64,000 bases of DNA, from IMG/VR virus record IMGVR_UViG_3300009164_000039. The stretch is one strand, 5' to 3'. The stretch comes from a virus. This document shows, one piece after another, positions 1 to 64,000 of this stretch (position 1 is its first letter; the number at the start of each line of letters is the position of its first letter). Both the position numbers and the translations under genes were made by a program. Under the pieces are notes generated by a model. That model saw only the letters and a list, made by a program, of their open reading frames with translations. It did no database searches and had not been told where the DNA came from.

Positions 1-1
1 T

Positions 2-1633
2 CTCACACAAGTTGCAGCCACTAATAATGTAACAGCCGCTCAATGGAACGGTCTCATACTGGCAACAAACAAAGCATTATATCACACAGGTGGTGCAAAC
101 GTTGCAGTGACTGGTGTGTCGGTTGGCACACCAATTGCCTATTACAGTGCTGTATCTACTGCGGTAACCACAGTGTGGAACAATGCCAACACTGGTTCGG
201 TAGGATTCACCACAGACGATGCGGCCTTGACATCAACCAACACCGTTACCTGGGCCAACAGCATTGGGTTCGTATACACTGTGGATTTTGGCAGTGCCGA
301 CGAAATGCGGTATTTTTTCAATGCTGGCGGGAAAATAAAATTCAGCCTCACTGGGCCTGCAGGCACAGGACGCAATCTAGATTGGCGAACACTTTGTACT
401 GCAATGGGTACCATAGTATTTGGATACAACACCACTACCAAATCTGGTGGGTCAGGTACTCCAGATACTCTACTAAGCACAGTAGGCAACGGTGGCTTCT
501 GGGGACCTCATACATCAGGAGTGGACCGAGAAGATTTCCAACAGACTTCCACAGGCACTGCATACACAACCAATTACATTGAAATTCTTACTAAAGTGTC
601 TGGTGTCACTGCTGGCAGCAGTGGCGGTAAAGGTACTAGATTGACTTTTACTATTAATCTGGTAGATGCTAATAGCAACATCTATCAACCTGCGGTGGCA
701 ACAGGCACAGTGGCCAGCATGGTGGTTGTTAGACCAACATCAAGTGCAGTGAGTGTGACAGGCCCCAGTGGCACTGGCGTGACCAAGACCACAGACGCCG
801 GTACTACCACAGCGTATGCGATTCCAACCGGAAGCCAAACGTTTACCACAGTCGGGGATACCACTTTTACTGTACCTGCCGATGTAACATCAGTTAGTGC
901 TTTTGTTGTTGCGCCTGGAGGATTTGCAGGTGCCACCGCAGGTGGTGGCGGTGGCGGCTCAGCTTACATAGGAACGGTCACAGTGACTCCGGGCCAAACT
1001 CTCTATGTCAGAGTAGGAGATAAAAATGCATCAGGTGCCAGCACTGCGTCGTTGTCTATAGTGTCAACTACTACACCAATTGACAGTTCACTTAATTATC
1101 TAGTTGCAACTGCTGGTGCAAGCACCGGCACCGGTAATGGTGGCTCTGGCGCAGGTGTTGGTGCGTTTGCCGCAGGTGTTGGTGCAAATGCTGGGCAAGG
1201 TGGGCAGAATCCTCTTGGTGGAGGAGGTGGCGCAGCGGGCTATGGTGGCACTGCTGGTAATGGTGGCTATCCATATGTAAGCGGAAACCAACAACTGCAA
1301 GGCGCTTATATCTATGGTGCTCAAGGTGGCGGCACCGGTGCTGGTGGTGGTGGCGGTGGTGTACTCTCTGCGTCAGCGGCTGGAGGTGGTGGTGGTGTGG
1401 GACTTAATGGAATTGGTACACCTGGTAGCAGTGGTGGCGGCACAAGTACACCGACCACTCAAACTGCTGGAACGCCCGGCGGCGGCGGATCTGGTGGTGC
1501 CAGTGGTAGTGTTAAAAATGGTGGAGACTTTGGTGGTGGTGGCGGCGGAACGGCTATCAGCGGCACACCTGGTGGCGGCGCCGTTAGAATAATCTGGGGG
1601 CCAAGCCGAAGTTACCCGAGCCAGGCAGCATAA
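2..1633 (+). CDS. Virion structural / tail-fibre-like protein with C-terminal glycine-rich domain (5'-truncated by window edge)
   Basis: Frame is open from position 2 (LTQVAATNNVTAAQWNG...) into ORF 107..1633; Thr/Ser/Gly-rich; RYFFNAGG segment and long GGGGG/GAGG tracts typical of phage virion fibre proteins. Confidence 0.7.
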   Translation, partial: LTQVAATNNVTAAQWNGLILATNKALYHTGGANVAVTGVSVGTPIAYYSAVSTAVTTVWNNANTGSVGFTTDDAALTSTNTVTWANSIGFVYTVDFGSADEMRYFFNAGGKIKFSLTGPAGTGRNLDWRTLCTAMGTIVFGYNTTTKSGGSGTPDTLLSTVGNGGFWGPHTSGVDREDFQQTSTGTAYTTNYIEILTKVSGVTAGSSGGKGTRLTFTINLVDANSNIYQPAVATGTVASMVVVRPTSSAVSVTGPSGTGVTKTTDAGTTTAYAIPTGSQTFTTVGDTTFTVPADVTSVSAFVVAPGGFAGATAGGGGGGSAYIGTVTVTPGQTLYVRVGDKNASGASTASLSIVSTTTPIDSSLNYLVATAGASTGTGNGGSGAGVGAFAAGVGANAGQGGQNPLGGGGGAAGYGGTAGNGGYPYVSGNQQLQGAYIYGAQGGGTGAGGGGGGVLSASAAGGGGGVGLNGIGTPGSSGGGTSTPTTQTAGTPGGGGSGGASGSVKNGGDFGGGGGGTAISGTPGGGAVRIIWGPSRSYPSQAA

Positions 1634-1642
1634 GGAACATGT

Positions 1643-1972
1643 ATGAAATTTGATATTACATTTATTAATCCGGTAGGTAATCCAGAAACATACGTTGCTA
1701 TTGAGGCTGAAAACGAACAAGCGGCTCGAGAAATGAAAGACAGCTTGTTGACAGCAGCCGGATCATTTTGGCCAGTTGATCAATGGACCATTGCATCAGT
1801 GGGACCCACACCAACTGAAACTCCGCCTGCTGATCCAACTCTGATGCCAATGTATTACCCAACAACTGAGCCAGTTCTAACTCTTGAGCAAATGATGGCC
1901 AAGCTGACTGCAGATTCACAAAAGGCCGCGGCAGCCCAACTTGCCGCACAACAAGCAAACCCACCAACTTGA
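1643..1972 (+). CDS. Hypothetical protein (possible fibre-associated/assembly protein)
   Basis: AAGGAA SD upstream of ATG; directly follows fibre gene; Pro/Thr-rich. Confidence 0.6.
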   Translation: MKFDITFINPVGNPETYVAIEAENEQAAREMKDSLLTAAGSFWPVDQWTIASVGPTPTETPPADPTLMPMYYPTTEPVLTLEQMMAKLTADSQKAAAAQLAAQQANPPT

Positions 1973-1978
1973 CATAGT

Positions 1979-2009
1979 TTTAAGATAGGGCACACTACTC
2001 TATCTTAAA
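1979..2009. other. 10-bp inverted repeat (TTTAAGATAG-N11-CTATCTTAAA) overlapping a TAAATA box
   Basis: Perfect inverted repeat read directly in the intergenic gap. Confidence 0.55.
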
Positions 2010-2011
2010 TA
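2006..2011 (+). promoter_or_regulatory. Putative late promoter TAAATA
   Basis: T4-late-like box 4 nt upstream of ATG 2016; TATCTTAAATAC 12-mer recurs at 25105..25116 (-). Confidence 0.6.
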
Positions 2012-2015
2012 CTGT

Positions 2016-2336
2016 ATGGATGTCAATAAACTAAAAATTCAAGCTGATCAGGCATTTGATCGAGACACTGCACGACTAGCACTAAAAGAAAAGATTGATG
2101 CACGACTGTGTGTGGCCATCAATGGCGGACTGTTTCGAGCCACGCCCGAACTCATTGCATTCCTCAGCACCTGGCCAATAGAAACTGTTTATCTCCAAGA
2201 CATACACGATCAGCCCATTGAACTAGATCGTGTGCTTGCGCTGGCCCAGCTGAGCCAAGCATATCAATATGCCATGAACTCCTGGCACGAAGAACACACT
2301 CAACAGCAAAAAATCAGGAAAGGTCGTCATGCGTGA
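2016..2336 (+). CDS. Hypothetical protein
   Basis: ORF at start of a tightly overlapping operon. Confidence 0.7.
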   Translation: MDVNKLKIQADQAFDRDTARLALKEKIDARLCVAINGGLFRATPELIAFLSTWPIETVYLQDIHDQPIELDRVLALAQLSQAYQYAMNSWHEEHTQQQKIRKGRHA

Positions 2337-3129
2337 TGGTGCTCTTGTATTTGCTCATGCCACCGCAGTAGACTATCTGCAAATGGCTCAGGTTGCGGCT
2401 CGACTAGTACGCAGGCATTTGAACATGCCTGTGTGCCTGGTAACAGATGGTGATGTTGAGTCCACAGCATTTGATCAAGTTGTGCATGTACCAAAACCCT
2501 TAGCAATGAATCAACGCAACTACTGGGTCAACGGTGTCAAAAAAACAGCACCCTGGTACAACAGTACCAGATCAATGGCGCTGGATCTGTCACCATGGGA
2601 TCGCACACTGTTGATTGATGCAGATTACTTTGTGATGTCTGACCAATTGAAACTGCTACAAAAAACAAATCTAGGTTTTGTGTGTTATACAAATGCACAT
2701 GACATTCGCGACAACAAACCAATTGATGTCAGTTGTGGCTATCGGCACATGGCCTGGGCCACAGTGTGTTGGTTTGATAGATCAGAGCATTCGCAAGGTG
2801 TGTTTGCCATGTGGAAGCACGTGGTAAAAAATTGGGCCTACTATAATCTTGCCAATGACTTTGGCAAACCGGGCTTGCGTAACGACCATGCGTTAACTAT
2901 TGCATTAGAAACAATGAGCGGACATTCTGCCACGTATCCAACCATACCAGGATCAATGGCCACAGTTGTACCCGGTACACAACTGTATGATATTAGAGCA
3001 GATGGCACAGTGTTATTCAAAACACATGATAAATTTTCATTAATCAAAAATCAAGACTTGCACATGGTAGACAAACAGATTGCATGCGACTCGCAATGGT
3101 TAGAATTGTTAGAGGCAGTTCATGCGTGA
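2329..3129 (+). CDS. Glycosyltransferase-like protein (GT-A fold)
   Basis: DRTLLIDADYFV DxD motif; DYLQMA...PVCLVTD N-terminal pattern. Confidence 0.65.
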   Translation: MRDGALVFAHATAVDYLQMAQVAARLVRRHLNMPVCLVTDGDVESTAFDQVVHVPKPLAMNQRNYWVNGVKKTAPWYNSTRSMALDLSPWDRTLLIDADYFVMSDQLKLLQKTNLGFVCYTNAHDIRDNKPIDVSCGYRHMAWATVCWFDRSEHSQGVFAMWKHVVKNWAYYNLANDFGKPGLRNDHALTIALETMSGHSATYPTIPGSMATVVPGTQLYDIRADGTVLFKTHDKFSLIKNQDLHMVDKQIACDSQWLELLEAVHA

Positions 3130-3994
3130 GTTTGCAGGAGAGCAAGGCTACTTGACATTTGCACAAAACACTGACACAGTTGACTATCTACGACTGGCAT
3201 ACGCACAAGCATTGAGTATCAAATGCACACAGAAGATCAACAGTTATGCAGTGATAGTTGATGCATACACAGCTGAACAAATACAACACTGCCATAGGAA
3301 AGTGTTTGACTACATCATAGTACTAGAGCAAGATGATGCCAAAGAACATGACTGGAAGCTGGCAAACGAATGGCAAGCATTTGATCTTACACCATTTAGA
3401 GAAACGGTCAAACTAGAATCCGACATATTGTTTACCAGGAACATTGACCATTGGTGGACAGGCATGCGATCACAAGAAGTCACATTCACTACCTGCATAC
3501 GCAACTATCGCGGCCAAGTAAGCAACAGTAGAGAATATAGAAGATTGTTTGATGAAAGCAATTTACCTGATATCTATACCGGCATGTTTTATTTTAGACA
3601 CAGTCAAACAGCACGTGATCTATTTAATGCAGCCGCCACAGTGTACCAGCAATGGCCCATGTTTAGGGACAGTGTGTTAACTAGATGCAATAGCAAACAC
3701 GCCTCAACAGACGAAGCCTTTGCAGTAGCCGCCAAATTAATCGGTGTAGAACGTGTGACTAATCCTGCACTTGATTATCCAAGTTTTGTGCATATGAAAG
3801 GTGCAGTCAATGGGTTGGGCGCAAATGACAAGTGGAATGAATTGTTGTTTCATCAATGGACAGATGAAATGGATCTAAGCATTGAGTTTCTTCGCCAACA
3901 GTATCCAGTACACTATTATCAAAAAGATTTTGTCACAGATAAAACAATAGGTGCATATGAACAAAGATTATCCAAACTTAATAACAGCGTTTGA
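3122..3994 (+). CDS. Glycosyltransferase-like protein, paralog of 2329..3129
   Basis: LTPFRETVKLESDIL aligns with LSPWDRTLLIDADY; late HMK motif. Confidence 0.6.
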   Translation: MREFAGEQGYLTFAQNTDTVDYLRLAYAQALSIKCTQKINSYAVIVDAYTAEQIQHCHRKVFDYIIVLEQDDAKEHDWKLANEWQAFDLTPFRETVKLESDILFTRNIDHWWTGMRSQEVTFTTCIRNYRGQVSNSREYRRLFDESNLPDIYTGMFYFRHSQTARDLFNAAATVYQQWPMFRDSVLTRCNSKHASTDEAFAVAAKLIGVERVTNPALDYPSFVHMKGAVNGLGANDKWNELLFHQWTDEMDLSIEFLRQQYPVHYYQKDFVTDKTIGAYEQRLSKLNNSV

Positions 3995-4304
3995 ATCCTC
4001 AACATGGCAACCACCGGTACCTGAATATCGGGTGTACTATGACAAGTCTGGAACCATAACAACCAAAACAACAGCACCATTGATAGGTGACTATATTGTG
4101 GTGTCTAGAGAAATGTATGACAGCATTGTGATGCACACACAGTGGCATGTGATAAATGGACAAGTTGAAATAAGACCGGTTGTGGAAATCCCACGTCATA
4201 TGTTACAATACACAGCTGAAGGCCCGTACCGATCACTGCCAGGAAATGCTATATTTTTGGTAGATGACGATTATGCTGGCTCCACTGATAATTGGACAAT
4301 ATGA
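3951..4304 (+). CDS. Hypothetical protein
   Basis: ORF overlapping both neighbours in operon. Confidence 0.6.
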   Translation: MHMNKDYPNLITAFESSTWQPPVPEYRVYYDKSGTITTKTTAPLIGDYIVVSREMYDSIVMHTQWHVINGQVEIRPVVEIPRHMLQYTAEGPYRSLPGNAIFLVDDDYAGSTDNWTI

Positions 4305-5191
4305 AAACTGTAGACATTGCAGACCTAGATGTAATTTTTCTAACCTACGACGAACCTCGCAGAGAAGAGTCATGGGCCAAAATCAAAAACATGGTACCTT
4401 GGGCCAAGCGTGTGGATGGCATAAAAGGCAGTGATGCCGCACACAAAGCCGCAGGTGCGGCCAGCGATACAGATCGCTTTATACTAATTGACGGCGACAA
4501 TATTCCTGACCCAGAGTTCTTTAACAAACAAATCACACTGGATCCACATCATGAAAGATGTGTGTTGCGTTGGAGAGCAAGAAACGCCATCAACGGACTC
4601 ATGTACGGCAATGGTGGACTCAGCTCGTGGACCAAAAGTTTTGTAGAAAGCATGCGCACACACGAAGCCACTGATGGTCGTAATGAAACACTGGTGGAGT
4701 TTTGCTTTGAACCTGACTACTGGGCCATGCATGACTGCTACTCAACCACGTATCCTAATGCCAGTCCATTTCAGGCCTGGCGAGCAGGCTTCCGTGAAGG
4801 TGTTAAAATGTGTCTGGATCGCGGAGCAAGACCCAACTTGGACGAGTTTGAAAAACGTGCCCACAATCGTAATCTTGATCATTTGACCATTTGGCAAAGT
4901 GTGGGTGCTGATGCAGAGAATGGCTTCTGGGCCATATACGGTGCTAGACGTGGCACACAAATGACCATGCTTACAGACTGGGATTACACCCAGGTACAAG
5001 ACTTTGATGAACTGGCAAAACTTTGGACTGTGTACCAAAATGACGGCCCTGACGAATGCACTGAAGTAGGCAACATGCTACGCAAACGCCTGGGACTTAA
5101 CATTGTGGATCTAGACCCCGAACCCAGTGCATTTTTCAAACATCACTACAAGTCAAATTTTGTCAATAGAGGAATAATGAGTCGTGAGTAA
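4292..5191 (+). CDS. Glycosyltransferase-like protein (GT-A-like)
   Basis: DVIFLTYDEP start, FILIDGDN DxD motif, AWRAGFREGVKM segment. Confidence 0.65.
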   Translation: MDNMKTVDIADLDVIFLTYDEPRREESWAKIKNMVPWAKRVDGIKGSDAAHKAAGAASDTDRFILIDGDNIPDPEFFNKQITLDPHHERCVLRWRARNAINGLMYGNGGLSSWTKSFVESMRTHEATDGRNETLVEFCFEPDYWAMHDCYSTTYPNASPFQAWRAGFREGVKMCLDRGARPNLDEFEKRAHNRNLDHLTIWQSVGADAENGFWAIYGARRGTQMTMLTDWDYTQVQDFDELAKLWTVYQNDGPDECTEVGNMLRKRLGLNIVDLDPEPSAFFKHHYKSNFVNRGIMSRE

Positions 5192-6566
5192 AAGTGATTT
5201 CATGACAGCCGCAGAACAAATGCGCCACACACTAGGCGAAGGTCTTTGCTTGGCCAAATGGAAACAGGTTAGCTTGCACTTGCCCACAGGATTGAACAAT
5301 TCATGCTATCATCCTCCACTACACAAGATTCCTGTGGAACTGCTAGCAGGCAATCCTGGCGCACTGCACAATACTCCACATAAAAAAGCTCAGCGCAAGA
5401 TCATGTTGAAACATGAACGTCCAGACGAGTGTAGTTACTGCTGGTCAGCAGAAGACAATGGACAACTCAGTGACAGGCACTACAGGTCAGGCGAGGAGTG
5501 GGCCGCAGAGGATCTTGACAAGATATTGGCCTCAACCGGAGACGAAGATGCATTACCTAGCTATGTGGAAGTTAATTTTAATCATGCTTGTAATCTTAAA
5601 TGTAGCTATTGCAGTCCGCAATTTAGTTCAAGCTGGGCCGCTGAAGTTGCACAACATGGCGGATTCCCTACGTCCAGCCCTCACAATAGTCCTGAGTATT
5701 TTACTGGTAGTCGTCGCCCTATTCCTGCCCGAGAACACAACCCCTACGTTGATACCTTCTGGGAATGGTGGCCAGAGCTGTACCCCAAGCTAAGACATTT
5801 TAGAATGACAGGTGGTGAGCCACTGATGGATCACAATACCTATCGTGTGTTTGAATACGTGCTGACCTTGCCGCATCCATTGTTGCATTTGGATGTGACC
5901 AGCAACTTCAGTGTGGAGCCTGTGTTGTTTGAAAAGTATCTTGGCTATGTCAAACAGTTATGCAACACACAGATTGAACACTTCATGCAGTATGTGAGCC
6001 TGGACACCTGGGGCAGTCAAGCAGAGTACATACGCAATGGCATGGACTTTGTGAGAGTGTGTGACTATGTGGAACGCTATTTAGAGGAAGTACCCAATCG
6101 CAACAGCCTTACGTTTATCATGACCATGAACAATCTCAGTGTCACGGGCATGCATGACATGCTGGATTGGATACTGGAACTACGTGCCAAGTACAGTAAA
6201 ACATATCAGCGTGTGTGGTTTGACACACCGTTGCTGAGACAACCACGTTGGCAAAGCCTGCAGATACTGCCGCCTGCGTATGCCAACAGAATGAAAATAA
6301 ACCTAGAGTTCATGCGAGCACACCTAATCACAGATGATAGTTTTGTGGGATTCAAAGATTATGAAATACAGCGCATGGAACGAGACATTGCCTGGATGAC
6401 TGAGCCACAAGACGCACAAGAAGTCAATCATGCACGTGCTGACTTCTATAGATTCTTCAACGAACACGACCGTAGACGCGGTACTAACTTTTTACAAACA
6501 TTTCCAGAGATGAGCCATTTCTGGTGGGAATGCAAACATCATGCCGAAACTGAACAACGAAACTGA
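5184..6566 (+). CDS. Radical SAM protein 1 (N-terminal Cys/His auxiliary domain)
   Basis: CNLKCSYC motif, TGGEPL; N-terminal CLAKW..SCYHP..CSYCW. Confidence 0.9.
   Translation: MSKSDFMTAAEQMRHTLGEGLCLAKWKQVSLHLPTGLNNSCYHPPLHKIPVELLAGNPGALHNTPHKKAQRKIMLKHERPDECSYCWSAEDNGQLSDRHYRSGEEWAAEDLDKILASTGDEDALPSYVEVNFNHACNLKCSYCSPQFSSSWAAEVAQHGGFPTSSPHNSPEYFTGSRRPIPAREHNPYVDTFWEWWPELYPKLRHFRMTGGEPLMDHNTYRVFEYVLTLPHPLLHLDVTSNFSVEPVLFEKYLGYVKQLCNTQIEHFMQYVSLDTWGSQAEYIRNGMDFVRVCDYVERYLEEVPNRNSLTFIMTMNNLSVTGMHDMLDWILELRAKYSKTYQRVWFDTPLLRQPRWQSLQILPPAYANRMKINLEFMRAHLITDDSFVGFKDYEIQRMERDIAWMTEPQDAQEVNHARADFYRFFNEHDRRRGTNFLQTFPEMSHFWWECKHHAETEQRN
5548..5793 (+). CDS. Putative overprinted 2-TM membrane protein (81 aa) in +1 frame of radical SAM 1
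   Basis: GGAG 6 nt upstream of ATG 5548; two hydrophobic helices; host frame locally shifts to T-ending codons. Confidence 0.45.
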   Translation: MHYLAMWKLILIMLVILNVAIAVRNLVQAGPLKLHNMADSLRPALTIVLSILLVVVALFLPENTTPTLIPSGNGGQSCTPS

Positions 6567-7896
6567 TATAGAATTCAAACGCAGAGTGATTGACATCAAG
6601 TCAACCAGCTTCTGCGGAGCCAAATGGTACAATGCTACCATATGGTTGGGTAGTGGACAAACAACCAGCTGCCACCACCCACCTGCACACTCAATTGACT
6701 TGCAAGAAATAAAAACCAATCCTGCCGCACTGCACAATACCACTCGTAAAAAAGCTGATCGTGAAATGATGCAAAAAGGTGAACGCCCAGCAGGCTGTGA
6801 ATACTGCTGGAAGATAGAAGACATGGGCCCTGAGTCTGTCAGTGACCGTGTGTACAAAACTGTAATACATTCCGAGGAGGACCTAAATGTTGCATTTGCC
6901 AGACCCAGCTACACAGACTTCAACCTTCGCACGTTGGAAATTGCGTTTGACAGAACTTGTCAGTTCGCTTGTTCTTATTGCAACCCTGCTTTTAGTAGCA
7001 CATGGGTTAAGGACATTGGTAATAACGGGCCATACACAGGATTGGTATCTGACGGCAGGAACCATTTTACTCACGCTCATGATAGTAGTCAACTGTATAA
7101 ATTCAATGAAGTTAATCCGTACGTGGAAGCATTCTTCCAGTGGTGGGAAACAGATCTCCACCAGACACTAACAGAGCTTCGCATCACCGGAGGCGAGCCA
7201 CTCATGTCAGGCTACACCTGGCAGCTGATTGACTGGTTCAAAGCCAATCAAGGCAAGAGCCATACCAAACTGGCCATCAACAGCAATCTTGGCATGGAGC
7301 CGGTCAAGATGCTGGATTTTATTCGGCGTGTGGAAGGTATTCCGCATCTGGAAATCTACACCAGCAACGAAGCACTGGGCGCACAAGCAGAGTATATTCG
7401 TGACGGATTGAATTACCGGCAATGGCTCAGCAACATGGAGATGTTGATCAATTCAGGCGCAGTAAATCAAATGCATGTGATGTGTACAGTCAATGCATTG
7501 TGTCTGGAAAGCCTGCCTGAATTTTTAGATGAATTGGTTGTGTTGAAGAAAAAGTACAGCAGAGACTTTCCTAACTTCACGTTGAACATCTTGCGTTTTC
7601 CTAGTTTTCAAAGTCCACTGGTATTACCATATGAGATTAGACAAAAGCATGCAGACCGCCTGGCACAGTTTTTGGTACGCCACAAAGGACAAAACTACTT
7701 GCATGAGCATGAGATAAACCACGTGGAACGTCTAGTAAAGTATTTGCTTGAAGTAGATACACCTCATGCAGAAGCATTTGAAATGCCTAAATTGTTGAAT
7801 GACTTCCGACAGTTTTATATCCAATATGATCAGCGCCGCGGAAAAAACTTTGTAAATACATTCCCGGCTCTCAAGGATTGGTATGAAACACTCTAA
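6541..7896 (+). CDS. Radical SAM protein 2, paralog of protein 1
   Basis: CQFACSYC, TGGEPL; N-terminal CGAKW..SCHHP..CEYCW. Confidence 0.9.
   Translation: MPKLNNETDIEFKRRVIDIKSTSFCGAKWYNATIWLGSGQTTSCHHPPAHSIDLQEIKTNPAALHNTTRKKADREMMQKGERPAGCEYCWKIEDMGPESVSDRVYKTVIHSEEDLNVAFARPSYTDFNLRTLEIAFDRTCQFACSYCNPAFSSTWVKDIGNNGPYTGLVSDGRNHFTHAHDSSQLYKFNEVNPYVEAFFQWWETDLHQTLTELRITGGEPLMSGYTWQLIDWFKANQGKSHTKLAINSNLGMEPVKMLDFIRRVEGIPHLEIYTSNEALGAQAEYIRDGLNYRQWLSNMEMLINSGAVNQMHVMCTVNALCLESLPEFLDELVVLKKKYSRDFPNFTLNILRFPSFQSPLVLPYEIRQKHADRLAQFLVRHKGQNYLHEHEINHVERLVKYLLEVDTPHAEAFEMPKLLNDFRQFYIQYDQRRGKNFVNTFPALKDWYETL
6887..7171 (+). CDS. Putative overprinted 2-TM membrane protein (94 aa) in +1 frame of radical SAM 2
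   Basis: GAGGAGG at 6874..6880, 6 nt before ATG; two hydrophobic segments. Confidence 0.5.
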   Translation: MLHLPDPATQTSTFARWKLRLTELVSSLVLIATLLLVAHGLRTLVITGHTQDWYLTAGTILLTLMIVVNCINSMKLIRTWKHSSSGGKQISTRH

Positions 7897-9097
7897 GACA
7901 TTTTGCATATTGCCATGGATACATCTTCATGCATTCCCTGATGGCCGTGCGTATCCTTGTTGTATGGGAGAATATCACTCACCCATTGGCGATCTTAAAA
8001 CACACACAATGGAGCAGGTGTGGAATCAAGCGCCACTAGCTACCATGCGAAAGAACATGCTACAGAATGTCAAGTCCAAAGAGTGTGTCAAATGCTATGA
8101 GCTAGAAGAAAATGGTTTTGTCGGCATGCGACAAAGCATGAACCGTGCGTTTGCACATCACATGCCATTGGCAGATCAAACACTTCCTGATGGCACACTG
8201 CCTGACTTTCGACTACGCTACTATGACATTAGATTTAGTAATCTGTGTAATTTCCGTTGCCGCAGTTGTGGCAGTGTGTTTTCCAGCAACTGGTATGATG
8301 ACGAAGTTGCCGCACATGGTCAAGTACAGCATCCCAAGATCATGTTTGCTGGCCAACACAAACAAGACATGTGGGAGCAAATGCAACCGCATATACCACA
8401 TCTAGAACAAGTGTACTTTGCAGGCGGCGAACCCTTGATCATGGAAGAACATTATCGTGTGCTAAAAGAACTAGTACAGAGAGAAATGTTTGATGTCAGA
8501 CTGGTATACAACACCAACTTTAGTGAATTAGATTTCAAAGATGAAAGTGTACTGGAGTTATGGAAACTGTTTAAGAATGTCAGCGTTGGTGCTAGTCTAG
8601 ACGCCAGCGGCACACGAGCAGAGTACATTCGCAAAGGCACAGTATGGCACAAGATTGTACACAATAGAGAACGCATGTTGTCTGTGTGCCCTCAAGTTGA
8701 CTTCTATATAAGTAGTACCGTGGGCATACTAAATGTATGGCACTTGCCAGACTTTCATCGTGAATGGGTTGACTTGGGATTGATACGCCCGCAAGATTTC
8801 AACATCAACATGTTACAATCACCTGAATGGCAACGTGCAAATCATCTGTCACCGGAGTTGAAACAACAAGTGAAAGAACGCATACACAATCACCTTGAGT
8901 GGCTTGGTCCATTGGATCACATGAATCGTGCAACCAATGGTTATCGGAGTATTATAAAGTTTATTGATCAACCTGCTGATGCAGATCAACTAAAAGAGTT
9001 TTTTAGAGAAACTGATCAATTTGATCAAATACGCAATGAGAGTTTTGATGCTACCTTTCCTGAACTGACTGGATTGAGAGACCATGCTACCAAATAA
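7883..9097 (+). CDS. Radical SAM protein 3 with N-terminal SPASM/Twitch-like domain
   Basis: CNFRCRSC, AGGEPL; CILPW..YPCC..CVKC. Confidence 0.9.
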   Translation: MKHSKTFCILPWIHLHAFPDGRAYPCCMGEYHSPIGDLKTHTMEQVWNQAPLATMRKNMLQNVKSKECVKCYELEENGFVGMRQSMNRAFAHHMPLADQTLPDGTLPDFRLRYYDIRFSNLCNFRCRSCGSVFSSNWYDDEVAAHGQVQHPKIMFAGQHKQDMWEQMQPHIPHLEQVYFAGGEPLIMEEHYRVLKELVQREMFDVRLVYNTNFSELDFKDESVLELWKLFKNVSVGASLDASGTRAEYIRKGTVWHKIVHNRERMLSVCPQVDFYISSTVGILNVWHLPDFHREWVDLGLIRPQDFNINMLQSPEWQRANHLSPELKQQVKERIHNHLEWLGPLDHMNRATNGYRSIIKFIDQPADADQLKEFFRETDQFDQIRNESFDATFPELTGLRDHATK

Positions 9098-10298
9098 CAA
9101 TATATGTGTGCTACCGTGGATGAGCATAGAAGTAACCCCAATGGGTAACAGTCGCCCGTGTTGTTTGGCCATTGATGAAATACCAGACAACACTGGTAAA
9201 TCCTACGACCTTACCGCAGTGCCTATTCGTGAAGTATATCACAGCAAATACATGCAGGATCTAAGGCAACAGTTTCGTGCAGGAGAAAAACCCAGCACAT
9301 GCACACGATGCTGGACAGAAGAATCTGCAGGACGTACCAGCAAACGTATGAACATGTTGGCCAAATTCAACAATGATATCCAATCAATTGAATGGGACAC
9401 AGACACCCCTGAACAATTATGGTTCTTGGATCTTAAACTAGGCAACATCTGTAATCTCAAATGTCGTATCTGTGGATCCTGGAGCAGTAGTAAATGGGCA
9501 CAAGAAGAACTAGACTACTACCCAACAGCCACTAGAGAAGAACGCAAAAAACATTCAGCGTATGTATGGCTACGTCAGGGTCAGTGGCCACGTGAAAGCA
9601 TTGACTTTTGGAACAACATTGATCAAGTGCTGCCTGGTGTGCGCTACTATGAATTTACCGGTGGCGAACCATTCTTGATTCAAGAACATTTTGATTTGTT
9701 ACAACGCACAGTAGATCAAGGCTATGCATATCTTGTGGATGTACACTACAACACCAATGGCACACAGTATCCAGAAGCCGCAGTGGAGATGTGGAAAAAG
9801 TTCAAGCATGTGAACATTGCATTCAGCATTGACGATCTTGGCGCACGATTTGAATATCAGCGTTATGGCGCCAACTGGGCAGAAGTGGAACAAAATCTAG
9901 ACCGTTACTTAGAGTTAAGCAAAACACACACCAACATCACGCTACAAATGTGTATAACTGCAAATATACAAAACGTATTGTACTTGCCTGAAGTCATGGA
10001 CCATGTGTGGGCAAAAGGTTTTCGTGACGTATACATCAACATGTTACATGATCCAATTCAACTCAACATCAAGCAAATGACTCCAGTGGCGATTGAACTG
10101 GTATGTAACAGACTAAATCAAGTTCCGACCAGCAACAGATTCTATCGTGATTTCCAACAGTTAATAACGGTGATACAAACAGGTACTGGTAGTGATGGTC
10201 AAGAGTTTTGCAAAACTATCAAACAAGGTGACGTGTATCGCAAACAAAATTTTGCTGACCATCACCCAGACATAGCAAAGGCCATGGGATATGAATAA
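9084..10298 (+). CDS. Radical SAM protein 4 with N-terminal SPASM/Twitch-like domain
   Basis: CNLKCRIC, TGGEPF; CVLPW..RPCC..CTRC. Confidence 0.9.
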   Translation: MLPNNNICVLPWMSIEVTPMGNSRPCCLAIDEIPDNTGKSYDLTAVPIREVYHSKYMQDLRQQFRAGEKPSTCTRCWTEESAGRTSKRMNMLAKFNNDIQSIEWDTDTPEQLWFLDLKLGNICNLKCRICGSWSSSKWAQEELDYYPTATREERKKHSAYVWLRQGQWPRESIDFWNNIDQVLPGVRYYEFTGGEPFLIQEHFDLLQRTVDQGYAYLVDVHYNTNGTQYPEAAVEMWKKFKHVNIAFSIDDLGARFEYQRYGANWAEVEQNLDRYLELSKTHTNITLQMCITANIQNVLYLPEVMDHVWAKGFRDVYINMLHDPIQLNIKQMTPVAIELVCNRLNQVPTSNRFYRDFQQLITVIQTGTGSDGQEFCKTIKQGDVYRKQNFADHHPDIAKAMGYE

Positions 10299-11448
10299 AG
10301 TTATCCCGTTGGTTAATGTTAGTGCATTGCAAGCCCTGACGCCCGCACCTCTTGGTCGCGCAGAGGTTGACTCTGACTACATGACACGGTATATACAAAC
10401 TGGAATGGATTTTAACAAGGATCTTGGACTAGCAGGCAAATATTGTTATCACCCATTTAACACAGTCACGATAGACCATCGAGGTCGTTGCTATGTATGC
10501 ACCTGTCAGGCATGGTTACCAATCAGCGTAGGTAACATTTTAGATTTTAATTCGCTGAGTGAAATTGTTCACAGCTCACGTGCTAGAGAGATACAACGAA
10601 GTATCGTAGATGGCAGTTATCGTTACTGTGACAATAAAACTTGCGGGTTATTAATCAGCGACGCAATGGAAACTAGAATTGAGCACAAACCAGACACTGT
10701 GAATTGGATCAATTTCTGTATCGATGACAGTTGCAACTTACAGTGTCCTAGCTGTCGCACAGATTTAATATTTCATAAACAAGGTCCAGAATTTGATCTA
10801 CGTATGAAAATATCACAGCATGTGAGCAAGCTGATCAGCGAACACAATCATTTTTTACGATTTACACTAAGCAACGATGGGGATCCATTTGCTAGTCATG
10901 TGTACAGAAACCTAATGACAACTATTGCGCCACAACTGGTCAATCAGCTGGAGATTGAAATAGTAACTAACGGCATATTAATGAAGTCACATTGGCACGA
11001 AATTGAAAACATATACCCTAACCTCACACTAATCAAAGTCAGTTTTGATGCTGCCACCGAACAAACATACAACAAAACACGATGCGGCGGCAGTTGGAAC
11101 AAAGTAACTGAAAGCACTAGATTTGTAGCTGATTGGCTGGCTCAACGCAAAGCACAGCATCTCAATGCATATACTAGATTGGTAGCTAATTTTGTAGTGC
11201 AACAAACAAACTATCATGAGATGATTGACTTTGTAACACTGTGCAATTCGTTGGGTGTTGATCAGATCTTGTTTCAAAAAGTAACTAACTGGAATACGTG
11301 GATTGATGCCAACGGCACAGATCAGTACAGCGCACATGCAGTATGGCAACAGTCGCATCCTGAATATCACAAGCTGAAAGAAATACTAAAAGATCCTGTG
11401 TTTCAACAGCACAATGTTAAACTAACTAACCTAGCGGATCTACTATGA
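10291..11448 (+). CDS. Radical SAM protein 5 (divergent, DGDPF instead of GGEP)
   Basis: CNLQCPSC; CYHPF..CYVCTC..YCDNKTC; NDGDPF. Confidence 0.88.
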   Translation: MNKVIPLVNVSALQALTPAPLGRAEVDSDYMTRYIQTGMDFNKDLGLAGKYCYHPFNTVTIDHRGRCYVCTCQAWLPISVGNILDFNSLSEIVHSSRAREIQRSIVDGSYRYCDNKTCGLLISDAMETRIEHKPDTVNWINFCIDDSCNLQCPSCRTDLIFHKQGPEFDLRMKISQHVSKLISEHNHFLRFTLSNDGDPFASHVYRNLMTTIAPQLVNQLEIEIVTNGILMKSHWHEIENIYPNLTLIKVSFDAATEQTYNKTRCGGSWNKVTESTRFVADWLAQRKAQHLNAYTRLVANFVVQQTNYHEMIDFVTLCNSLGVDQILFQKVTNWNTWIDANGTDQYSAHAVWQQSHPEYHKLKEILKDPVFQQHNVKLTNLADLL

Positions 11449-12734
11449 ACAAACCTGATTCGTTATGCTTGGCTCCTTGGACACACACATATCTTAGTCC
11501 GCAGACTGAGCGCCGCATGTGTTGTGCAAGTCGCGAGCCTGCACAAAACTTTCAACAGTATATTGACACCAGCGCCGGTTCTGGCAAGTATATACCTATC
11601 ACTCTGGACGAACATTGGAACGGTGACCACATGCGCTCCGTACGAAAACGCATGCTGTCCGGCGAAACATTACCCGAGTGCGAAGTATGTAATGATAAAC
11701 TGTTGAATACCTCTGTGTATAGAGATTACTTCACGCACTTGTTTGCACACAAACTTGACCAAGTACATGCCAGTACAGATGACACCGGGCACACTACAAT
11801 GCAACCGATCAGCTGGGACTATAGATTTAGTAATCTTTGTAATTTCAAATGTCGCATGTGTGGAGACATGTTGAGCAGTGCATGGGAAAGCGAGCAACGT
11901 GTACATGGCATGATAGATTGGAACAATCCAAAGAACAACTGGATGAAGCCAGTCATACGCGATGAAATACATCAGTTTCAAACCACGCAGGTTGAACATG
12001 AGTTCAGTCAGGCAGTTGAAGAACATCGTGTTGAGGAGATATATTGGGTGGGTGGCGAACCCTTGATGTACGAACAACATTGGAAGTACATGAAAAGAAT
12101 AATTGAATTAGGGGACGGACCAAATGTCTATGCAAGATATAATACAAATCTCAGCCGTGTTGATTATCGCGGTGTCAATCTTTATCGGGATATTTTATCT
12201 GGGTTACGGGATTGGCAAATCTGCGCATCGCTCGACGGAACAGGTAAAATTGGTGAGTACATTAGATCAGGTCTCGACTTCGATGCTTGGCTTGAGAACT
12301 TCGCTCAAGGAGTTGCGATTGCGACTAATCCTAGACAGATGCGAATCGACTACACCCTTACCCTGCCAGGAATGTTTGAGGTTGAACGGATTGAACGACT
12401 GTCCGCAACCTACGGAGTACAAGTTCTGGCGAAGGTAGTTTTTAGTTTCAGTCCGGACATAGTTATGTCACCTTTAGCCCTACCTCGGGACATGTTACAC
12501 TCTTGGGTAGATGAAATACTTTCTGTGGTGAAGACCGACTCGTTAAAGGATATCTTGGTTCAGCTGAAAACTAGACCTACGTTTGCGGAACAGTGGCCCG
12601 ACCAATATCAAACAGCACTGCGCCGTGGTAAAGACCGTGTGTTGAAATTAGAAAGCATACGAGACAATCCTATCACAATGGCAGAGATATTGAGTGAACG
12701 ATCGGATGTATTGCACTGGTGGAATAACATATGA
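11445..12734 (+). CDS. Radical SAM protein 6 with N-terminal SPASM/Twitch-like domain
   Basis: CNFKCRMC, VGGEPL; CLAPW..MCC..CEVC. Confidence 0.9.
   Translation: MNKPDSLCLAPWTHTYLSPQTERRMCCASREPAQNFQQYIDTSAGSGKYIPITLDEHWNGDHMRSVRKRMLSGETLPECEVCNDKLLNTSVYRDYFTHLFAHKLDQVHASTDDTGHTTMQPISWDYRFSNLCNFKCRMCGDMLSSAWESEQRVHGMIDWNNPKNNWMKPVIRDEIHQFQTTQVEHEFSQAVEEHRVEEIYWVGGEPLMYEQHWKYMKRIIELGDGPNVYARYNTNLSRVDYRGVNLYRDILSGLRDWQICASLDGTGKIGEYIRSGLDFDAWLENFAQGVAIATNPRQMRIDYTLTLPGMFEVERIERLSATYGVQVLAKVVFSFSPDIVMSPLALPRDMLHSWVDEILSVVKTDSLKDILVQLKTRPTFAEQWPDQYQTALRRGKDRVLKLESIRDNPITMAEILSERSDVLHWWNNI
12124..12438 (+). CDS. Putative overprinted single-TM protein (104 aa) in +1 frame of radical SAM 6
   Basis: AGGGG/GGA upstream; N-terminal TM (IIQISAVLIIAVSIFIGIFYLGYGIG), Leu-rich helix, Cys-rich tail. 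Confidence 0.4.
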   Translation: MSMQDIIQISAVLIIAVSIFIGIFYLGYGIGKSAHRSTEQVKLVSTLDQVSTSMLGLRTSLKELRLRLILDRCESTTPLPCQECLRLNGLNDCPQPTEYKFWRR

Positions 12735-13492
12735 TATTATTAAGTTCTGGCGATAGCTTTACATATGGCAACGAGCTCAGTGATGACAACCCTGCACGTG
12801 CTAGTAACAACACATGGTCGGCGAACCTAGCAAAACATTTTGGGTTTGAGCACCAGTGTGTGGCCAAAGGCGGCGCCGGCAACGACTATATTTCTAGATC
12901 ACTCATAACACAGGCCAATGAACTTCGTAAAAAAAGCAAACAGTTTGCAGTAGCGGTAATGTGGACCTATCCTGGACGCATTGAATTAAAAGTTCAGTCC
13001 GAGTGGCACCAACTAAACGATTATGTATTTTGGGATTCGACTGAAAAACTACAAGCACAGTGGCCCGATAAAGGTGAAAAATTTTATGCATCAATACTAG
13101 ACAGAATTCAAAAAGACCGAGAAGCAAATCGATTGGATTTGTTCAGAGACTATATGAAATTTACGGTGTTAACTGGTGACTATGCAATAGTAAAATCTTA
13201 TCAAAGTATATTTGTTACCGCACAATATCTAATGCATCATGAAATTCCTTTCTTTTTTGTAAATGCAGTTGACGAGGCAAACATCACTGGAAATTACATA
13301 CCTCAGGACAGTTTGCCTTACCTGGACAGCATTGACCAGCAAGACTGGATGCCTGTTCCTAGTTTCTATTCCTGGGCAAAAGAAAATAATTATAAATTTG
13401 GGTCAGCACACCCATTGGATCGAGCACACACAGATTACGCTAAACTGATACTAGCTACAGGATTGGTAGAAACAAAATGGCAATTAAAGTAG
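12731..13492 (+). CDS. SGNH/GDSL hydrolase-like protein
   Basis: SSGDSFTYG block I, GAGND block II, HPLDRAH C-terminal. Confidence 0.7.
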   Translation: MILLSSGDSFTYGNELSDDNPARASNNTWSANLAKHFGFEHQCVAKGGAGNDYISRSLITQANELRKKSKQFAVAVMWTYPGRIELKVQSEWHQLNDYVFWDSTEKLQAQWPDKGEKFYASILDRIQKDREANRLDLFRDYMKFTVLTGDYAIVKSYQSIFVTAQYLMHHEIPFFFVNAVDEANITGNYIPQDSLPYLDSIDQQDWMPVPSFYSWAKENNYKFGSAHPLDRAHTDYAKLILATGLVETKWQLK

Positions 13493-14571
13493 TATTACGA
13501 AACCCATTGGATCAGCAAGATCTAATAGACTATGACATTGTGCCCGATGACACATTGTTGGCACATGACTGGCAACAGGCACTAAAAGAACTGTTAGTGC
13601 AAGGTCGCATGCTGGAAAAGAACTTTTGTTTTCTCGGCTTTCCTGGCACTGCACGTACACTTGATTACATCTGCAAAGAATTAAACGAATGCGTGTACGA
13701 TGTCAATGCTATGGATTGGCAGTCAGTTGGACTTGCACCGTATATAATTGAAGAGTGGTTCACACCTGACTCAGTTAGATTTGGTTTAGAATATCCCTGT
13801 GAGCTAACCGATACCAGCCTAGGATTATCAGTCAAACACGAAGTAATGAACAAACTGCACAATCATTTTGAGAGACTTCAAGGCACTGTATGGTCACCTA
13901 GTGAGTATTATACTCAGGCCACTCCAACTGTTAAGTATGCAATTAGACAACTCAACACACTGTGCCATGAAATTGAATCTCTGGTGCTGAGCCAACGCAA
14001 GGCATATCGTTTGCCAGAATGGGTACGCCCAAGCCAAATTACTACGTTTATCAGCGCACCAAGATACGATCTTAAAGATCGGCATCGTGAAGGATTTGTT
14101 ACCAATGGATATGACAGAAAATTTGGACATGTGTACATGCACTGGGCACAAATTGGCAAAACACTGTTTGAAGTATTTCGTGATGAGCATGCACCAGAAC
14201 TAACTGATACTGTATGTGAAGCAATCACTCAATTGAAATACTATTCCGGTGAATTTGACATTGAATGGGGACGAGATGTAGTACGTACAGGCGACTTTCC
14301 GTGGCACGTGGAAGAACAGGATCGTTTTGAAAAATGGTTGATACAAAACAACATAGATCCAAAAAATCCTGCAATGAGCTCAGGATATTTGCCATTGGGA
14401 CAGGTAGAATTACAACAGAGTTTTGGCACAACCGATATTGGCACCATTTGGCAAATACTCAGCACACACCTGGATATATACAGTATCGAGGTAGACGGAG
14501 TTGTTCAAACATATGATTACTGTTGGAGCGATACTGACTACAAGCAGTCGCAGATCAGGAGACTACTATGA
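13477..14571 (+). CDS. Hypothetical protein
   Basis: 364-aa ORF overlapping neighbours; no motif recognised. Confidence 0.75.
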   Translation: MAIKVVLRNPLDQQDLIDYDIVPDDTLLAHDWQQALKELLVQGRMLEKNFCFLGFPGTARTLDYICKELNECVYDVNAMDWQSVGLAPYIIEEWFTPDSVRFGLEYPCELTDTSLGLSVKHEVMNKLHNHFERLQGTVWSPSEYYTQATPTVKYAIRQLNTLCHEIESLVLSQRKAYRLPEWVRPSQITTFISAPRYDLKDRHREGFVTNGYDRKFGHVYMHWAQIGKTLFEVFRDEHAPELTDTVCEAITQLKYYSGEFDIEWGRDVVRTGDFPWHVEEQDRFEKWLIQNNIDPKNPAMSSGYLPLGQVELQQSFGTTDIGTIWQILSTHLDIYSIEVDGVVQTYDYCWSDTDYKQSQIRRLL

Positions 14572-14666
14572 GTTGGCTTAAAAAAATATACAACAGAATT
14601 AAAATGGAAATTGCTTATCGCAAGCGATTAAAAGAGTTGCGTAAACGAGATCCATTTATCTACTGA
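14568..14666 (+). CDS. Small basic peptide (32 aa, MSWLKKIYNRIKMEIAYRKRLKELRKRDPFIY)
   Basis: Below ORF-track cutoff; ATGA overlap with upstream stop, ends 1 nt before next ATG. Confidence 0.65.
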   Translation: MSWLKKIYNRIKMEIAYRKRLKELRKRDPFIY

Positions 14667-14667
14667 C

Positions 14668-15360
14668 ATGAAAAAAATACTTGTTCTAGCCTGTAGTAGC
14701 GGATTGGGCGTCGAATGCGAAGATGTAATCAATCATTGCTGGCCCAACATACTAGGAGACCTTACTAACACCGCAGTAACCAATGCCTCTGAAGCTGGCG
14801 GTAGCAATGACATGATGTATCGCAAAGCACTGTCAATGACTGCAACTGAATCGTATGACCTGGTATTGATTGCATGGACAAACATTGATCGCATGGAAGT
14901 GTATTTTAACGAAGAGATTGTGTCTAATAGATTACCTGACGTACTAATCAGTGAAAAATTTCCTCGTGTGCAAGGACCTGGGCCAGTCAGTGTGTCTCAT
15001 CATTGGAGTGACTTGCCTTGGATTGAAAAATACTATGGCATGCACTATAATGAACGTTACTTACTAGAGCGATGGTTGCACCAAGCAATCACACTTCAAG
15101 AATATTTCAAAGCCAAAAAACAGCCATTTGCTTACATATCAAACTTTGGAAACACTCAGTATCTAAAAAATCATACAGACATTCCTATGTTAAAGATGCT
15201 GGATGTAAAATCTTGGATTGGTAACTGGCCTGGGTCAACTTTACGCGACTGGGGTGCACCAATTGGCGTACACAAATATGGTCATTTTACGTTAGACGCA
15301 CATAAATTTATTGCAGAAAAAATACATGAGCATATTAGGAATCGCGGCTGGCTTTCATGA
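14668..15360 (+). CDS. SGNH-like protein (degenerate block I)
   Basis: ASEAGGSNDMM, VLIAWTNIDR, GHFTLDAH resemble 12731..13492. Confidence 0.5.
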   Translation: MKKILVLACSSGLGVECEDVINHCWPNILGDLTNTAVTNASEAGGSNDMMYRKALSMTATESYDLVLIAWTNIDRMEVYFNEEIVSNRLPDVLISEKFPRVQGPGPVSVSHHWSDLPWIEKYYGMHYNERYLLERWLHQAITLQEYFKAKKQPFAYISNFGNTQYLKNHTDIPMLKMLDVKSWIGNWPGSTLRDWGAPIGVHKYGHFTLDAHKFIAEKIHEHIRNRGWLS

Positions 15361-16807
15361 TGCCGCACTAGCGGTAATTGACAAGCATGGGGACATTGTA
15401 TTTGCTGGACACAGTGAGCGTTACAGCAAAATCAAACACGACAAAAATTTATCGCCAGGCTTGATTGCCGAAGTATGCAAATTTGATATACATGAAATAG
15501 CATATTATGAACGTCCTTGGGCACAACAGTTGCGTAGATTGTACACCGGCGAAGGAGTAGAGTGGAACAAGCTCACAGTCCGGCAGATATTAAAAAAACA
15601 AATTAACGAGTTCAGTGCATTCTCTGGACCAGTAGTAGCATATCCGCATCATCTGAGTCATGCGGCAGCAGGATTTCAAACAAGCCCATTTACCCGTGCC
15701 ACAGTGGTTGTGATAGACGCTGTAGGTGAATGGGACACAATAACCATCTGGGGCGCAGAATACGATCGCAATGGACACGCACAGTACAAGAAGTTATGGC
15801 AACAAGGTTACCCGCATAGTATAGGATTGTTCTACAGTGCAATGACCCAGCGAGTAGGGTTGAAGCCCCTGGACGAAGAATACATTTTGATGGGCATGGC
15901 AGCGTATGGTGAGCGTGGCTTTGGTGACCTATTAAAAATGGACATGATAGAATCAGAATTTGACATTCGATTCAAACACAATCTACACACTGGTATAGAT
16001 AAAAAATATCTAGCCTACATCAGTGACTTTGATATAGCTGCCGGCGCACAAGATCTTGTGGAAACACTCATACTCAATGTTATGCTACGTGCTAAGAAGT
16101 TTGGGTGGAGTAGCAATCTGGTGTACGGTGGAGGTGTTGCGCTCAACTGTGCCGCCAATAGATTTTTAGGAGAATATTTTGATAACATTTGGATTATGCC
16201 TTGTCCTGGTGATGCTGGTTCTAGTCTGGGGGCCGCCGCTGTTAGTTTCCGTGGTTGTATTAATTGGACTGATGCTTGTCTTGGGCATGATATACCTGGC
16301 GACTATCCTGTTAATGATGCCGTGGCTGCTCTTTTGCGTGGTGATATTATTGGTGTGGCGAGCGGTCGAGCCGAGTTCGGCCCGAGAGCGTTGGGAAACA
16401 GAAGTCTCCTCGCAGACCCAAGAGGAACAGAAATCAAAGACAAAGTAAATGAAATCAAACGTAGACAAAAGTTTAGACCCTTTGCACCCGTTGTATTGGA
16501 AGAGATGGCTGATCAGTATTTTACTATGCCTCGCGGGTGGGATCGCAGTCGGTACATGCAGTCAGTCGCTGACTGTAGGCATCCTGAGTTATTTCCTGCT
16601 ATTGTTCACGCTGACGGAACTAGTCGTGTTCAGACCGTACCGAAAGATGGAAGCGGAATTAGAGAGCTCCTTGAAAAATGGTTCGTGTTAACTGATTGTC
16701 CTATGTTGCTAAACACCAGCCTAAACATACGTGGCGAACCTATGGTCAATGATCGTGCTGACGCAGACCGCTTTGAAAAGTTATATGGCATAAAGGTCTA
16801 CAGTTAA
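15326..16807 (+). CDS. Carbamoyltransferase, NodU/CmcH family
   Basis: ILGIAAGFHDAA, HHLSHAA, GGVALNC, GRAEFGPRALGNRS, RPFAP, DGTSRVQTV, LLNTSLN. Confidence 0.95.
   Translation: MSILGIAAGFHDAALAVIDKHGDIVFAGHSERYSKIKHDKNLSPGLIAEVCKFDIHEIAYYERPWAQQLRRLYTGEGVEWNKLTVRQILKKQINEFSAFSGPVVAYPHHLSHAAAGFQTSPFTRATVVVIDAVGEWDTITIWGAEYDRNGHAQYKKLWQQGYPHSIGLFYSAMTQRVGLKPLDEEYILMGMAAYGERGFGDLLKMDMIESEFDIRFKHNLHTGIDKKYLAYISDFDIAAGAQDLVETLILNVMLRAKKFGWSSNLVYGGGVALNCAANRFLGEYFDNIWIMPCPGDAGSSLGAAAVSFRGCINWTDACLGHDIPGDYPVNDAVAALLRGDIIGVASGRAEFGPRALGNRSLLADPRGTEIKDKVNEIKRRQKFRPFAPVVLEEMADQYFTMPRGWDRSRYMQSVADCRHPELFPAIVHADGTSRVQTVPKDGSGIRELLEKWFVLTDCPMLLNTSLNIRGEPMVNDRADADRFEKLYGIKVYS
16179..16448 (+). CDS. Putative overprinted multi-TM protein (89 aa) in +1 frame of carbamoyltransferase
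   Basis: AGGAG at 16168..16172, 6 nt before TTG; about 60 hydrophobic residues then a charged tail. Confidence 0.5.
   Translation: MITFGLCLVLVMLVLVWGPPLLVSVVVLIGLMLVLGMIYLATILLMMPWLLFCVVILLVWRAVEPSSARERWETEVSSQTQEEQKSKTK
16449..16691 (+). CDS. Putative overprinted 2-TM protein (80 aa), translationally coupled to 16179..16448
   Basis: TAA-ATG abutment; hydrophobic WLISILLCLAGG..ILSYFLLLFTL. Confidence 0.45.
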   Translation: MKSNVDKSLDPLHPLYWKRWLISILLCLAGGIAVGTCSQSLTVGILSYFLLLFTLTELVVFRPYRKMEAELESSLKNGSC

Positions 16808-18813
16808 TGTATGATGTATTTTATACCGGCACAGCACCTGGCGTGTTTGCACACGAACGCAGTGCCAACAACATTGAACACGCACAGCAACTGAGTCGTA
16901 CACGTTACTTCTGGTGGGTAACTGCACATTGTGACTACACCGACTTTGATTTTTACTTCACACCTGTACCTTGGCAAGGAGACTTCACGCATGTATGGCC
17001 CACACAATGGAAAGAGTTCTTTGGTGCATACCTTGTGCCCACCAACAGTAAACAACTAAACTATCACCACCACAGTGAAGTGTTACCTCCGCGGCAGCAT
17101 CCAGAGCACTATACAAAACTAATCAACTGCGAGTTTGATACTGAGTGGGTTCCGCATCCTTGGGACCCACCTTACATCTATGTGTTTGGTAACCAGTGGT
17201 ACCCAGCAGAGAAAATGCCCACTGTTGAATATCATGCGCCGGGTGCAACTGAGCGCAAGTTCATGCCGTGGCCACGTGCGCAACTGGTTCCTGACACTAC
17301 ATTATGGACAGTGCCAGAAGGCATTGATCCCGGCGACGTGGATTTTTCATGGGTGCCCGATCCGGGCTCACCTCCATATATCTATCAGTTTGCCACACAG
17401 CATCAGAAAACAGGTGGCCCACAATATCGTATGCCCGGTGCAACTGAAGTAAAGTATGTGGAACAAGTAAAGGTACGCACCAGTCGTGTGGCTACAGCCG
17501 TTTATGAAATTGATCACAGTGACGGCAACACCGGGTATGTTCCAAACATTACTCGACGTATTCGATTCTTTGACAACTACAAGGACACACTGATACGTCT
17601 GGCAACCAGTATAGGCGATGAACATGACTTTGTGTGGATATGTAGCAGTGCGTGTGACTACACAAACTTTGACTTCACATGGCACCCAGAACAATGGCAA
17701 GCTACTATGTTGCATGTGTTCCCAAGCAACGACCAAAAGTTTGGAGACACATTCTTCATGCATGTGCCCACCTTTAGAGCACGTGCTGAACAGTACGAAT
17801 TGTTAGATTGGTATGACCTAAACTTCTGCACCGACCAGTTAGTGCCACGCAGACCATTTCCATGTGTTGAATATTCTGGATCCAGTGTTGTACCAGTTAT
17901 TCGCGAGCATGAGTTTTTGGCCCCGTATACGTTATTTCAGCATACCTTGTACAGTTCAACACAAGTACATGCTAGTCCGAGCCTGTGGAGTAAAAAACAC
18001 CGTGAACTGATTACATTTAGCGCAGGAAACAGCGCCGCACTAGTGCCTAAAGATGTAAAACAACACCTTGAGACACAGGTTTATGACTACCCTTGGATCA
18101 AGAAAAGTAACGATCGCTTGCCCGAACTGCCACAAGACATTGTGTTTATCAGTTACGATGAATTGAATGCAGATCAAAACTATCACAATCTTGTGAGCCG
18201 TTTTTCAAATGCCAAACGAGTACACGGTGTTGAAGGAATGGTTGCGGCACTAGAAGCAGCCGCACGTGCTAGCACAACTGATTGGTTCTATGCAGTGTTT
18301 GCCAAGACACAGGTACATGAGTCATTTGTGTTTGACTTTGCACCAGATCGTTTCCAACAACCCAAGCATTACATATTCTATGCTATCAATGCAGTGAATG
18401 ATCTAGTGTATGGAGAAATGGGCATCATCTTATACAACCGTCAAATGGTACTGGACGGTCCTGCTGAACTGGGCATTGACTATACCATGAGCTTTCCAAA
18501 TGAAACCATACCGCAAATCAGTGCTTACGGTAACTTCAACACAGATCCATATCAGACCTGGCGTACTGCATTCCGTGAAACTGCAAAACTATGTTTGTTC
18601 CAGTATCAGACACCCAGCGTGGAAACAGAACACAGACTTGGTACATGGTTGTCACACGCACGTGGTGCGCATGCTGAGTGGGCATTGCGTGGTGCGCAGG
18701 ACGGAAAACAATTCTTTGAAGAAGTAGGTGCAGACGAAGCGCAACTAAAAGCAATGTTTAGTTGGAAATGGTTACGTGAACGCTACTGTAGTCTTTACGA
18801 AAAAACTTCTTGA
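16807..18813 (+). CDS. Multi-domain glycosyltransferase-like protein; C-terminal domain paralogous to 4292..5191
   Basis: DIVFISYDE..KRVHGVEG..TWRTAFRETAKL; internal repeats WVPxPxxPPYIY..PGATE. Confidence 0.65.
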   Translation: MYDVFYTGTAPGVFAHERSANNIEHAQQLSRTRYFWWVTAHCDYTDFDFYFTPVPWQGDFTHVWPTQWKEFFGAYLVPTNSKQLNYHHHSEVLPPRQHPEHYTKLINCEFDTEWVPHPWDPPYIYVFGNQWYPAEKMPTVEYHAPGATERKFMPWPRAQLVPDTTLWTVPEGIDPGDVDFSWVPDPGSPPYIYQFATQHQKTGGPQYRMPGATEVKYVEQVKVRTSRVATAVYEIDHSDGNTGYVPNITRRIRFFDNYKDTLIRLATSIGDEHDFVWICSSACDYTNFDFTWHPEQWQATMLHVFPSNDQKFGDTFFMHVPTFRARAEQYELLDWYDLNFCTDQLVPRRPFPCVEYSGSSVVPVIREHEFLAPYTLFQHTLYSSTQVHASPSLWSKKHRELITFSAGNSAALVPKDVKQHLETQVYDYPWIKKSNDRLPELPQDIVFISYDELNADQNYHNLVSRFSNAKRVHGVEGMVAALEAAARASTTDWFYAVFAKTQVHESFVFDFAPDRFQQPKHYIFYAINAVNDLVYGEMGIILYNRQMVLDGPAELGIDYTMSFPNETIPQISAYGNFNTDPYQTWRTAFRETAKLCLFQYQTPSVETEHRLGTWLSHARGAHAEWALRGAQDGKQFFEEVGADEAQLKAMFSWKWLRERYCSLYEKTS

Positions 18814-19873
18814 TATAGTCGCACACAGAAATCACATCACGGTGGCTCATTTGTGCATGTACAGGCAAACTCAAGCAACTGGCAGCTAGGTTTTCACTCA
18901 CTGGTAAACTGAGATTGGTTAGGTATACCGGCTGTTGATGCATGGCACGTGGAAACTGTATGCCTGTTTCTACGCCATGGTATGCCAGATACTGTTTCAA
19001 TTCATCACGTTCATTGGTAGTGATCACAAACTGATTGTACACATGACTGCTCACAGGGTTAGTTGCTGGCAAATCAATTTCTGTCACAAATGCCAGCTCT
19101 CCGCGATATACACTGGCATGCTCTTGCCTACGTAGATTCCAATCATGCAAGTACGGTATCTTGGCATGTAGCACAGCCGCTTGCAAGCCATCCAAGCGTT
19201 CATTCCAACCACGCACAAGATGCTTGTACTTTTCCAGCCTTCCGTGATCACGTAGCATCCTGACCAAGTGACACATCTCCTCACTGCCTGTTACTGCACC
19301 AGCATCGCCCATGGCACTGAGATTCTTGCCTGGATAAAAACTAAAGCAAGTGGCATACACTAGGTCACCAACAAAACGATCAATATATTGGCACCCTGCA
19401 CTTTGTGCGGCATCTTCAATGAGTGGGATATCCCCGGCGATAGTCTTGAGTGCATCAATGTCTAGTGTTTGTCCGTACAAGTCAACAAACACAATAGCCT
19501 TGGTACTGGTATTGAGTAACCCAGCCACGGCGGCTAGGTCTAGAGTGTAGTAACGTGGATCAATATCAACAAACACAGGCGTAGCACCCAATTGGCTGAC
19601 CACTTCAGCAGTGCTGATAAAACTCATTGTTGGCACAATCACTTCATCACCGGGCCCTATGCCCAAGCTATCCAATGCCAGCATCAGCGCACTGGTACCA
19701 CTGCTGACTCCAGCGCAGGCTCTGCTTTGTGTGTGCTCTGCCCAGTCCTGTTCAAATGCCAGTACCTCTGGACCATTGATGTAACTGCTGTTCTTGATGC
19801 AACGGGCCATGGCAGTGTCCACGTCCTTGCGACACTCTAGGTACTCTTTGTGTAGGTCTGCGTACTTGATCAT
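18758..19873 (-). CDS. DegT/DnrJ/EryC1/StrS PLP aminotransferase, DesV/FdtB (sugar 3-aminotransferase)-like
   Basis: SSGTSAL, GPGDEVIVP, EDAAQ, FSFYPGKNL (PLP Lys), GWNERLDGLQAA; ATGA overlap with upstream gene. Confidence 0.9.
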   Translation of the reverse strand: MIKYADLHKEYLECRKDVDTAMARCIKNSSYINGPEVLAFEQDWAEHTQSRACAGVSSGTSALMLALDSLGIGPGDEVIVPTMSFISTAEVVSQLGATPVFVDIDPRYYTLDLAAVAGLLNTSTKAIVFVDLYGQTLDIDALKTIAGDIPLIEDAAQSAGCQYIDRFVGDLVYATCFSFYPGKNLSAMGDAGAVTGSEEMCHLVRMLRDHGRLEKYKHLVRGWNERLDGLQAAVLHAKIPYLHDWNLRRQEHASVYRGELAFVTEIDLPATNPVSSHVYNQFVITTNERDELKQYLAYHGVETGIQFPRAMHQQPVYLTNLSLPVSENLAASCLSLPVHAQMSHRDVISVCDYIKKFFRKDYSSVHVTISN

Positions 19874-21243
19874 GCTCGTGACACCACTGGGCCTTGACTC
19901 CAAGGAATGCCAAAATCCAAATCGTCTCTTGCTTGATTTATCAGTATGCTAACCACATGATCAAATGCATCCAAAAAGCCCACATCCATTGGCATGGGCT
20001 TGACTGTCTTGTGTTGATCGACCCAGTGTTGCGTCACACGGGTAACACTGCTGTCTTCTACGTTGCCAATGATGTAACGGTCAGCACCTGGGCGATCCAG
20101 GAACCCTGTTTCGTGATACATGTACACATCACCTTTTACATCCACTGCCACGCTCACTTGCGGAAAGCCGTGTGGCACCAGTTCCTGCCAGTCTATCATA
20201 CGCAGTTGCCCAACATCACGACCGTAACGCAAGGGTTCTAGCGCATAGCCAAAATCAAAATGTGTGGGCCACTGGTGTTGAAACTCGCTTACTTGTGCAA
20301 ACATACCCATGAGCTTTTCACGTTCTTCTGCACCCAGCACACGTATGTTCTGACTGAAGTCTTCACGTAGTGTAACAAAGTCCACGGGCCTGTTGGCAGT
20401 GCGATTGATATGTTCTATTACCTTTAGCAGTTCTAATACGTCTTGACTGTGGCCTGGCAGGATGATGTAGTTGACGCCGACCTTGACTCCGGGTGCGGCA
20501 TTGATATATCCAATGATGTTTTTGATCACGTGATCAAAACTCTGACGATTCTTGGTAACTGCAAATGCTTTGTTTGCCGTGGTACCGTATAAACTAAAAC
20601 GCACAGCTTCTAGATCTCGCATGCCTGGGTGCTTGTGCAGATACGCATCAGTCATCATGTTGCCATTGGTATACAACTGCATCTTGAATCCACGGCCAGC
20701 ACCGTAACTGATAATCTCTCCAAGGTACGGATTGGTTAACGGCTCTAGGCCGCCGCTGATGCGAAAGCGGTCCTGCCACATGGGATCGGTTTTGGGGTCT
20801 TGGTCAATTATTTGAAAGAACAAGTCACGGCCGATTTGTGCATAGTCTGTGTCATACTTGGCCACAGGGTTACGTCCACAAAAGCCACAATAGAACATGC
20901 AACTGAGTCCTGTATAAAGACCCACACGATTAGGATATGCCCAGTGATGATTGAATGCTGCCTGTAGTGTGCCAGATGCCAGCAACGGTGCAATGGTATT
21001 GGTCCAGTACTTGGTGCCTACACCACTGTGCAGTATCTGTTGTTGTGCCCACGCACTGGCACGTATTTCTGCAATGGCTGATAGGTGACTTTGTTTGTCA
21101 ATTGCAAAACGTTCAGCAATGGATCGTTGAGTAACAAACGGATCGTTACTCATTGCATCTACAATTATTTTTGCATGATAGCTCAGTTCAGTTGGCGCAA
21201 CTAAATCTGATACTGCGCTGTGGTGTTGATAACCTAAGCGCAT
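19870..21243 (-). CDS. desII: DesII-like radical SAM dTDP-4-amino-4,6-dideoxyglucose ammonia-lyase
   Basis: VGLYTGLSCMFYCGFC, SGGLEPLTNP, DFVTLRED, DFGYAL, PQVSVAVDVKGDVYMY..GF..GADRYIIG, FLDAFDHVV match recalled Streptomyces DesII along its length. Confidence 0.85.
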   Translation of the reverse strand: MRLGYQHHSAVSDLVAPTELSYHAKIIVDAMSNDPFVTQRSIAERFAIDKQSHLSAIAEIRASAWAQQQILHSGVGTKYWTNTIAPLLASGTLQAAFNHHWAYPNRVGLYTGLSCMFYCGFCGRNPVAKYDTDYAQIGRDLFFQIIDQDPKTDPMWQDRFRISGGLEPLTNPYLGEIISYGAGRGFKMQLYTNGNMMTDAYLHKHPGMRDLEAVRFSLYGTTANKAFAVTKNRQSFDHVIKNIIGYINAAPGVKVGVNYIILPGHSQDVLELLKVIEHINRTANRPVDFVTLREDFSQNIRVLGAEEREKLMGMFAQVSEFQHQWPTHFDFGYALEPLRYGRDVGQLRMIDWQELVPHGFPQVSVAVDVKGDVYMYHETGFLDRPGADRYIIGNVEDSSVTRVTQHWVDQHKTVKPMPMDVGFLDAFDHVVSILINQARDDLDFGIPWSQGPVVSRA

Positions 21244-21246
21244 GAC

Positions 21247-22206
21247 TTATCCTTGATGGTAAGGAAAGTTTTTAAGCCAGTTGTAGTACAGTTGAAATCC
21301 TTCTTCAATGTCTACCTTGGGATCAAACCCAAAGTCTTGTCTTGCGGCATTGATGTTCAGCGCACCACGGCTAGGGAAGTCTGCATCTTTTTCACGCACT
21401 TCAATTGTGCCACGGCCAACAATCTTGCATGCCAGTTGTGCGGCCTCGTACAAGGTCTTGCTGTGGCTCTTGGTAATGTTGTAGATCCGGTTGTTGGATT
21501 CTTTGCTGACAGTGGCAGCAACAATACCGTCAGCGGCATCTCCCACATAGGTAAAATCCAGGGTTTCATTCATGCCGTTGACCTTTAGTGTACCACCGCG
21601 CATGGCAGTGAGCACAAACTTGCTGATCACACGGTCCTCCACATCCAGTTCACCGTACACAGCACTGGGTCGAATAACAGTGTATACCATGCCGGTCTTG
21701 CGAGCATAATCTTTAACCAACCATTCTCCGGCCAGCTTCATGATACCGTACTGTCCTTGTGGCTGACAGAGGTAGTCTTCTGTGACATCGTTATCAAAGT
21801 CTCCGTAGACCATGCTAGAGCTGATGTACACAAATTTGCACACTTGAAAATCTTTTGCACATTCCAACAGGTTAAGCAAACCTTCACTCATGGTTCTAGA
21901 ACCCAGTTGTGGATTGACGTTGACTACTTTCTGGCGCGGGAAACTTGCAAGATGAATCACTGTGTCTGGCCGGTAGGTTTCAAAGATCCAACGCATGCCA
22001 TCACGGTCACTGATGTCCACAGCATGTATACGAGTTGTGGCAATCTTCTTTAGTCGTTCAGGCATTAGGCTGTTGAGTTCAGCTTGTGGCACAAGTCCAT
22101 ACGTGGTACGTGTGTCTGTAATAAACACTTCGTGCCCTTGGGCTTCAAGTCGTTGCACCACATTGTGCCCAATCAATCCCAATCCGCCAGTTACTAGTAT
22201 TCTCAT
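21247..22206 (-). CDS. NAD-dependent nucleotide-sugar epimerase/dehydratase (extended SDR)
   Basis: TGGLGLIG, SSSMVYG, YGIMK catalytic motif. Confidence 0.9.
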   Translation of the reverse strand: MRILVTGGLGLIGHNVVQRLEAQGHEVFITDTRTTYGLVPQAELNSLMPERLKKIATTRIHAVDISDRDGMRWIFETYRPDTVIHLASFPRQKVVNVNPQLGSRTMSEGLLNLLECAKDFQVCKFVYISSSMVYGDFDNDVTEDYLCQPQGQYGIMKLAGEWLVKDYARKTGMVYTVIRPSAVYGELDVEDRVISKFVLTAMRGGTLKVNGMNETLDFTYVGDAADGIVAATVSKESNNRIYNITKSHSKTLYEAAQLACKIVGRGTIEVREKDADFPSRGALNINAARQDFGFDPKVDIEEGFQLYYNWLKNFPYHQG

Positions 22207-22207
22207 A

Positions 22208-22447
22208 TCACATCCATTTCAACCTATAATAGGTTGCATATTTTTCTTCACGGAACTCGCCTACAATACGCACACGATACCCATAGCTGATAGCATCGGG
22301 ATCGCAGTAGAATGTGGGTGGCTCTTTGGCATGTTCCATCACAAACTTGCCTTGCTCGGTATCCTGCCATTCGCCAAGAGGAAATGCCGCATACAAATAC
22401 GGATCCTCTACATCTCCCATGGTGAACTCATGCAAGAGCATTTTCAT
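22208..22447 (-). CDS. Hypothetical protein
   Basis: ORF in operon, ATGA overlap with thyA stop. Confidence 0.7.
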   Translation of the reverse strand: MKMLLHEFTMGDVEDPYLYAAFPLGEWQDTEQGKFVMEHAKEPPTFYCDPDAISYGYRVRIVGEFREEKYATYYRLKWM

Positions 22448-23358
22448 ACTGCCATTGGAGCTGAAATGGGCTCGTGATACGTGTAGTCACGCAGTTCAAT
22501 GTCTGCCATGGTGAACTTGGTGATGTCTTTCACAGCAGGGTTTAACCATAAGGTCGGAAGCGGGTATGGTTCGCGTTCTAGTTGTGTCTTTACCTGCTCC
22601 ACGTGATTGAGATATATGTGAGCGTCTCCGAGAACGTGAACGAACTCGCCTACTTCAAAACCGCACACTTGAGCAATCATATGTGTGAGTAGGGAATAGG
22701 ACGCTATGTTGAAAGGCACGCCTAAGAACATGTCGCAGGAACGCTGATACATTTGACAACTCAACCGACCTTTGGAATCGACGTAAAACTGTGACAAGAC
22801 GTGGCACGGTGGCAAGGCCATAGATTCTAATTCTCCAGGGTTCCAAGCAGATAATATATGTCGTCGTCCGTACGGGTCTCTATATAGACCGTCTATTAAC
22901 AGTTTCAATTGATCAGTTTCAGTTTCGTGTACACCACCGGCCACACTGAAGTAGCTGCCGTAGCTGTCTTTGAAACTGCCTGCACGTGCATGTCGTGCAG
23001 TTTTCCAGTGGCGCCATTGTACCCCATACACACGGCCTAGGTCGCCTGGAAACTGTGCTTTGGGTTTCCAGTAGTCTGCTGTGGCATTGGCAGACCAGAT
23101 GGTTGTCTTGCTAGACTCGGCGCTACCATGTAATATCTCTCGCAGCCGCTTCTCGTCCCCTGATCCTTCAATGAACCACAGCAGTTCTGAAACCACGCTT
23201 TTCCAAGCCAGCTTCTTTGTTGTCACAGCAGGAAAGCCGTGTGCTAGATTGTATCGTTGTTGCATGCCAAATAGGCCAATGGTACCTGTACCGGTGCGAT
23301 CTTGTCGCTCTTCGCCAGTGTCAAGTATCTGTTGTAGGGCGTTGTGGTAAGTCTTCAT
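22444..23358 (-). CDS. thyA: Thymidylate synthase
   Basis: DRTGTGT, ELLWF, YGVQWR, MALPPCH, YQRSCD, GVPFNIASY, GDAHIY. Confidence 0.97.
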   Translation of the reverse strand: MKTYHNALQQILDTGEERQDRTGTGTIGLFGMQQRYNLAHGFPAVTTKKLAWKSVVSELLWFIEGSGDEKRLREILHGSAESSKTTIWSANATADYWKPKAQFPGDLGRVYGVQWRHWKTARHARAGSFKDSYGSYFSVAGGVHETETDQLKLLIDGLYRDPYGRRHILSAWNPGELESMALPPCHVLSQFYVDSKGRLSCQMYQRSCDMFLGVPFNIASYSLLTHMIAQVCGFEVGEFVHVLGDAHIYLNHVEQVKTQLEREPYPLPTLWLNPAVKDITKFTMADIELRDYTYHEPISAPMAV

Positions 23359-23854
23359 ATAGTGGTAAAATGTTCCTGTATGTCATGAAATTGCAAGACC
23401 GGTCTTCACTGGGACATGCACTGGTTGCACGAAAGCCAATCAGGAAGTCTCGCATGTTTATCCTGGTGTCTGATCTGTAATTGCCTTTTATGTGTGTGAC
23501 ATATAGATTATTACATATAACGCGACAAACTTCAAGTATTTCTTTACCACCAATCACCCAAATTGTTTTACCAGAGAACTCTTTGTGTAGTGCAAGAACT
23601 TCGCTTAGTACATCGCCTGAGATTGTGCGTACACCAAGTCGACGTGGGTTGGTAGTGACAACTACATTTATTCTGTTTGGGAGTGGTCGATATTTTGCTG
23701 GCAAGCTATCCCAGGTGCGACGGCCCATTACAACAACTCCATTGCTAGTGAGTTCTTGAAAACGGGCCATGTCTTCGGATATGTTGGGCCAGGGCAAGGC
23801 TTGGTTAAAGCCTATACTGCCATTATAGTCAACAGCGAAGATAGCATTGATCAT
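23321..23854 (-). CDS. folA: Dihydrofolate reductase
   Basis: IG...LPW, VVMGRRTWDS, RPLPNRINVV, WVIGG. Confidence 0.95.
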   Translation of the reverse strand: MINAIFAVDYNGSIGFNQALPWPNISEDMARFQELTSNGVVVMGRRTWDSLPAKYRPLPNRINVVVTTNPRRLGVRTISGDVLSEVLALHKEFSGKTIWVIGGKEILEVCRVICNNLYVTHIKGNYRSDTRINMRDFLIGFRATSACPSEDRSCNFMTYRNILPLYEDLPQRPTTDT

Positions 23855-24177
23855 AAGTTTTTAAGAAAGTCGTCAGTGATTGGTTGAACTGTTTGGGCCA
23901 CACTGTCAAGGCTGATGTGAAAATCCACGTCCTTGATAATGTTGTCCAATGCTGCCAATCGAGTGTTGAGCATTTGCTCTAGTTCATTTGGGTCAACACC
24001 TTCATCCAATAACTCTCTAATGTTAACATCTACTTGGGTACCATCTACTAGATTCACTACCACGTGATCCAGCATTGTGACTGGTACTTCTTTTTTGTTA
24101 ATCCCTCGAACAATCTGTTCCCATCTTTCTCTGTCGTTTATTTTAATCCGCTTTGACTTTTTTCTTGGTGGCGGCAT
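23851..24177 (-). CDS. Hypothetical protein
   Basis: ORF in operon. Confidence 0.7.
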   Translation of the reverse strand: MPPPRKKSKRIKINDRERWEQIVRGINKKEVPVTMLDHVVVNLVDGTQVDVNIRELLDEGVDPNELEQMLNTRLAALDNIIKDVDFHISLDSVAQTVQPITDDFLKNL

Positions 24178-24799
24178 TTTTTACCTTAGGCGTTGGTACA
24201 AGTTGAGAAGCTTCAGTAACTAAACGTTCTGCTTCGGCGATTAACATGGCAGCTTCTTTTTTCATTTTATCTGCTTGTGACAAACGCTGGGCGGCAAGGT
24301 CGGCATCACTTAGTGTTTCTACCACAGTGCCAGGAATAGCCTTGTCTGCTGTTCTAGCAGTGTCGCCTAGGTCTCTACCTGGTCTGGCCTTTTGCTTGCC
24401 TGTTGCGCCTTGAGCGGCATCAAGTTCGGCAAGTCGTTTGATTGCACTTTCGCCTTGCTCCATCTCTTTAAGGATTTTGTTCAGTTCGTCAAGACGAACA
24501 TTTGATTTGCCTGTTGGTGTGACAATAACTTGATTTGTGGGCACCTTCTTGATCATGCCTTCTTTGTGCAACACTTCAAGACAGTTACGACCGTCTGCCA
24601 TGGTCACGCGGAATAGAGCATCTGAAAATTCCTTGGCCTGTTGACCTACTGGACTTTCCAAACACTTCATGATCTCGTCATGAATCAAACGGGGAAGTAC
24701 TTCACCGTATGTTACCAGGGCCATGTGATCTTCGCCTGGTACCTCTCTGAATAGAATTACGACCTTACGGTCGTTGTGTTTACCGACGTGCTTTAGCAT
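24143..24799 (-). CDS. Hypothetical protein
   Basis: AGGAG SD before MLKHVGKH; C-terminal coiled coil. Confidence 0.75.
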   Translation of the reverse strand: MLKHVGKHNDRKVVILFREVPGEDHMALVTYGEVLPRLIHDEIMKCLESPVGQQAKEFSDALFRVTMADGRNCLEVLHKEGMIKKVPTNQVIVTPTGKSNVRLDELNKILKEMEQGESAIKRLAELDAAQGATGKQKARPGRDLGDTARTADKAIPGTVVETLSDADLAAQRLSQADKMKKEAAMLIAEAERLVTEASQLVPTPKVKNAATKKKVKAD

Positions 24800-25076
24800 T
24801 TGATTTCTCCTTGGTGTTTGTGGCAACTGGTGCAGGTGCAGGCACAGGGGCCTCTTCTGCTGGTGCTGGTAGTGTTTTGCTAATTGCTCCTGTGCCTTCA
24901 AGGAATGCAATTAGGCGTGTGTATAGGGATCCAACTTGAAGCAAGTCTTCAGCGCGGAACACACCTCTGCCAGTACTCATTTGAATGATCTGTGCAACCA
25001 GCACTAGATCTTGCAAGGTAAGGCCTTGCGGTTGTGTTTGAGCCTGGGGCTCGTTTTGAACGGTTTGCTCGGGCAT
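24780..25076 (-). CDS. Hypothetical protein
   Basis: GGAG SD before MPEQ; downstream of TAAATA box. Confidence 0.7.
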   Translation of the reverse strand: MPEQTVQNEPQAQTQPQGLTLQDLVLVAQIIQMSTGRGVFRAEDLLQVGSLYTRLIAFLEGTGAISKTLPAPAEEAPVPAPAPVATNTKEKSNAKARR

Positions 25077-25104
25077 TGATATCTCCAAATATTTTGAATG
25101 CAAA

Positions 25105-25116
25105 GTATTTAAGATA
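25105..25116 (-). promoter_or_regulatory. Putative late promoter TATCTTAAATAC
   Basis: Identical 12-mer to 2001..2012 (+). Confidence 0.55.
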
Positions 25117-25140
25117 TCGATTAAGTGCTAATAAATTTTC

Positions 25141-25425
25141 TTACCAAGATGTATTTGGTTGATTTATCTGATCCAGGAACAGCCCAAAATAACTGGCTTC
25201 GCTATGCAGTTCAAAACTTACTTTGGCACTTTTATGAACATGCTGTTTGTCGTCTAGGTAATAGTGTTCGCCAAAGAAGAAACGACCATACAGATTTTCA
25301 TAGATCCAATCTGTAATGATCTTTTCTGTTGTGCGCAGGTCAAACACCACACTTTCAAAGTGAGGCGGCGCATGCTCTATGCGGCGCAGTCCAAACACGT
25401 TCAACGGGTTGACATCTTGTAGCAT
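25141..25425 (-). CDS. Hypothetical protein
   Basis: ORF in operon. Confidence 0.65.
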   Translation of the reverse strand: MLQDVNPLNVFGLRRIEHAPPHFESVVFDLRTTEKIITDWIYENLYGRFFFGEHYYLDDKQHVHKSAKVSFELHSEASYFGLFLDQINQPNTSW

Positions 25426-25682
25426 TATTTTTGCGACAAGATATCAACTACCTGGCGCTTTTCCTTTTGGTAACGTAGCCAAGCATCTCGGACACCGTCC
25501 CAGAACATCCATTTCAGCATGTAGCTAAAAATAAAAAGCAATGGCGCAACTATTAGGTAGGGCTTGTAAGGCTCAGAGGCCGAAACACCTGCTCCAAAAA
25601 TAAAGGCGCACACGATCCAGCCCTTTTGCCAGAACTCCCACTTGCGCCATTGCCACAGCAAAAAGTAAAATACTTCTTTCAT
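25425..25682 (-). CDS. Small membrane protein
   Basis: Two hydrophobic segments, Trp-rich. Confidence 0.65.
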   Translation of the reverse strand: MKEVFYFLLWQWRKWEFWQKGWIVCAFIFGAGVSASEPYKPYLIVAPLLFIFSYMLKWMFWDGVRDAWLRYQKEKRQVVDILSQK

Positions 25683-26962
25683 TAGTTCTCCACTTGTTCG
25701 TAGTGTGCCCAGATACCAAACTCAGGTTCTGCACTGGTGTTGCCTTTGATGATCCATACCGTGTCACAGTAGTTCTCAACTTCCTCGGGGCTCCACCCAA
25801 AGAAGCAGAAGTCAGTGAACATGATCAGCTTGTTGGGCTCAATTTCGTTTTCACGCAAGAACTCCCAAACACAGTGAGGATCAGTACCACCACCACCACC
25901 TGGCTCATACTCCATGATATCTGCCATGTTGTCGCTTGTGAACTCTTGCAAGTTGTACACCGCAGTGTCCCAAGTGATAACACGAATGCGATACTCGTCA
26001 TAGCTCTCCATGATACCTTTCACTTCACTCAGGAAGATCTTGATATCGTTTTCGCTAATTGAACCCGAAGTGTCAATTGCCACAACCACATCCACAGTGT
26101 TACCTGGCTTCATGCCTGGCATGATAGCATCCATGTGCCAGCTCTTGCGGTTGGGACGAGACCATGTAAAGTCGTTCTTGAATGTGCTTTCAATTTGCAT
26201 TTGTAGCAGTTCGCGCCAGTCCATCTTGGACTCAGTCAAGTCTTTGATCAGACGTTGAACACCTGCGGGCAAGTTACCTGCACCTGCTTGTTGTGCGGCA
26301 TTGAGCACAGCCTGACGGATCTCGTCTTTGATCTCTTGCTTTTCCTCTTCGGTCAGTCGTGGGCGGCCGTTACCTGGCTTGTCACCATCTCCGTCTCCGT
26401 CTCCGTCACCTTCGCCTTCACCGTTGCCGTCCAAGTGTTCGTCCAACAGCATGCCTGCCAATTGATCCAGTGTGACTTGTTTCACGTTCTTCATCAAGTC
26501 ATCATACACTTCTTCATATGCCATGCCGCGGTACTTGGGCTCATACAGCATGGGTACCACGTTGATGCGCTCGCCAACCTTTTGGTCAATCAAGTCTGCA
26601 TTAACGCAATAGTCTGCGGCAATGTTAGAGATCTTAGGATGACGATCCTGACGTCGGCCCATGTGATCGTATACAGCATGGAGCACCTCGTGTCCAAACA
26701 AGAACTCCACTTGTTTGGCAGGCAGTTTGTTGATGAACTCACTGCAATAGTAGAAGTTACGTCCGTCTGTGGCCGCAGTGCTCAACCAGTCGTCGGCATT
26801 GATCAGCTTCATACGTGTGGCAAGGTTGCCAAAGAACGGCGCCTTGAGTAACAGTGCAATACGAGCAGTGATCAGCTTCTCACGTGCAATCAGATCAATC
26901 TTGGGATCTGTTACAATCTTTGCTTTGGTTTTTTCTGTTGCTGTGGTTGTGTTATTAGACAT
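25682..26962 (-). CDS. vWA-domain / metallopeptidase-like protein (DUF2201-like), partner of MoxR-like ATPase
   Basis: TAATDG, GHEVLH (HExxH), acidic GD linker, AIDTSGS MIDAS, GGGGTD, MFTD. Confidence 0.85.
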   Translation of the reverse strand: MSNNTTTATEKTKAKIVTDPKIDLIAREKLITARIALLLKAPFFGNLATRMKLINADDWLSTAATDGRNFYYCSEFINKLPAKQVEFLFGHEVLHAVYDHMGRRQDRHPKISNIAADYCVNADLIDQKVGERINVVPMLYEPKYRGMAYEEVYDDLMKNVKQVTLDQLAGMLLDEHLDGNGEGEGDGDGDGDGDKPGNGRPRLTEEEKQEIKDEIRQAVLNAAQQAGAGNLPAGVQRLIKDLTESKMDWRELLQMQIESTFKNDFTWSRPNRKSWHMDAIMPGMKPGNTVDVVVAIDTSGSISENDIKIFLSEVKGIMESYDEYRIRVITWDTAVYNLQEFTSDNMADIMEYEPGGGGGTDPHCVWEFLRENEIEPNKLIMFTDFCFFGWSPEEVENYCDTVWIIKGNTSAEPEFGIWAHYEQVEN

Positions 26963-26987
26963 TCAGGCTCCTGTGTTGTATATAGTT

Positions 26988-27016
26988 ATTATACAATTTA
27001 CTGCAATTTACGTCAA
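26988..27016 (-). promoter_or_regulatory. Sigma70-type promoter TTGACG-N17-TATAAT
   Basis: Near-consensus boxes with 17-nt spacer upstream of vWA gene. Confidence 0.8.
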
Positions 27017-27041
27017 CACAGGGGCCTCGGCCCCTGTGTTG
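27014..27041 (-). terminator. 12-bp perfect hairpin after AAA gene (probable terminator or processing site)
   Basis: CAACACAGGGGC-CTCG-GCCCCTGTGTTG; U-tract weak; overlaps the -35 box of the next promoter. Confidence 0.6.
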
Positions 27042-27042
27042 T

Positions 27043-28167
27043 TTAACGTGTCTCTTTGGCACTTGCCGCCAAGATGTACTTGCCAAAACGCTTGTGGAAC
27101 TCGTCGAAGTTCTTGAGCTTGTTGGGAATCAATGGCAAGTTGTATGTGGTAAGTGCAACACGAGCACCCATAACAACCAGCTCAGTTGTAAAGTTATCCA
27201 TCATGAAACGGATAAAGTTATCGCACATGCCATGGAAACCATCCATCTTGGTCTTGTCATTGCCAGCGGCAGTGTAGTGATCTTTCAGCTCGTAGCACAG
27301 GCTAATTGCCAAGGAGTACTGAGCACTGACCTCTTTGGTTTGCAGTGTAGTGACTTTGCCACTGAGCACTTCTTCAGGCTTGGGCATCTGTCCTGCAATC
27401 TTGCGGTGAGCCATGAACTTGATAGCAACACCTTCACCTACAGTACCTGCAATCAAGTCTACCAACTCTGCGTCAGGAGTGCCGTCATCCAACAGCTCGC
27501 TCACAAAAGTCCAAGAGCGTGGAGTAGCAAAACTGCGACCAGAACTACGTGGCTCAAAGTCAAACAGGTCCTGCTTGGCAAAGCCCAAGTAACCAACCAC
27601 GTCCTTGTGCATCTTGTTCTTCACAGCCCAGGTCTCCCAAGACTGATAGTCCACACGCATTTCCAAGTGAACGAAACGGTTTGCCAACGGTGCTGGCATG
27701 CGGTATGTGATACCTTTGTCGCTTTCACGGTTACCAGCCGCAACAATTACCACATTGTCTGGCAAGCGATAGTTGCCAACACGGCGGTTCAAAATAAGTT
27801 GATAACCAGATGCTTGCACAGCCGGAGCCGCGGCATTCATCTCGTCCAAGAACAACACCACGATAGGATACTTTGCGGCAGTTTCTTCGCTGGGCAAGTC
27901 AATCGGAGGTGCCCAGTTCATCACGCCTTTGTCACGATCAAAGTAGGGGATGCCCTTCAGGTCAGTGGGCTCAAGCAAAGGCATGCGCAAGTCAATCATC
28001 AAACCATCCATCTCACTGGTAATGCCAGCAATCAGTTCGGACTTGCCGATCCCAGGAGGGCCCCAAAGGAACAGCGGACGCTTTTTGTCAAAGCACCGTA
28101 GAATGCTTTTACGTGCAGTGGTGCTGGTGACTGTACGATTTTCTGTAAGTTTCTCTTTTGTTGCCAT
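27043..28167 (-). CDS. MoxR-like AAA+ ATPase
   Basis: Walker A GPPGIGKS, Walker B LFLDEMN, AAGNR, PLANRF, ATPRSW. Confidence 0.92.
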   Translation of the reverse strand: MATKEKLTENRTVTSTTARKSILRCFDKKRPLFLWGPPGIGKSELIAGITSEMDGLMIDLRMPLLEPTDLKGIPYFDRDKGVMNWAPPIDLPSEETAAKYPIVVLFLDEMNAAAPAVQASGYQLILNRRVGNYRLPDNVVIVAAGNRESDKGITYRMPAPLANRFVHLEMRVDYQSWETWAVKNKMHKDVVGYLGFAKQDLFDFEPRSSGRSFATPRSWTFVSELLDDGTPDAELVDLIAGTVGEGVAIKFMAHRKIAGQMPKPEEVLSGKVTTLQTKEVSAQYSLAISLCYELKDHYTAAGNDKTKMDGFHGMCDNFIRFMMDNFTTELVVMGARVALTTYNLPLIPNKLKNFDEFHKRFGKYILAASAKETR

Positions 28168-28199
28168 TGTGAACTCCTAGTTGATGAATTTGTATACGT

Positions 28200-28228
28200 A
28201 GTATACGATTAAACTGAATTATTGTCTA
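28200..28228 (-). promoter_or_regulatory. Sigma70-type promoter TAGACA-N17-TATACT
   Basis: Boxes upstream of AAA gene SD. Confidence 0.65.
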
Positions 28229-28257
28229 TTTGTTTGTTGTTGTATTTTCACAACACA

Positions 28258-28506
28258 TCACAAATAGCCCCTGTAGCCAAAGCGATTGCTAATAGCATAC
28301 CACTGGAAGAAGATGCTTTCGTATTCTGCCCATGTGCATGAACTCCATTCTTCTTCCTGTTCAAGTTGGTAAGGTTTAAGTGTGTTACCAAGCAAGGCCA
28401 ACATGAGCTTTTTGTTGTGCTTAGTAACCTGAGCTCGTGCTGAGCCTTCCTTGGCATACATGCCAATCAACTCACCTGAACCTTTTTTGTACACTATAAA
28501 CTTCAT
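28258..28506 (-). CDS. Hypothetical protein
   Basis: MKFIVYKK start 1 nt after upstream stop. Confidence 0.6.
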   Translation of the reverse strand: MKFIVYKKGSGELIGMYAKEGSARAQVTKHNKKLMLALLGNTLKPYQLEQEEEWSSCTWAEYESIFFQWYAISNRFGYRGYL

Positions 28507-28507
28507 T

Positions 28508-28903
28508 TTACCAACTCGAATTATAAAACACTCGCCAGCCACGGGTTATTTCTGCCCGGGCCTCATTAATGAACTTCAGGTCCTCGGCCTGGTAGTGATC
28601 GTCGGCGTCATTGCCAAAGAAAAATCCAGACGTGCCGGGTAGTTCCTTATGCTTGACCACGTATTCCAATCTGTCCAGATCTTCCCAAGTGAGCTCCAGC
28701 TCATCGCCATTGAAGCTACCTGAGTGGCCTTTTTCTTCCCACAGCTTGTGCATCCAACCATGCAGGTTAGGATGCTTGCGCCAGTAGGCAATCTCACGAG
28801 GCTTGGCCACAGGACCAGAGTCCGTTTCGTAGTCATAGCTCTCGTAGTACTCTTTCATCTCATCTTTTTTCTTTGCCACGTAGGCGTACATATCTAGTCC
28901 CAT
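28508..28903 (-). CDS. Hypothetical phage protein
   Basis: MGLDMY..YWRKHPNLHGWM..SGFFFG pattern common in phage early regions. Confidence 0.75.
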   Translation of the reverse strand: MGLDMYAYVAKKKDEMKEYYESYDYETDSGPVAKPREIAYWRKHPNLHGWMHKLWEEKGHSGSFNGDELELTWEDLDRLEYVVKHKELPGTSGFFFGNDADDHYQAEDLKFINEARAEITRGWRVFYNSSW

Positions 28904-28904
28904 A

Positions 28905-29129
28905 TCAACTCCATGCTTTAACTAAACCTGCCACACAAACCAACACACCCACTGAGTTCACGATCAGTTGCGGGCGATTGGCTACCCTAATGCTCCATGC
29001 AAAAAACAGCACACCGCCTGCACAACCCATCACAATGTTCCACGGGTGCAAGTGTGGAAAGAAACTCATTATAGAGTACATGGTGATGAAACAGGCAGTA
29101 CCTGTCCATTGTAGCACATTATTAATCAT
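28905..29129 (-). CDS. Small membrane protein
   Basis: AGGAG SD; three hydrophobic segments. Confidence 0.65.
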   Translation of the reverse strand: MINNVLQWTGTACFITMYSIMSFFPHLHPWNIVMGCAGGVLFFAWSIRVANRPQLIVNSVGVLVCVAGLVKAWS

Positions 29130-29334
29130 ACGCAACTCCTGGCATCTTCTTTTTACCTTCCCAATGATCCCTTGTGACACAAAGGCCCTTGTGCTTGATG
29201 CCCAGTGGACTGTCTAGAACTGGTAATTGCACACGAACGCTTTCGCAAGCCTTTTGTGTGGGAAATTGCACAGTCTCCTTGCCAAGGAAGTCTCCGCCCG
29301 GGCTGGTCATAAAAATAATAAGAATCCAGTTCAT
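29122..29334 (-). CDS. Hypothetical protein
   Basis: ORF overlapping neighbours. Confidence 0.55.
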   Translation of the reverse strand: MNWILIIFMTSPGGDFLGKETVQFPTQKACESVRVQLPVLDSPLGIKHKGLCVTRDHWEGKKKMPGVAYD

Positions 29335-29615
29335 GCTGTCTCCCAATCTAGAGTTTTTACGCCACACTCGGCCAGTCTGTCAATGCCCTCATGCGGGCAG
29401 TAGATTTCGCTGGCAATAAAACACGCTCTGAATTCTTTGCCATTTTCTGGTTTGGTCCACCAACTCACTGTTTTACTTGACAGGCGTTGTGCAATCTTTC
29501 TGGGTGCGTCCAGTTCAAATATGCATTCAGCAGGGTGCAAGGCCAACACACCTCTCACGTGCTTCTCGTCAAAGTATGAGTGTGGATCTAGGTATATGGT
29601 TGCCATGGTGTTCAC
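29331..29615 (-). CDS. Hypothetical protein
   Basis: ORF overlapping neighbours. Confidence 0.55.
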   Translation of the reverse strand: MNTMATIYLDPHSYFDEKHVRGVLALHPAECIFELDAPRKIAQRLSSKTVSWWTKPENGKEFRACFIASEIYCPHEGIDRLAECGVKTLDWETA

Positions 29616-29860
29616 CCGTATTGTGTAAAGCCAAAGGTTTCAAGATCTTCCCAGGTCAGCTCACGGTTCAGTGCCAACACTGCATTGAACTTTTGTTCAG
29701 CTTCAGGACCTGTGTAGGAACATTCCCAGTCATCGCATCCGGATAGATGACAGCATGGATCGCCATCGTCGTAGCTGATCAAGCTGAGCTGGATGTATCG
29801 ATCGTCATTGAGAACGTGCAGGTCCTCGTAGAATCTAATGTAACAACTTTTTTCAATCAT
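29612..29860 (-). CDS. Hypothetical acidic protein
   Basis: ORF in operon. Confidence 0.55.
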   Translation of the reverse strand: MIEKSCYIRFYEDLHVLNDDRYIQLSLISYDDGDPCCHLSGCDDWECSYTGPEAEQKFNAVLALNRELTWEDLETFGFTQYG

Positions 29861-29869
29861 TTTACTGCC

Positions 29870-30007
29870 TTAAACGTGCAATGGGTTACGACGGCGCAGA
29901 TGTGCAAGTGCCAATTCCCGGCTGTCAAAGCGACCCGAGATGGGTGTCTGGTGTGCGCCACGCACAATGTACCAACCACCTAGTACTGCATTATACACTA
30001 CTTTCAT
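29870..30007 (-). CDS. Small hypothetical protein (45 aa, MKVVYNAVLGGWYIVRGAHQTPISGRF...)
   Basis: Below ORF-track cutoff; TAATG overlap with upstream stop; fills the gap. Confidence 0.6.
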   Translation of the reverse strand: MKVVYNAVLGGWYIVRGAHQTPISGRFDSRELALAHLRRRNPLHV

Positions 30008-30288
30008 TATGCGGCCTCCAACATGTTGGCTGGCACTTTCCACAGGCCTTGCTGAGTTGCCACTGTGACGTACTTGATAGCAACCTTGCTCACGGTACCC
30101 TGCATTGTGACACCACGTTTCACAGAGTGGAACTTGACCATGTCACCTTTGGTGAATTCACGGATCTTGGTTGCACGAAGCTGGGCACGAGCATAGTTCA
30201 CAGCATCGCTGATGCTGGTCAGTTGTTCGTTGGTAAAGTTGCTGAACATGATAGAAGTGTTAACTTCCTGAATGGTTGCGTATGACAT
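30007..30288 (-). CDS. Hypothetical protein
   Basis: AAGGAG SD before MSYATIQ. Confidence 0.7.
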   Translation of the reverse strand: MSYATIQEVNTSIMFSNFTNEQLTSISDAVNYARAQLRATKIREFTKGDMVKFHSVKRGVTMQGTVSKVAIKYVTVATQQGLWKVPANMLEAA

Positions 30289-30319
30289 CTCTGGCTCCTT
30301 TTTGTTTAACAATACATGT

Positions 30320-30348
30320 ATTATGCATTAAATGGGTTTTTTGGTCAA
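30320..30348 (-). promoter_or_regulatory. Sigma70-type promoter TTGACC-N17-CATAAT
   Basis: Boxes read directly in intergenic gap. Confidence 0.7.
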
Positions 30349-30367
30349 CCGTTTTTGTGTGTTGCTT

Positions 30368-30649
30368 TTACGCAACATTTTGCTCCAAAAACTTGAACAC
30401 ACGGCGTTGTATTTTTACAACAACAGAATTGCTGTTATTTTGAGCTCTAAAATACTCAATTTTTGCTTGCAGTAGCTCGTGAGTGGTATCTTGCAAAGAC
30501 AACTCTGCATAATACATGGCTTTGTTTGAAGCACAGCCCTCAAAATTGTCCGCAACAATGTGTATGGCTACGGGCGTGTTTGCGTAAGGTGTTACTTTAA
30601 CACTTACGTTTACAAAAAGGCAATTGCTTGCTTTAGTATTAAATTGCAC
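30368..30649 (-). CDS. Hypothetical protein (GTG start)
   Basis: AAGGAG SD 6 nt before GTG; downstream of a consensus promoter. Confidence 0.6.
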   Translation of the reverse strand: MQFNTKASNCLFVNVSVKVTPYANTPVAIHIVADNFEGCASNKAMYYAELSLQDTTHELLQAKIEYFRAQNNSNSVVVKIQRRVFKFLEQNVA

Positions 30650-30679
30650 GTTGAGCTCCTTTTTTGCTATTGAGCCTAA

Positions 30680-30708
30680 ATTATAGCAAAACGGGCAGAT
30701 GCTGTCAA
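30680..30708 (-). promoter_or_regulatory. Sigma70-type promoter TTGACA-N17-TATAAT
   Basis: Perfect consensus. Confidence 0.85.
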
Positions 30709-30744
30709 CCCAAAACCCTGGGCTGTGCAGGGTCTTTATGGCAG

Positions 30745-31167
30745 TTAGAAATCCAACACAATTCGGCCGTTGATGATGTTCAGAGCACACTGCAACCGGT
30801 CCCGTTTGCCCCAGTGCATGCGACCCAGTTGGTAAACTTCGGTCCTGAAGTTTTTACGTACCTTGGTCTTGTTGCTGACCACAACCACCTGTCCCCATCT
30901 GGCGTCCTGGAATGTGTAGCGACCATCAGGAGTGAGATAACTCCACTTGTTGTGCATCTCTGTGTCGCCACCCACTGGATCAAACTTGATGGTTTCTGCA
31001 AGGGTGCGGTTGCTCTTGGCTTCCTCGGTTTTCTGGGCTCGATCAATGTGGCCGCCCAGACTCACCAGGTCCCGGCCACTCAGGCCCATCATCTGGCTCC
31101 AGGCAATCAACTGTTCCAGCTGATCGTGCTTGTCTTTGTCAAATCTTTTTAGTCTAGTCAGGTCCAT
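30745..31167 (-). CDS. Hypothetical protein
   Basis: GAGG SD before MDLTRL. Confidence 0.65.
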   Translation of the reverse strand: MDLTRLKRFDKDKHDQLEQLIAWSQMMGLSGRDLVSLGGHIDRAQKTEEAKSNRTLAETIKFDPVGGDTEMHNKWSYLTPDGRYTFQDARWGQVVVVSNKTKVRKNFRTEVYQLGRMHWGKRDRLQCALNIINGRIVLDF

Positions 31168-31168
31168 A

Positions 31169-31591
31169 CTACACCTCTTGAAATAATTCCGAAAACATTT
31201 TGTTCTGGTATGTGTAGCGATTTCGATAATCGCCAAACAGTTTGGTTTTTTGTTTGTGGCACGTGGCGCATATTGCTCTTAGATTGTCTTGATCATTGTT
31301 GTCACGATCGCCATCCCAGTGATCAATTTCTAGCAAGGATCTATCAATGTCCGGTGCCGCACATGAAAATCCAAGATCCAATGCACCATCTCGATTTTCA
31401 CATCCACCGCGAAGGCACTTGAATATGAGAACTGCTTCCTTGCCCACAGTCCTGTGATGATTACAAAAAGTTTTCCAATCATACCCTGTGGTACCGTTGA
31501 GTTTTTTGTATCTGTGATGATAGCTGACCTGTTGGTTGCAGTCAGGTAACGCACACTGGGGTGCATATAGTTTATAGGCGGCTGTTTTCAT
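31169..31591 (-). CDS. HNH endonuclease
   Basis: CE....C..LEIDHWDGDRDNNDQDNLRAICATCH. Confidence 0.85.
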   Translation of the reverse strand: MKTAAYKLYAPQCALPDCNQQVSYHHRYKKLNGTTGYDWKTFCNHHRTVGKEAVLIFKCLRGGCENRDGALDLGFSCAAPDIDRSLLEIDHWDGDRDNNDQDNLRAICATCHKQKTKLFGDYRNRYTYQNKMFSELFQEV

Positions 31592-32106
31592 TGTGGTTCC
31601 CTGTATTCTTTAATCATTTTGCATAAAGTTTTGTAGTCTTTGACTTTGTAATCCCACCAGTCTGGCAGGTACGAGTCGCTTCTTCCTTTTCCAACACGCG
31701 GTGATCCGTCAGCGTTGAAGGTGAACTTGATACAATGTGCCTTTTGCGCATCAGCCAACGGAATCCAAAAATACCATTGTTTGTCAGTTATTGTTTCTGT
31801 GACTGTAACTGAAAGTGGTCCTTTAGAACTTGTTGGCGAAAGGCTAGCTCTAATGCCTGTGTGTTTAGGTTCGGGCCAGGTTTTAACATGCTTGCACTGA
31901 ACACCGTTTACAAAATCCTTACCAGGAGTGTTTCTTTTACACAAAGCAATACCTGAAGTCTTTGACTTTGCTTGTTCTGCTACCTCACCAATATGCAATA
32001 GCTTCATGTCGTCAAGCAACCGCAATAACTTGCCTACACTCATGCGCTTCTTCAGCATCTCTCGGCCAAATATCGCTATTGTGTGATCATTAATTAAAGG
32101 CTTCAT
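31588..32106 (-). CDS. Putative PD-(D/E)xK-like nuclease
   Basis: IGEVAE..GKDFVNGVQCKHV pattern resembles E..D..(Q/E)xK core; weak. Confidence 0.35.
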   Translation of the reverse strand: MKPLINDHTIAIFGREMLKKRMSVGKLLRLLDDMKLLHIGEVAEQAKSKTSGIALCKRNTPGKDFVNGVQCKHVKTWPEPKHTGIRASLSPTSSKGPLSVTVTETITDKQWYFWIPLADAQKAHCIKFTFNADGSPRVGKGRSDSYLPDWWDYKVKDYKTLCKMIKEYREPQ

Positions 32107-32107
32107 T

Positions 32108-32659
32108 TCAAACTCCAAAATGTTTGTAGTGTTTATCCAGTGTCCAACCATGCATGTTTGCAATGGTTGGACCATTGTATACGGAAAAAGTATTTCCTGT
32201 CAAGACATTATAACGATCAAAGAAATGCCAGTAGCTGGGACTTGTGCTCGCATGTCCTGCCCGGCGCAGTACGTCATCGTTTGCCTTGCTGATCAAACAA
32301 GTTGGAGCATTGAGAGCTTGATCGACTGTCAACGCACCAGCCAACATCATATCGCGAATTTTGCTCGCAGGAATGATATGTTCGAATATACAGTCACGTG
32401 AGTTTACTCCCACTTGAATGTAATGCGATCCTATGCCGCCGCCAATGGTATAACCATGGTAACGACGGATCCAATGGTCAATGCTGTCTCGCAGGAGACG
32501 CAAGTGTTGCAACCCACCACCGGCCTTGTACATTGTGACCAGGCGATCAAGCTCAGTCACTGTGAGTGCCAGCGTTTCAGCATAAGCAGATTCATTGCGA
32601 GTGACTCGCCCGTAATCAGCTTCGCTAAAATTCTCAACCAATGTTTTTAAGTGTTGCAT
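32108..32659 (-). CDS. Hypothetical protein with His-Me-finger-like FEHIIP motif
   Basis: CIFEHIIPAS..NAPTCLISKAND. Confidence 0.4.
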   Translation of the reverse strand: MQHLKTLVENFSEADYGRVTRNESAYAETLALTVTELDRLVTMYKAGGGLQHLRLLRDSIDHWIRRYHGYTIGGGIGSHYIQVGVNSRDCIFEHIIPASKIRDMMLAGALTVDQALNAPTCLISKANDDVLRRAGHASTSPSYWHFFDRYNVLTGNTFSVYNGPTIANMHGWTLDKHYKHFGV

Positions 32660-32711
32660 GACCTTAGTATAACACAAAACCTGTCAAGTGGATGTTGTGT
32701 TTACGCAACAC

Positions 32712-33107
32712 TTACTCGATTACTTGTGTGCGTCTACTGACTCTGTCGCTGTAGAGCTGGGTGCCACGTTCACGTATTAAGTCAGCCGCCGACTGTGGAT
32801 CATTGGTAAACATGTCCCACATGTCTTGCTCTGTGATGCCCGGTGTGGTCTGGATAGTGTAGACTTCGTAGTGACGTTGGCTGTTGGCACGTGCTCGCAG
32901 TAGAACATGCTGGACCATTTGATTCAGCATGCTGGCACTTTGATTGCCAGGGTCACGAGCATCTGGATCACTGAGTATTTGCCACATGCGTTTCTTTTCA
33001 CCAGCCTCAACCAGCTTTTCTAGGTTGGTGACGTCAATGCAAGATTCCAGGCCAGTCATGTCCCAGCTGAGTAAGAATGCGTTATGCTTTGATTTGCGCT
33101 TTACCAT
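32712..33107 (-). CDS. Hypothetical protein
   Basis: ORF; NAFLLSWD..GLE and RARANSQRHYEVY segments. Confidence 0.7.
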   Translation of the reverse strand: MVKRKSKHNAFLLSWDMTGLESCIDVTNLEKLVEAGEKKRMWQILSDPDARDPGNQSASMLNQMVQHVLLRARANSQRHYEVYTIQTTPGITEQDMWDMFTNDPQSAADLIRERGTQLYSDRVSRRTQVIE

Positions 33108-33258
33108 GTTGATGCCTGTATTCACGTTTGAGCCAGTACTTGTAACGATTCCAGTATTCTTGTAACGAGTACGGTAACTGTCCGTAGTCTTCGTACTCGC
33201 GGCAATTCTCTCTCCAGACGTCGTTAAGCCATTTGCGGAAAAGAGTGTGCTTTGACAT
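33082..33258 (-). CDS. Small aromatic-rich protein (58 aa, MSKHTLFRKWL...YKYWLKREYRHQH)
   Basis: Below ORF-track cutoff; AGGAG SD upstream. Confidence 0.65.
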   Translation of the reverse strand: MSKHTLFRKWLNDVWRENCREYEDYGQLPYSLQEYWNRYKYWLKREYRHQHGKAQIKA

Positions 33259-33266
33259 AGTGTCTC

Positions 33267-33758
33267 CTAGACAATAGCACGGGTCAGCATGTCAAATGCT
33301 TTTTGCTGTGCTTCAAGTTCTTCAGGCGAGAGTGGAACTGCCTTCAGTCCATGCTTGGGTGCATAGCCTTCTTCGGGCAGTTGTTCGGTCAAAGTAAGCA
33401 ACAGTCGATATTGTTCCCATGCTGCCTTGACAGCAACAGAATCAGCACCTGACGCCGCAGTTGGAAACAGGTCCATCCACAAGTAATCACGTGGAACACT
33501 CACGCCTGCACCAATGTTGTTGCTACGTGGTTCCAGGATGCGACCGGTATTGAACAATTCAAGTCCCACACGTTCACATTCGGCTTGATCCAGTCCCTGT
33601 AGGTAACCCGGACGGTGTAGGTACTCTGCAATCACTTCCTGAACATGTTCTTCTTTAGGCATGTGAGTACGTGCAATGATGACCAATACGTCATCAAGTG
33701 CAACTTCTCCACGCACAATGCTACCAAGGCAACGGCCAAAACTAAATCCGATTTTCAT
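33267..33758 (-). CDS. Hypothetical protein
   Basis: ORF directly downstream of a consensus promoter. Confidence 0.75.
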   Translation of the reverse strand: MKIGFSFGRCLGSIVRGEVALDDVLVIIARTHMPKEEHVQEVIAEYLHRPGYLQGLDQAECERVGLELFNTGRILEPRSNNIGAGVSVPRDYLWMDLFPTAASGADSVAVKAAWEQYRLLLTLTEQLPEEGYAPKHGLKAVPLSPEELEAQQKAFDMLTRAIV

Positions 33759-33784
33759 AATAGATCCTTGAGTGTAATAGTTAA

Positions 33785-33813
33785 ATTATACAGTTAATGC
33801 AATTACATGTCAA
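33785..33813 (-). promoter_or_regulatory. Sigma70-type promoter TTGACA-N17-TATAAT
   Basis: Perfect consensus; spacer resembles that at 26994..27010. Confidence 0.85.
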
Positions 33814-34195
33814 GACTATTTAGGTAAGATTCCAAATTTCCTGCATGCAGTTCCAGCATGATTGCATCCTGCTCACCAATCAACTTGATGGCATTGCGAC
33901 TGACTAAGCAATAGGGAGCAGTCATGAGATGATCCAGTTGTAACAACACCAGGTTGGTCATGCGTCGGGTGACCTTGATGTTGTAGGCAGTGAGTTTGCA
34001 GTGTTTGATTACCCAGGCATAGCCGCCATTGGTCAGTCGCAGACTGTTGGGATTTGTGATGTTGTGCCAGAGAGAATGCCGGAATGATTCTTCTGAGTGT
34101 TCAGTGCCCTTGAAGGTAACAGGAGGTGGCGCAATGCTGGTAAAACGTTTTTGCCACTCCAGTTGGAGACTAGACTTTGGGGTAGATTTGGTCAC
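33803..34195 (-). CDS. Hypothetical protein
   Basis: ORF in operon. Confidence 0.7.
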   Translation of the reverse strand: MTKSTPKSSLQLEWQKRFTSIAPPPVTFKGTEHSEESFRHSLWHNITNPNSLRLTNGGYAWVIKHCKLTAYNIKVTRRMTNLVLLQLDHLMTAPYCLVSRNAIKLIGEQDAIMLELHAGNLESYLNSLDM

Positions 34196-34463
34196 CTTGT
34201 TTAAGGATCACTACTGTGAACTTGTCTGTTTTGAACAAGGTATTGAGTTTCTTGGCAAGGTTGATTGCATGGCCGGGATTACTGAAGCTTACCTTCTTGT
34301 ACTTTGGCCCAGGATAGCTGACCAAAATATTATGTGACTTGAGATTGATAGGTTTACTGTCGTAAAACACCGCCCAGATACCTTCGCTACTTAGAACCTG
34401 ATCACTCTTGTAGTTGGATTTGTTTACATGCTCTAAGAGCACTGTTGGCTTTGGTCTTGACAT
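34170..34463 (-). CDS. Hypothetical basic protein
   Basis: MSRPKP..KYKKVSFSNPGHA; follows TATAAATA. Confidence 0.75.
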   Translation of the reverse strand: MSRPKPTVLLEHVNKSNYKSDQVLSSEGIWAVFYDSKPINLKSHNILVSYPGPKYKKVSFSNPGHAINLAKKLNTLFKTDKFTVVILKQGDQIYPKV

Positions 34464-34485
34464 ATCATTGTTTTCCTGGTATGTT

Positions 34486-34493
34486 TATTTATA
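34486..34493 (-). promoter_or_regulatory. T4-type late promoter TATAAATA
   Basis: Exact T4 late consensus in intergenic gap. Confidence 0.7.
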
Positions 34494-34510
34494 CCTCAAA
34501 TAGACGTATA

Positions 34511-34732
34511 TTACTTAAAACCTCCGCCATCCATACTTACTTGTACAGTGGCTTCGGGTTTGCTTTCAAGTGCTTGGCTGAGAATGGCCACGTGAGCTAG
34601 TAATGCATAGATATCGCTTTGTAGTGCTCTAGCACTGTCTGCAGGCAATACTAACTGTGTGGCACGTGTTTGGCTCATGGTGGCCACACGCTCATTGAAC
34701 GTGCGGATATGTAGGCCATAATTATTGTCCAT
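34511..34732 (-). CDS. Hypothetical protein
   Basis: ORF in operon. Confidence 0.65.
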   Translation of the reverse strand: MDNNYGLHIRTFNERVATMSQTRATQLVLPADSARALQSDIYALLAHVAILSQALESKPEATVQVSMDGGGFK

Positions 34733-35198
34733 TTACAATCCTCAGTTGTTCTGTCATGTGTTCTTTGGTGCAGAATGGTCCTTGGAATTCATAACGCTGT
34801 AGTGTGATTAGTTTTGGACAATAGGCCTTGGCCCAGTTGTTGGCAAATTTTACCAGGTAGTAGCCTGCACAGAAATAACTTTTGCTTTTGCTTGTTTTGG
34901 CATAGATAGGCAATCGTTTGGGCACATCATACAAAGGATTGTATGGTTGGTGACTGCATGGCCAACCATACACATCAAACTCTGCTGGCTTTTCTTTTTT
35001 GACCTTGCCTGGCTTTACAAATTCAATGTTGTAGTGATTCTTCAACATCTTGACTGTGGGAAACGTTTCACGCTTGTTGTTGTGAACATACACAAAGCCG
35101 CCTTCTTCCACTGCCAGGATAGTAGCAATTTTGCCGCCTTCATCTTCAACGATCCAGTACTTGTCCTTGACAACCGGAGTAGCACGTAGTTCAGTCAT
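34722..35198 (-). CDS. Hypothetical protein
   Basis: Start refined to MTELRATP (overlap with upstream stop). Confidence 0.7.
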   Translation of the reverse strand: MTELRATPVVKDKYWIVEDEGGKIATILAVEEGGFVYVHNNKRETFPTVKMLKNHYNIEFVKPGKVKKEKPAEFDVYGWPCSHQPYNPLYDVPKRLPIYAKTSKSKSYFCAGYYLVKFANNWAKAYCPKLITLQRYEFQGPFCTKEHMTEQLRIVNGQ

Positions 35199-35709
35199 GA
35201 CTTCCAGTATCCTCGCTGATGAATTGATAGTTGAGTTCATTTTTAGTTTCCTTTTTTGTTTCGTACTCTGCTGTTTGTCTAGCATACTCTGCCGCACGTT
35301 TGGCCTCGCATGGTTTGCATGTGGTCTTGATCCATCCACCGTGTGTTTGCTCGCCGGGATTACCGCATGTTTCGCAAGTGACAGCACTCATGCTTTCTGC
35401 CATGCTAACCATGCCGTCAATCACATCATCACCACCTGTGTAGTAGAAACGCAATGTGCCAAACTTTTCCTTAACTTGGTCCAGAGTCACTTGAGGTACT
35501 TGTTTGTACTGCTTGTAACCTTTTTCAAAGTTCTTGTTGTTCCAGTCAATATGATGCTGGATATTGCTCATGAGCAGATTCAAGATGTTGTACCAACCAT
35601 CGCCGCATTCAAAGCCCCAGCACATGCAAGTTTCCTTCATGTCTTTGTTGCGATTAACCATCATCTTAGGATACTTCTCGCACAGCTTTTGGTCTAGTTC
35701 TTGTCTCAT
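35191..35709 (-). CDS. Hypothetical protein with C-terminal CxxC..CxxC
   Basis: GFECGDGW, QVKEKFGTLRFY, CETCG..CKPC. Confidence 0.75.
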   Translation of the reverse strand: MRQELDQKLCEKYPKMMVNRNKDMKETCMCWGFECGDGWYNILNLLMSNIQHHIDWNNKNFEKGYKQYKQVPQVTLDQVKEKFGTLRFYYTGGDDVIDGMVSMAESMSAVTCETCGNPGEQTHGGWIKTTCKPCEAKRAAEYARQTAEYETKKETKNELNYQFISEDTGSHD

Positions 35710-35713
35710 ATTA

Positions 35714-35959
35714 TCACCAGTTAGAAACGTCAGTCACGTCAGTTTTAATTTCGGTGTTGTCACCACCTAGGTTGAGTGTAAAACGCAAACTCATACTTGA
35801 TCCAATGCCAGACTCATTGCTGATATGCAATTCAAAGTCATTGATATCTTGGAAGTGTTCAGCCATCTCACTCATTTGTATGATCTGCTTGCGTGTGAGA
35901 TGTATCACCGTGGGTGAGCTGTATGTGGTTTGCACAAACCCTTTGTCTTTTTTAGTCAT
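35714..35959 (-). CDS. Hypothetical protein
   Basis: GGAGG SD before MTKKDK. Confidence 0.6.
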   Translation of the reverse strand: MTKKDKGFVQTTYSSPTVIHLTRKQIIQMSEMAEHFQDINDFELHISNESGIGSSMSLRFTLNLGGDNTEIKTDVTDVSNW

Positions 35960-36191
35960 GTTCGCCTCCGTAGTATTTGATAATTTCACCCATGGCTCTG
36001 ATCAGCACAGTGTTGTTTACCACATCCTCTGGATGCAACCAAACACCGTCGGGATTGCTGTCAGTCTTGGGATTCTTTTCCCAGTTCTTTAGTTCTGTCT
36101 TTAGATATCGGCGTTGCTCTTGCAATGATGCAAGCACAATGCCATCAGCCACTTCAAATGGTATTTCAAGACCAGTTGCTTTTTTACTCAT
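35952..36191 (-). CDS. Hypothetical protein
   Basis: ORF in operon. Confidence 0.65.
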   Translation of the reverse strand: MSKKATGLEIPFEVADGIVLASLQEQRRYLKTELKNWEKNPKTDSNPDGVWLHPEDVVNNTVLIRAMGEIIKYYGGEHD

Positions 36192-36760
36192 ACAGTATCC
36201 TTACAGTCGTCGGGCCATTCACTAGGAACCCATCCTAGCACATACATATCGTTTTCAATCTCTTCCGTTACAGTACCTTCTGGCACAAAACCTTTTGCTT
36301 CAAGAGTTGCACTGCCGTCATCTGCATCGTCATCACTTAGATGATTTCCTATACCAGAGCAGTACCAGTCAATATAGTCGCCCTTGCCCTGCAGATCTGC
36401 AACGATTCCACCTGAACTGCGCCAGCTACACGACCAGTATTGATCCTTGAGGATAGGTATTACTTCGCGCTTCTGCCAACGCATGTTACACAATGCCGCA
36501 TACAAATGCTGTGCATAAACATCACTGCGACATTTTTCAATCACCCATTTGGTAGTACGCAGATCAAACTCTAGATTCTGTTGTTGCCATTCAGGATCAG
36601 CTTCAAGTTCGTTGGCACGAGTGTTCCAGTCGTCGTAGAACTTGATCATGCGTTTGACTTCTGGATCATCTAGACTCTTGCCAGCTTCAAGAGTTCGTTG
36701 GATGTAGCCTTCTTTTTGGAAGGTGCCGCGGTCTGGGCTGGATGCTAGTTCAGTGTTCAC
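36188..36760 (-). CDS. Hypothetical protein
   Basis: WSCSWRSSGGIVAD..DYIDWYCSG segment. Confidence 0.7.
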   Translation of the reverse strand: MNTELASSPDRGTFQKEGYIQRTLEAGKSLDDPEVKRMIKFYDDWNTRANELEADPEWQQQNLEFDLRTTKWVIEKCRSDVYAQHLYAALCNMRWQKREVIPILKDQYWSCSWRSSGGIVADLQGKGDYIDWYCSGIGNHLSDDDADDGSATLEAKGFVPEGTVTEEIENDMYVLGWVPSEWPDDCKDTV

Positions 36761-36980
36761 TTAGTTTATCCCACATTAGTTCATAGTCTTTTACATTGGC
36801 CGCACATCTAATGTAACCTTGCGCGATTGCCCAGTCTAGCGTTGTGGCAACATTAGACGGAGCGCCGGGCATGACCACAATCTCAGCACGAGGATACACA
36901 CATATACCATCAATGATGTTGAAGTCAGGCTCGCCTGCTTGTATAGTGCGAACAATGCTTTTATGTACGGTGTAGGTCAT
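36750..36980 (-). CDS. Hypothetical protein
   Basis: ATGA overlap. Confidence 0.55.
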   Translation of the reverse strand: MTYTVHKSIVRTIQAGEPDFNIIDGICVYPRAEIVVMPGAPSNVATTLDWAIAQGYIRCAANVKDYELMWDKLSEH

Positions 36981-37159
36981 GCGTAATCCTTTGAAAGAGC
37001 ATCCAGCACATCTTGCCGATCTTGATTGATATAGCACATGGCCACATGCAACATCTGATGAGCATGATCAATGTCGTGTGGAATAACTACCCGTCGACCT
37101 TGATACAGATCTTTGAGTGTTGTTTCAAGTTCCTGAATACGTTCATACATGATATTCAT
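36977..37159 (-). CDS. Hypothetical protein
   Basis: ATGA overlap with rnh stop. Confidence 0.55.
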   Translation of the reverse strand: MNIMYERIQELETTLKDLYQGRRVVIPHDIDHAHQMLHVAMCYINQDRQDVLDALSKDYA

Positions 37160-38157
37160 GCTACAACTGCCTCCGGATATGCGGCACTCAAAAACTCTGC
37201 ATAGTTCTGTGCTTGATCACCAATCTTGACCAACTGATGCTTGCCACAGAACTTCATAAACTTGACGCCAATTTGTGGAATGTCTTTGGGCACACTGCCG
37301 CCAGCAATGGTCTCTGCAATCTGCACTTTGACATCAACAGGCTGTGCTCGAAGGTCCACCAGCGTTACATTGCGTTCATAGTCATCCAGCACACGATGCT
37401 CATCGCCATTATGGTCCACCCAACGTTGCAACATGAGATTGTTCCAATTGAACCCTTTGGCTTTGCGATCGTCAAATGCTTCTTGCAAACCCACTTTGTT
37501 CTTGCTACCTTTGGTACGCACACCTGGATATGCAGAGAACACATTGTCAGTAGGATCGCCACGCATGCACTTCTCAAACAAGATCCATTCAGGTGCAGGA
37601 ACAACTTTGGGTTCCTTGGTCTTCTTGTCCATCACACGTTTGCCTTTGTGATCAAAGATACCTTGTAGCGTGTGCAGTTGATCTGCCACACCGTTGTACT
37701 GATTCACATTGTCGGCCAGCAACTGATAGAAGTCAGTGTCTGAACTTACTATGGTGTGGTGATCGTCAGGGTGACTTTGTATCCATCCTGCCACCAAGTC
37801 ATCTGCTTCGAGGTTGGCGTGTTGGAGAACTGTACAATTTGATTTTTCTGTAAAGAAGGATTTAAGGTCGTCGAATGCTTCCCAGAAGAGACGATCCTCT
37901 TCCAGCTCTGCGTCACTAAGTGCGGCACGTGCAACTGCCCGGTTTTTCTTGTAGGGTGCATAAAAGTCCTTTCGCCAGCTTCGACCTTCCAAACAGATTA
38001 CCACATGATTGGCACGTTGATCACGCCAGGCCTTGTGGATGCTTGCAAGTGTTACGTGAATAGCAAAGCCAACCTTTTCTTCGGGTGTGGCTGCTCGGTG
38101 TGCCGCATGACGGGCACGGAAGAATGTATTAGCGGTGTCTACGATTAGATAGTTCAT
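37156..38157 (-). CDS. rnh: T4 RNase H-like 5'-3' exonuclease (FEN/PIN-like)
   Basis: LIVDTAN, SWRK..Y..YKKNR, LEADD, SSDTD, GDPTDNV. Confidence 0.9.
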   Translation of the reverse strand: MNYLIVDTANTFFRARHAAHRAATPEEKVGFAIHVTLASIHKAWRDQRANHVVICLEGRSWRKDFYAPYKKNRAVARAALSDAELEEDRLFWEAFDDLKSFFTEKSNCTVLQHANLEADDLVAGWIQSHPDDHHTIVSSDTDFYQLLADNVNQYNGVADQLHTLQGIFDHKGKRVMDKKTKEPKVVPAPEWILFEKCMRGDPTDNVFSAYPGVRTKGSKNKVGLQEAFDDRKAKGFNWNNLMLQRWVDHNGDEHRVLDDYERNVTLVDLRAQPVDVKVQIAETIAGGSVPKDIPQIGVKFMKFCGKHQLVKIGDQAQNYAEFLSAAYPEAVVA

Positions 38158-38163
38158 GCAGTA

Positions 38164-38192
38164 ATAATAGCATATTATTTACCCCATGTCAA
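38164..38192 (-). promoter_or_regulatory. Sigma70-type promoter TTGACA-N17-TATTAT
   Basis: Boxes immediately upstream of rnh ATG. Confidence 0.7.
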
Positions 38193-38231
38193 GCGGTTTA
38201 GCAAGCTGAATTTGGAAAAGTTAGTCCAAAA

Positions 38232-38615
38232 TCAAGAGATTTCACTGCGACCATTACCTAGATCTTTTCGATTCACGCCACGTGGGTTCATGGCTTCGTA
38301 TTGTTCCCACGTTTCCAAAGCTACGTTTTTGCACACATCCTGGAACCAACGGTCGATAATCTGTTCATCATCTCGGCCAGCATAACCAGACTTGATCAGT
38401 TGCGCAATAAAGAACTCGTTCCAGTCCAGTTCAAATGCACCTTGACCAATGTTGTCTGCATCCAGTTCAATGCCCACAATGTTCACATAAGGTTTGCCTG
38501 CTTTGGTAGCTATCTCTTTTGGTGACAGTGTTTTCTTCACAGGTGCTTTTTTAGCCGCTGTTTTTTTTGCCGGAGCTGGTTCGGCTTCAACTGGTTTTGG
38601 TTTTTTAGTTGCCAT
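38232..38615 (-). CDS. Hypothetical protein
   Basis: TAATG overlap with queE; Lys/Pro-rich N-terminus; GAFELDWN. Confidence 0.7.
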   Translation of the reverse strand: MATKKPKPVEAEPAPAKKTAAKKAPVKKTLSPKEIATKAGKPYVNIVGIELDADNIGQGAFELDWNEFFIAQLIKSGYAGRDDEQIIDRWFQDVCKNVALETWEQYEAMNPRGVNRKDLGNGRSEIS

Positions 38616-39487
38616 TATTTTCCCCATCCATTGCCCCACAAGTCCACATGTAGACGAGGGCTGTAGTAGTAACCACGTTTCATTGCTTCGTCTGCCACAT
38701 GCACACGATTGGCATTGTATCCATTGGTAGTGCCGCCCACAGGCATCACATACACAGGACCCATGAATCCATTGCGTCGATATTCGTCAACTGCCTGGTC
38801 TACTTCTTCAAAGTCCACCAGCTTCTCAACCACAAACTTGAGATAGGTTACGCCGTATTCTTGATAGCCACACACAACATCAGGCTTGATGGCTTCTTCC
38901 CATGCTTCGCCACTTACACTTAGTTTGGGACTAACACTGAATTGCAGTTCACGGAACTGTCCCAGGTGATCTTCACGGAACTCACGATGCCATGCATCAA
39001 TGCCTTCTCGAAAATCATCTGCTAGATCTTGGGTGCCATTGGTTTCAAATGTCACAAAGTTAAGATCCAGCATACGCTGATCTTGCAACAGTTCTGTGTA
39101 TGCACGTTGCCACCCTAACAATGGTTCACCACCTGTGATGACCAAGTGTACGTCATTGCCATTGCCCTGCCGCCAGTTACCATTGGGACACAACTGTAAT
39201 ACTCTGTCAATAACAGCAGGTATCTCCAACATGGGGCTCAGGTCCTTGAACGCTGGATCCCAACTGGCATAGCTGTCACAACCTGTGTGTACCAGCGGCA
39301 GTTCTTCAAATGTCTTGTACTTGGTGGCATCTACCAAAGCACGTTCTGTGCTGAGTTCACCTGGCTTCATGCCAAAGCCTTCGCATTTGAAGTTGCATCC
39401 GAACGTGCGCAGGAACACACTGGGTACTCCTACATAGCGGCCTTCGCCTTGTGCTGAATAAAAAATTTCGCTAACTTTAAGTTTCAT
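38615..39487 (-). CDS. queE: 7-carboxy-7-deazaguanine synthase (radical SAM)
   Basis: SEIFYSAQGEG..G.PSVFLRTFGCNFKC..GCDS, ITGGEPL, ETNGT, SVSPKL, PRLHVDLW. Confidence 0.9.
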   Translation of the reverse strand: MKLKVSEIFYSAQGEGRYVGVPSVFLRTFGCNFKCEGFGMKPGELSTERALVDATKYKTFEELPLVHTGCDSYASWDPAFKDLSPMLEIPAVIDRVLQLCPNGNWRQGNGNDVHLVITGGEPLLGWQRAYTELLQDQRMLDLNFVTFETNGTQDLADDFREGIDAWHREFREDHLGQFRELQFSVSPKLSVSGEAWEEAIKPDVVCGYQEYGVTYLKFVVEKLVDFEEVDQAVDEYRRNGFMGPVYVMPVGGTTNGYNANRVHVADEAMKRGYYYSPRLHVDLWGNGWGK

Positions 39488-39505
39488 GTTTCACCTCTTT
39501 TGTCA

Positions 39506-40621
39506 TTATAACACTTCTGCAATAGCATTGCAAACAGTTTGCATATCATCCTTGCTCATTTCTAACCAGAACGGAATTGTTAGAGTTTGATCAGCAATGA
39601 GTTCTGCATTTACTATGCGTTCTGCGTTTGCTGACCAAAAGCCTGGATGTTTATTTACTAGCGGCTGATAAGGACGTTTAGTTTGTATTCCTTTATCTGC
39701 TAGATGTTGTTCGACTCGATTTCTAACAGTCGTAGATTCAAATCGCACCACAAACATCTGTCGGATGTAATCTCTACAGCCAGTTTGGAATCGCATTTGT
39801 TCACCAAACGGTGAATCACCAAACCGATATTCTAACAGGTCTTGATATGCATTGAGTTGCATGCGGAATTGTTGCAGTCTAGCGGGCCAACGATCCAGCA
39901 TGATATTAGCCACCGCCGCATGCAACTCACTTAGTTTTGCATTGGTTCCGTAGTCTTCTACAACCAACATACGATCTGTTGTGGACCGACCTAAGTTTTG
40001 GCCAAAGCTGGTCATTGATCGTTGCACACCTTGCAGTTCCTTGGTAGTGACAATGAATCCACCTTCGCCTGCTGGCAGTGCTTTTGTGGCATGCATACTG
40101 AACATGGCAGTACATGTCCCAACATCTGGTTGACTGCCGAACGCTTGAGCACAGTCCATCACAACAGGAATGCCTGTTTCTTTTGCAAACTCACTCCACT
40201 CATCTGCTGGCAGGGTATGTCCAAACGTGGCCACGGGAATGACCATCTTGATTTCACCAGGATACTTGTTCACAAGATCTCTGGCACGTGCGGGTGTTAG
40301 GATCCAATGATCAAGATCAATGTCACTTACTAACACACGATGTCCACAGCGTCTAACTGCGGTAGCAGTGGCAATGTATGTGAGTGCTGGTACCAGGATA
40401 TAACTGTTAACTGGGAGATAGTGGCTGGCAATGGCAACCTCAAGAGCAGTGGTTCCACTGGATGCAGTGACAATTGGCTTGTTAAAGATCTGGGTCAGTC
40501 TGCTCTCAAGGATGTTATTGATAGGACCAAAGTTGCTGTAATGCCCAGACTCATTCATCTGATTAATATAAGGGGCCAACTCATCAGCAGTTGGCAACAG
40601 TGGTTTCATCACATTCATCAA
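39506..40621 (-). CDS. DegT/DnrJ family PLP aminotransferase, DesI/VioA (sugar 4-aminotransferase)-like
   Basis: YSNFGP, SSGTTAL, DCAQAFG, FSMHATK (PLP Lys), EGG, GTNAKLSE. Confidence 0.85.
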   Translation of the reverse strand: MMNVMKPLLPTADELAPYINQMNESGHYSNFGPINNILESRLTQIFNKPIVTASSGTTALEVAIASHYLPVNSYILVPALTYIATATAVRRCGHRVLVSDIDLDHWILTPARARDLVNKYPGEIKMVIPVATFGHTLPADEWSEFAKETGIPVVMDCAQAFGSQPDVGTCTAMFSMHATKALPAGEGGFIVTTKELQGVQRSMTSFGQNLGRSTTDRMLVVEDYGTNAKLSELHAAVANIMLDRWPARLQQFRMQLNAYQDLLEYRFGDSPFGEQMRFQTGCRDYIRQMFVVRFESTTVRNRVEQHLADKGIQTKRPYQPLVNKHPGFWSANAERIVNAELIADQTLTIPFWLEMSKDDMQTVCNAIAEVL

Positions 40622-41046
40622 ATGTGATCGCCTTGAAAGTTACTTTGTTTTGGAGCCTCAGTAGGCCATTTCTTGTAGTTTCCTTTGCCTGGAATAGTGT
40701 TACGCACACCACCAACTGGATCTTCTACATCACCTGTTCTGCGAGGAATAAGATGAATGTGTGGCCAATTCACAGTCTGTCCTGCGGCACTGCCGTAGTT
40801 GAGACCAACATTGAACCCATCACATTCACCATTGTGTATCATGCGCTTGCCTTCACGCACAGCATCCTCAAAGGCCTGAGCCAGTATAGACAAACTGTTG
40901 TATTGTGGAACAAACAACTTGTGCCCTGGTGTGCAAGGATACCGATCATTGAACACCGCAACATGAAAGTCTTGTTTAACAGTATCGTCCCACGGAGCAG
41001 AACTGTCGTCAATATGTTCTGGGCCTTCGAATATTTCTTCAACCAT
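40618..41046 (-). CDS. HIT family nucleotide hydrolase
   Basis: DRYPCTPGHKLFVP, GFNVGLNYGSAAGQTV.WPHIHLIPR. Confidence 0.9.
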   Translation of the reverse strand: MVEEIFEGPEHIDDSSAPWDDTVKQDFHVAVFNDRYPCTPGHKLFVPQYNSLSILAQAFEDAVREGKRMIHNGECDGFNVGLNYGSAAGQTVNWPHIHLIPRRTGDVEDPVGGVRNTIPGKGNYKKWPTEAPKQSNFQGDHI

Positions 41047-41047
41047 A

Positions 41048-41593
41048 TTAACCTTCATAGATTGCAGAATTGCCTGCGTGTTCAAAGCATTCCACACTCA
41101 ACAATTTAACGCGAGCGTGTTCATCACCCAGCAAGTTTTTGTACTTGTTGGTAGGGTCATCATTGAGCCAATCGTTTGTCCAAGCATACACAAATTCTGC
41201 AAACTTTTCACAACCCACAGCAGGCAGTGTGATTAGATTGATAACACCTTTGTTGCCTACAGGATGTGCTTGAACTTCTTCTGGCTTGCCGTTTAGTTCA
41301 GCATCTGCACTCCAACCTGACATGGCTTGAAACTGCTCAAGCATGGGATCATCTTGTGCCACAACCATGGTGTGATCAAATGTTTTTTCCAGGAATGCTT
41401 TGAGCTCGGCCAGGCCGCCAAAGTCTTGTACCCAGTTGCGCTCGTCCAGTTCTTCTGCTTCAAACACAAACTTGAAACCCAAACTGTATCCATGTAGCAA
41501 ACTGCAATGACTGTGCGTGGCACGCCATTGTCTAAAAGTGCAACTCAGTCCACGATCGTTACCATAAGTTTTGGTACTAAAGCGTCTTGCCAT
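41048..41593 (-). CDS. queD: 6-carboxytetrahydropterin synthase / PTPS family, paralog A
   Basis: RQWRATHSHCSLLHGY, WVQDFGGL, FDHT, CEKFA. Confidence 0.85.
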   Translation of the reverse strand: MARRFSTKTYGNDRGLSCTFRQWRATHSHCSLLHGYSLGFKFVFEAEELDERNWVQDFGGLAELKAFLEKTFDHTMVVAQDDPMLEQFQAMSGWSADAELNGKPEEVQAHPVGNKGVINLITLPAVGCEKFAEFVYAWTNDWLNDDPTNKYKNLLGDEHARVKLLSVECFEHAGNSAIYEG

Positions 41594-41614
41594 TTGAATC
41601 TCCTGATTGAAAGT

Positions 41615-41785
41615 TTACCAATGATGAATTACGCCAGCCACAATAAAGCAGTTGGTCAGTACATAGCATAACACAATTACTGTACGAATGCAAGCAATTC
41701 GGTCTGCTTCAGCATCCGAATCGCCTGTTTTTTCGCCCAAACTTTTTGCCCAAAGGCGCCAAATTTTACGCAAATAGATCTTCAT
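41615..41785 (-). CDS. Small membrane protein
   Basis: WRLWAKSLGEK..DRIACIRTVIVLCYVLTNCFIVAGVIHHW. Confidence 0.6.
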   Translation of the reverse strand: MKIYLRKIWRLWAKSLGEKTGDSDAEADRIACIRTVIVLCYVLTNCFIVAGVIHHW

Positions 41786-42272
41786 TCCATTCACGATGGC
41801 CTTCACGGAACGCCATGTTTGATTGGGTTTCACGTACTTCCACACGATAGCACCACAGTCGCTTGGCTTCACCTTCACCCCACATTTCGGGAATGTACAC
41901 ACCATTCACATACTTGTACAGCATGTCGCTTAGGCCTTCGCAACCTAGTCGTGGTAACACCACAACCTTGGCCATGTTGCGCTCTTGCAACAGTTTGTAT
42001 ATTTCCATTTCTGGATCATCTTGTGCCACGATCAAGGTATGGTCAAATTGGTCTTCAAGGATCTTCTTGAGTTCTTTGAGTCCGCCGTAGTCTGCGGCCC
42101 AGTTGCGCACGTCTAGGTCATTGGTTCCAAAATAGAACTTCATTGAGAATGAGTAACCATGTATTAGATTACAATGACTATCACTCCTCCATTGACGGTA
42201 GGCGCATGGAAATGCGTCGTGATACTCTTTGGTACTTTGGTATTTGTATACCACTGGTTGTAGTGCTGACAT
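41766..42272 (-). CDS. queD: 6-carboxytetrahydropterin synthase / PTPS family, paralog B
   Basis: RQWRSDSHCNLIHGY, WAADYGGL, FDHT, GCEGL. Confidence 0.88.
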   Translation of the reverse strand: MSALQPVVYKYQSTKEYHDAFPCAYRQWRSDSHCNLIHGYSFSMKFYFGTNDLDVRNWAADYGGLKELKKILEDQFDHTLIVAQDDPEMEIYKLLQERNMAKVVVLPRLGCEGLSDMLYKYVNGVYIPEMWGEGEAKRLWCYRVEVRETQSNMAFREGHREWNEDLFA

Positions 42273-42281
42273 GCTGTTTCT

Positions 42282-42341
42282 CCTATGTTGTTTAGCATAG
42301 GCTGGCAGAGTTTGATATAGCGGGATGAAGCCAAGGCCGCT
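42282..42341 (-). ncRNA. Candidate cis-regulatory RNA (H-type pseudoknot plus SD-occluding hairpin) in queD 5' UTR
   Basis: AGCGG/CCGCU stem, 13-nt loop containing UGGC pairing with downstream GCCA, A-rich linker; CCUAUG/CAUAGG hairpin covers AGG of AGGAG. Confidence 0.55.
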
Positions 42342-42347
42342 TACAAC

Positions 42348-42353
42348 TATTTA
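42348..42353 (-). promoter_or_regulatory. Putative late promoter TAAATA
   Basis: Immediately 5' of the structured queD leader. Confidence 0.5.
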
Positions 42354-42842
42354 TTTTTGGCTAGGTCCGCCGGTGTCGTCTGATCCTGTCGGCTCATATA
42401 ATTGTATCTTCTTTTTCAAGTCTTCTGCATTGGCCACACGCTGGCGAAGTTCACTAGAACTAAAACTGTGATCACGACCGTTAAAGTATAGATCAATGTT
42501 TCGCTTGTGACAAATCTCACGACCAGTAAACTCTTTACCTTCGTACTCTACCCCCAGGATACGCATGTCAATTGGCAGGATAAGAAGCAAGTCTTCAAGA
42601 TCTTTTTCTGTGTTGTAGACCCATACTTCGTCCACGTACTTGCAACCTACCAGTTGTAGTTGACGTTCCACTACACTTTGTACCGGACGATTCTTGTTAG
42701 GGCGATCCAAGGTTGGGTCGTTTTGTAGAGCACAAATCAGGTACTCGCATTGTTCTTTTGACTCGCGAAGCATGGCAATGTGCCCTGCATGTAGCAAGTC
42801 AAATGTTGAGGCTGTGAAGCCTACTCGTTTTCCATTCATCAT
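42351..42842 (-). CDS. Cytidylyltransferase, TagD (glycerol-3-phosphate CTase)-like
   Basis: TFDLLHAGH (HxGH), VERQLQL..CKYVDEV, RDHSFSSS. Confidence 0.85.
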   Translation of the reverse strand: MMNGKRVGFTASTFDLLHAGHIAMLRESKEQCEYLICALQNDPTLDRPNKNRPVQSVVERQLQLVGCKYVDEVWVYNTEKDLEDLLLILPIDMRILGVEYEGKEFTGREICHKRNIDLYFNGRDHSFSSSELRQRVANAEDLKKKIQLYEPTGSDDTGGPSQK

Positions 42843-43174
42843 TTTAGTTCTCTCTTAAATCCCTTGAATTCTCCAGATGCAGTTGATATCAACGTGCTTT
42901 CTGAATTGAATAATTCTATGTCAATGGTCCAAACATCGTCAACAATTGACTTTACTAAACCTCTGCCCGTGATAGTAGGGGTACGATATGTCTTAACAAG
43001 ATCTATGTTTAGATTCTTTGTTAGTCCGTTGTATCCTGCCTGTCCTAATAGCATACTACCAACCATGTCTGCACACAACCAAGTGTACCATCCTGCTACA
43101 ATTCTAACCTCGGGACGTATTACAAACTTCGGGTCTACAGCAGACAGTTTCACAACAATAGATTTGTCAGGCAC
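42839..43174 (-). CDS. Hotdog-fold (PaaI thioesterase-like) protein; start uncertain (GTG)
   Basis: AGW..LCADMVG..TKNLNIDL..LISTASGEF pattern. Confidence 0.5.
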   Translation of the reverse strand: MPDKSIVVKLSAVDPKFVIRPEVRIVAGWYTWLCADMVGSMLLGQAGYNGLTKNLNIDLVKTYRTPTITGRGLVKSIVDDVWTIDIELFNSESTLISTASGEFKGFKRELK

Positions 43175-43224
43175 ATGCTCTAGTATACTGTACGACAGTA
43201 TGTTAGTGCAATAGTCAAGTGATT

Positions 43225-43800
43225 TTATTTCTCCCACCAGCACTCCCACGGAAACACCACCCACGATGGTTCCTCTAGTTTGTTAATAGTTAGTCCTACG
43301 TAATCCACGTTCTTAAATTCACTGGCCTCATTGTTTACGACAGTGGCAAAGCGAACAGTGTTGTGCCAGATATCTGCCCAGTCTGGATCATTGGGCAAGC
43401 AACCACTTGGCCAGTCTTCCTTGATCCAGTTCAGTGTGCGACCTGAATCGTTGATGTCATCCACAATCAAGATCTTCTTGCGTAGTGCAGGTTCAGTTGT
43501 TACCCGATCAGGGTCACGAGCCACAGGAAGCTCAGTGCCTTCGTAGGGAACATAACCATACGCATCTTCTGCCATCCACAAGTTACTTTCAGGGCCAGAT
43601 TCAGCGTCACGGAAACTGATGTGTAGGGTGTACATGGGCACGTCAAGATACTGACTGATCATCACAGCAGGAACCAATCCTCCACGTGTGATGCCTACCA
43701 CATAGTCAGGCCGCCAATCACCCAGCTCACGAATGATATTTCGCACATGCTTTCGTATGTGTTTGTTGTTTAATTCAATAAGTTTGTTCTTCGTAATCAT
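43225..43800 (-). CDS. Purine phosphoribosyltransferase (Gpt/Hpt-like)
   Basis: VVGITRGGLVPA, ILIVDDINDSGRT PRPP loop, VVFPWE. Confidence 0.88.
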   Translation of the reverse strand: MITKNKLIELNNKHIRKHVRNIIRELGDWRPDYVVGITRGGLVPAVMISQYLDVPMYTLHISFRDAESGPESNLWMAEDAYGYVPYEGTELPVARDPDRVTTEPALRKKILIVDDINDSGRTLNWIKEDWPSGCLPNDPDWADIWHNTVRFATVVNNEASEFKNVDYVGLTINKLEEPSWVVFPWECWWEK

Positions 43801-44131
43801 TTTTTGGTACCTTTATGTCATGGTCGATAATGTTGTCTGGCCATTTTAATATGAACAGACTGGCTTCTGGTGCAAACTCTTCTCTCATGTGTAGCATGTA
43901 TGTGCCACTACCGTCGTTGAACTTGTGGCTCCACTTGGCGCCCACACCTGGCATGCGAACACGATAGTGTTTTTCTACCTTGTGCCCACCACGCATGGTA
44001 TAGTGTGGATCTGCAATCTCCTGGGCTTCTGCGCCCATCATGACCCACCAGTCAACCATCTCTTGGGTGAGCGCATAGCAAACAACTCTAAATGGCCTTA
44101 GCGCCACCACGCCGGGTGAGATAACTTTCAT
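43775..44131 (-). CDS. Hypothetical protein
   Basis: ORF in operon. Confidence 0.6.
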   Translation of the reverse strand: MKVISPGVVALRPFRVVCYALTQEMVDWWVMMGAEAQEIADPHYTMRGGHKVEKHYRVRMPGVGAKWSHKFNDGSGTYMLHMREEFAPEASLFILKWPDNIIDHDIKVPKNDYEEQTY

Positions 44132-44561
44132 TGTGTTCCCAATCTGTTCGTGGATTCTTACCTGTCAAGAATCCCCATTCTCGTTTGTGTGGTCCGGGCA
44201 TGAACAAGGTCCAGGCAGTCACGCCAGGATCCAATTCGATGCGATGATAACTGCCAGCACTGCAAGTGCGAAAGTGTCCGGGCCCACGCCAGTAACGAAT
44301 CTCGTTGATTTTCTCGCCAATTGTATTAAAAACTGGAACCCATTCATAATAGCCACCTTTCAGTATTAGCGTTGCATACGGCCACGGATGATCATGAACA
44401 TCATCTGGATCGCCTTTCAGGAACTTGTGTAAAAACACATTGAACGGAAAACGCTCTCGTTCTTTCAAGAACAAGTAATAGCGTTCCAAGTAAGGTTCGT
44501 TGGCAATCCTGTCATAGATCACACGCTTACGACCCAACCGTTCAAGCAATTTAAGAAACAT
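44088..44561 (-). CDS. Cupin-like protein
   Basis: LHKF..DVHDHPW..LILKGGYYE..HRIEL. Confidence 0.65.
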   Translation of the reverse strand: MFLKLLERLGRKRVIYDRIANEPYLERYYLFLKERERFPFNVFLHKFLKGDPDDVHDHPWPYATLILKGGYYEWVPVFNTIGEKINEIRYWRGPGHFRTCSAGSYHRIELDPGVTAWTLFMPGPHKREWGFLTGKNPRTDWEHNESYLTRRGGAKAI

Positions 44562-44562
44562 G

Positions 44563-45111
44563 TTATTCCTTATCGTTGGCACCAACAGAGCTGCCTTTGT
44601 AGTTAGGTGATTTTAACAGATCTTGCACACGTTCTGCAACCATTGATGTTGCCGAACTTGGAGGAACTGCACCGTATCCTGGGTCTAGCCGTGTCGTGCC
44701 TGTGGATGTTTGATTTTGTGCCCAGATTGTGCCGGGTGGATAAGTAATAGGATGCGTTGGCCAACCAGTGCCTCCACCTGTTCCAGGCCACGGGGTACCT
44801 GGCACATAAGGGCCAAGCGGAACGCTTCCGCCTCCCAAACCTCCGCCTGGGTAGACTTGTTTGCGCTGTTGATCTGACTCAAGTCTTTCCAACCTCCGAA
44901 TAAGATCACGTTGATTCTCAAACATGCGGCGCATTGGACCGTCACGATGATCATGTCGGGCATGGTTACGAGCCAGTGCCGCGATCACCATTAGATGCTG
45001 TAGTGTTTTTTGCACACCAGGATCATCACTAGTAAGTGCTTCATCAAACAAGTCAATAAATGCTTCTAAATCAAAGTCTGCTGAATCTTTTTCTCTGTAT
45101 GCCCCACTCAT
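44563..45111 (-). CDS. Hypothetical protein with Pro/Gly-rich C-terminal region
   Basis: ORF in operon. Confidence 0.65.
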   Translation of the reverse strand: MSGAYREKDSADFDLEAFIDLFDEALTSDDPGVQKTLQHLMVIAALARNHARHDHRDGPMRRMFENQRDLIRRLERLESDQQRKQVYPGGGLGGGSVPLGPYVPGTPWPGTGGGTGWPTHPITYPPGTIWAQNQTSTGTTRLDPGYGAVPPSSATSMVAERVQDLLKSPNYKGSSVGANDKE

Positions 45112-45112
45112 A

Positions 45113-45349
45113 TTACCACTCCGTTGCTGAATTGTCGTCTAGATATTTGTCTACCATGGCATTTGCTTCTGCAAGATTGATAGCGTGTACAGTGACAGTC
45201 ATCACTTGATGATTCATTTTGATATCGTAAGGTTGTCTACCGTTGAATAAAAAATTCTCCGGAACACTGCGCACGATGTCAAACTTTTGTAGACTTCGTG
45301 CGCGGCTGATCAAGTTGTTGGCAAGGTCAACCGAGTTCATATTACGCAC
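45113..45349 (-). CDS. Hypothetical protein
   Basis: ORF in operon. Confidence 0.55.
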   Translation of the reverse strand: MRNMNSVDLANNLISRARSLQKFDIVRSVPENFLFNGRQPYDIKMNHQVMTVTVHAINLAEANAMVDKYLDDNSATEW

Positions 45350-46034
45350 GTTTGCAGGTGTTCACGATATTCATGAACTCGTTACGCACACTAGGATCGT
45401 TCTTGAACACGCCGCCTAGTTTACTTGTAACAGTGCTTGAGCCCACATCTTCCACACCGCGACTTTTCACACAGTAGTGTTGAGCATCAACTACCACAGC
45501 CACGTTGTCTGTTTCTAGAATAAAGCTCAAGGCATGAAACACCTGCTCGGTAAGACGTTCTTGAATCTGCGGACGTTTTGCAAAGTATTCAACGATTCTG
45601 TTGATCTTGCTTAGTCCTAGAACCTTTTGCTTGGGAATGTATGCCACAGTTGCCACACCGTCAATCACAACAAAGTGATGTTCACAGTTGCTCTGTACAT
45701 TGACGTTGCGTTCCACAACCATTTCGTCGTACTTCATCTTGTTGTCTACAGTTGTGCATTTGGGAAATGCTTCAACATCTAGGCCCCAAAAGATTTCATT
45801 TACATACATCTTGGCCACACGCTTGGGTGTGTCAATTAGACTGTCGTCTGACAAGTCCAAGCCCAAGATTTTCATGATAGCATCAAATGCTAGTTCAATC
45901 TTTTCAATTTTTTCTTTGCGATCACACAATGATTCCACAGAGCCCACACCAGGTGTTTCCACACCCTTGCTCAATAGATGTTCGTGTACTGCACGACCCA
46001 GAATTGGATCAGTTTTTGTTTTATTATAACTCAT
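45342..46034 (-). CDS. folE: GTP cyclohydrolase I
   Basis: TPKRVAK, SNCEHHF, GLSKINR, RPQIQERLT, HYCVKSRG. Confidence 0.97.
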   Translation of the reverse strand: MSYNKTKTDPILGRAVHEHLLSKGVETPGVGSVESLCDRKEKIEKIELAFDAIMKILGLDLSDDSLIDTPKRVAKMYVNEIFWGLDVEAFPKCTTVDNKMKYDEMVVERNVNVQSNCEHHFVVIDGVATVAYIPKQKVLGLSKINRIVEYFAKRPQIQERLTEQVFHALSFILETDNVAVVVDAQHYCVKSRGVEDVGSSTVTSKLGGVFKNDPSVRNEFMNIVNTCKRA

Positions 46035-46093
46035 GATAACCTTCCTTTGTGATGGTTTTGTTTTGATAGTTTGCTACCTTTGTGTAGCACAAG

Positions 46094-46099
46094 TATTTA
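46094..46099 (-). promoter_or_regulatory. Putative late promoter TAAATA before folE, followed by 6-bp hairpin 46072..46089
   Basis: Motif overlaps galE stop; TGCTAC/GTAGCA hairpin. Confidence 0.5.
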
Positions 46100-47077
46100 G
46101 TCATTATACCATGCCCACGCACTTTTTACAATGGTCTTCAAGTCCGAATGTTCAGGACTCCAACCAAGCATGGTCCTGGCTTTGACTGTGCCTGCTACCA
46201 ATCGATCTGGATCTCCAGATCTACGTGGGCCAGCAACTACTTCAACTGGTCCAACGAATTCTTGTACTGCGGTGATAATTTCTTGATTGCTGTAACCTTG
46301 ACCACTGCCAAGGTTTACTGTGTAATGAGTACCGGCATGAGCATTATCAAAACTCATGCAGTATTGAATGGCCATCATGTGTGCTCGAGCCAGGTCATCC
46401 ACATGCACATAGTCACGCACACAGGTACCGTCTGGTGTGTTGTAGTCTGTGCCGTTTAAGATAAACTTCCAGTCTTGCTGTACAGATTCCAACAGTCGTG
46501 CAATGATATGCGTGGCCTCTGCTTGTTGTCCTAGTTCGGCACCTTGTGTGTCTGCACCGCAGGCATTGAAGTAACGTAAACTAACAGCAGTTATATCATA
46601 GGCACGGCAGTAGTCTGTCAACACCTGCTCAATCATTGCTTTGCTTTGCCCATAAGGACTGATAGGTGCCACGGGTTGACTCTCATAGATAACATCTACG
46701 TTGGGTGCGCCATACACTGCGGCTGAACTAGAGAACACCACGCTGGGACGATTGGGCAAGGTCCTAAGCACATCCAAGAACATGATGGTCTTGCCCACAT
46801 TGTTGATATAGTATTCGCTGGGATCAGCGATACTGGGACCAACAAGACTGGTACCGGCACAATGCACAACAGATGCAATACCTGCATGTTCGGCCAGGAA
46901 CTGCACACACTCAATGCTCATGTAGTCTGCTTGGATAAACTGGTCCATGTGCTTGAGAGTGTGTTCTCTACGCACACGGTCCACACCTACCACTGCATAT
47001 CCTGCATGTTTAAGATACTTGCACACGTGGCTACCAATGTAGCCTGTTGCGCCAGTTACCAGTATGGCCTGTGTCAT
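46097..47077 (-). CDS. galE: UDP-glucose 4-epimerase-like SDR
   Basis: TGATGYIGSH, SSSAAVYG, YGQSK, LRYFNACG, DGTCVRDYVHV, RRSGDP. Confidence 0.9.
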   Translation of the reverse strand: MTQAILVTGATGYIGSHVCKYLKHAGYAVVGVDRVRREHTLKHMDQFIQADYMSIECVQFLAEHAGIASVVHCAGTSLVGPSIADPSEYYINNVGKTIMFLDVLRTLPNRPSVVFSSSAAVYGAPNVDVIYESQPVAPISPYGQSKAMIEQVLTDYCRAYDITAVSLRYFNACGADTQGAELGQQAEATHIIARLLESVQQDWKFILNGTDYNTPDGTCVRDYVHVDDLARAHMMAIQYCMSFDNAHAGTHYTVNLGSGQGYSNQEIITAVQEFVGPVEVVAGPRRSGDPDRLVAGTVKARTMLGWSPEHSDLKTIVKSAWAWYND

Positions 47078-48012
47078 TCTGTCTCGTCAGGGTCATGTGC
47101 AATACCCTGCCATTCTTTGATTTTAAGTTCGTCTGCTGTGTCAAAGTCTACTTCTTCGGTCCATGCACTGACCCAACGACTGCCAGTCCACTTGCCTTGA
47201 TGTTCCCAGTTTTTCTTACCAGCTGTTTTGATCATGTACACACCTTCGCGGACTGGCTTGATCTTTTTAGGAAACCATTCAGTCATGGTGTATTTGATAT
47301 CATCCATGTTGGTATACTTTTCCCATGTGTTGCTATCTTTCACTAGATAGAACCCAAAGTCTGAACTCTTGCCGTCAGTGTTGCCACCGTTGTTGTCAAT
47401 GCTTTCGCCGTCGTACTCAATGCCAGTGACCAGTTCTTCACCGTCGATTTCATCGTAGTTCAACATTACTTTGGTAATGTCAAACGGTTGCTTGAGTTCA
47501 ATCTCACCTTCAAAGAACGTGCCTTTTTCATTACTACGTCCAATGAATACCACAGTGCCTTCAGGTTTCATTCCAATCCATACTTCGTCACCTGAGCTCC
47601 ATTCTGCACTGTCGTCGCTGTAGCCATCAATGCCTTCTAGGCCTCGTTCGTACACAGTGTCACCGTTTTCGTCACTGACTTGCAGTGTGCCTGCGTTGCG
47701 ACTAGTGCCATGTGCATGTGCCATGTCATCACAGTCATACCATGATCCAGGAGTGAATGGCCACATTTCTTCTGGGATATCGTTGTCTTCTGCATAGTCA
47801 CTGTCCCACGCAAAGTCGCTTACATCTAGCCTACGACTTTTGAAATAGTCAAAGATCTTGCGATCCACAGTGCCCATGATAACTTCTCCGCCATACCCCC
47901 ACATTTGTATAGTGTAGGTACGTGGTGTAAACTTTAACAGTTCAATGAGTGCTTCGTGTTCGGGGTTAACAGGTTGTTCAACCGCCCCAAGGGATGTCTT
48001 CTTCTTTACCAT
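47074..48012 (-). CDS. Hypothetical acidic protein
   Basis: 312-aa Asp/Glu-rich ORF. Confidence 0.75.
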   Translation of the reverse strand: MVKKKTSLGAVEQPVNPEHEALIELLKFTPRTYTIQMWGYGGEVIMGTVDRKIFDYFKSRRLDVSDFAWDSDYAEDNDIPEEMWPFTPGSWYDCDDMAHAHGTSRNAGTLQVSDENGDTVYERGLEGIDGYSDDSAEWSSGDEVWIGMKPEGTVVFIGRSNEKGTFFEGEIELKQPFDITKVMLNYDEIDGEELVTGIEYDGESIDNNGGNTDGKSSDFGFYLVKDSNTWEKYTNMDDIKYTMTEWFPKKIKPVREGVYMIKTAGKKNWEHQGKWTGSRWVSAWTEEVDFDTADELKIKEWQGIAHDPDETE

Positions 48013-48235
48013 GATAGTCCTTCTTAAGTGCTGATACTAGTTTACATTGTTCGTAGAGTTTTGTCAAGTCCACAGCGCCACCAACGCCATCTTGAGCATA
48101 GTAGTTCATGCCAACTGCCCAGGAACCCACAGTGTTTTGGTAAAGGTGAATGGCATAGTCTGAACTAACTTTCTTCCACCAAAGCTCTTCGGTGAGCATG
48201 CGATGCCACAGTGCAAAATCAAAACTTTGACTCAT
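47978..48235 (-). CDS. Hypothetical protein
   Basis: ORF in operon. Confidence 0.5.
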   Translation of the reverse strand: MSQSFDFALWHRMLTEELWWKKVSSDYAIHLYQNTVGSWAVGMNYYAQDGVGGAVDLTKLYEQCKLVSALKKDYHGKEEDIPWGG

Positions 48236-49409
48236 GTGTGTGCTTACGATAGTCGGTGCTCATACGCAACCACTGCTCGCCTTTGCCTTCAAGAATGTCC
48301 ACCACACGATCAACTGTGCCATTGGTCCAGTCACTGATCTTGCCCATGTTGTTATGTGGCTTGCGAATCAACTTTTCCAACTTGGTAATAGCATCCTCTA
48401 GGCTCCAAGGAATGTAGAGCCTGGTGTGGTCATTACTAAAACTTTCAGGAAAACTACGGTAAGCAGGATAGAGAACATTACAGCCCAAAGTATCTGCTTC
48501 ACTGACAGTGTTAGACACCCAGTCTTGTAACGCACAATTAAAAAGCACACGAGTATCATTAACGAGAGCATAGTAATCGTTCTTTTCTAGATCTTCATAG
48601 ATTGTGAGCAAGCCACGTGCTTCAAGATCTCTTGTACGAGCCATGTAGCTGTCGTTGTTGCTCTTTAGCTTGGCACCACTGAACAGTGCAAACTCCAGAC
48701 GTTCACCTGGATGACGCTCTGCCCACAGTTCAATCAAGTCCATGTAGAAGTCTGGTTGTTTCTCTTGATCCCAACGTGCGGCAAAACCCACACGAAATGC
48801 TCGCTGATCAAATGGCTTTAGGTCACCGGGCACACGCTCACGCACTTCATCTTTGCCAAATGCCAAGCCACTGATGTTATAGATAGGAGCAGTCCAACCA
48901 GCTACCTTCATGTGCATGACCATCTCTTCATTGGTGGCAAGAACAGCACCACCAGAGATTGTGACAATGTCATTGACCATGCGCTCATAGTCCATCATCC
49001 ACTTGCCCATGCCCCACACATGCACAAAGTCATCTGGATCAATTGCCTGTGCCAAACAACGTACATAGATTCGAGGACGCAGTTCAGCAGGAACTTGATT
49101 GATGATATAGCCAAGACTTTCAAAGCCTGGTTGGAACATGTCTTCAAAGTAGATAACATCATCTGCGGTTACTTCACCTTGTTGCATCATACGAACCAAG
49201 TTCATCATCTGACTCATACCAAAGTAACTGCGACCGTGTGCATCCAGCACCTGACCCACAACAATCTGCTGACTGTTGTCTAGGGTCAAACCCGGCACAT
49301 AGCTAACTTCTACGCCACGTTTCTCAAACACACGCTTGTTCCACTCTGTCAGTTGCAGAGTATAACGAGCCTTGTAAGACTCCAAGCCCATGTAGTAGAG
49401 TTTACGCAT
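48219..49409 (-). CDS. GT-B fold glycosyltransferase (GT4-like)
   Basis: GFAARWDQEKQP, FNCALQDWVSNTVSEA..GC..LYP donor-binding pattern. Confidence 0.75.
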   Translation of the reverse strand: MRKLYYMGLESYKARYTLQLTEWNKRVFEKRGVEVSYVPGLTLDNSQQIVVGQVLDAHGRSYFGMSQMMNLVRMMQQGEVTADDVIYFEDMFQPGFESLGYIINQVPAELRPRIYVRCLAQAIDPDDFVHVWGMGKWMMDYERMVNDIVTISGGAVLATNEEMVMHMKVAGWTAPIYNISGLAFGKDEVRERVPGDLKPFDQRAFRVGFAARWDQEKQPDFYMDLIELWAERHPGERLEFALFSGAKLKSNNDSYMARTRDLEARGLLTIYEDLEKNDYYALVNDTRVLFNCALQDWVSNTVSEADTLGCNVLYPAYRSFPESFSNDHTRLYIPWSLEDAITKLEKLIRKPHNNMGKISDWTNGTVDRVVDILEGKGEQWLRMSTDYRKHTHESKF

Positions 49410-49683
49410 TGCGGCCACCAGCATAACGTGGGTTACGTGGTTTCCACTCCTTGCGTTCAAACTTGGGCTTGGTACCGTCACGCCATTGATCACGTGCCCA
49501 CTTGCCGCGCTCTAATCTCAAGAACTCGCCGTATGCCACAGCTCGCTCGTTGTAGAGATCCTTCTCATCGTAGACATATCCGTAGTCTACACAAAATGTA
49601 CGAAAACGCTCTAGGTCTTCGTAGATTTTATTAACCTCTGGCTTCATGGTGAGGTATTTAATAAGCCATTTAGGCTGGGCCAT
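49402..49683 (-). CDS. Hypothetical protein
   Basis: AGGAG SD; ORF in operon. Confidence 0.7.
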   Translation of the reverse strand: MAQPKWLIKYLTMKPEVNKIYEDLERFRTFCVDYGYVYDEKDLYNERAVAYGEFLRLERGKWARDQWRDGTKPKFERKEWKPRNPRYAGGRNA

Positions 49684-49695
49684 CTTGATGTCTCC

Positions 49696-50136
49696 TTAGA
49701 CAGGGTGATAAAAGGTTGATTCGGGGGTGCGGGGATCGCGATAAGTGATAGCACAGCCATTCTCGCCGTCTTCGCTTACTTCGATAATAACATGTCTACC
49801 TGGGTAGCGCAAGTTAATTTGAATATACAAGTCATCTGCAATCATCTCGCATGACTTGTAGTCTAGTGCAAGAGTACCTTTGGCATAAAGGCTTTCGCAC
49901 CAGCGTTTGAAAAGAATAAATTCAATATCGCGATCATTGTGGAACACAGATATTGCTACTCTAAAATGGAAAATGTGTCTATGTGGATGACCAAGGAATG
50001 CAACGTCTGCTAGCAATGGGTCAGTAAGTGCCGCAGGATACTTGTGGATACCTTCTTTTTGCCAAGTGACCCAAACCAGTCGTTCAGCTACTTCTCGGTT
50101 GATATCTGTTTGTGTTCTGTCAATTTGAGTTGTCAT
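49696..50136 (-). CDS. dpdL: QueD-like T-fold protein, probable DpdL (predicted CDG decarboxylase)
   Basis: LGHPHRHIF fits the LxxxHRHxF signature recalled for DpdL; KEGIH, DRDIEFI, SCEMIA, VSEDGENG; lacks the QueD Cys. Confidence 0.65.
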   Translation of the reverse strand: MTTQIDRTQTDINREVAERLVWVTWQKEGIHKYPAALTDPLLADVAFLGHPHRHIFHFRVAISVFHNDRDIEFILFKRWCESLYAKGTLALDYKSCEMIADDLYIQINLRYPGRHVIIEVSEDGENGCAITYRDPRTPESTFYHPV

Positions 50137-50648
50137 GTAATAATCTCGTCTTGTGTGTATTTAGACCAGTCAGTGAACACGCTACGATTTTGTAGATCAT
50201 GTAAGCTGTGACACCATACACCTGGGTTAGTTGCTTCAAAGTCTTTGTCGTCAATCTTGATAGTGGTGTTGTAGTTGTATAGTTTAGCGTAAGGTAATTT
50301 TACACTAATCATTGGAATAAAGCGATCGTGATCCACAAGAGATCCTTCCAAAAGGCCTTCTGCTGAACAAACGTCCACGTCCAGAGTACACCATGCACCG
50401 TGCATCAAGCACACGCCAATCATTGTTTCCCACTCGGTCCATACTCCGCTATCGTTGATGCCCGGATTAGGAAAACTTTGATTGGCACCAAAGTAGATAT
50501 GATCACAGTTGTTCTTTTGCGCCAGGCCCACAACCCGTGTGGGATCTTGTACACCAACTACAAACAGTGTGCGCTTGCCAAATGCAGGTGAGTGTTCCAC
50601 TTCTGTGCCAATAAAGAAGTTTGCATCTTCGTGCCCAGGTCTAATCAT
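50133..50648 (-). CDS. Hypothetical protein between dpdA and dpdL
   Basis: EVEHSPAFG..LFVVG..HIYFGANQSF; overlaps both neighbours. Confidence 0.75.
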   Translation of the reverse strand: MIRPGHEDANFFIGTEVEHSPAFGKRTLFVVGVQDPTRVVGLAQKNNCDHIYFGANQSFPNPGINDSGVWTEWETMIGVCLMHGAWCTLDVDVCSAEGLLEGSLVDHDRFIPMISVKLPYAKLYNYNTTIKIDDKDFEATNPGVWCHSLHDLQNRSVFTDWSKYTQDEIIT

Positions 50649-50829
50649 TTGTTTCTTTCTCTGACTGTTCGCGGAGTTCGCGTAGTTGGTCTTTCAATTG
50701 TAACTTCTGTTTCTTGATTTCCGCAACCTTGATTTCGTCCACATGAGGATGTTTTTGCATCTTACCCAGTTGTTTTTCCAAAAGATGGTGAGAATGCTCT
50801 AAAAATGCAATACGTTCTGCATGAGTCAT
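50641..50829 (-). CDS. DUF465/YdcH-like coiled-coil protein
   Basis: LEHSHHLLEKQL..IKKQKLQLKDQL. Confidence 0.6.
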   Translation of the reverse strand: MTHAERIAFLEHSHHLLEKQLGKMQKHPHVDEIKVAEIKKQKLQLKDQLRELREQSEKETND

Positions 50830-50840
50830 AGTTGGATCCT

Positions 50841-52430
50841 TTATTCAAATAAGTTGGTGTCTAGTACTACTACCGGTTTTTCTTTTTTCTCTTTGGGAGC
50901 ATCAGGAGTTGCAACAATTTCAAGATGCTTGTTTGCCTGGCTGTGTGCGTTCATGGTCTTCTCGCCTTTGAATCCACGTGTGCCAACAATTTGATTCCAG
51001 TAGCCAGTTTTACCTGCGTACTTGGGATCTTCAATTATGGCCATTGCACTAGCACGATCTGGCGCGGCAAAGATACGTTCCACAATGTCTTCAAAAAACT
51101 CATAGTCACCACCATCATGTCGCATCATGGCAGGATGTGCGCCAGAGTCAAACTCACGATTGGCACGTTGTACTGCTTCGATGTGCATCCAAACATTATG
51201 ACCCATGAGCAGTGCATATGAGAAACTATCCCACGATGTCTTGCCTTCTTTGCCAATCTTGTTTAGGTCACCAGGCTTGTACACACAGATGTCTTTGATC
51301 TGTAGATGCTTGCTTACAGGACTTTCATCAAAGTGGTCCCAGTAGCCGTCCTGCATGGTAACATCTCTGTAGCTTCGCGTGTCCAGGGAATACTTCTTGT
51401 CGTCTGCACTGGGACTCATACGATAGCACCACTTGTCATCATGTGGCAAGTCAATGTGATGATACACTTGTCCGTTTGCTGTGGCCAAGAAAGGACTTGC
51501 ACAGTCAAAGCTGATGGTAAAGTTGGGATTCACGTGCTTGCGAACAGCACGTTGAATAACAGTCAGCAACACTGCCCACTCTAGTTTGCTTGTGCCCAAG
51601 AAGTGCATCCAGTCGTGAATGCCTGGTTGCAACAAGTTATCGTAACGCAACGCCACCAATCTAGTCAGCACCAGTTGCACGTCACACATGTTTTGTCCAC
51701 CCATCGACCACCCATCAAAGTGTGTGTCTGGATACTTCACAGGATCACAATAATCTTTCATGATCTGATACCAAGCTTCTGCACTCTCATGATTGTCACC
51801 TTGCAACACGTTCAAGATCTTGGTGCCACCATTCTTAACACCCTTGCGGTGTTTCATGAAGTATTCGTTGTTGTACTTGGTAGCCGCAACTGCTTCAGGT
51901 AGTGTGGTAATTTGACAGGCACGGCTGGCTTTTTTGTCATGGATAACCCAGGTTGGGATATCTAGTGTCATAGAGTAGTCTGCAATACCGTCCAACCATT
52001 TGAGAATAGATTCACGCTTCTTCTGTGCTTTAGGGCATCCTGAATTGGCTTTCCAGTCGCCTTCCCACAAGCCCTTGGCAATCTGGAATCCACCAGAGTC
52101 ACCCAGCATGAACGTACCCGGCTCACGGTTACGAACCATGTCTTCCGACCAGTCTTGTTTGGTCAAGTCCAAGTTGGCATGCCCACCTGAATACAAACTC
52201 CACTTGTACGGAAACATACTTTGGGCACTGTTGAGCCAATTCATCTGCTCCATGTCTGGTATGCCTGCGGGCATACGTGCAGGTTCCACATACGGACCTT
52301 TTACTGGATCACGTTGTTTGCCTATGTAAGTGGCATAGAACCCTGAGATGGCTGGCAAAAACACAGCATAGTCTTTTTGCTTGGCTGTGAGATTGTCTTG
52401 CTCAAGGTCCACTTTGGACTCCTGTGTCAT
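50841..52430 (-). CDS. dpdA: TGT-family transglycosylase, probable DpdA (inserts 7-deazaguanine base into DNA)
   Basis: MLGDSGGFQ, MTLDIP, LNVLQG, GWSMGG, MHFLG, ISFDCASP; no evident Zn-binding tetrad; context with folE/queD/queE. Confidence 0.75.
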   Translation of the reverse strand: MTQESKVDLEQDNLTAKQKDYAVFLPAISGFYATYIGKQRDPVKGPYVEPARMPAGIPDMEQMNWLNSAQSMFPYKWSLYSGGHANLDLTKQDWSEDMVRNREPGTFMLGDSGGFQIAKGLWEGDWKANSGCPKAQKKRESILKWLDGIADYSMTLDIPTWVIHDKKASRACQITTLPEAVAATKYNNEYFMKHRKGVKNGGTKILNVLQGDNHESAEAWYQIMKDYCDPVKYPDTHFDGWSMGGQNMCDVQLVLTRLVALRYDNLLQPGIHDWMHFLGTSKLEWAVLLTVIQRAVRKHVNPNFTISFDCASPFLATANGQVYHHIDLPHDDKWCYRMSPSADDKKYSLDTRSYRDVTMQDGYWDHFDESPVSKHLQIKDICVYKPGDLNKIGKEGKTSWDSFSYALLMGHNVWMHIEAVQRANREFDSGAHPAMMRHDGGDYEFFEDIVERIFAAPDRASAMAIIEDPKYAGKTGYWNQIVGTRGFKGEKTMNAHSQANKHLEIVATPDAPKEKKEKPVVVLDTNLFE

Positions 52431-52767
52431 GTTTTTCTTCTTCCATTGTTAGTGCGTCCATGATCTGAAACTGCTCCCAGGCTTGTTTAAGCCCAGGATG
52501 TTTCTTCATACGTTTGTGTAGATCTTGTTCTTCCGCCATCTTGTGCCTGACCCATTTGATAGCTTCCTCGGCAGTGGGTTCTAATCCAACAGTGGCATAA
52601 CTAGTGTTCATACCAATCCACGAGCTGCCGTCAAATACTTGCATGTCTGTTCCATTAACACGAATCATACCTTGCATGGGATTGTTTATGTTTTGGGTAA
52701 CATACGGAACACTGGTATTGCCACCGTTGACTATCACATGGGCAGAGCCTTGAAGACCTTTGATCAT
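52402..52767 (-). CDS. Hypothetical protein
   Basis: ORF in operon. Confidence 0.7.
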   Translation of the reverse strand: MIKGLQGSAHVIVNGGNTSVPYVTQNINNPMQGMIRVNGTDMQVFDGSSWIGMNTSYATVGLEPTAEEAIKWVRHKMAEEQDLHKRMKKHPGLKQAWEQFQIMDALTMEEEKHDTGVQSGP

Positions 52768-52970
52768 TTTATTTTCTTGAGATACTCACGGCCAACAAGG
52801 CCTTTTTCAACTTCCATTTGCGCTGTAGCGGTAGGACCGCCTGCGTCTGTTACTTTGGCTCTATGCCCAGCTTTGAGTTCTCGAACACGCTTTGACATGA
52901 TTAAAACCAAATCAAAGCGGTTGCCAACTTGTGCGACTGCGTCTTCTGATGTGTTGCGGCTGTTGGACAT
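52764..52970 (-). CDS. rpoZ: RNA polymerase omega subunit homolog
   Basis: [26 protein letters not shown] closely matches RpoZ [26 protein letters not shown]. Confidence 0.85.
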   Translation of the reverse strand: [68 protein letters not shown]

Positions 52971-52973
52971 TGA

Positions 52974-53705
52974 TTACTTGCTCTGTGCGGGCAAAATGTA
53001 ATCATATGTAGCAATGCCGGAATCAACTTTGATCATTGCGGCACCTTCGTCGCTAAACTTCAGTTCCTTGTCGCCGGGCAGGCTCAGGATAGCAATCACT
53101 GCACCCACTGGCCAGTTCCATGCTTTGTTCAATGTACCTGTAACACCGTCTTGGAACACAAAGTTACCTGCGTGGCTGCTGTGATCACCAAAGAAGAACT
53201 TTAGCTTGTCGCCTTCTACTTTGGCAATAAATGTAGTTTCTTCTGAGTTGGCGCTGGCTTGAAACTTCATCTTTAGAATGCTGGGTACCATTGGCACAAC
53301 TTCCACATTCCACTTGACGCCTTTGAACTTCACGCTCTTGAGCTTGTCGTTGATCACTTCGCTGGTCATAAAGCGATAGTCGTTCTTGAAGTCTCCGCCT
53401 TTGTTTTCAAAGTGAATGCCAACAGGAACAGTAACACCATTCTTGTCTTGTGTGGTAATGCTTAGTTTAGCATCTTCCTTGTATTCCGGAATGTTCAGAA
53501 TAGTGTTTAGCTTGCCCAAGTTGGGCATACCAAACGTACCAACAAACTCCGGAACTGGATTCTTGAGTTTGGCTTTTACAATCACACTGCGGTCTTCTGC
53601 AATGGCATCAATTTCTGTGCCGTTTGCATCGCCTGTGATTTTAACCAGATCAATGATGCCTAGTCCATGTGTGTGTTGCACGATATCTAGTAAGTAGTCT
53701 TTCAT
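52974..53705 (-). CDS. DNA polymerase sliding clamp (gp45-like)
   Basis: 243 aa next to polB; FGMPNLGKL, NDYRFM, YDYILPA; AGGAG SD. Confidence 0.7.
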   Translation of the reverse strand: MKDYLLDIVQHTHGLGIIDLVKITGDANGTEIDAIAEDRSVIVKAKLKNPVPEFVGTFGMPNLGKLNTILNIPEYKEDAKLSITTQDKNGVTVPVGIHFENKGGDFKNDYRFMTSEVINDKLKSVKFKGVKWNVEVVPMVPSILKMKFQASANSEETTFIAKVEGDKLKFFFGDHSSHAGNFVFQDGVTGTLNKAWNWPVGAVIAILSLPGDKELKFSDEGAAMIKVDSGIATYDYILPAQSK

Positions 53706-53727
53706 AGTTTCTCCTGTAATGATTAGT

Positions 53728-53756
53728 AGTATAGATGATTTATTTAGACCTGTCAA
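53728..53756 (-). promoter_or_regulatory. Sigma70-type promoter TTGACA-N17-TATACT with TAAATA inside the spacer
   Basis: Boxes read directly; possible dual early/late promoter. Confidence 0.75.
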
Positions 53757-54708
53757 CAGGTTTCTTGTCTTTTATTAGCCCACGTTCATGAGATTCCACC
53801 CGACAGTCAATGCCACCGGCCTTCTTTAGGATAGCCCAATGATAATGTTGATCCGATCCAAACTCATGAACTTGCAAAGCATTTTTACTAGCAATGTCTC
53901 GTATGATCTTTGGTGTCATATAGGTAGTCTTACCACGGTCAAGCCATTCGGCATTGACTGGATCGTGTGCATTGTTGTACGAGAACATGAACTTTCCACC
54001 TTGTCGTAACAGTAGCGATGCTTGATTGATCCATTCATGCGCAACTGCCTTTGACAGATAGTTAAACAAGTTCCATGAAAATATAAATCCAAATTTATCA
54101 GACGGTAGTATAGAATGCAGTCCTATTTCGTTGTCTTCGCTGCCAACACAGTACATACGCAGTTTGTGCTGGTAGGGTTCCGGAAACATAGCACGAGTTT
54201 CATCCAGCGCCTGTTGATAAAAATGCACACCATAAAATATATTGCCAGTGGTGGCAACTGTGTGTACAAACTGAAAGTGATCTGGGCTTGGCCCCAGGCA
54301 TAGCATGGGAACAAAAGGTGGGGTGTTGTTGATTATACTGCGTTTGACCAAAAACAGTTCGCTAAGATCAACAGGCACTACTCTGCTTTCTTTGTAAAAA
54401 GCATAGTTACATCTCATGCGATCTTCCCAGTAGCGTCGACTGATTAGATTTTCTGCACTGGCAGTGGCATCCATTTGATCTTCGATTTTGCTGAGTGCGG
54501 CTTCAAGCAACTTGTAACTTTTAATCACAGTGTTATTAACACTTTGATAGTCGTCAAGTAAAGTTTCTTTAAGGCCGTCAAGCTCTACAGGACGCTTGGA
54601 AAAATCCAATTCAGTTAGTCGGTCTAGATACTGAGCAGGAAGATGACCTGGGTGATCTTCTAATGCTCGTATTAGCCCAAGACGCATTTGTGCTAGACTC
54701 TGAAACAC
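53740..54708 (-). CDS. Class I SAM-dependent methyltransferase-like protein
   Basis: FGFIFSWNLFNYL..LLRQGGKFMFSY; motif I degenerate (LGPSPD). Confidence 0.5.
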   Translation of the reverse strand: MFQSLAQMRLGLIRALEDHPGHLPAQYLDRLTELDFSKRPVELDGLKETLLDDYQSVNNTVIKSYKLLEAALSKIEDQMDATASAENLISRRYWEDRMRCNYAFYKESRVVPVDLSELFLVKRSIINNTPPFVPMLCLGPSPDHFQFVHTVATTGNIFYGVHFYQQALDETRAMFPEPYQHKLRMYCVGSEDNEIGLHSILPSDKFGFIFSWNLFNYLSKAVAHEWINQASLLLRQGGKFMFSYNNAHDPVNAEWLDRGKTTYMTPKIIRDIASKNALQVHEFGSDQHYHWAILKKAGGIDCRVESHERGLIKDKKPVDRSK

Positions 54709-54710
54709 AG

Positions 54711-57371
54711 TTACTCCCAGCTGAACAAGCTATCAAATGTGGTTGCGATATCTGTGTTTTCTGGAATCTTCCAGTCCAGCACACCCAGCAAGTTTTCTAC
54801 CTTTTGATCCACAATGGTTGTTTCCATCAGCGCATCATCAAACGGCAGTTCTTTGAACCAAGCAGGAATGTGTGACTCATCTGTTGGATACCCTACAGAA
54901 GTATAACCCAGTGCATTGTCTTTGAGCTTGCACACAATGGTTTTCATTCCGTCAACAATGCTTTGGCTGTAGTTGTCTCCGTGCATGCGTTTGAGATTGT
55001 TCCAGTTCATGGCCGCACGTACATGCCCTGGCATGTTGGCACGACCTAGTCTTGCTTCCTCTGCCGAATACTTGGTCAAGTTGTTCACACGTTTGGGTGT
55101 GCCTTTTTCCCAAGCCGGCCGACTTTGGAATGCAATCTTAAAATCACGTACCTTGTCGTAGATACCTTCTTTGGTACCATTTGTTAGTACATCAAGTAAC
55201 AGCTCACTTAGGAAGTCTTGCACCACCCTAGGAGTATCACTGCGCTTCAAGTCAAGGCCCATGGCCTTGACCTTGCCTGGCTTGCCGTGTGTGTCTAGCC
55301 TGTTGCCTTCGAGATCATAGATCAACAGTGCATAACGCTTCTTCTTGATAAACAGACTCTTCTCAGCCACCAGTTCTCTGCCGCCTTTGATCAGTTCGCC
55401 CATGCTACGTGGACAGTGGCATGCCCGTTCCATAAACCCCGGAAAGCTGGCATTCACTTGATCTGCAATGCTGTCGTACAGTTGCACACAGATTTCTTTG
55501 TTCCATTCCATGCGACCTGCTTCAACATCTTCCTTGATCGCAGGCCACGCAGAAAAGTAAGCAGAGTCAGTATCACCATAGATGATTGCCCGGCCCACGT
55601 GATCATATTCGCCAAACACACATTCGTTGATGTATGCGTCCATGTGTCGTGCAATGATGCGTCCGGTTAGTGTAGTTGACTGACCAATACGCTTGTCAAA
55701 AAACCTACAACCTGGATTAAGAATAGCACCGTACAAGCTGTTAAGGTTAATCTTCTTGACCAATTGACGCTTGTCCCAAAACGCCTTGTCTTCAGGAGTT
55801 TCAGCATCTTTCTTTTTGGCCTGTAGTTCTTTACGTTCTGCATACCAACGTTCCAACAAGCCAGGTATGATACCTTTCTTGTCATACGTGAAGATAGTGC
55901 CATTGGCACTGAGGATCCAGGGTTGTCTGCTATCAAACACCAGCTTCCAAACGTCAGCCGCTGAATGCACAGTGGCATCTCCTGACTCCCAGTCAATGGT
56001 GATTTCAGTACCTGGCTCGCAGTTCATCACTGCGGTGTATTCCAAACTACCAAACATGTTTTCCCACGCATCAGCAAAACTTGACCCTGCAGCCATTTTT
56101 TCCTTGATGTAGTGGTCTGTCATTGTTTGTCGCAGTTGTCCAACAATGGTCTCTGGGCCCATGTTGAGGGCCCTAATAGCACTGGGATAGAGCGAGTTGA
56201 TGTCAATAGCACCAACCCAGTCGTGCATTCCTTTTTTGGGGAAAGCAACATAGGCACCTGCCGCTTGTGTATCACCGTGTTCATCTTTACCCTTTCGGTT
56301 AGGTACAATCATACCCAATTGATGGGCCTCGTTAATGATAGCTTGCTCGGTAACTGCCACAGCACCCATAGTGGTTTGCAGTAGCACAGTGTTGTCATGT
56401 GCCAGTTCATTGGCTAGATCCAAGAACCGTAGTTTCTTATCCAGCCGACTCAACAGCATGGTATCTTGGCGGTTGTATTCAACAAAGGTTTCAAAGTCTT
56501 TGTTGTACAGTTGATCCAGTGTGCCTTCGTATTGTGTTTTGCGTTCGCCTAGTTCATGTTCCGAAATAGCATCAAGCGAATAGCTGTGACGTTCTTCGTA
56601 TGTGTACTTGCGATACAGTTGCATGTAGTCAAGATGCACACGACCAATCAAGTCAAAGGTCAAGTTCTCTGCACCAAAACGTTCAAAGGTACGTTGCTTG
56701 GGCAGTTGATTCCACAAACAAAAACGTCGGGTGTCGTCCTTGCTGAGCACACGATTGATACGCATGACGGTGTAGGGAATGTCAAAGCCTTCCGAGTTCC
56801 AGCCGCTTAGGATGTCGGCATCGTCTATTAGATTCAAGAATGTATCTAGCAGGTCGCCTTCACGATCAAACAAGAAACAGTTGTCAAACTTGGCGGCAAT
56901 TTCTTGTGCAGTTTCCCAACTCATGCTTTTGGGCGGCAGCACCAAGGTGACCAGTTTGTCTAACCAGTCCAGGTACACAGAGATTGCAGTGATAGCATTG
57001 AATGGATCCTCTGGCTTGCTGAATCCTCTGAGTGGATCAAAGTCCACCTCAATGTCAAAGAATGCTGTTTGCAGTTTGGGTGATGTTGCACCTAGATAGT
57101 TTTCTGCTAGACAACGAAACACAGGATTGATATCTGATTCCCAGATACGCTTGCCTGAGTTCACACGCAGTTCCTTGTGGTACTCTTTTGAATTGCGGGT
57201 GTTGAAACGGCTTACTGGTGTGCCGTATATGGTGCGGAATTTACCGCGGGGATCATCGTAGTAAAAAATGTAATTAGCAGGAAACTCTTTGTATTCTCTC
57301 TTGCCATCCACACGTTCCACGATGTGGATACGATCTTTATCTCGCTCGAATAGAGCGTCTACATAACTCAT
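54711..57371 (-). CDS. Family B DNA polymerase (T4 gp43-like) with 3'-5' exonuclease
   Basis: FFDIEV, GWNSEGFDIPY, YNRQD, DINSLYPS, KINLNSLYG, YGDTDS, KKRYA. Confidence 0.97.
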   Translation of the reverse strand: MSYVDALFERDKDRIHIVERVDGKREYKEFPANYIFYYDDPRGKFRTIYGTPVSRFNTRNSKEYHKELRVNSGKRIWESDINPVFRCLAENYLGATSPKLQTAFFDIEVDFDPLRGFSKPEDPFNAITAISVYLDWLDKLVTLVLPPKSMSWETAQEIAAKFDNCFLFDREGDLLDTFLNLIDDADILSGWNSEGFDIPYTVMRINRVLSKDDTRRFCLWNQLPKQRTFERFGAENLTFDLIGRVHLDYMQLYRKYTYEERHSYSLDAISEHELGERKTQYEGTLDQLYNKDFETFVEYNRQDTMLLSRLDKKLRFLDLANELAHDNTVLLQTTMGAVAVTEQAIINEAHQLGMIVPNRKGKDEHGDTQAAGAYVAFPKKGMHDWVGAIDINSLYPSAIRALNMGPETIVGQLRQTMTDHYIKEKMAAGSSFADAWENMFGSLEYTAVMNCEPGTEITIDWESGDATVHSAADVWKLVFDSRQPWILSANGTIFTYDKKGIIPGLLERWYAERKELQAKKKDAETPEDKAFWDKRQLVKKINLNSLYGAILNPGCRFFDKRIGQSTTLTGRIIARHMDAYINECVFGEYDHVGRAIIYGDTDSAYFSAWPAIKEDVEAGRMEWNKEICVQLYDSIADQVNASFPGFMERACHCPRSMGELIKGGRELVAEKSLFIKKKRYALLIYDLEGNRLDTHGKPGKVKAMGLDLKRSDTPRVVQDFLSELLLDVLTNGTKEGIYDKVRDFKIAFQSRPAWEKGTPKRVNNLTKYSAEEARLGRANMPGHVRAAMNWNNLKRMHGDNYSQSIVDGMKTIVCKLKDNALGYTSVGYPTDESHIPAWFKELPFDDALMETTIVDQKVENLLGVLDWKIPENTDIATTFDSLFSWE

Positions 57372-57376
57372 AATTT

Positions 57377-57432
57377 CTCCTTTTGTGCGACTTTGAGCTC
57401 ACACACACTCTACATGCTCGTAACGTGAGCGA
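57377..57432 (-). promoter_or_regulatory. Structured polB 5' leader (candidate autogenous translational operator)
   Basis: UGUGUGA/UCGCACA hairpin 2 nt before the AGGAG SD; upstream GCUC/GAGC hairpin; alternative GCUCAC/GUGAGC pairing. Confidence 0.45.
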
Positions 57433-57444
57433 TCCGTAAAATAC

Positions 57445-58047
57445 TTATTCCAGTTCGTCAAGCCATTTTGTAATGACATTATGAAGTTTTTTGTTACCTG
57501 TTTCGTCCAAGTGACAAGTGTTGCCATAATGTTTTTTCAATAAATCGTTAATGTTAAATGAGTCGGGCAACATATCGTACTTGTGCTTGGTAGCATAGTT
57601 CTCAATGTGAAACTGATTCAAGTGAGGATAGTTACTTAGTATACTTAAAATTTCCCAGCAACACAAGTTTGCCATATCCTTTTGATAATCAAAGTCAAAG
57701 TAACGTTCGTAAAATTTGGCCGCAACATCTGCATCTGCATTGTTTGCCGCATGATCTTTGATATCTGCATAAATCAAATCTGCGTTGTGATGTAGTGGAT
57801 CCTTGTGATGTACAGGATGAACTGTACAGTACAAACGATTTGGACTGGCATGTGATACAATCACAGCATCAAATTGATTGAAGTCTGTTGACTGCACTTG
57901 TTTGAGTATCTTGTACTCGCCAGCACCAGCTTGCGCAATGTTAGTTACCAAGTGATTAGCAGCCAACCAATTGCACCAGCCACTGCGTTCTGGATACTTG
58001 ATGCTCCAGTCGGCTGCAAAGCTGTCTCCGCAGATTAAAATTTTCAT
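57445..58047 (-). CDS. SGNH/GDSL-like protein
   Basis: ICGDSFAA, AQAGAG, CHLDETGN. Confidence 0.65.
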   Translation of the reverse strand: MKILICGDSFAADWSIKYPERSGWCNWLAANHLVTNIAQAGAGEYKILKQVQSTDFNQFDAVIVSHASPNRLYCTVHPVHHKDPLHHNADLIYADIKDHAANNADADVAAKFYERYFDFDYQKDMANLCCWEILSILSNYPHLNQFHIENYATKHKYDMLPDSFNINDLLKKHYGNTCHLDETGNKKLHNVITKWLDELE

Positions 58048-58340
58048 TGCATTATTAATCGAATCAACGCAACACTATCAATGCTTACTAGCAATATGTA
58101 ATTGCCAATCATGCCAAAACTCTTTCTGGTCCAAGCGGCCCAGCAAAAGATCACGCATTGTGCAATGAACAAAGGGTACAGTATCAAGAAAGGTGGAGTG
58201 GGTACAGTGAGCATCATGGTAAAACTACAACCAATGCTCATAGCCCAGGCAGCGACTTCAAGAGCAAAGCGAAATGGCCATTCTCGGAAGTCTGCCTGGA
58301 TCCACGCCCAGATGTCTTTTACAACATTGAACACTGTCAT
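58044..58340 (-). CDS. Small membrane protein
   Basis: Three hydrophobic segments. Confidence 0.7.
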   Translation of the reverse strand: MTVFNVVKDIWAWIQADFREWPFRFALEVAAWAMSIGCSFTMMLTVPTPPFLILYPLFIAQCVIFCWAAWTRKSFGMIGNYILLVSIDSVALIRLIMQ

Positions 58341-58603
58341 TAAAGAGTTTTACCTACTGTTTCAAGAATCGTGTTAAGCTCGTCGTGGTCTGCATTGGCC
58401 TTGCCTAGTTCAGCTTTGTGTGCAATACGCACAGCCTTCTTAAGTATAGCAGGTTTGATTTCTAGTTCTTCAGCAATGGCCTTGATAGTGTCGTTAAGAC
58501 CTTCATTGAGTGTTTCAACTTCTTGCATGACCTGCATGCCTTCGTTGATCAGTTGTGTTAGTTTCAGCTTTTGGTCGCCGCTGAACATACGTGGTGATGA
58601 CAT
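58340..58603 (-). CDS. T4 DsbA / GapR-like DNA-binding protein
   Basis: Helical EVETLNEGLNDTIKAIAEELEIKPAILKKAVRIAHK. Confidence 0.6.
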   Translation of the reverse strand: MSSPRMFSGDQKLKLTQLINEGMQVMQEVETLNEGLNDTIKAIAEELEIKPAILKKAVRIAHKAELGKANADHDELNTILETVGKTL

Positions 58604-58624
58604 ATAAATTCCTCCAGTTGATTG

Positions 58625-58653
58625 ATTATACAGTTTGTTTTAGGAATTAGCAA
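58625..58653 (-). promoter_or_regulatory. Sigma70-type promoter TTGCTA-N17-TATAAT
   Basis: Upstream of GGAGG SD of 58603. Confidence 0.65.
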
Positions 58654-59353
58654 CACGTAACTTTGCTAATCTTACCATTTCAAATAATTTGATATACATC
58701 CAGCCTATGTCAAATTCAAACCAGCGCCTGCTTAGCCTTGCATTAGCAGGGTCCAGATGATGATTATTGTGAAGCTCTTCACCGCCAATGACAATGCCAA
58801 TAGGAACCAAATTTCTACTTCTATCTCTAGTTTCTCCATTTCGATACCCCCACCAGTGTGCAACTCCGTTGATGACTCCCGCGGCCCAGAACGGAATCCA
58901 TATCATTTGAATGCCCCAGATCAATGGTCCCCACCAGCCAAATATCAAGGTGTTGAGCACAAGGAGAATGCCAATGCCAAGTCTGGAGTGAGCACTGTAT
59001 ACGTTGTGCTCCATCCAATCAGCAGGAGTACCACGACCGTATGAATCAACCATTGCTTTATCTTTTGATGCTTCATGATATAATACCGCTCCCCTTGTGA
59101 ATACTTTCCCAATACCAAACACATGCGGTGAGTGTGGATCACCGTCTTTGTCTGAGTACTGATGGTGCTTGCGATGTATGGCCACCCATTGCTTGGTGAC
59201 CATGCCTGTAGTGAGCCACAGCCAAAAGCGCATGAAGTGCGCTAGCACAGGATGGAATGTCACTCCACGGTGCGCTTGGCTACGATGTAAGTATAGTGTG
59301 ACACACACAATGGTAATGTGCGTGGTCACGAGTGTGTAGATAATTTCGTTCAT
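58640..59353 (-). CDS. Membrane fatty-acid (acyl-CoA delta-9-like) desaturase
   Basis: His boxes HRSQAH, HRKHH, HNNHH; DPHSP; FDIGW. Confidence 0.92.
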   Translation of the reverse strand: MNEIIYTLVTTHITIVCVTLYLHRSQAHRGVTFHPVLAHFMRFWLWLTTGMVTKQWVAIHRKHHQYSDKDGDPHSPHVFGIGKVFTRGAVLYHEASKDKAMVDSYGRGTPADWMEHNVYSAHSRLGIGILLVLNTLIFGWWGPLIWGIQMIWIPFWAAGVINGVAHWWGYRNGETRDRSRNLVPIGIVIGGEELHNNHHLDPANARLSRRWFEFDIGWMYIKLFEMVRLAKLRVANS

Positions 59354-60012
59354 TTTGTATTTTGATATTCCTCATGGTATTGTCTCCAAACATCAGAGTA
59401 TTCGCAGTTTTTGTATTCTTCAAACCAAGGTCCGCCGTCGGTGTAATGTATGGCTTTGGGAGAACCTCCAGTGTAATAACCAGCCAACCAATTGTACTCT
59501 CGTGACAGTCCGGCTATTTCGCCATCGACCAACCACTGGAACTGATGCAGATAACTTGGGCTGGCTGTGTTCACAGCATGCGGTGTGATGGATCGATGAC
59601 TTGGGTGAGCACAGTTCCACCACACAAGACTACTCCAGTTCTTTCTTGAATAAGCCACCTGCAATTTGCCGTCCATCTTGATTGGCGCATGTGGTTGATA
59701 TTCTGGATGCTTGACCACGGCCACAGCATTCAGTCGTGAGTCAAACTCTTTTAACATTTCCGCTGGGTCAGATAGCCATAAAAAATCACAGTCGCAAAAC
59801 AGTGCATGACCTTTGTAGTTGTTTAGATACGGAACAAGGAATCGTGTGTAGGTAAATTCTGTACTACCAGAGTCACTGCGATTGTAAATGCCATTCAGTG
59901 CTCGGCGGTTAATGGGCACAATTTCGTGTGTGGAATTATGCTTGAGTATGCTGTAACGACATACTTCATATGCAATTGACTCACTGCTGTCGTACCCAAT
60001 ATAAATTTTCAT
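59350..60012 (-). CDS. Glycosyltransferase (GT8-like)
   Basis: IYIGYD, STEFTYTRFLVP, FCDCDF DxD, RKNWSS, IHYTDGGPW. Confidence 0.8.
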   Translation of the reverse strand: MKIYIGYDSSESIAYEVCRYSILKHNSTHEIVPINRRALNGIYNRSDSGSTEFTYTRFLVPYLNNYKGHALFCDCDFLWLSDPAEMLKEFDSRLNAVAVVKHPEYQPHAPIKMDGKLQVAYSRKNWSSLVWWNCAHPSHRSITPHAVNTASPSYLHQFQWLVDGEIAGLSREYNWLAGYYTGGSPKAIHYTDGGPWFEEYKNCEYSDVWRQYHEEYQNTK

Positions 60013-60028
60013 TTGTTTTCCTGTTTAG

Positions 60029-60055
60029 TATTTACCGTGGCAATACTGGTAAATA
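60029..60055. promoter_or_regulatory. Back-to-back TAAATA boxes forming an inverted repeat (TATTTACC-N11-GGTAAATA)
   Basis: Sits between divergent genes 59350..60012 (-) and 60061..60699 (+). Confidence 0.65.
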
Positions 60056-60060
60056 TTTTT

Positions 60061-60699
60061 GTGAAAGACCTAACCATTACACCAAATCAATTTGATACGT
60101 CAGGGCACTGGCACCGTGCTATTCTTAATCCTGCCATACCCTCTGCAGATGCTGTGGATCTATTTGATCAAAACGGTTACGATCTAACTGTGTTGGAACG
60201 CTTGTATGCCAATGCCAACATGACACCCACTGCCAGCCATCGTAGTCATCGCACTGCAATCAAACAGGCCTGGTTTGTGCAACAGCCCAAACTTGAAGGA
60301 GCGGTACTCAATCACAGTTTGTTGTTTGAACGCAAAGGTTATACCGGAGCCGCGCTGGTTCAGCTACAGAACTGGGCAGACAAGATACCACGGTTCAATC
60401 AATTGATTGCACTGAGACCCAAATGGGGACTAGACTTCTCTATGGACTATGTGGACCGTGCAGGCAATGTGTTTGAAGTCCTGCATTGGGAATATGACGG
60501 ATTTGATTTAGCAGAGATACAGAGCGTCAAGCAACAGGTGGAACCGGTACTATTGGCAATTGACTGGGATAAGGCAGCTCAACAAATCCTATCACGTAAA
60601 TCAGCCTGGCACCATCTGGACTTCTTTGCTCAAAGCGCATGGAAGTGCGAATACTTTGGCATTGTCAAAGAACGTTTCAAAATGGTAGCATGGGAATAG
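60061..60699 (+). CDS. Hypothetical protein (probable GTG start)
   Basis: Lone + strand gene in the - block; GTG 5 nt after TAAATA. Confidence 0.7.
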   Translation: MKDLTITPNQFDTSGHWHRAILNPAIPSADAVDLFDQNGYDLTVLERLYANANMTPTASHRSHRTAIKQAWFVQQPKLEGAVLNHSLLFERKGYTGAALVQLQNWADKIPRFNQLIALRPKWGLDFSMDYVDRAGNVFEVLHWEYDGFDLAEIQSVKQQVEPVLLAIDWDKAAQQILSRKSAWHHLDFFAQSAWKCEYFGIVKERFKMVAWE

Positions 60700-60780
60700 T
60701 GCTCACTTCAAGCATCACGGTAGCGAATCGTTTTGCCTGCCCAGCAGCCGGGCCACACGGTCCTAAGGTAGGTGTGTTCT
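60700..60780. ncRNA. Candidate structured RNA between convergent genes
   Basis: GC-rich gap with several hairpins (GCCCGG/CUGGGC; CACAC..GUGUG; AGGCA/UGCUU on - strand) and no U-tract terminator form. Confidence 0.3.
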
Positions 60781-61212
60781 TTACGCCAATGTCGATCGAA
60801 GTTGCCATGAATGCTTGCGGTGTGCATCCATGCGTTCAGCCAAGAAGTTAGCCAGTCCATCTTCGCCTGCGGCAGTAGCCATATCAAAGCACAGCTTCAA
60901 TATTTTAACCATCTTGTCGCTGTCTTGCAACAGTTCAGCAACCATGCCGCGATCATCAGGAATACTTGTTTCGTCTTCAATTTGGGTGAGCATGCTATAA
61001 CGACTGTAGGCTGGCACAAAAGCACCTAGCTTACGAATGTTTTCTGCAAATGGATCAATTGAATTATATACTTCGTCGTATATGGTTTGAAATAGGGCAT
61101 GCAGTTGTGGAAACATGGGTCCGGTGACATTCCAGTGAAAACTATGTGATTTCATATAAAAACTGAATTCACTGGCAAATGCTATTTTGAGTGCTTTTTG
61201 TAACTTGTCCAT
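60781..61212 (-). CDS. dps: Dps / ferritin-like DNA-binding protein
   Basis: HSFHWNVTGPMFPQLHALF, DPFAENIR, HRKHSWQL. Confidence 0.92.
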   Translation of the reverse strand: MDKLQKALKIAFASEFSFYMKSHSFHWNVTGPMFPQLHALFQTIYDEVYNSIDPFAENIRKLGAFVPAYSRYSMLTQIEDETSIPDDRGMVAELLQDSDKMVKILKLCFDMATAAGEDGLANFLAERMDAHRKHSWQLRSTLA

Positions 61213-61216
61213 AGCG

Positions 61217-61222
61217 TATTTA
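61217..61222 (-). promoter_or_regulatory. Putative late promoter TAAATA, 4 nt before dps ATG
   Basis: Same spacing as at 2006..2011. Confidence 0.55.
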
Positions 61223-62341
61223 TGTCTTTATAATCGAATCCAACTCAGACCAAAGTTCTCTAAATTTGCCAGTTGAGTATTTTGTTTCGTATTCTGCTGT
61301 CCATGCACGGAACTCTGAGTCACGTTCGCGTTCTGGAGCAATGGCCAGTTGTTTTTCTAGATGCTTCAAGAACTCATCACCGTGTATATAGCCCACCATT
61401 ACAGGATTGTCTAGTACTTGTTGTATTTTTTCACGTGCCAGTTCACGTACTGGTTCACTGAAGTTGCTGACATTGAGTTGTGCAGGAAATTGTAGTTTTT
61501 GCCAGTGTATGTTTACTCTTGCGGCTCGTGCAAAGTTATAGTAGTCCACTAGGTTGGTCACAGTGTAGATGTTGAACACAGGAAATATTGTTACCAAGTG
61601 TCCCGGAATACGGCGCAAAGTAACTATGTTGGCTTTGATTTGCTCCCAGTTGGCACCATTGCGTACATATTCAAATTGCGGGCCTACATTGTCCATGCTC
61701 ACATGCCAGCGCACATTGGTTCGTTGTTTTAGTACATCAAACACAGGAGACTGAGCCAGTGGCACACTGAGGTTGGTGATAAGATCAACAGTGACCGACT
61801 GATCCAGTTCTTCTAGCAGTCGTATGTTTTGTTTGTGCAACAGCGGTTCTCCCCCAGCTAGCATGGCACTTTTCATTGTGGCGGTGTTTTGTTGTATGTA
61901 ATTCAACACCGTGGTGTAGTAGTCAAAGTACATGGGCTTGATAGGAATGTTCTTGGCCTGCTGCCAGGTTGTGCTCCAGCGTTCGTCACAGTACACGCAT
62001 TTGAGATTGCACAAGGTATTCCAACGTATGTCCACTGTTTGTAATTCAAACGTGGTAGGATCTGACAGCTGGTCTTGTTCTAAGGTGAATTGATCGTAGT
62101 ACTGACGTTGACTTGATCCTGAGGTGTTTTCTGCGTCTCGGCAGTAGGTGCAGTATGCAGGTATTTGGCCTGCCAGCATCTCTTGCCGGATTTCAATCAC
62201 TCGAGGATCTCGGAGTATTTGGTCCAGTGGAGTTGTGTTTAGGTCGCCCCATTCCCATGTGCCTGCACAGCAACTTTTGACTTTGCCGTCAGTGTGAATG
62301 AATAATCCGGTCCAGGGGCTGGTACAGTATACGCTAGGCAT
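61220..62341 (-). CDS. Radical SAM protein with N-terminal SPASM/Twitch-like domain
   Basis: CNLKCVYC, AGGEPL; CTSPW..KSCC..CTYC. Confidence 0.9.
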   Translation of the reverse strand: MPSVYCTSPWTGLFIHTDGKVKSCCAGTWEWGDLNTTPLDQILRDPRVIEIRQEMLAGQIPAYCTYCRDAENTSGSSQRQYYDQFTLEQDQLSDPTTFELQTVDIRWNTLCNLKCVYCDERWSTTWQQAKNIPIKPMYFDYYTTVLNYIQQNTATMKSAMLAGGEPLLHKQNIRLLEELDQSVTVDLITNLSVPLAQSPVFDVLKQRTNVRWHVSMDNVGPQFEYVRNGANWEQIKANIVTLRRIPGHLVTIFPVFNIYTVTNLVDYYNFARAARVNIHWQKLQFPAQLNVSNFSEPVRELAREKIQQVLDNPVMVGYIHGDEFLKHLEKQLAIAPERERDSEFRAWTAEYETKYSTGKFRELWSELDSIIKT

Positions 62342-62666
62342 CGCTTGGTTGTGGCACTACTTGATTTTTTATTTCTCGAAGGTCTTGCCGCGCATGTTTC
62401 AGCTCGTTTACTATTTCTTCTGTGTGTTGATGTAGCAACCAGTTGCTTTGTGCCAGTGAACCAATGCTACGCACGGCCCAGAACCACCATACTGTCATGG
62501 TAATGGCAACAGCAGTGATTGCAGTGTACAAGATGCTTTGATAAAAACTACCATTTATTAGATATAAAATTAGTATCAGAATGATAGACGCAGTGGGCAT
62601 GATACGTCCGTACATGTCCCACCATGTGCATTGTGTTTCTATCTGTTTGTATAGTTTAGAGCTCAT
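62334..62666 (-). CDS. Small 2-TM membrane protein
   Basis: Two hydrophobic helices then coiled coil. Confidence 0.65.
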   Translation of the reverse strand: MSSKLYKQIETQCTWWDMYGRIMPTASIILILILYLINGSFYQSILYTAITAVAITMTVWWFWAVRSIGSLAQSNWLLHQHTEEIVNELKHARQDLREIKNQVVPQPSDA

Positions 62667-63999
62667 ATCCGTTCATGCGTAATTCAATTAATCTAATTTC
62701 AATTTCTTCATTGAGATCTCGTTCTTTTTTGCGACGAGCAAAGTAATCATTCTGTGGATTCTTTGGCGGCGGTTTAACAGGCTTGCCTGCATCCACATCA
62801 CGTTCACGTTGACGGCGCTTTTGATAATCAGTCTCGCCTTCCGCCATGCCTTGCTCTTTACCTAGGTCTTTCTGACGCAGACTTTTCTTCATAGTATCAA
62901 TCTTTTTACCTGCACCCACTTGGTCCAAGTTGGCATCTTTAGCGGCCTGGTTGTACTTGCGTTTGGCTTGCTTTAGTTCCGAGCCTTCCGCCACACCTTC
63001 ATCCACCAGCGTGGGTCCGGCTGGTCCTCGGTAAGGAGTGATACTGATAATATTTAGATCATACTCATTGGCTGTTTCCCAGGCAGTTTCAGCGTTGGGT
63101 GCTTCGATAATGTCTTTGCCACCTTCGCCATGCGAGCCATCATGGACCACAAGCCACTTACGCATGCTTAATGGTTTTGCTTTAGCGACAATAGGACGAC
63201 CTTGACGATCCAGTGGCACACCACCTGGACCTTTGACCATACGACCTTCGTCCGTCTCTGACTTGTCCAAACGAGAACCAGTGTATCCCATTTTACGCAC
63301 CCGGTCAAGCACATGTTTGGCATCAGTGTCTTTTAATCCATGTGCCTTTAACACAGCACTGACATGATGCTTTTCTGCACCCGGTGGAATGGAATTGTGA
63401 AATAGGTTACCAAATATTTCTTTGGCTGCGGTATCATGTGCTTCATTAATGCCGTCTTTCATGGCATGAAGATATTTCAACACACTGCCCCATGCAGGAT
63501 CAGTAGCGCCTGCAGCCATGAACCGGGCATGTTTGTATGCAGCGTCCCAGCCTTTTTCAGCCACAAGTTTTTCACAGTAGCGTGAAAGCTCATCGGCTTT
63601 CATGCCTTCTGCCACGCCTTGTTGCATATCACGCTTGACTGCACGAGCAACATCCTGTGCCAGGGCACTTGGGTTACTGTCTCCACCGTAGTTCAATACA
63701 TCAATGATAGCGGCGTGAACTGTGCGTTCGTCTGCCCGGCGTGCCAGATTGGGATATATTCTTTCAAACTCTGCATATACTTCATCAGCAAGTTCTTCGC
63801 TATCAGCACCTTCCGCCACACCTCGACCTCGACGCTTTAGATGCTTTACATAATTATGACCTCGGCCATCCAATTTAATGATTTCTTGAATGTATTCCGC
63901 CGCATGTGTAATAAAGTCACTAGTATTGTATACATTATCCATACCAGTTTTGATATAGATTGTGTCCTTGAGATGCCATTCTGCCGAGGTAACTTCTCC
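62656..63999 (-). CDS. Modular hypothetical protein with G(V/M)AEG-delimited segments (5'-truncated by window edge)
   Basis: Frame open from 63999 through ORF 62656..63942; four G(V/M)AEG motifs. Confidence 0.75.
   Translation of the reverse strand, partial: GEVTSAEWHLKDTIYIKTGMDNVYNTSDFITHAAEYIQEIIKLDGRGHNYVKHLKRRGRGVAEGADSEELADEVYAEFERIYPNLARRADERTVHAAIIDVLNYGGDSNPSALAQDVARAVKRDMQQGVAEGMKADELSRYCEKLVAEKGWDAAYKHARFMAAGATDPAWGSVLKYLHAMKDGINEAHDTAAKEIFGNLFHNSIPPGAEKHHVSAVLKAHGLKDTDAKHVLDRVRKMGYTGSRLDKSETDEGRMVKGPGGVPLDRQGRPIVAKAKPLSMRKWLVVHDGSHGEGGKDIIEAPNAETAWETANEYDLNIISITPYRGPAGPTLVDEGVAEGSELKQAKRKYNQAAKDANLDQVGAGKKIDTMKKSLRQKDLGKEQGMAEGETDYQKRRQRERDVDAGKPVKPPPKNPQNDYFARRKKERDLNEEIEIRLIELRMNGYEL
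62837..63822 (-). repeat. Four dispersed copies of 14-nt GGYRTGGCRGAAGG
   Basis: Copies at 62837..62850, 62984..62997, 63605..63618, 63809..63822. Confidence 0.8.
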
Positions 64000-64000
64000 A

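Follow-up and report, generated by a model that had tools for sequence, protein, structure and literature searches.

A recurrent pseudoknot leader of QueD-like genes in uncultured phages: very probably a riboswitch-like translation switch, new and confined to phages, for 7-deazaguanine genes

The gene block and the leader of the QueD-like gene

The window, that is, the whole stretch of 64,000 nucleotides of viral DNA analysed here, carries the following genes on its minus strand.

38615-39487 (-): QueE-like radical SAM protein
41048-41593 (-): second PTPS-family gene, with the CxxxHGY motif
41766-42272 (-): PTPS/QueD-like gene of 168 aa, motif CNLIHGY, Pfam PF01242 (E = 5e-14); the gene downstream of the leader and regulated by it in our reading
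45342-46034 (-): FolE
49696-50136 (-): ORF of 146 aa with LGHPHRHIF, which contains the DpdL signature LxxxHRHxF
50841-52430 (-): ORF of 529 aa with the TGT-like motif GDSGGFQ (DpdA-like by this motif; no Pfam TGT match)

Both PTPS genes of the window have CxxxHGY instead of the canonical QueD motif CxxxHGH. LxxxHRHxF is the signature of DpdL, a proposed CDG decarboxylase (PMC10516641). Taken together, the FolE, QueD-like, QueE-like, DpdL-motif and DSGGFQ genes suggest a 7-deazaguanine (dDG-type) DNA modification system. QueC was found neither among the scanned ORFs of the window nor in a 383-kb relative rated 100% complete. Most likely, the phage makes 7-deazaguanine DNA and is itself unable to make preQ0 or preQ1, because QueC was not found; an earlier note on this DNA had also supposed that preQ1 is not made. 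A gene for a xanthine/guanine-type phosphoribosyltransferase (43225-43800, minus strand) lies in the same gene block as the QueD-like gene. The enzyme could salvage guanine freed by base exchange or ribosylate a deazapurine base, and it bears on the question of which metabolite a switch at this locus might sense.

The QueD-like gene is preceded by an H-type pseudoknot (42300-42341, minus strand), whose first helix, P1, begins 6 nt past a TAAATA box. The elements of the leader are listed in the 5' to 3' direction of the RNA.

42348-42353 (-): TAAATA box, T4-late-promoter-like, ending 6 nt 5' of P1
42337-42341 (-): P1 5' strand AGCGG, partner of 42319-42323
42333-42336 (-): L1, CCUU, with invariant second and third positions (C, U)
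42329-42332 (-): P2b 5' strand GGCU, partner of AGCC at 42300-42303
42326-42328 (-): invariant U (facing an invariant C), then P2a 5' strand CA, as tabulated for the family
42324-42325 (-): L2, UC, whose invariant C abuts the P1 3' strand and is a candidate ligand-pairing base
42319-42323 (-): P1 3' strand CCGCU, partner of 42337-42341
42308-42318 (-): L3, the A-rich linker AUAUCAAACUC, one base longer than the family consensus WUAYAAAYUC
42305-42307 (-): P2a 3' strand UG, then an invariant C, from the family alignment
42300-42304 (-): bulged C (42304), then P2b 3' strand AGCC (42303-42300), in the register of the family
42282-42301 (-): RBS-hiding hairpin, predicted fold: CCUAUG (42301-42296), 8-nt loop, CAUAGG (42287-42282)
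42280-42284 (-): Shine-Dalgarno (SD) sequence AGGAG, its AGG part covered by the hairpin
42272-42270 (-): start codon AUG of the QueD-like gene

The TAAATA box shares bases with the stop codon of an upstream cytidylyltransferase-like ORF (42351-42842, minus strand). The two strands of P1 are separated by a 13-nt loop, CCUUGGCUUCAUC (42336-42324, minus strand), and the stretch between CCGCU and the CAGCC tail reads AUAUCAAACUCUGC. In the window, P2 consists of the pairs G42332-C42300, G42331-C42301, C42330-G42302, U42329-A42303, C42327-G42306 and A42326-U42307. C42301 and C42300 are members of both the P2b 3' strand and the RBS-hiding hairpin, which is predicted by a single-sequence fold as well as by the RNAalifold consensus of 40 leaders of the same class (class I, see below). 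Taken alone, the leader of the window does not fold above chance (MFE of -16.3 against a shuffled mean of -16.4 kcal/mol, z = 0.04). Most of what the earlier note had read from this leader is borne out: the 5-bp P1 AGCGG/CCGCU, the 13-nt loop, the A-rich linker, the hairpin CCUAUG/CAUAGG over the SD, the start just after the TAAATA box and the position upstream of queD.

Conservation, covariation and distribution of the pseudoknot

At least 595 relatives of the QueD-like protein are present in IMG/VR. We took the best 80 of them (87-95% identical) together with their flanks for a comparison of the leaders; their upstream regions have the same element, with clear compensatory changes. A covariance model built from 52 distinct copies found exactly one copy in the window (57 bits) and likewise a single copy per locus in 177 related viral loci with upstream DNA (42-71 bits). 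In total, we collected 198 loci with 138 distinct versions of the element, all from uncultured phage sequences.

P1 is paired in 99.6-99.7% of cases across the family, and three of its five pairs show changes on both sides (AU/UA, GC/CG and CG/AU/UA); when the partner strand was slid by 1-3 columns as a control, pairing was 37-61%. The conserved P2 joins the loop bases directly 5' of an invariant UCAUC to the bases directly 3' of an invariant CUGC. It is composed of GGCU (42332-42329):AGCC (42303-42300) and CA (42327-42326):UG (42307-42306), and is 79-81% paired in the model-made alignments, where four of its pairs have both-side changes. As an assessment blind to pairing, we anchored an alignment solely on the two invariant words UCAUC and CUGC. 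In this alignment, P2 pairs 1-4 were 81.5% paired, as compared with 50% ± 2.5% when the tails were shuffled among the sequences, and none of 2000 shuffles scored as high. The innermost pair of P2 occurs as all four Watson-Crick types. Considered jointly, P1 and P2 were 88-89% paired, versus 29-50% in controls slid by 1-3 columns. An alignment-free test for the longest P2 helix was uninformative: owing to recurring GGCA/UGCC-like words, its mean of 4.6 bp was close to the 4.4 bp obtained with mismatched loop/tail pairs. Position-anchored counts were used instead. The covariation of P1 and P2 over the 138 versions is what the earlier note had wanted to see across phage queD leaders. The P2 that it proposed, UGGC (42333-42330):GCCA (42306-42303), is pairable in the window but is not the conserved helix, being paired in 46% of cases across the family.

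P2 has a total length of 6-9 bp, made up of CA:UG, then a U facing a C, and then 4-7 more pairs. The C:G pair of P2a occurs in all 138 versions, and the A:U pair occurs in 135, being replaced in the remaining 3 by a compensatory G:C (UCGUC together with CUCCGC). The U opposite C inside P2 was found in 52 of the 52 versions tabulated. The register varies in some subgroups. In that of the window (tail CAGCC), the family register of P2 requires the bulged C, and an alternative, UUGGC:GCCAG, is also possible; this alternative does not overlap with the hairpin, and in one locus (L020) it pairs better than the family register. Subgroups with the tails AAGCC and AGGCC have a mismatch inside P2. G·U pairs are frequent in P2 and are present in the RBS-hiding helix too; therefore, the strand that folds as RNA is the strand of the gene.

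The unpaired parts of the element are conserved as well. Invariant unpaired bases in the alignment (A1) are C7 and U8 of L1, the C of L2, and A, A, A, U and C of L3, which has the consensus WUAYAAAYUC with three invariant A's. L1 begins with NCU in 138 of 138 distinct versions, a count to be read with the fact that the collecting scan itself demanded CT at these two positions. The C of L2 next to the P1 3' strand is likewise present in 138 of 138 distinct versions. A search of the IMG/VR viral sequences with a pattern having A, G or U at this position gave 2 matches, both of them chance matches of about 10 bits, while the same pattern with C gave at least 120. These results, taken together, make it nearly certain that the leader is a real, strongly constrained cis-regulatory RNA.

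The element was also found by a scan that ignored the genes. The 23-nt core pattern occurs in at least 120 viral contigs, and all 80 of those tested were full covariance-model matches (42-70 bits). Among 185,579 prokaryotic species, represented by one genome each, the core pattern matched 16 times, with about 17 matches expected by chance; the only genuine one lies on a contig of 5.9 kb that had been binned with a metagenome-assembled genome of Bacteroidetes. Searches of GenBank phages by megablast and blastn gave no homologue of the region or of the leader. In the cultured phages with the nearest QueD (ACP17, R5C, X1 and Me-ZS1), queD starts at most 30 nt from the upstream gene, so that there is no space for such a leader. 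In the window and the related loci, no extra copies were found 5' of other genes, save a degenerate one in a single locus, L107. That locus, the sole one with two copies among about 180, has a second copy of 30 bits (positions 8-58, plus strand; P1 ACCAG/CUGGU, tail CUUCGCC) 5' of a class I SAM methyltransferase-like ORF, directly upstream of the canonical copy (1002-1053) and the queD-like gene.

The first gene after the RNA belongs to the PTPS family in nearly all loci, and is often followed by QueE in the same operon. Four types of PTPS occur in this position, with mutual identities of 26-46%, and the upstream neighbours vary among FolE, HIT, phosphoribosyltransferase and cytidylyltransferase genes. 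Riboswitches typically show just this combination, an RNA that stays conserved while the gene family linked to it diverges. An exception to the PTPS rule is L144, where a 113-aa cupin-like ORF comes first after the RNA. In L153 and L190, an ORF of 243 or 293 aa is located between the RNA and the PTPS gene, and in L067 and L152 a canonical CxxLHGH QueD sits between the RNA and the window-type gene; the actual CPH4 synthase could therefore be either paralogue.

The earlier note had likened the leader to class I preQ1 aptamers. The likeness holds for the layout (a 5-bp P1, an A-rich L3 and a C 5' of the P1 3' strand) but not for recognition by the Rfam model of preQ1-I, RF00522, a search that the note itself had proposed: even at E ≤ 10, there was no RF00522 match to the element, either in window positions 42200-42420 (221 nt) or in 111 nt of a related locus (L025:2900-3010). 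The whole window gave no Rfam match at the gathering thresholds. RF00522 matches in five whole phage records were weak, and none fell on the element. At E ≤ 10, short stretches returned noise alone (UnaL2, microRNA families, emrB). In L221 (1501-1576; positions 193495-193570, plus strand, of contig G003), RF00522 gives a weak match with a score of 21 bits (E = 0.005 per record), short of the gathering threshold of 39 bits. It spans an SD and the initial codons of an ORF located 3' of a TAAATA box, contains GAGGUUC...ACCUCACUAAAAAACUAA, and is probably a chance match in A-rich coding sequence. We found no description of a riboswitch for phage queD, deazaguanine or pterin in the searchable literature, nor one of the element in Rfam 15. 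A catalogue that lists over 10,000 structured RNAs of viruses (PMC10690425) is silent on the element in its text; its tables may include it as an unnamed entry. We conclude that an element recurring in this manner with pair-preserving mutations very probably represents a new translation switch of 7-deazaguanine genes, riboswitch-like in kind and confined to phages.

Ribosome-site helices and the 5' end of the transcript

The pseudoknot is followed by one of several unrelated helices that hide the ribosome-binding site. Class I (88 distinct leaders, that of the window included) has CCUAUG/CAUAGG over the SD, class II (39 distinct leaders) has GYCRUC/GAUGGC over the start codon, and class III (24 distinct leaders) has GYCAUUG(UU)/(AA)CAAUGGC, also over the start codon; rarer platforms include CUCUAUU/AAUAGAG. 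In all three unrelated designs, the 5' arm of the RBS-hiding helix lies within the P2 3' strand or immediately 3' of it, usually starting 1-3 nt past CUGC (4 nt past it in the window). Across the three designs, the P2 3' strand shares 2 to about 4 nt with the anti-RBS arm; in the window, the overlap amounts to two G-C pairs. Thus, the pseudoknot and the RBS-hiding helix are mutually exclusive. Within each class, the RBS-hiding helix is conserved in sequence and has one-sided changes (G·U) alone, as the SD or coding sequence forms its 3' arm.

To model the consequence of this overlap, we blocked the P2 strand in ViennaRNA, which mimics an engaged pseudoknot. In class I, the SD was then unpaired with a probability of 0.75 instead of 0.24; for the AUG, the probability went up from 0.06 to 0.32 (class II) and from 0.00 to 0.45 (class III). 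No terminator was found in the leader. Transcription yields the pseudoknot before the RBS-hiding helix; a factor locking the pseudoknot should therefore leave the ribosome-binding site open, and we infer from the model an ON switch, opposite in direction to the known preQ1 riboswitches. An ON switch on a biosynthetic gene would be unusual, and any physiological logic proposed for it is speculative.

The spacing of promoter motifs places the element at the 5' end of the mRNA. A TAAATA lies 3-16 nt (mostly 5-11 nt) upstream of P1 in 71 of 157 distinct upstream regions. Another 42 of the 157 have a sigma-70-type -10 hexamer ending 6-11 nt (mode 7) before P1, within a near-consensus TTGACA-17 nt-TATAAT promoter. 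All three ATAAATA sites of the window are located at most 120 nt upstream of the start of a gene on the same strand. By these spacings, the mRNA of the QueD-like gene would begin at or beside P1, where the start is placed in most loci. The TAAATA box resembles a T4 late promoter and would fit a phage of the T4-related jumbo lineage; the DNA polymerase of this phage shares 42-51% identity with its counterparts in Phosso, Atu_ph07 and large E. coli phages (350-385 kb).

Most class I leaders (for instance, L003:2950-3003) have TGCTATAAT as the loop of the RBS hairpin, with TTTACA, a part of L3, exactly 17 nt upstream. By its sequence, TTTACA-17 nt-TGCTATAAT may be a near-consensus extended -10 sigma-70 promoter inside the class I switch; it would yield transcripts having neither the aptamer nor the anti-RBS arm, and part of the conservation in class I could therefore be that of a DNA promoter. 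The equivalent region of the window (42282-42320, minus strand), with TGCTAAACA at this place, is free of the embedded promoter and has no good -10.

A proposed mechanism, its rivals and known systems

Our best reading, to which we give a probability of roughly 55%, is that the leader is a phage-specific, riboswitch-like translational switch that binds a metabolite. The first 45 or so nucleotides of the mRNA would fold as an H-type pseudoknot aptamer with a 5-bp P1 and with invariant bases in L1, L2 and L3, and the P2 3' strand would double as the 5' arm of the helix that hides the SD (in the window) or, in other lineages, the start codon. A factor stabilising the pseudoknot would then open the ribosome site, allowing translation of the QueD-like and QueE genes. 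This factor is most likely a small planar metabolite, presenting a guanine-like face that would pair with the invariant C of L2; as far as an invariant base can tell, this C suggests a guanine-like or pterin-like ligand. Candidates are guanine, 7-deazaguanine, CDG, preQ0, preQ1 and a pterin (H2NTP or CPH4). Possible signals include free guanine, liberated in the exchange of G for 7-deazaguanine in DNA by DpdA, the pterin produced by FolE, 7-deazaguanine and CDG. The fullest form of this proposal, namely a previously undescribed riboswitch class confined to phages (freshwater T4-related jumbo phages), with a preQ1-I-like aptamer and an inverted, ON output, that senses a guanine-like metabolite, is tentative, and we put it at slightly below even odds. 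If it is true, the virus meters the synthesis of its own modified DNA base.

The main rival is a translational operator bound by a protein, either a phage enzyme of the pathway or a regulator in the style of RegA or gp32, with no metabolite involved. Invariant loop bases would suit recognition by a protein equally well as by a ligand; the motif is confined to phages, so that the binding factor could be phage-encoded; and the phage, by the polymerase identities of 42-51%, is of the T4-related jumbo lineage. T4-type phages use a 5' leader pseudoknot in the autoregulation of gp32 (Uzan and Miller, cited in PMC10690425). Against such an operator, which we regard as unlikely, the RNA is unchanged before four types of PTPS with 26-46% identity and among variable neighbours, no obvious co-varying protein partner was seen, and a compact, pocket-like core with an invariant C beside P1 is typical of purine-sensing aptamers (PMC10622847). 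The element might instead regulate independently of any ligand, by stabilising the mRNA like a 5' cap, by timing the folding or by sensing temperature, and so set translation at a fixed or temperature-dependent level. Its position at the extreme 5' end of the transcript would accord with this, as would the similar modelled stabilities of the competing structures and the partial opening of the ribosome-binding site in the model. However, at least 10 unpaired bases, including the U that faces C, are invariant over the 138 versions, which exceeds what a stabiliser hairpin needs, and we consider this explanation rather improbable.

More doubtful still is a true but divergent preQ1-I riboswitch, which would bind preQ1 or preQ0 and turn the gene OFF. 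The common features are the 5-bp P1, an A-rich L3 with AAACU and the C beside the P1 3' strand, and the downstream gene does belong to the queuosine/7-deazaguanine pathway; but the element escapes RF00522 at E ≤ 10, its P2 has 6-9 bp rather than 3-4, is devoid of the SD and competes with an SD- or AUG-hiding helix, and QueC was not found in these phages. It is very improbable that the conservation reflects DNA-level signals alone, such as promoter hexamers or an operator, with no RNA structure. The near-consensus sigma-70 promoter that can be read in the class I region (TTTACA-17 nt-TGCTATAAT) speaks for such signals, whereas the compensatory changes in P1 and P2 keep the pairing and not the sequence, the G·U pairs point to one strand, the same aptamer occurs in classes II and III without such a promoter, and the window copy is without a good -10.

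A tiny aptamer with about 200 natural variants, placed at the entry enzyme of phage DNA hypermodification (FolE-QueD-QueE-DpdL-DpdA, leading to 7-deazaguanine DNA), is of interest in several respects. To our knowledge, almost no riboswitch classes are confined to viruses, and the preQ1 riboswitches described so far are all OFF switches in bacteria. If the phage element is a metabolite-binding switch, as we favour, it provides a new pair of ligand and aptamer, a case of phages regulating anti-restriction chemistry through metabolite sensing, and a compact natural ON switch for engineering. The element also offers an experimental handle on an intermediate that accumulates in uncultured phages, as it can be synthesised and probed without the phage.

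Covarying helices, invariant unpaired bases, a location in the 5' UTR of related genes and a mutually exclusive platform, all of which are generic marks of riboswitches, are seen in this leader. By analogy, it appears to work somewhat like preQ1-I while lying outside the RF00522 family as defined. The preQ1-I family comprises types I-III, with examples in B. subtilis (queC), T. tengcongensis and E. coli; its P1 has 5-6 bp, and its P2, between the loop and the 3' tail, 3-4 bp. The preQ1-I aptamer has an A-rich L3 and, at the 3' end of L2 by the P1 3' strand, a specificity C that is 97% conserved (PMC10622847). The phage element resembles it in its H-type topology, its 5-bp P1 and its A-rich L3, which this layout would put in the minor groove of P1; in the conserved C directly 5' of the P1 3' strand, which by analogy may have an equal role; and in its link to a 7-deazaguanine pathway gene and its action at the translational level. 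It differs in that P2 has 6-9 bp and an invariant U·C mismatch, in contrast to the 3-4 bp of preQ1-I, in that L2 is only 2-3 nt long, and in having the extra invariant elements UCUGC and UCA. In preQ1-I, the P2 3' strand holds or abuts the SD, or a terminator follows, giving an OFF response, whereas the phage element has a separate RBS-hiding helix and a predicted ON response. Moreover, it occurs in phages only, and in phages without QueC.

In its output, the proposed mechanism has a parallel in the purine ON riboswitches such as the add adenine riboswitch of Vibrio vulnificus, in which folding of the aptamer, stabilised by the ligand, takes the 5' arm away from a helix that sequesters the RBS, and in purine riboswitches a single pocket pyrimidine sets the specificity for the Watson-Crick face of the purine. 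The add-type aptamer is, however, a three-way junction of about 70 nt, unlike the pseudoknot of about 45 nt seen here, which has no sequence relation to it and no Rfam match to the purine family. Among the phage-associated candidate RNAs in Rfam, manA, wcaG and the glnA/Gln riboswitch of cyanophages are cis-regulatory and lie 5' of auxiliary metabolic genes; they have other folds and gene sets, and none matched the phage element. The leader of T4 gene 32 is similar in being a 5'-terminal H-type pseudoknot of a T4-related phage that controls translation initiation. In gene 32, the pseudoknot serves as the nucleation site for gp32, which binds cooperatively, and no RBS helix competes with it; the phage element described here lies before the gene of a metabolic enzyme and has a two-state platform of its own.
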